Assembly: GCA_046570105.1 (NCBI GenBank)
Contig: JBKHVI010000049.1
Coordinates: 4,557-18,339, forward strand
Length of the DNA stretch: 13,783 nucleotides
Direction of reading: 5' to 3'
DNA from: Bacteriovoracia bacterium
GTDB taxonomy: Bacteria; Bdellovibrionota; Bacteriovoracia; Bacteriovoracales; Bacteriovoracaceae
Shown here piece by piece: positions 1-13,783 of this stretch. A program made the position numbers and the translations under genes. The notes below the pieces were generated by a model. It had not been told where the DNA came from. It was given only the letters and a program-made list of their open reading frames with translations, and made no database searches. Each line of letters begins with the position of its first letter. Positions within the stretch are counted from its first letter, which is position 1.

Positions 1-1
1 C

Positions 2-1747
2 TTAGCGCTTTTACTGCTGCAATCATTTGATCAGACTCGCAAAACTTTTTTTACCGAGTGGGAAGAGGCGCGCGGTTTAGATCGTTGGGGTAAAAAAGCT
101 CAGACTTTATTTGATGCCGATGGCACACCTTGGGATACTACGATTCTCAAAGAGGGCGAGTATCAAAAAACGAGTCCACCAAAAAAAACATCTTCAACCA
201 AGCTGGTCTTGCCACCGATGTGGGCAAATTTTCCGACTGTATTTGGTGAGGAGTCAGGCTCAAACAATTGGGTGGTTGCACCCAAGCTGACTCGCGGTGG
301 AAAGGCGATGCTGGCGAACGATCCTCACCTAGATTTGAAAACTCCTATGTTCTGGTATTGGATTCATCTTGAAGGTCCCACCATAGATGTTATTGGAGCG
401 TCACTACCGGGCGTTCCTTTGATTGTGAGTGGAACCAATCGACGTGTCTCTTGGGGACTCACCAACGCTTACATAAATACTGCTGACGCTGTTCACATCG
501 ACGAGAAAGACGCAGCAGAGTTAGAGAGTTTTCGGCCACTAGTGTGGGTGAAATGGGGCTTTTTGAAAATTCCAATTTTCTTTAAGTCGTTTCAGCGCAC
601 GAAAGAAGGATTTCCTGTGCTTCCCCTTGAAACAACGGACTCACGTCCCATGGTGCTCAAGTGGTCAGGCTTTCATATTACTGGCGCAGATCTAGCGTCT
701 CTTCGTCATATGATGAAGTCACGTTCCAGTGAAGAGATGGAGCGAGCACTTAGAGGGGTAGGGATTCCGGCTTGGAATTTTGTTTTTGCTGATATCAACG
801 GCAAGATCGGTCACCGAGTGGTTGGGAAAGTTTTTCGCACACCATTCAAACATGCTGTTGGACTTAATCAAGGGACATTGGCGGAAATCCGTAAGCCAGA
901 ATTCCTGACTCCCGATGAAATGCCCCACACGTTTAATCCTAAACGTGGCTGGATTGCTACCGCTAACAATCGTCATTGGCCAAGTGATAGTGCGTTTTAC
1001 GGTGGACGCGGTTATACCACAGGCTTTCGAGCGACACGTTTGGAAGACCTGTTAAAAAAAGAAGTTCATGATCTTCAAAGTTTTCGCAAAATTCAATGTG
1101 ACGATCAGTCTTCCGATGCTCCTTACCTTGTGCCACTTTTAGTTGAAGCTATTTCTGCGATCACTCTTGATAATGATCAGAAAGCTTGGCTGGAAGAACT
1201 GAAGTCTTGGAATATGATGGCAAGTCTTGATTGTCGTGTGTGCCCTGTATACCGTCGGACTTTGGATATTACGATGGAAAAACTGATGGTTCATGAAATC
1301 GGCTTTTGGCGTTTGGGATCAGAGAAAAATCAAGAGTGGCTGGCCACAACTCAAGCCGCTTTCAAAGATGCTTGGGGAGATTTGAAAGGAAAAGTTTGGC
1401 GTGATGTTCACTTGAATCCATTCACCCATCTTTCTGGTCGCAAAGACTGGGTGTTTACTCGTGAAATTCCCACTCGAGGTGATAAACATTCTGTCGATCC
1501 AGGCTCAGTTAAATGGAACGATGAGCGCAAAGTCTTTGATCATTTTTCAGGAGCGAGTGAACGCCTAGTCGTTTTAATGAATGATATTCCAGAAGTCTGG
1601 CTCTCATTACCAGGTCTCAATACACGCTATGATCAAGCGAATGGAAAAAATCCTTGGCAGGAATGGGCGGATTGTCGTCAAGAGAGAGTAGAGTGGCCGA
1701 TAGATTGGAAAGGAAAACAATTAGAGAAAGTTGAAATCGAAATGTAA
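2..1747 (+). CDS. Penicillin acylase / acyl-homoserine-lactone acylase family Ntn hydrolase (peptidase S45), 5'-truncated by window
   Basis: Frame is open from base 2 (LALLLLQSFDQTRK...), so the 209 start is an artefact. Autoproteolysis site G|SNNWVV has the nucleophile Ser at 260, followed by LANDPHL, SWGLTN, NFVFAD and ATANN, all typical of the beta subunit. Confidence 0.92.
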   Translation, partial: LALLLLQSFDQTRKTFFTEWEEARGLDRWGKKAQTLFDADGTPWDTTILKEGEYQKTSPPKKTSSTKLVLPPMWANFPTVFGEESGSNNWVVAPKLTRGGKAMLANDPHLDLKTPMFWYWIHLEGPTIDVIGASLPGVPLIVSGTNRRVSWGLTNAYINTADAVHIDEKDAAELESFRPLVWVKWGFLKIPIFFKSFQRTKEGFPVLPLETTDSRPMVLKWSGFHITGADLASLRHMMKSRSSEEMERALRGVGIPAWNFVFADINGKIGHRVVGKVFRTPFKHAVGLNQGTLAEIRKPEFLTPDEMPHTFNPKRGWIATANNRHWPSDSAFYGGRGYTTGFRATRLEDLLKKEVHDLQSFRKIQCDDQSSDAPYLVPLLVEAISAITLDNDQKAWLEELKSWNMMASLDCRVCPVYRRTLDITMEKLMVHEIGFWRLGSEKNQEWLATTQAAFKDAWGDLKGKVWRDVHLNPFTHLSGRKDWVFTREIPTRGDKHSVDPGSVKWNDERKVFDHFSGASERLVVLMNDIPEVWLSLPGLNTRYDQANGKNPWQEWADCRQERVEWPIDWKGKQLEKVEIEM

Positions 1748-1783
1748 AAATACAAAGGCCCAAAAGGAAAACCTCTTGGGCCT
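1746..1783 (-). terminator. Rho-independent terminator for the minus-strand small ORF (possibly bidirectional)
   Basis: Minus strand reads AAGGCCCAAGAGG-TTTT-CCTTTTGGGCCTT then TGTATTTTT: a 13-bp stem with one G-U pair on the minus strand (A-C mismatch on plus) and a U-rich tail. It starts 7 nt after the stop at 1791. Confidence 0.8.
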
Positions 1784-1790
1784 TAAGATA

Positions 1791-1910
1791 TTAAGCTTTT
1801 TTCTTAGCAGCTTTTCCGGCAGTTATCTTAGCTTTGATTTTGCCTTTCTTCTTAGCTTGGGCCTTACGGCGGTTCATTTTAAGCGTGCTTTTCTTGCGTC
1901 CCTGACCCAT
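1791..1910 (-). CDS. 39-aa very basic small protein MGQGRKKSTLKMNRRKAQAKKKGKIKAKITAGKAAKKKA (not in ORF track)
   Basis: Manual translation. ATG preceded by TGGAGG-ACAC (strong SD), TAA stop, own terminator downstream. 14 Lys + 3 Arg, no acidic residues. Confidence 0.85.
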   Translation of the reverse strand: MGQGRKKSTLKMNRRKAQAKKKGKIKAKITAGKAAKKKA

Positions 1911-2035
1911 GTGTCCTCCAAGTGACATTAATTATGTAGAATTTGTAGAATATTTCTATTTAAAGATCAAGTTTGATTGATTGCAATAGCATGCTTTTAG
2001 GCCCAAAATCGTCTCAGTTCTTCAAAGGAGTGCAT

Positions 2036-2599
2036 ATGAAATTAGCAATTATGGCCTTTTTAATCTCGTTTGGTGCTTTTGCCCAAACTTGTAACTTGAC
2101 CTATGAGTCGGGACAACTTTCTTGGACGGCCTTTAAAACACCTAAAAAAGTGGGTGTGGCCGCCAAATTCGATAAGTTTACGATCGCTCCAGGTACTAGC
2201 GGCAGCAGTGTTGAAACGCTTTTAACCGGCGCAAGTTTTAATGTTGATACGCGCTCTGTAAACTCAGGCGATAAGGCCCGCGATGCAAAAATCATCACTA
2301 ACTTTTTTAAGCTAGCAGGAAAGGCCGTGAGTATTACTGGCAAAGTACTGTCGGCGAAAGATGGAAAAGCACAAGTTGAACTTAGAATGAATAACGTGAA
2401 ACAAAATGTTGAGTTTGCTTACGTGATAGATAAAAAGACCAATGAATTGAAACTTACGAGCAAGATCGATGTATTGAAGTTCACCATGCAAAAACATTTG
2501 GCCCAGATTACCAAGGCCTGCTTTGAGAAGCATGAAGGCGTGACTTGGCCGGATGTTGATCTTCAGCTCACAACAACTTTGAAGAAAGTTTGTAATTAA
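2036..2599 (+). CDS. YceI family secreted lipid/polyisoprenoid-binding protein
   Basis: ATG 2036 follows SD AAAGGAG, which fits better than 1973. Signal peptide MKLAIMAFLISFGAFA. Motifs LSWTAFK and VDTRSVNSGDKARDAKI resemble YceI SxxTGxxxRD. Confidence 0.85.
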   Translation: MKLAIMAFLISFGAFAQTCNLTYESGQLSWTAFKTPKKVGVAAKFDKFTIAPGTSGSSVETLLTGASFNVDTRSVNSGDKARDAKIITNFFKLAGKAVSITGKVLSAKDGKAQVELRMNNVKQNVEFAYVIDKKTNELKLTSKIDVLKFTMQKHLAQITKACFEKHEGVTWPDVDLQLTTTLKKVCN

Positions 2600-3540
2600 G
2601 AGATCAAAGTCCCTTTTTGTTCTAAGTATTGCTTAAACAATACACCCATCAGCAGCACTCCCACGAATAGGTGGGGGGGCTGCAAGCTGGCGGGGAAGCC
2701 AAAATAATTCAGCCCAATCCCACTCGCGATATTCAGCATCACCAATACGAGTAAGAAAATAGAGCGCTTAAAACCTGAGCCTGAAACATCTTGTTTATAG
2801 AGTCTCACCATCGACCAGACCAGCACTCCAAAGAAGACCGCTGAAAAAGAGCGGTGGATATAAAAAGATAAAGTCATTTCCTCCATAACCGTTAGTCGTG
2901 TGGCGGCTTCGGTATCACGTAGTAGATGATCAACGACTTCACGAACTTGCGTTCCCAATGCCACTTGAATGGCCCCTAGGAGAATAAGCACTTTTGTGAA
3001 TCGCAGATTGGCCTTGTCCGCATGAAAATTGAGACCAAAATTTTCTAAATCTAAGCAGTATTTGTGCAAATACTGCAGACCAAACAACAACACTAAGGCG
3101 AGAACCATGTGGAGAGTAATGACGAAAGGTTTGAGGTGAGTTGAAACAACGAGTGCGCCCACGCCACCTTGTAAAATGATTAAAAGGAGCAGTCCACCGC
3201 AGAACCAGGGAAGATTAGATTCTTTTTCTGTTTGTTTGAAGGATTTAACGAAAACAATCAACACCATCAGACCTAGAATGGCACCGAGTAATCGATTGAG
3301 ATATTCGACCCATGTTTTGAATGGATCAAAATCAGCAATAGTTTTTCCGGCCACATGATAAAGTTCTTTGTAATTATCTGGCAGCTCAGCAATGTCGACG
3401 GGGGGAATCCATTGTCCAAAACACTGTGGCCAATCTGGACATCCTAGTCCTGAACCTGTGCCACGCACCACAGCACCGGCCAAGATTACGACGTAGGTCA
3501 TGAGAATAGTGAGTGCAACAAATTGACGAAAGGGTGCCAT
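2596..3540 (-). CDS. ctaA: Heme A synthase (COX15/CtaA, type 1 with Cys pair)
   Basis: About 8 hydrophobic helices; GAVVRGTGSGLGCPDWPQC, EYLNRLLG, LQGGVG, ITLHM, YIHRS, QPPHL. Start placed at ATG 3540 because 3615 would overlap the divergent mntP start. Confidence 0.9.
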   Translation of the reverse strand: MAPFRQFVALTILMTYVVILAGAVVRGTGSGLGCPDWPQCFGQWIPPVDIAELPDNYKELYHVAGKTIADFDPFKTWVEYLNRLLGAILGLMVLIVFVKSFKQTEKESNLPWFCGGLLLLIILQGGVGALVVSTHLKPFVITLHMVLALVLLFGLQYLHKYCLDLENFGLNFHADKANLRFTKVLILLGAIQVALGTQVREVVDHLLRDTEAATRLTVMEEMTLSFYIHRSFSAVFFGVLVWSMVRLYKQDVSGSGFKRSIFLLVLVMLNIASGIGLNYFGFPASLQPPHLFVGVLLMGVLFKQYLEQKGTLIS

Positions 3541-3613
3541 AGCTTGATTCCATGGAAACAATGAGAGTTCTTGATTAGCATAAACAAACTGGGCCGTTTT
3601 GGGGAGCAACTTC

Positions 3614-4147
3614 ATGTATTTGAGTGAGAGTTTATTATTAAGTTTTGCACTTGGTGTGGACGCGATGGCGGTCGCCTTTGCAGTAGGTTTGGCCCACCCC
3701 GATAAATCTCATCGACCAGGACTAGTGTTGGCACTGTGGTTTGGCGGCTTCCAGGCACTCATGAGTTTACTTGGTTTTGCTTTGACTCAGTATGTGAGTT
3801 TTGTCTCTCAATGGGCCGAGAAAGGTGCGGGAGTTGTGTTCATTATCCTAGGTGCAAAACTTTTTTGGGATGCATGGCATGAGACTGATCAAGTGAGTGT
3901 ACCCCAATCACATCAGGCCTATTTATTATTGGCGCTTGCTACCAGCATTGATGCGTTTGCCGCCGGAATTGCGCTCACCGGTCGCCAGTCTGCCTACCTA
4001 ACGATAAGCCTGATCGGAATAGTTGCCTTTGTCATGACTTGGTTGGGTGCCATTGCCAGCCAGCGCATGAAACATCTCCCAGAGAAGTATCTCGAAATCG
4101 CGGGAAGTCTCATTCTCATTTTTCTCGGCGTAAAATCACTCCTTTGA
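3614..4147 (+). CDS. mntP: Manganese efflux pump MntP family
   Basis: ATG 3614 after GGGGAG. Duplicated motifs ALGVDAMAVA and LATSIDAFAAG, plus FGGFQALM and EIAGSLILIFLG. About six TM segments. Confidence 0.9.
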   Translation: MYLSESLLLSFALGVDAMAVAFAVGLAHPDKSHRPGLVLALWFGGFQALMSLLGFALTQYVSFVSQWAEKGAGVVFIILGAKLFWDAWHETDQVSVPQSHQAYLLLALATSIDAFAAGIALTGRQSAYLTISLIGIVAFVMTWLGAIASQRMKHLPEKYLEIAGSLILIFLGVKSLL

Positions 4148-4161
4148 TAACATAGTAGACT

Positions 4162-5385
4162 ATGAAACTAACTCTCGCTGATTGCCGCAAGGCCTACAAA
4201 GTTTTGCAACCGATTATTAATCCCACACCGTTGGTGTACAACGAATGGTTGTCAGGACAATTTGGCTGTGAAGTCTGGCTTAAGCTAGAAAATATGCTGC
4301 CCATTGGTTCATTTAAAATGCGTGGGGCCACATATAAAATTTCTCAACTGACGGCCGCTGAAAAAAAACGTGGTGTCCTCGCTGTTAGTGCCGGCAATCA
4401 CGCTCAAGGTGTCGCCTGGGCGGCCCGACGTTTTAAAGTGAAGGCCACCATCATCATGCCGGAAGGCTCGCCCTTAACTAAAATTCGTAATACGGAAGCA
4501 CTCGGGGCCACCGTCATTCTTCATGGTAATTCCATTGAGGATGGCTTTAAGTTTGCAGAAAGCATGATGAAAAAAAAGCCCATGACTTTTGTTCATCCTT
4601 ACAAAGATGAATTGGTGATGGCAGGACAAAGTACTGTCGGTTTTGAAATTATGGAGCAACTCCCGGATGCTGATTATATTTTTAGCTCTATCGGAGGCGG
4701 TGGACTTGTGGCCGGAATGGGCACTGTCATCAAAGGACTCAGACCAAAAGTAAAAGTTATTGCCGGCCAAGCAAGTGGCTGTCGCGCCATGGTGGATTCA
4801 TTGAATAAAGGCCGCGTGATGCAAACTGATCGCGCTGAAACTTTTGCTGACGGAATTCGTGTCAAGATTGCTCATCCGGATATGTTTGGTATTTTAGAAA
4901 AAGTAGTGGATGAGGCCCATGCCATTGATGATGAGCAAACAGCTTTGGCAGTATTGCGTCTCATTGAGAGAGCGCGAGTTATTGCCGAGGGGGCGGGCGC
5001 ACTTCCATTGGCACTACTAAGCGCTCTTCATCAAAAAAATCCGAAACGTTTTAAAGATAAAAAAATCGTGCTGGTAGTATGCGGTGGCAATATTGATGTG
5101 AATCTACTTGAGCGCATCATTGATCGTGGACTGATTGAAGGGAAGCGAAAGGTGCGAATTGCTGTGCCGATTGCGGATCGCCCTGGAACACTTCACGCAT
5201 TGACGGGAATTATTAAAGAGACCGGAGCAAATGTGTTACAGGTGGTACACGATCGTGATTCAGAAGGGACGGGGATTACGGGAGCGAATGTACTGTTTAC
5301 TCTTGAAACGAAAGGTCCCGTGGAACTCAAGCTTTTGCTCAATAAGCTGCAACTTGATTTTCCACGGGTCAAAGTACTCGATTAG
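4162..5385 (+). CDS. ilvA: Threonine ammonia-lyase (PLP-dependent, single C-terminal ACT domain, medium form)
   Basis: KLENMLPIGSFKMRGA (PLP Lys), SAGNHAQGVA, IGGGGL, EGAGA, CGGNID; ACT-like DRPGTLHAL...LETKG at the C-terminus. Confidence 0.93.
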   Translation: MKLTLADCRKAYKVLQPIINPTPLVYNEWLSGQFGCEVWLKLENMLPIGSFKMRGATYKISQLTAAEKKRGVLAVSAGNHAQGVAWAARRFKVKATIIMPEGSPLTKIRNTEALGATVILHGNSIEDGFKFAESMMKKKPMTFVHPYKDELVMAGQSTVGFEIMEQLPDADYIFSSIGGGGLVAGMGTVIKGLRPKVKVIAGQASGCRAMVDSLNKGRVMQTDRAETFADGIRVKIAHPDMFGILEKVVDEAHAIDDEQTALAVLRLIERARVIAEGAGALPLALLSALHQKNPKRFKDKKIVLVVCGGNIDVNLLERIIDRGLIEGKRKVRIAVPIADRPGTLHALTGIIKETGANVLQVVHDRDSEGTGITGANVLFTLETKGPVELKLLLNKLQLDFPRVKVLD

Positions 5386-5543
5386 CCTTTCTTCTTAGCG
5401 CATGCTCCGTCTTTGCAATCAGGGCTTTTGCAGCAAGCTGATTTTTTATCGCAAGACTCTTTGCTATCGCAGCAGTCTTTTTTCATGCTGGCACAGCCTG
5501 TAACGAGGAATGCACTCAACAACAAATACGTGACAGTTTTCAT
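5382..5543 (-). CDS. 53-aa Cys-rich lipoprotein MKTVTYLLLSAFLVTG|CASMKKDCCDSKESCDKKSACCKSPDCKDGACAKKKG (not in ORF track)
   Basis: Manual translation. SD AAAGGA 6 nt before ATG; type II signal peptide with lipobox VTG-C17; seven further Cys. Stop overlaps the ilvA stop by 4 bp. Confidence 0.85.
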   Translation of the reverse strand: MKTVTYLLLSAFLVTGCASMKKDCCDSKESCDKKSACCKSPDCKDGACAKKKG

Positions 5544-5577
5544 TTTTCATCCTTTGATAAACTTCCTAAAAGCTTAT

Positions 5578-5586
5578 TGGTATTAT
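5578..5586 (+). promoter_or_regulatory. Putative extended -10 element (TGGTATTAT) for the globin gene
   Basis: Matches TGnTATAAT with one mismatch, about 50 nt upstream of ATG 5639. Confidence 0.45.
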
Positions 5587-5595
5587 CAAAGAAAA

Positions 5596-5627
5596 TTTGA
5601 GAAAAATCACGTGTGAGAAAAATCATC
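5596..5627. promoter_or_regulatory. Tandem 12-bp direct repeat TGAGAAAAATCA forming two CRP/FNR-family-like boxes
   Basis: Copies at 5598-5609 and 5614-5625. In context TTTGA-N6-TCACG and TGTGA-N6-TCATC versus the CRP-type consensus TGTGA-N6-TCACA. Confidence 0.5.
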
Positions 5628-5638
5628 CCAGGATCTTT

Positions 5639-6040
5639 ATGTTCGATTTTCTGAAAAAAAAGCCTAAAACACCTTACGAGCAGCTCGGTGCTGCGAATGG
5701 CTTGCAACAATTAGTCGATCATTTTTATCTCGTGATGGATACTGACCCCAAGGCGCATGAATGTCGTGCACTACACGGCAGTGATCTTTCACAAGCGAAG
5801 GCCAAACTTTTTGATTTTCTCTCGGGTTGGTTAGGTGGACCTCCGTTGTTTGAAGAAAAATACGGTCATCCTCGTTTACGGATGCGCCACTTTCCCTTTG
5901 CTATCGGCCCTTTAGAGCGTGATCAGTGGCTCTATTGTATGAATCAAGCGATGGAAAAAATGTTATTGTCGGATGAGCTTAAGTTACAGATGAGAAATGC
6001 GTTTGAAGGTCTCGCTGAGCGAGTCAGAAATAAAGACTAA
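5639..6040 (+). CDS. Group II truncated hemoglobin (trHbO/YjbI-like)
   Basis: ATG 5639 after AGGA. TPYEQLG, LVDHFY, FLSGWLGGPPLF, GHPRLRMRHFPF (proximal His), ERDQWLYCM. Confidence 0.93.
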   Translation: MFDFLKKKPKTPYEQLGAANGLQQLVDHFYLVMDTDPKAHECRALHGSDLSQAKAKLFDFLSGWLGGPPLFEEKYGHPRLRMRHFPFAIGPLERDQWLYCMNQAMEKMLLSDELKLQMRNAFEGLAERVRNKD

Positions 6041-7182
6041 GCCACTTTTCTAAAACGCAGCGTGCGGGCAAGCTCGATAATCGGATCTGATGTCATCCAA
6101 TTCAAAAGTTTCTCTGGTGGCGAAGGGAGAATGAGTTTTTCCCCAATCGCTCCATTACGTAAGATTTCCCATTCGAGAAAATCCATTTTACCACTTAAGG
6201 CCACTCGCATATCCGCAACACTTAGTTCATCTCTGCGCGCGAGCCACTGATGAAGGCCCAAGAGATATTGAAATTCTTTTCCGAAGGTCATTCCTCCTGA
6301 GAGAGGGCAGCCACGATAGACTCTCAAAGTCATCTCAAGAGCTGCTGTCGAGGGGAGTCCGTGGTCACACAAGAAACTCCACACTTGTCTAGCGCTTGAT
6401 CCCTTCAAGGCCATGAGTGCGGCCTCATGACGAAGAATGACTTGGGCCTCACGCCACTCGTTCCAATGATTAGTCGCAATTTCGGCAATGAGAGCGAGGC
6501 CTTCTTGAAAACCGGTGACGCCTGGGTGCCAATGGGCGAGCCATGGTAATTCTTTTTGAGAGGCGCCGGCCAAATTTGAACCTAAATGCACCCAGGCCTC
6601 ATGCACAGTCAACATGGAGAGCTCTTCGTGAGTAAAGCTTGCGTCCTCGCGTAAACGAATGCCTTTTTTGCTTGTTGAGGCGCGAGCAAGGGTGGCGTGT
6701 GAGAGCGTGATTTTGAGTTTGTGGTCAGGAAAAAGTTGGTTAAGTTCAAGTTGCAAGTGAAGACTTGCTTCAGAGGAATTGAGAGTGTGAACTTTTTTTT
6801 CTTTGTGAGTGATAGTGGGTAGGTCGGTGACTTGTAAGAGAGGAAAATCTTCCAAAAAGAAGGCGAGCGATTGAGCGTCACATTCTTTCTTTTCAGCTTC
6901 TTTAAAATATTGGGCAATTTTTTTTAAGCGACGTTTTAAAAGTCCGGCTTCAACTGGATTATCCCAGCTATTCAACATACCCATAAGAATTTCGAGGGCC
7001 CGTTTTTTTTCAGGGCCGACTTCACAAGTTTCGTGACGTGCTTCTAAGAGTGGACGCCAAACCATTTCTAGTTCCGGAAATTCACTTTTGAGCTCTCGCT
7101 CATGCCAAGTCTTTTGCTGAACCAGGTTCAGGCCTTTGAGGAGACCAGCATAAAGGGCCATGAAATCACGAAGTTTTTCCAC
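6037..7182 (-). CDS. DUF1704 / QEGLA-motif protein, MATCAP-like HExxxH metallopeptidase
   Basis: LTVHEAWVH (HExxxH, 6586-6603), FQEGLA, LRVYRG and FGKEFQYLLG (cf. FTKDxxY). Start is GTG 7182 or ATG 7161. Confidence 0.85.
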   Translation of the reverse strand: MEKLRDFMALYAGLLKGLNLVQQKTWHERELKSEFPELEMVWRPLLEARHETCEVGPEKKRALEILMGMLNSWDNPVEAGLLKRRLKKIAQYFKEAEKKECDAQSLAFFLEDFPLLQVTDLPTITHKEKKVHTLNSSEASLHLQLELNQLFPDHKLKITLSHATLARASTSKKGIRLREDASFTHEELSMLTVHEAWVHLGSNLAGASQKELPWLAHWHPGVTGFQEGLALIAEIATNHWNEWREAQVILRHEAALMALKGSSARQVWSFLCDHGLPSTAALEMTLRVYRGCPLSGGMTFGKEFQYLLGLHQWLARRDELSVADMRVALSGKMDFLEWEILRNGAIGEKLILPSPPEKLLNWMTSDPIIELARTLRFRKVA

Positions 7183-7188
7183 AATAAC

Positions 7189-7215
7189 TTATCGGTATAA
7201 AGCGGCAATTCTTGA
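7189..7215 (-). promoter_or_regulatory. Sigma28 (FliA)-type promoter for the DUF1704 gene
   Basis: Minus strand TCAA-N15-ACCGATAA versus consensus TAAA-N15-GCCGATAA; ends 6 nt before GTG 7182. Confidence 0.65.
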
Positions 7216-7228
7216 GCAAAACACTTGG

Positions 7229-7258
7229 TTGGCGATCGCCTCTTAATCGGCCTAGGCT
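7229..7258 (+). promoter_or_regulatory. Putative sigma70 promoter for the 7265 gene
   Basis: TTGGCG-N18-TAGGCT, ending 6 nt before ATG 7265; no SD present. Confidence 0.4.
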
Positions 7259-7264
7259 AGACCT

Positions 7265-8365
7265 ATGAAATTCATGCTTTACCTCTCTCTTCTAGCTCTC
7301 TCACTACCTCTTTGGGCCAAACGCGAGTTGATTCTCAGGGCCAGCGATGTAGATGGTTTTCCAGCGAGACCCTTGTGCTTTATTTCCAATAACAAAATGA
7401 GCACGCATCAAGGTGTGCTTTTGGTGAAGTACACCTGCCTGGACGGGGAAGATGTCTCTAGTGAATTGTGGCTGATGGATAAAACACCTAAACGACTCTT
7501 GCAAAGCGAGAGCGGGAATCTTTTAAGTGATCCTACTTCGAGTGGCGAAGATATATTTATTGTCGAGTTCAATGAGGGAGGCAGCGCCCATCTTTGGCAA
7601 TTAGGTCTTCAGGTGGTCGCTCACAAAATCCCGTTCGAGATTCAATTTATTCACGATCTCGTAAGCATCGGAGTTGAGCAACTCAAAATGCGCACGACTT
7701 CTATTGATGGACTTGTCCTGCAGTGGAGTTGGCATAAAGGTGTGTGGAAGAAAGCAGCAGACAGGGGAGTGAGTTATTATTTTTCTCCAGGGCATTCGCC
7801 AGAACTCATTCTGCAAAAACAGCGTTTGGGCCTTGAGGGTGAATGGGATGAATCACAACCTGATATAATTTCATTGGCACTGGCACCAGATTTTAATCCG
7901 GTGGTGGTGGCCCAAGATCGTGACAGTGATCCTTCTTCAAAATTCTTGGGCTTTTCGAATTTCAGTATTGTGAATGGTAATCGCTGGCTAGCGATTGCTC
8001 GCACAGAAGAGGGTGATGTCGCCTTAATAGGTGAGAGAGATAAGTTTCACACTCGCTCTCTTTCGGAGCATTTTCGCTCACTTGATTTTTGGCAACCGGC
8101 ATTGACCAGTGATGGCCGCGTGGTTGTTCGCGCTACCACCCACGCCGGTGATTATGGCCTATGGATTTTAGAGGATCAGCCTCGTGCACTCTTAAGAATG
8201 GGGGACACTCTGATGACTGATCAGGGACTTGCCCGAGTCGGGAAAATACTCTTCTATAACGCTCCTCTGGTTATGGGTGAGAAGGTCTATATTGGAGTTG
8301 GACTTGAGGAGTTTAGTTGGGGAACCAGTTTGGGCCAAGGGATAGTCGCACTTTCCATTGATTAA
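7265..8365 (+). CDS. Secreted hypothetical protein, beta-rich (possible beta-propeller)
   Basis: 366-aa ORF with signal peptide MKFMLYLSLLALSLPLWA. Recurrent segments (LLSDPTSSGEDIFIV, FWQPALTSDGRVVV, FYNAPLVMGEKVYIG) resemble propeller blades. No family recognised. Confidence 0.75.
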   Translation: MKFMLYLSLLALSLPLWAKRELILRASDVDGFPARPLCFISNNKMSTHQGVLLVKYTCLDGEDVSSELWLMDKTPKRLLQSESGNLLSDPTSSGEDIFIVEFNEGGSAHLWQLGLQVVAHKIPFEIQFIHDLVSIGVEQLKMRTTSIDGLVLQWSWHKGVWKKAADRGVSYYFSPGHSPELILQKQRLGLEGEWDESQPDIISLALAPDFNPVVVAQDRDSDPSSKFLGFSNFSIVNGNRWLAIARTEEGDVALIGERDKFHTRSLSEHFRSLDFWQPALTSDGRVVVRATTHAGDYGLWILEDQPRALLRMGDTLMTDQGLARVGKILFYNAPLVMGEKVYIGVGLEEFSWGTSLGQGIVALSID

Positions 8366-8470
8366 CGCGTCGCAGTATTCACAAAAACTGACTGTGAGAC
8401 TTTCTCACTGGCATGAAACGCCAATGAGACTTAACATTTTCACATGAACTCCAAGGACGGAGAAAATTTT

Positions 8471-9301
8471 GTGCTGGCCCAAGGATGGGCACTGCTCGTG
8501 GGACTGTGTCTTAGTTTCACTACGTTTGCCTCAACCTGTCAGTCCAATCGCCCCCTCATCATCGGCTACACTTATCAACTCGATTGGATCACCCGATTTC
8601 GCGTGAAAAATTCCGCGCGCGAGATGAACTATGAAGTGGAGTTCAAGGATCTTCGAACTGAGCAATGGGAAAAAGAGCTCGCACAAATTGACGCTTTAAT
8701 TGTTCCAGGTGGAGCAGATATTCATCCAGGGCTATTCACCACTCACAACCTCACTCCAGCGATGAAGCAACAGATTGAAGATCATCGCAAATTTTATAAA
8801 GCGAGCGATGAGGGTAAAGAGCGTGATCCGTTTGAGTATCAAGTTTTTCAAAAATATTTCAGAGATGAGAAATTTAAAACACTGCCTGCTTTGGGCATTT
8901 GTCGTGGCATGCAGATGATGGCGGTGGCACAAGGGGTGCCGCTAGTCCAAGACCTCAAGGCCGAGTTAGGAATTGAGAATCGTAATTATAGTTTTGATAC
9001 CATTCAGGTGACGGATAAAAATAGTATTGTCGCCGAGATGTTTCCTAAGGGAGAAGCCAGTGGCCTAAAGATCCACCATCAGAATCCCTCGCTTAAGTTT
9101 TTTCAAGAGAGTAAACATCGTGATCTCAAGGTGACCGCAATTTCGCAGGGTCAATTAACTGAAGCGATTGAATCTCTTTCGCGTCCTGCTATCGGTCTTC
9201 AGATTCATCCAGAAAAATCTTTTCCATCAGTAAAACATAGTGTCTTTAAATGGCTTCTCTCTCATGCCTGTGAGAGAGTTCAGCAAGGGGAAATTAAATG
9301 A
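8471..9301 (+). CDS. Peptidase C26 / gamma-glutamyl-gamma-aminobutyrate hydrolase family (class I glutamine amidotransferase fold) with signal peptide
   Basis: DALIVPGGADIHP, ERDPFE, LGICRGMQ (nucleophile Cys), QIHPE (His-Glu). GTG 8471 follows GGAG; alternative ATG at 8444. N-terminus GWALLVGLCLSFTTFA is hydrophobic. Confidence 0.88.
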   Translation: MLAQGWALLVGLCLSFTTFASTCQSNRPLIIGYTYQLDWITRFRVKNSAREMNYEVEFKDLRTEQWEKELAQIDALIVPGGADIHPGLFTTHNLTPAMKQQIEDHRKFYKASDEGKERDPFEYQVFQKYFRDEKFKTLPALGICRGMQMMAVAQGVPLVQDLKAELGIENRNYSFDTIQVTDKNSIVAEMFPKGEASGLKIHHQNPSLKFFQESKHRDLKVTAISQGQLTEAIESLSRPAIGLQIHPEKSFPSVKHSVFKWLLSHACERVQQGEIK

Positions 9302-10641
9302 AACAAATATTCTTACTCGCGATGCTCATGTTCGCCGCTCATTCTTGGGCCAACATGCACCTGGCACCACCAGACTTTAATACGGATACTGGTCGGGCGG
9401 TCTTTATTGATATGACTGATGCCCATCATGACATTGTCTTTGATGGCTTCAAGCGCCGAGCGATAGCAACAACTACCATTAAGTTCATTCAAAAAAATGA
9501 AGGTATGCCGATCTTTGATTTGGTACCTGTACCTAGCTCAGTTCAGATTGACGGAGAAGAGGTAGAACAACGTCTCACTTCATTGCCTGATAATGCTTCC
9601 AGAGTGCGTGTCGTTCAAAAAGTTCTTCCGCCAGGGGAGTACACACTCACTGTGGTGAATCGAATTAAAGAAAATGTCCGCTTCTCATTGTTTAGAAATG
9701 TCAGCGCTGCTTTTTGGATTCGTGATTTAAAGTCACGCATGTTCTGGGAACAATACCTTCCAGTGAACCTTGAATTCGATCAGCATTCACGTAGCATGGA
9801 TATTCAATTCAAAGGGCGCAAATTTCATAATCAAGTGATCCACGCGAATGGCACAGTCACAAAGACTGGCGACAACCAATGGCGAATTGAATACCCAGCT
9901 TGGTACACCGTTTCTGCTCCTTATTTTCACACCATGAGAAAGGGTGCTCGTCGCACTAAGTACTTCACCATGAAGTCAATCGATGGCCGCGACATTCCCG
10001 CGACGGTTTACACTTTCTTTCCTTGGAGCGTGAATAAATACGCTGAAGAGATGAAGCGCGTGTTTGTTGAATTAGAAAATGATTACGGTCCATGGCCCCA
10101 TGATGTCTCGATTGCTTATGGAGCAGGTTTTGGAGGTATGGAGCATGCTGGAGCGACAATGACGTCATTCGCAGCTCTTGATCACGAAATGCTTCATTCG
10201 TATTTTGCAAAAGGTGTGATGCCGATTAATGGCAACTCTGGATGGATTGATGAAGCTATTGCCAGCTGGCGTGACAACGGTTATTTCCGCTCAAGCGTCC
10301 CAGGCGCTCCCGCCAATCTCGCTGGCCGTGGTGACTACGCTCGTAACACCAACTCTCAGGCCTATGAATATGGCCGCAACTTCTTGGGCTATTTAGATTT
10401 TCTTATGCAAGACAAAGGCGGATTGAAGCCTTTCCTTCGTGGCTATTTCCAGGCCTATAAATACACGCTGGTGAGTACTGAGCACTTCATTAACAATTTG
10501 GAATTCTTCTCTGGACTAGAATTGAAGCAGCTCTTTATTGATAACGTTTACACACCGACACCTGGTCGCAAATCACAACAGCACGATGTGAATCCAATGC
10601 ACCCAGAAGTCTCGCGCGCTAAACTGCGCTCGCTCCTTTAA
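9298..10641 (+). CDS. Secreted M1-family (gluzincin) aminopeptidase
   Basis: Signal peptide MKQIFLLAMLMFAAHSWA; GGMEH exopeptidase motif; HEMLH-x18-E zinc motif; ATGA overlap with the upstream gene. Confidence 0.88.
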   Translation: MKQIFLLAMLMFAAHSWANMHLAPPDFNTDTGRAVFIDMTDAHHDIVFDGFKRRAIATTTIKFIQKNEGMPIFDLVPVPSSVQIDGEEVEQRLTSLPDNASRVRVVQKVLPPGEYTLTVVNRIKENVRFSLFRNVSAAFWIRDLKSRMFWEQYLPVNLEFDQHSRSMDIQFKGRKFHNQVIHANGTVTKTGDNQWRIEYPAWYTVSAPYFHTMRKGARRTKYFTMKSIDGRDIPATVYTFFPWSVNKYAEEMKRVFVELENDYGPWPHDVSIAYGAGFGGMEHAGATMTSFAALDHEMLHSYFAKGVMPINGNSGWIDEAIASWRDNGYFRSSVPGAPANLAGRGDYARNTNSQAYEYGRNFLGYLDFLMQDKGGLKPFLRGYFQAYKYTLVSTEHFINNLEFFSGLELKQLFIDNVYTPTPGRKSQQHDVNPMHPEVSRAKLRSLL

Positions 10642-10651
10642 TAATTCTTTT

Positions 10652-10676
10652 GGGCCCACTTCGGTGGGCCTTGTTT
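10652..10676 (+). terminator. Rho-independent terminator
   Basis: GGCCCAC-TTCG-GTGGGCC (cUUCGg tetraloop) followed by TTGTTT, about 10 nt after the peptidase stop. Confidence 0.8.
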
Positions 10677-10686
10677 AAGGTTGAAC

Positions 10687-11394
10687 GTGAGTAAAGCGCC
10701 CGTCTATTCACCCATCATTTTGCAAGAGGCCCGCGAGTTTTCGCTCTTAACGGCGATTAGAGATCTATTTGCCATTAAAAATGATATGGCGGCGATCATG
10801 CGCTTTAATCAATTTCTCACCAGCACCAAGAGCAATCCATTCTTCAAACAAGTCGCCGTTCTAGAAAGATTTCTCGCTGATGAAGAGCGCGTAAAACATG
10901 CCACCACGGTCGCTTTCATCAGTCATTTGCTCGCTACCAAATCGGGTTATAAAACTGATCGTGATCTCAAGACTCTGTTTCTAGCGAGCTTTTTTCATGA
11001 TGTCGGTCTATTTGATTTATTGCCACATCTGAAAGATGAAAATGAAGCAGATATTGCGACACAAGATTTAGAAAAATATTTCCTTCATCCGCAACGTTCA
11101 GTTGAAATCCTAGCTCCTATTGGTGTTTTTACCAACGATGCCCTCAATGCAGTGAGACAGCATCATATGCGTGTCATCGGAATCTCGTTCCCCTATAAGT
11201 TTAAAACAGAAACGCTAAGTCCATTTGGTCAATATATTGGGCTGGCAGAAAAAATACTGCAGCTTTTGAAGCATAATCGTCCGCTCAATGGCAATGATAT
11301 GCAAAAGATCAAAAAAATTATTGTCTTTAAAGTCTTTCCCTCATTTAATTCCAAAATAACGGCCGAATTGATGCCGACGTTCTCAATCACTTAA
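10687..11394 (+). CDS. HD-domain protein, degenerate HD-GYP-like
   Basis: KHATTVA, ASFFHDVG, HPQRSVEIL and QHHMRVIGISFP (cf. HHERxDGxGYP). GTG 10687 follows AAGG; TTG 10681 is an alternative. Confidence 0.75.
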   Translation: MSKAPVYSPIILQEAREFSLLTAIRDLFAIKNDMAAIMRFNQFLTSTKSNPFFKQVAVLERFLADEERVKHATTVAFISHLLATKSGYKTDRDLKTLFLASFFHDVGLFDLLPHLKDENEADIATQDLEKYFLHPQRSVEILAPIGVFTNDALNAVRQHHMRVIGISFPYKFKTETLSPFGQYIGLAEKILQLLKHNRPLNGNDMQKIKKIIVFKVFPSFNSKITAELMPTFSIT

Positions 11395-11404
11395 AGGTTA
11401 CAAT

Positions 11405-12169
11405 ATGAAAACTGCTATTCTTATCACCGGTGCTGGCACTGGAATCGGTCGCGCCATGGCGCTCACACTTTCTCAAAAATTACCGGAGACCACGCTTATT
11501 TTGGCCGGCAGAAATCTCACTAATCTTGAGAAAACCCAAAGTGCTCTCAAAACAAATGCTCTATGTGTCTCGATGGATGTGACAGACAACAAAAGTATTC
11601 AAGCAGCAAAAAAACAAATCACCCAGAGTGGTCTCACCCTCAGTGCGCTGGTTATGAACGCCGGTGTTGGTGGTGAAAATAATTACGGCAAGGATGATCG
11701 TTGGGACGATATTCTTGCCACCAATCTCACCGGCCCTTATCAAGTCACCCAAGAGTTTCTTCCGCTCCTGCGTGCCAATAAATCAGCTTTTAAAAACATT
11801 GTTTTCACTTCATCCATTCTCGCGCGTCTTGGTGTGCCTCGTTACAGCGCCTATTGCGCTTCTAAAGCGGGAGTCTTGGGGCTCATGCGCTCTCTTGCGG
11901 CCGAGCTTGCCAGTGAAAAAATTCTCGTCAATGCCATTTGTCCGGGATGGGTGGATACCGACATGGCCCAACAGGGACTCAAGGGAATTTCAGAGGCGAT
12001 GGGTAAGTCGATGGCCGATACCACGCGAGAACAAATGAGCATGGTTCCCTTGCAAAAAATGAGTCGACCTGAAGAGATCGCCGAGTTGGTTTATTTCCTC
12101 GTCGGTGGGGTGCAAACCTCGATTACCGGCCAAAGCTTAGATATCAACAATGGTGCCTTGATGCCTTAA
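11405..12169 (+). CDS. Short-chain dehydrogenase/reductase (classical SDR, FabG-like)
   Basis: ITGAGTGIG, MDVTD, NAG, SS, YCASK, NAICPGWVDTDM, ITGQSLDINNG. Confidence 0.95.
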   Translation: MKTAILITGAGTGIGRAMALTLSQKLPETTLILAGRNLTNLEKTQSALKTNALCVSMDVTDNKSIQAAKKQITQSGLTLSALVMNAGVGGENNYGKDDRWDDILATNLTGPYQVTQEFLPLLRANKSAFKNIVFTSSILARLGVPRYSAYCASKAGVLGLMRSLAAELASEKILVNAICPGWVDTDMAQQGLKGISEAMGKSMADTTREQMSMVPLQKMSRPEEIAELVYFLVGGVQTSITGQSLDINNGALMP

Positions 12170-12291
12170 AGTTGCGGGTTAAGATTAGTGATTGGAAAAA
12201 ATTTCCAAAGAGCGGTTAAAAACTTCTAACGCAGGTTTAGTAGTCTTAGTTATTCTTAGTATTTAAGTATAAAATAAGTTTCTGTCAGTTT

Positions 12292-12324
12292 GCATAGATC
12301 ACCTCCCCAAGGGAGGTTCTATGC
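12292..12324 (+). promoter_or_regulatory. RBS/start-codon-sequestering hairpin of the putative toxin mRNA
   Basis: GCATAGA-tc-ACCTCCC-caa-GGGAGGT-TCTATGC: two 7-bp Watson-Crick helices separated by a 2-nt bulge, covering SD GGGAGG and ATG 12321. Confidence 0.7.
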
Positions 12325-12575
12325 TTTTTTCGATTGAGAAATGGGTTTTTACACGACATGCTTATCAGCGGATGCTCGAGCGCAATGTAAGCGAATACGA
12401 GATCGCACAAATCATCCGACAAAACGAAGTCATCATCATGCAGGGTGAGAAATATATTTTGGCGAATCGTTTCGACTCACGCAGTGATAATATGATTGCG
12501 ATTGTTATGCTTTCAGGTTTTCGCGATGAGTGGATTATATTAACTGTTATGATTAATTTTAAGGTGAACTCATGA
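12321..12575 (+). CDS. DUF4258-family protein, putative RelE/BrnT-like toxin
   Basis: FTRHAYQRMLERNVSEYEIAQII (HAxxRMxER signature) and C-terminal WIILTVM; strong SD; ATGA overlap with the next gene. Confidence 0.8.
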   Translation: MLFSIEKWVFTRHAYQRMLERNVSEYEIAQIIRQNEVIIMQGEKYILANRFDSRSDNMIAIVMLSGFRDEWIILTVMINFKVNS

Positions 12576-12766
12576 CCTATCCACAGGTTTATTTTGATGC
12601 CCGTCATGACCTTTTATCAGTCAAACTAGTCGCCGGAGTTGAGGCCAAATCATACCTTAAAGATGGTCACTTATTTTCGGAAGATGCAGAGGGTAGGATC
12701 ATTGAGATTCAAATTCTCAATCTGGCCCAATATTGCTCTCAATCTGAAGGCCCACCAGGGGCCTAA
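12572..12766 (+). CDS. DUF2283-family protein, putative antitoxin
   Basis: QVYFDARHDLLSVKL...EDAEGRIIEIQILN matches the YDxxxDxLYI...DxxGxIxGIEI pattern; 64 aa; translationally coupled to the DUF4258 gene. Confidence 0.8.
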   Translation: MTYPQVYFDARHDLLSVKLVAGVEAKSYLKDGHLFSEDAEGRIIEIQILNLAQYCSQSEGPPGA

Positions 12767-12852
12767 CTGACTGATTTAAGGTTCTAACAAAGCGATACCT
12801 TTTTACCCGCTCCCTAGGAACGTATCAGGCCTTGGGGTAGATTCGTTCTCCT

Positions 12853-13783
12853 ATGAAATGGCTTTTAGTTTTGTTGCTGGGGCTTCACGCTGTTGCCTTC
12901 GCTCAACCACTCACGACTAACACGCCTTATGATCTCACATCGACACTAGGTGCACCCATCAGCGTGCCCGTGCGCTTTGATCTCACCGGCCGTGTTTCAT
13001 TTAAATTTTCTGCCGATGCTGCCACTTCTTTTCCACTGCAATTCCATGGCGCTTGGGAGTGGCAGCGCTACGAATTTATTCCCGCAGTCTATGGCATGAA
13101 CGAAGATTGGGTGGAAGCACCCAGTGATCTTGTACGTCTACAAGTGAAGCGTCACCGAGTCGAAGGTGGAGCAGGAGTGGGAAGCGCTGTTAAGTTGCTG
13201 TCGGATACTTTAGGTTTATCAGTCGCGCTGGTGCCATACAAAGGCGCAAGCTTTGAAACACGCGCTTTCAAAAAGCCCACCCGTGGATGGTACTCATTAC
13301 CTCATGAGCGCACTGATTGGGATGAATGGTCAGTGGGTGAGGGGCGAGATTACCAAGTGTATGGTGGCATTACATTTTCAGTCGGTGCGGCCTTTTATGG
13401 TGTTTCACTGGCACAAGCTCAGGCCACCAAACAGTCACGCTGGTTTCTCTCACTGGATAAAGTGTCTGATCAGTACATGCGCTTGCGTATCCGCATGGAT
13501 AATTGGAAAAAAGTGGGAACGACAATTGGTCCCATCGTCGCCAGTTGGGAAGCGGCACTTTTAAAATATTTTGATCATGAGCGCTCTTACTTGGTGGATA
13601 TGCATAACCCAGAGGCCTACGCTGCCGTCTTGGCGCTTTTCAAGGGACGTCTCGATGAATTGCAGACGGCGTCTGCCGTCCAAGAAGAAGAATCTGAGCG
13701 CATGTGGCAGGGCACTTATCATGCGCGCTATTTGGGTATTCCCTTTATCTATGGCCAGAGTACGGCTCGCGTTCGTTTGGAAG
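12853..13783 (+). CDS. Secreted hypothetical protein, 3'-truncated by window (not in ORF track)
   Basis: Manual translation is open from ATG 12853 to the window end (about 310 codons): MKWLLVLLLGLHAVAFA|QPLTTNTPYDL...WDEWSVGEGRDYQVYGGITFSVG...NPEAYAAVLALFKGRL. Clear signal peptide. Confidence 0.85.
   Translation, partial: MKWLLVLLLGLHAVAFAQPLTTNTPYDLTSTLGAPISVPVRFDLTGRVSFKFSADAATSFPLQFHGAWEWQRYEFIPAVYGMNEDWVEAPSDLVRLQVKRHRVEGGAGVGSAVKLLSDTLGLSVALVPYKGASFETRAFKKPTRGWYSLPHERTDWDEWSVGEGRDYQVYGGITFSVGAAFYGVSLAQAQATKQSRWFLSLDKVSDQYMRLRIRMDNWKKVGTTIGPIVASWEAALLKYFDHERSYLVDMHNPEAYAAVLALFKGRLDELQTASAVQEEESERMWQGTYHARYLGIPFIYGQSTARVRLE

Follow-up and report, generated by a model that had tools for sequence, protein, structure and literature searches.

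Results

A likely toxin-first gene pair with a buried start

The window analysed here is the whole 13,783-nt stretch of contig JBKHVI010000049.1 (positions 4,557 to 18,339) of a Bacteriovoracia bacterium, our query genome G000; positions count from its first letter. Downstream of an SDR oxidoreductase gene lie two small adjacent genes, and the start of the first is enclosed in a predicted stem-loop. The features concerned are as follows.

11405..12169, + strand: upstream SDR oxidoreductase gene, outside the cassette (Pfam; orthologue in G153)
12223..12233, + strand: motif conserved close to the cassette's left edge, common to G152, G135 and L026 and missing at the empty site of G151
12251..12275, + strand: AT-rich stretch with candidate −10 hexamers at 12251-12256 and 12268-12275; judged from its composition, a possible promoter and ribosome standby region
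12292..12324, + strand: RBS-burying hairpin (5′ arm 12292-12307, loop 12308-12310, 3′ arm 12311-12324; fold and covariation)
12297..12306, + strand: 10-nt match to the 16S rRNA 3′ tail, of which 12301-12306 is the anti-SD pairing with the SD; not kept in orthologues
12299-12300, + strand: 2-nt bulge of the hairpin 5′ arm (fold)
12311..12317, + strand: Shine-Dalgarno (SD) sequence of the toxin gene, inside the stem (sequence and fold; SD duplex −10 kcal/mol)
12321..12575, + strand: DUF4258 gene, 84 aa, predicted BECR-fold RNase toxin (Pfam, structure model, purifying selection)
12325..12330, + strand: T6 run, Leu-Phe codons directly after the stem; terminator-like tail in G000
12561..12566, + strand: SD of the partner gene, within the last toxin codons (RBS predicted open, 4.2 kcal/mol)
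12572..12766, + strand: DUF2283-like gene, 64 aa, likely antitoxin without HTH; its start overlaps the toxin stop (ATGA)

The 84-aa ORF belongs to DUF4258 (PF14076; 30.2 bits against a Pfam cut-off of 25), and its structure model (pLDDT 91.6) points to a ribonuclease toxin fold: RelE/YoeB/BrnT/ParE/MqsR/HigB-type toxin entries make up 17 of the best 18 fold matches, with Z of 6.9-7.1 for YoeB, RelE and BrnT and a best match at Z 7.1 (rmsd 2.6, 66 aligned), values that, lying below 8, count as moderate only. Foldseek returned no match to the model at E<=0.001, its best being HigB2 at 5e-3, and NCBIfam gave no match. The toxin gene evolves under purifying selection, with pN of 0.21-0.36 against saturated pS among orthologues. 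For the 64-aa ORF the match to DUF2283 (PF10049) is weak (13.9 bits, cut-off 23); 13 of the 14 aligned partner proteins match that family at E<=0.1, the best at 1.6e-5. The DUF4258/DUF2283 module named in the first-pass annotation is therefore sound for its first half, whereas its second half holds only weakly for the protein of the window and is carried by the aligned partners.

Two small adjacent genes (84 and 64 aa, with an ATGA overlap), one of them of a known toxin fold, are what a type II toxin-antitoxin system would present. The usual, not universal, type II feature of an antitoxin with a DNA-binding domain and operator autoregulation is lacking: none of the 14 aligned partners has an HTH. 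The small hydrophobic membrane toxin of type I systems is lacking as well, as the toxin model is alpha/beta and BECR-like. We conclude that 12321-12766 is likely a toxin-first toxin-antitoxin module of type II. In a sister clade, the partner bears a C-terminal HTH-like extension and the promoter carries direct repeats; these are tandem TGAC-containing repeats about 11 nt apart across the −35 region (L009, L011-L016, L018-L020, L022, L039, L040, L043, L044, L067, L068, L073), which are likely the operator of that clade.

The hairpin at 12292-12324 is predicted to form 7 bp, a 2-nt bulge and another 7 bp around a 3-nt loop, i.e. a 14-bp stem, whose 3′ arm carries both GGGAGGT (12311-12317) and the ATG (12321-12323) of the 84-aa ORF. 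Its energy of −19.8 kcal/mol (81% of the ensemble, z −5.4) was reached by none of 200 shuffles, and the RBS opening cost of 18.6 kcal/mol is equalled at only 21 of 2309 crude ORF starts genome-wide. The 14-bp stem over GGGAGG and the ATG, proposed from the letters in the first pass, is thus borne out by the fold, and with it a type I-like feature, an SD sequestered by an anti-SD in cis, is present here by prediction and covariation. The RBSs of partner genes are comparatively open: 4.2 kcal/mol in the window and 1.7-9.0 kcal/mol for the best-SD starts.

The hairpin travels with a mobile cassette

The hairpin moves with a cassette of about 590 bp, and two sites that lack the cassette lack the hairpin too. 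In G153, the SDR orthologue is 90% identical and the next gene follows after 93 nt, compared with 683 nt here; neither the module nor such a hairpin is present. In G152, G135 and the metagenome locus L026, the module occupies another site, after a divergent gene, and in G151 this second site is empty and the hairpin is absent. The left edge of the cassette falls near 12200-12223, so a promoter, if cassette-borne, would be expected within or close to the ~70 nt that precede the stem; a scan for consensus promoters gave no + strand call.

Homologues occur in 3 of 11 genomes of the genus, 33 of 237 of the family and 46 of 401 sampled genomes of the phylum; this patchy distribution (3/11, 33/237) and the empty sites in G153 and G151 are in keeping with a mobile type II module. 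Single-protein scans found no relatives in the genome contig set and none in viral contigs, and in a 5.8-billion set returned only the near-identical cluster. Among public runs, no RNA run carrying the sequence was listed, a result that is silent on expression. The 3′ end of a tmRNA gene is a common integration site; the G207 module (L034) follows an apparent tmRNA 3′ end and terminator, as judged by eye. Beyond the cassette, at 12853-13783, lies an open-ended ORF, conserved in G153, that encodes at least 310 aa, begins with a signal-peptide-like segment and matched nothing in Pfam. Broken DUF4258 genes adjoin partner genes at L023/L030 (G135), L008, L065 and L038; the lesions are a frameshift in a T run (G135), an internal stop (G024), two stops (G479) and, in G158, a gene flagged with two stops.

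Structure is conserved among orthologous leaders and sequence is not

The orthologous leaders of G000, G152, G135 and L026 all bury the SD and AUG, with folding energies of −19.8, −12.7, −10.9 and −11.4 kcal/mol. The four stems differ in length and sequence, arm spacing varies by 5 nt, and the primary sequence of the leader is poorly conserved; structure is conserved, sequence is not. RNAalifold shows both sides changed in 3 of 13 pairs, with G-U pairs also present, and in 11 of 12 arm swaps the foreign arm folds less stably on a given 3′ arm than the native one does (only the G152 arm on L026 departs from this), although G000, G152 and L026 are saturated at synonymous sites with respect to one another (pS 0.76-0.81). 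Covariation upstream of homologues had been named beforehand as a check, and the compensatory changes in three orthologous leaders answer it in favour of the hairpin. These leaders are four in number and of a single common origin.

Opening cost was compared with a null of swapped upstream segments, in which G000 upstream sequences were reused for every genome: it is 18.1 kcal/mol in G000 (0/150), 12.5 in G152 (4/150), 10.9 in G135 (4/150) and 8.1 in L026 (30/150, not significant, short window). Opening energy was chosen after the failure of an earlier duplex metric, which split the leader at −14 and under-scored short hairpins (P 0.49 for G135, 0.73 for G152), and was then kept for the out-of-family set. 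In a strain variant from the X5 run, many changes lie upstream of 12279; those listed within the hairpin include an insertion after 12306 and a deletion at 12311, and the listed changes would widen the loop and keep six SD pairs. Taken together, the RBS-burying hairpin at 12292-12324 is real and conserved, and the cassette that carries it is likely of type II.

These data also bear on a null reading, that the hairpin has no selected role and reflects common descent or a general stem-forming tendency of the genome. The 3′ arm is fixed in any case by the needs of the SD and ATG, the sample is four leaders of one origin, L026 is not significant and the G135 hairpin fronts a frameshifted toxin; against this, the 5′ arm, which is under no coding constraint, tracks the 3′ arm over a saturated synonymous distance, and the genome displays no excess of such stems after divergent genes. 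We consider an absence of role very unlikely.

A further reading takes the inverted repeat as DNA rather than RNA, either an operator or the mirrored start site of a minus-strand gene of 10 codons. On that strand G000 does have a 10-aa ORF (12263-12295) whose ATG at 12295 is preceded by a perfect SD (−11.7), and an ORF of this length recurs in G152 and G135; the minus-strand SD is lost in orthologues (−5.0, −2.6, +0.6), however, the ORF grows to 26 aa in L026, and an operator fits poorly with arm spacing that varies by 5 nt, with G-U pairs and with a partner that lacks an HTH. The mini-gene was rejected as not conserved, and the DNA reading as a whole is hardly credible.

The 16S-like arm is likely incidental

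The first pass had also noticed that the 5′ arm is identical to the conserved 16S rRNA 3′ tail. The identity itself stands: GATCACCTCC at 12297-12306 is the 16S 3′ tail in three of the five genomes searched, all three of the same family, the pattern search giving no match in G000 and G006. What does not stand is mimicry, i.e. a purposeful 16S copy acting, for example, as a decoy or as a cleavage site for an anti-SD-targeting RNase. The exact 10-nt match is the longest to the 16S tail among 55 hairpin leaders in the genome (the next has 8 nt), and the four nucleotides beyond the anti-SD have odds of about 1 in 256 before any correction; on the other side, pairing with GGAGGU dictates six of the ten nucleotides of GATCACCTCC and a further two are paired to the spacer, the match was noticed only after the fact, the 10-mer has three copies in the 3.0-Mb genome against about 4.4 expected, and the 16S-like arm is absent in 3/3 orthologues and in 2/2 unrelated hairpin leaders (longest upstream match 3-5 nt). 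Because no orthologue keeps such an arm, mimicry as a function was rejected and is, in our estimate, extremely improbable; the match is likely a by-product of SD complementarity.

No predicted switch, and a selected protein

The first-pass annotation had further proposed that the hairpin locks the toxin start and acts as a cis RNA switch, possibly a thermosensor. Predicted opening costs at 25, 37, 45 and 60 °C are 20.5, 18.1, 16.3 and 12.4 kcal/mol, so no melting is predicted below 60 °C and opening in the physiological range, as in an RNA thermometer, is not seen. When windows between −110 and +330 were folded, opening the RBS still cost 19-22 kcal/mol and no alternative structure competed with the stem; the most favourable fold with an open RBS lies 17.6 kcal/mol above it. 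A mutually exclusive structure of the kind that a riboswitch or attenuator needs is not seen, and Rfam returned for the leader no relevant match, only two chance snoRNA hits. A thermometer or riboswitch is therefore unsupported, and both the thermosensor and the alternative fold were rejected. A strict lock fares no better: the toxin is under purifying selection (pN 0.21-0.36 with pS saturated), so it is or was translated, and the block must leak or be opened. A CsrA site was likewise set aside, as the GGA lies in the stem in G000 and outside the loop in G152 and L026.

A regulated switch opened by a trigger (RNase cleavage of the 5′ arm, a small or antisense RNA, heat or a protein), in the manner of type I systems, has nonetheless some basis. 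A very high barrier in front of a protein under selection means that an opening route may exist; a promoter-like site on the minus strand (12562-12534, 10 of 12), facing back over the toxin gene, could yield an antisense RNA over the 3′ arm; and type I mRNAs offer precedent (PMC6733600; PMC13000454). Against it stand the missing alternative fold, the missing physiological melting and the lack of an Rfam match of note; loop and arm sequences are unconserved, which leaves no shared recognition motif; and the minus-strand site is not kept in the three orthologues, so that the antisense promoter was rejected. We judge a triggered switch decidedly unlikely.

Termination and the genome background

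Intrinsic (Rho-independent) terminators can overlap the RBS of the next gene, and in G000 the T6 run immediately 3′ of the stem gives terminator geometry. A terminator score is +21 in G000, −4, −8 and −35 in the orthologues, and −64 in both G207 and G172; a stable stem with an immediate U-run (U6), the mark of an intrinsic terminator, occurs in G000 only.

The background, composed of SD-bearing G000 genes from crude gene calls, sets this in context. An opening cost of at least 12 kcal/mol is found at 27 of 133 starts lying 30-100 nt after a same-direction gene (null 3.0) and at 14 of 210 lying at least 100 nt after one (null 4.3; the query is among the 14), compared with 5/347 at less than 30 nt (null 3.7), 4/57 at contig ends (null 1.3) and 5/330 after a divergent gene (null 9.3). 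Genome-wide, RBS-burying hairpins behave like 3′-end hairpins and are not special to toxins. Strong hairpins over SD and AUG in G000 are often without a U-run (e.g. C62:6921+, C63:5070+, C8:46606-, C46:15260-), and such hairpins in operons of this lineage are possibly dual elements, at once 3′ ends and translation dampers. Two related genes of ~205-224 aa with hairpins over the SD, C63:13448- and C4:84762-, look RAYT-type transposase-like by eye.

It could accordingly be proposed that the main job of the hairpin is intrinsic termination of cassette-promoter transcripts and of SDR read-through, a few bases into the toxin gene, with RBS burial secondary. The U6 directly after the stem and the score of +21 favour this, as do a U5 kept in G152 and L026 through CTT-TTT codons, where Leu-Phe replaces the Lys-rich N-termini of other homologues, and the enrichment of such hairpins only after same-direction genes, like 3′-end hairpins. 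However, all three orthologues score below zero, G207 and G172 lack a U tail, and termination at this point would cut off the partner gene too unless an internal promoter serves it, with none called on the + strand; the SDR orthologue of G153 has no hairpin behind it, by which a native terminator of the SDR gene was rejected. We regard termination as the main job as fairly unlikely. As the orthologues score below zero and follow divergent genes, termination is perhaps an added effect in G000 and not a conserved role; by the sequence downstream of the stem, the U6 tail may add termination in this genome only.

Several start arrangements around one protein pair

Thirty-six DUF4258 loci were entered and 31 scored; G135 was added later, and four were without an anchor or start. 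Seventeen of the 31 look leaderless: they lack an SD and have a TAnnnT hexamer whose end lies 5-8 nt upstream of the ATG (L002, L005-L007, L009, L013-L015, L018-L020, L022, L031, L039, L040, L043, L046); these loci are related and not independent. The same pattern occurs at 54 of 668 divergent genes of G000 (about 6-8%), ~16 of the 54 being background, with a sharp peak at 6 nt.

In the first set of SD-led loci, five of ten starts are buried (G000, G152, G135, G207, G172), two are ambiguous (L026, G205) and three are open (G085, G026, G083). The SD-burying hairpins of G207 and G172 are of unrelated sequence and lack U tails (each 0/150 under the null). Outside the family, 17 loci were entered and 13 scored, with none of three SD-led starts buried, which makes burial one option and not a rule; the proposition that all SD-led DUF4258 toxins are buried was rejected on this count. 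The protein tree places the open G085 next to the G000 clade (97/93), the rest being unresolved; with the HTH-less clade so poorly resolved, the number of hairpin origins is soft.

A candidate start for the partner recurs within the toxin gene. Among the 25 HTH-less loci whose partner could be recognised, 22 have an ATG in frame with the partner at the invariant Trp codon of the toxin (L003-L008, L026-L028, L030, L034, L035, L051-L057, L059, L061, L063, in the 3′ part of the toxin gene); an SD of −4.5 kcal/mol or better precedes it in 21 of the 22, and it is the sole ATG in range in 15 loci. Initiation there would give a double-coding overlap of ~13-16 codons and a similar N-terminal peptide, the SD being encoded by the Glu/Lys-rich loop of the toxin. 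This ATG is absent in G000, G152 and G057; the G000 gene has lost the one seen at the Trp codon in relatives.

Discussion

We propose that the hairpin is a fixed translational damper that holds the toxin low relative to an antitoxin with an open RBS, and put the probability of this reading at about 55%. It starts from what computation shows: the fold and its position, the covariation, the linkage to the cassette and a partner without a DNA-binding domain. The 5′ arm would be transcribed from a promoter in the ~70 nt upstream; folding during transcription would bury the toxin SD and AUG; ribosomes would reach the toxin start rarely, through brief opening, from the AU-rich standby stretch; and the partner would initiate independently at an open RBS of its own, so that antitoxin would be in excess with no operator autoregulation. 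In G000, the U6 tail would also shorten some transcripts. Relatives seem to meet the same need otherwise, mostly by leaderless toxin mRNAs and a strong partner RBS within the toxin gene.

The damper gains from G152, G135 and L026, where the module follows a divergent gene, a context without hairpin excess in G000. Several points weigh against it: the orthologous leaders are four and of one origin, L026 is not significant, burial is no family rule, the query itself sits after a same-direction gene, where RBS-burying hairpins are common in G000, and a barrier of 18 kcal/mol is large for a passive leak.

A wider proposal can be put forward, speculative and in our view quite unlikely as a whole: HTH-less, toxin-first DUF4258-DUF2283 modules would have swapped operator autoregulation for gating at the RNA level; the lock over SD and AUG would have arisen at least 2-3 times in this predator family; a trigger (RNA processing, antisense RNA, phage infection) would free the RNase; and the antitoxin would come from its own strong start in the toxin gene.

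The largely open-access literature covered contained no description of this arrangement and none pairing DUF4258 with DUF2283. Antitoxin excess in toxin-first type II modules has been described mainly through operators and additional promoters. In this family, translational solutions can be compared around one protein pair, namely an open SD, a buried SD, a leaderless-like start and initiation of the partner from within the toxin gene, and work on the hairpin-led cassettes would give a first handle on DUF4258 toxins. The gain is modest, because RBS sequestration is textbook and the ideas of 16S mimicry and a thermosensor fail.

The hairpin can be compared with several known systems. With the intrinsic terminators that overlap an RBS it shares, in G000, a GC-rich stem with a U-run behind it and a place after a same-direction gene; unlike them, it is cassette-borne and lies behind a divergent gene in three relatives, and only its G000 version scores as a terminator. 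RNA thermometers such as fourU and ROSE also pair an anti-SD over the RBS; the present hairpin differs from them in being far too stable (12.4 kcal/mol at 60 °C), in having no U-rich anti-SD and in having no Rfam match.

RBS sequestration is common in type I toxin mRNAs (PMC6733600; PMC13000454). As in the leaders of H. pylori aapA3/IsoA3 (PMC6733600) and of timPR, tisB and hok (PMC13000454), a stem-loop pairs an anti-SD with the SD and a block of initiation is to be expected; standby-site loading is a known route past such stems. Those type I systems combine a membrane peptide with an RNA antitoxin, whereas the module here pairs a predicted BECR RNase with a second protein. At our locus we found neither an antisense RNA nor long-range pairing, and no processing step or alternative fold, and the stem covers the AUG as well.

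By gene content the module compares with type II systems, in which, according to PMC7167474, the toxin is as a general rule translated less than the antitoxin, and in whose reverse-order modules extra antitoxin promoters are described. DUF4258 itself appears in a 2025 survey (PMC11980606) as a BECR-fold type II toxin family of unknown activity, undescribed, with the usual order antitoxin-toxin, and in a preprint (10.64898/2026.08.28.747851) in the Colicin-like BECR branch; the name DUF2283 has also been applied, in PMC4755241, to FseA-type activators. The product of the window passes the Pfam cut-off for PF14076, and in contrast to the order given in that survey, these Bdellovibrionota loci are toxin-first with a DUF2283-like partner. 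In common with higBA, mqsRA, hicAB, rnlAB and brnTA, as these are presented in PMC7167474 and PMC11980606, the module puts the toxin first, has a predicted BECR/RelE-like fold and a small overlapping partner, and needs antitoxin excess; those reverse-order modules are described as relying on extra antitoxin promoters and on operator binding by the antitoxin, whereas the partner here has no DNA-binding domain, and what control can be seen is an RBS hairpin, with a leaderless-like start instead in relatives.
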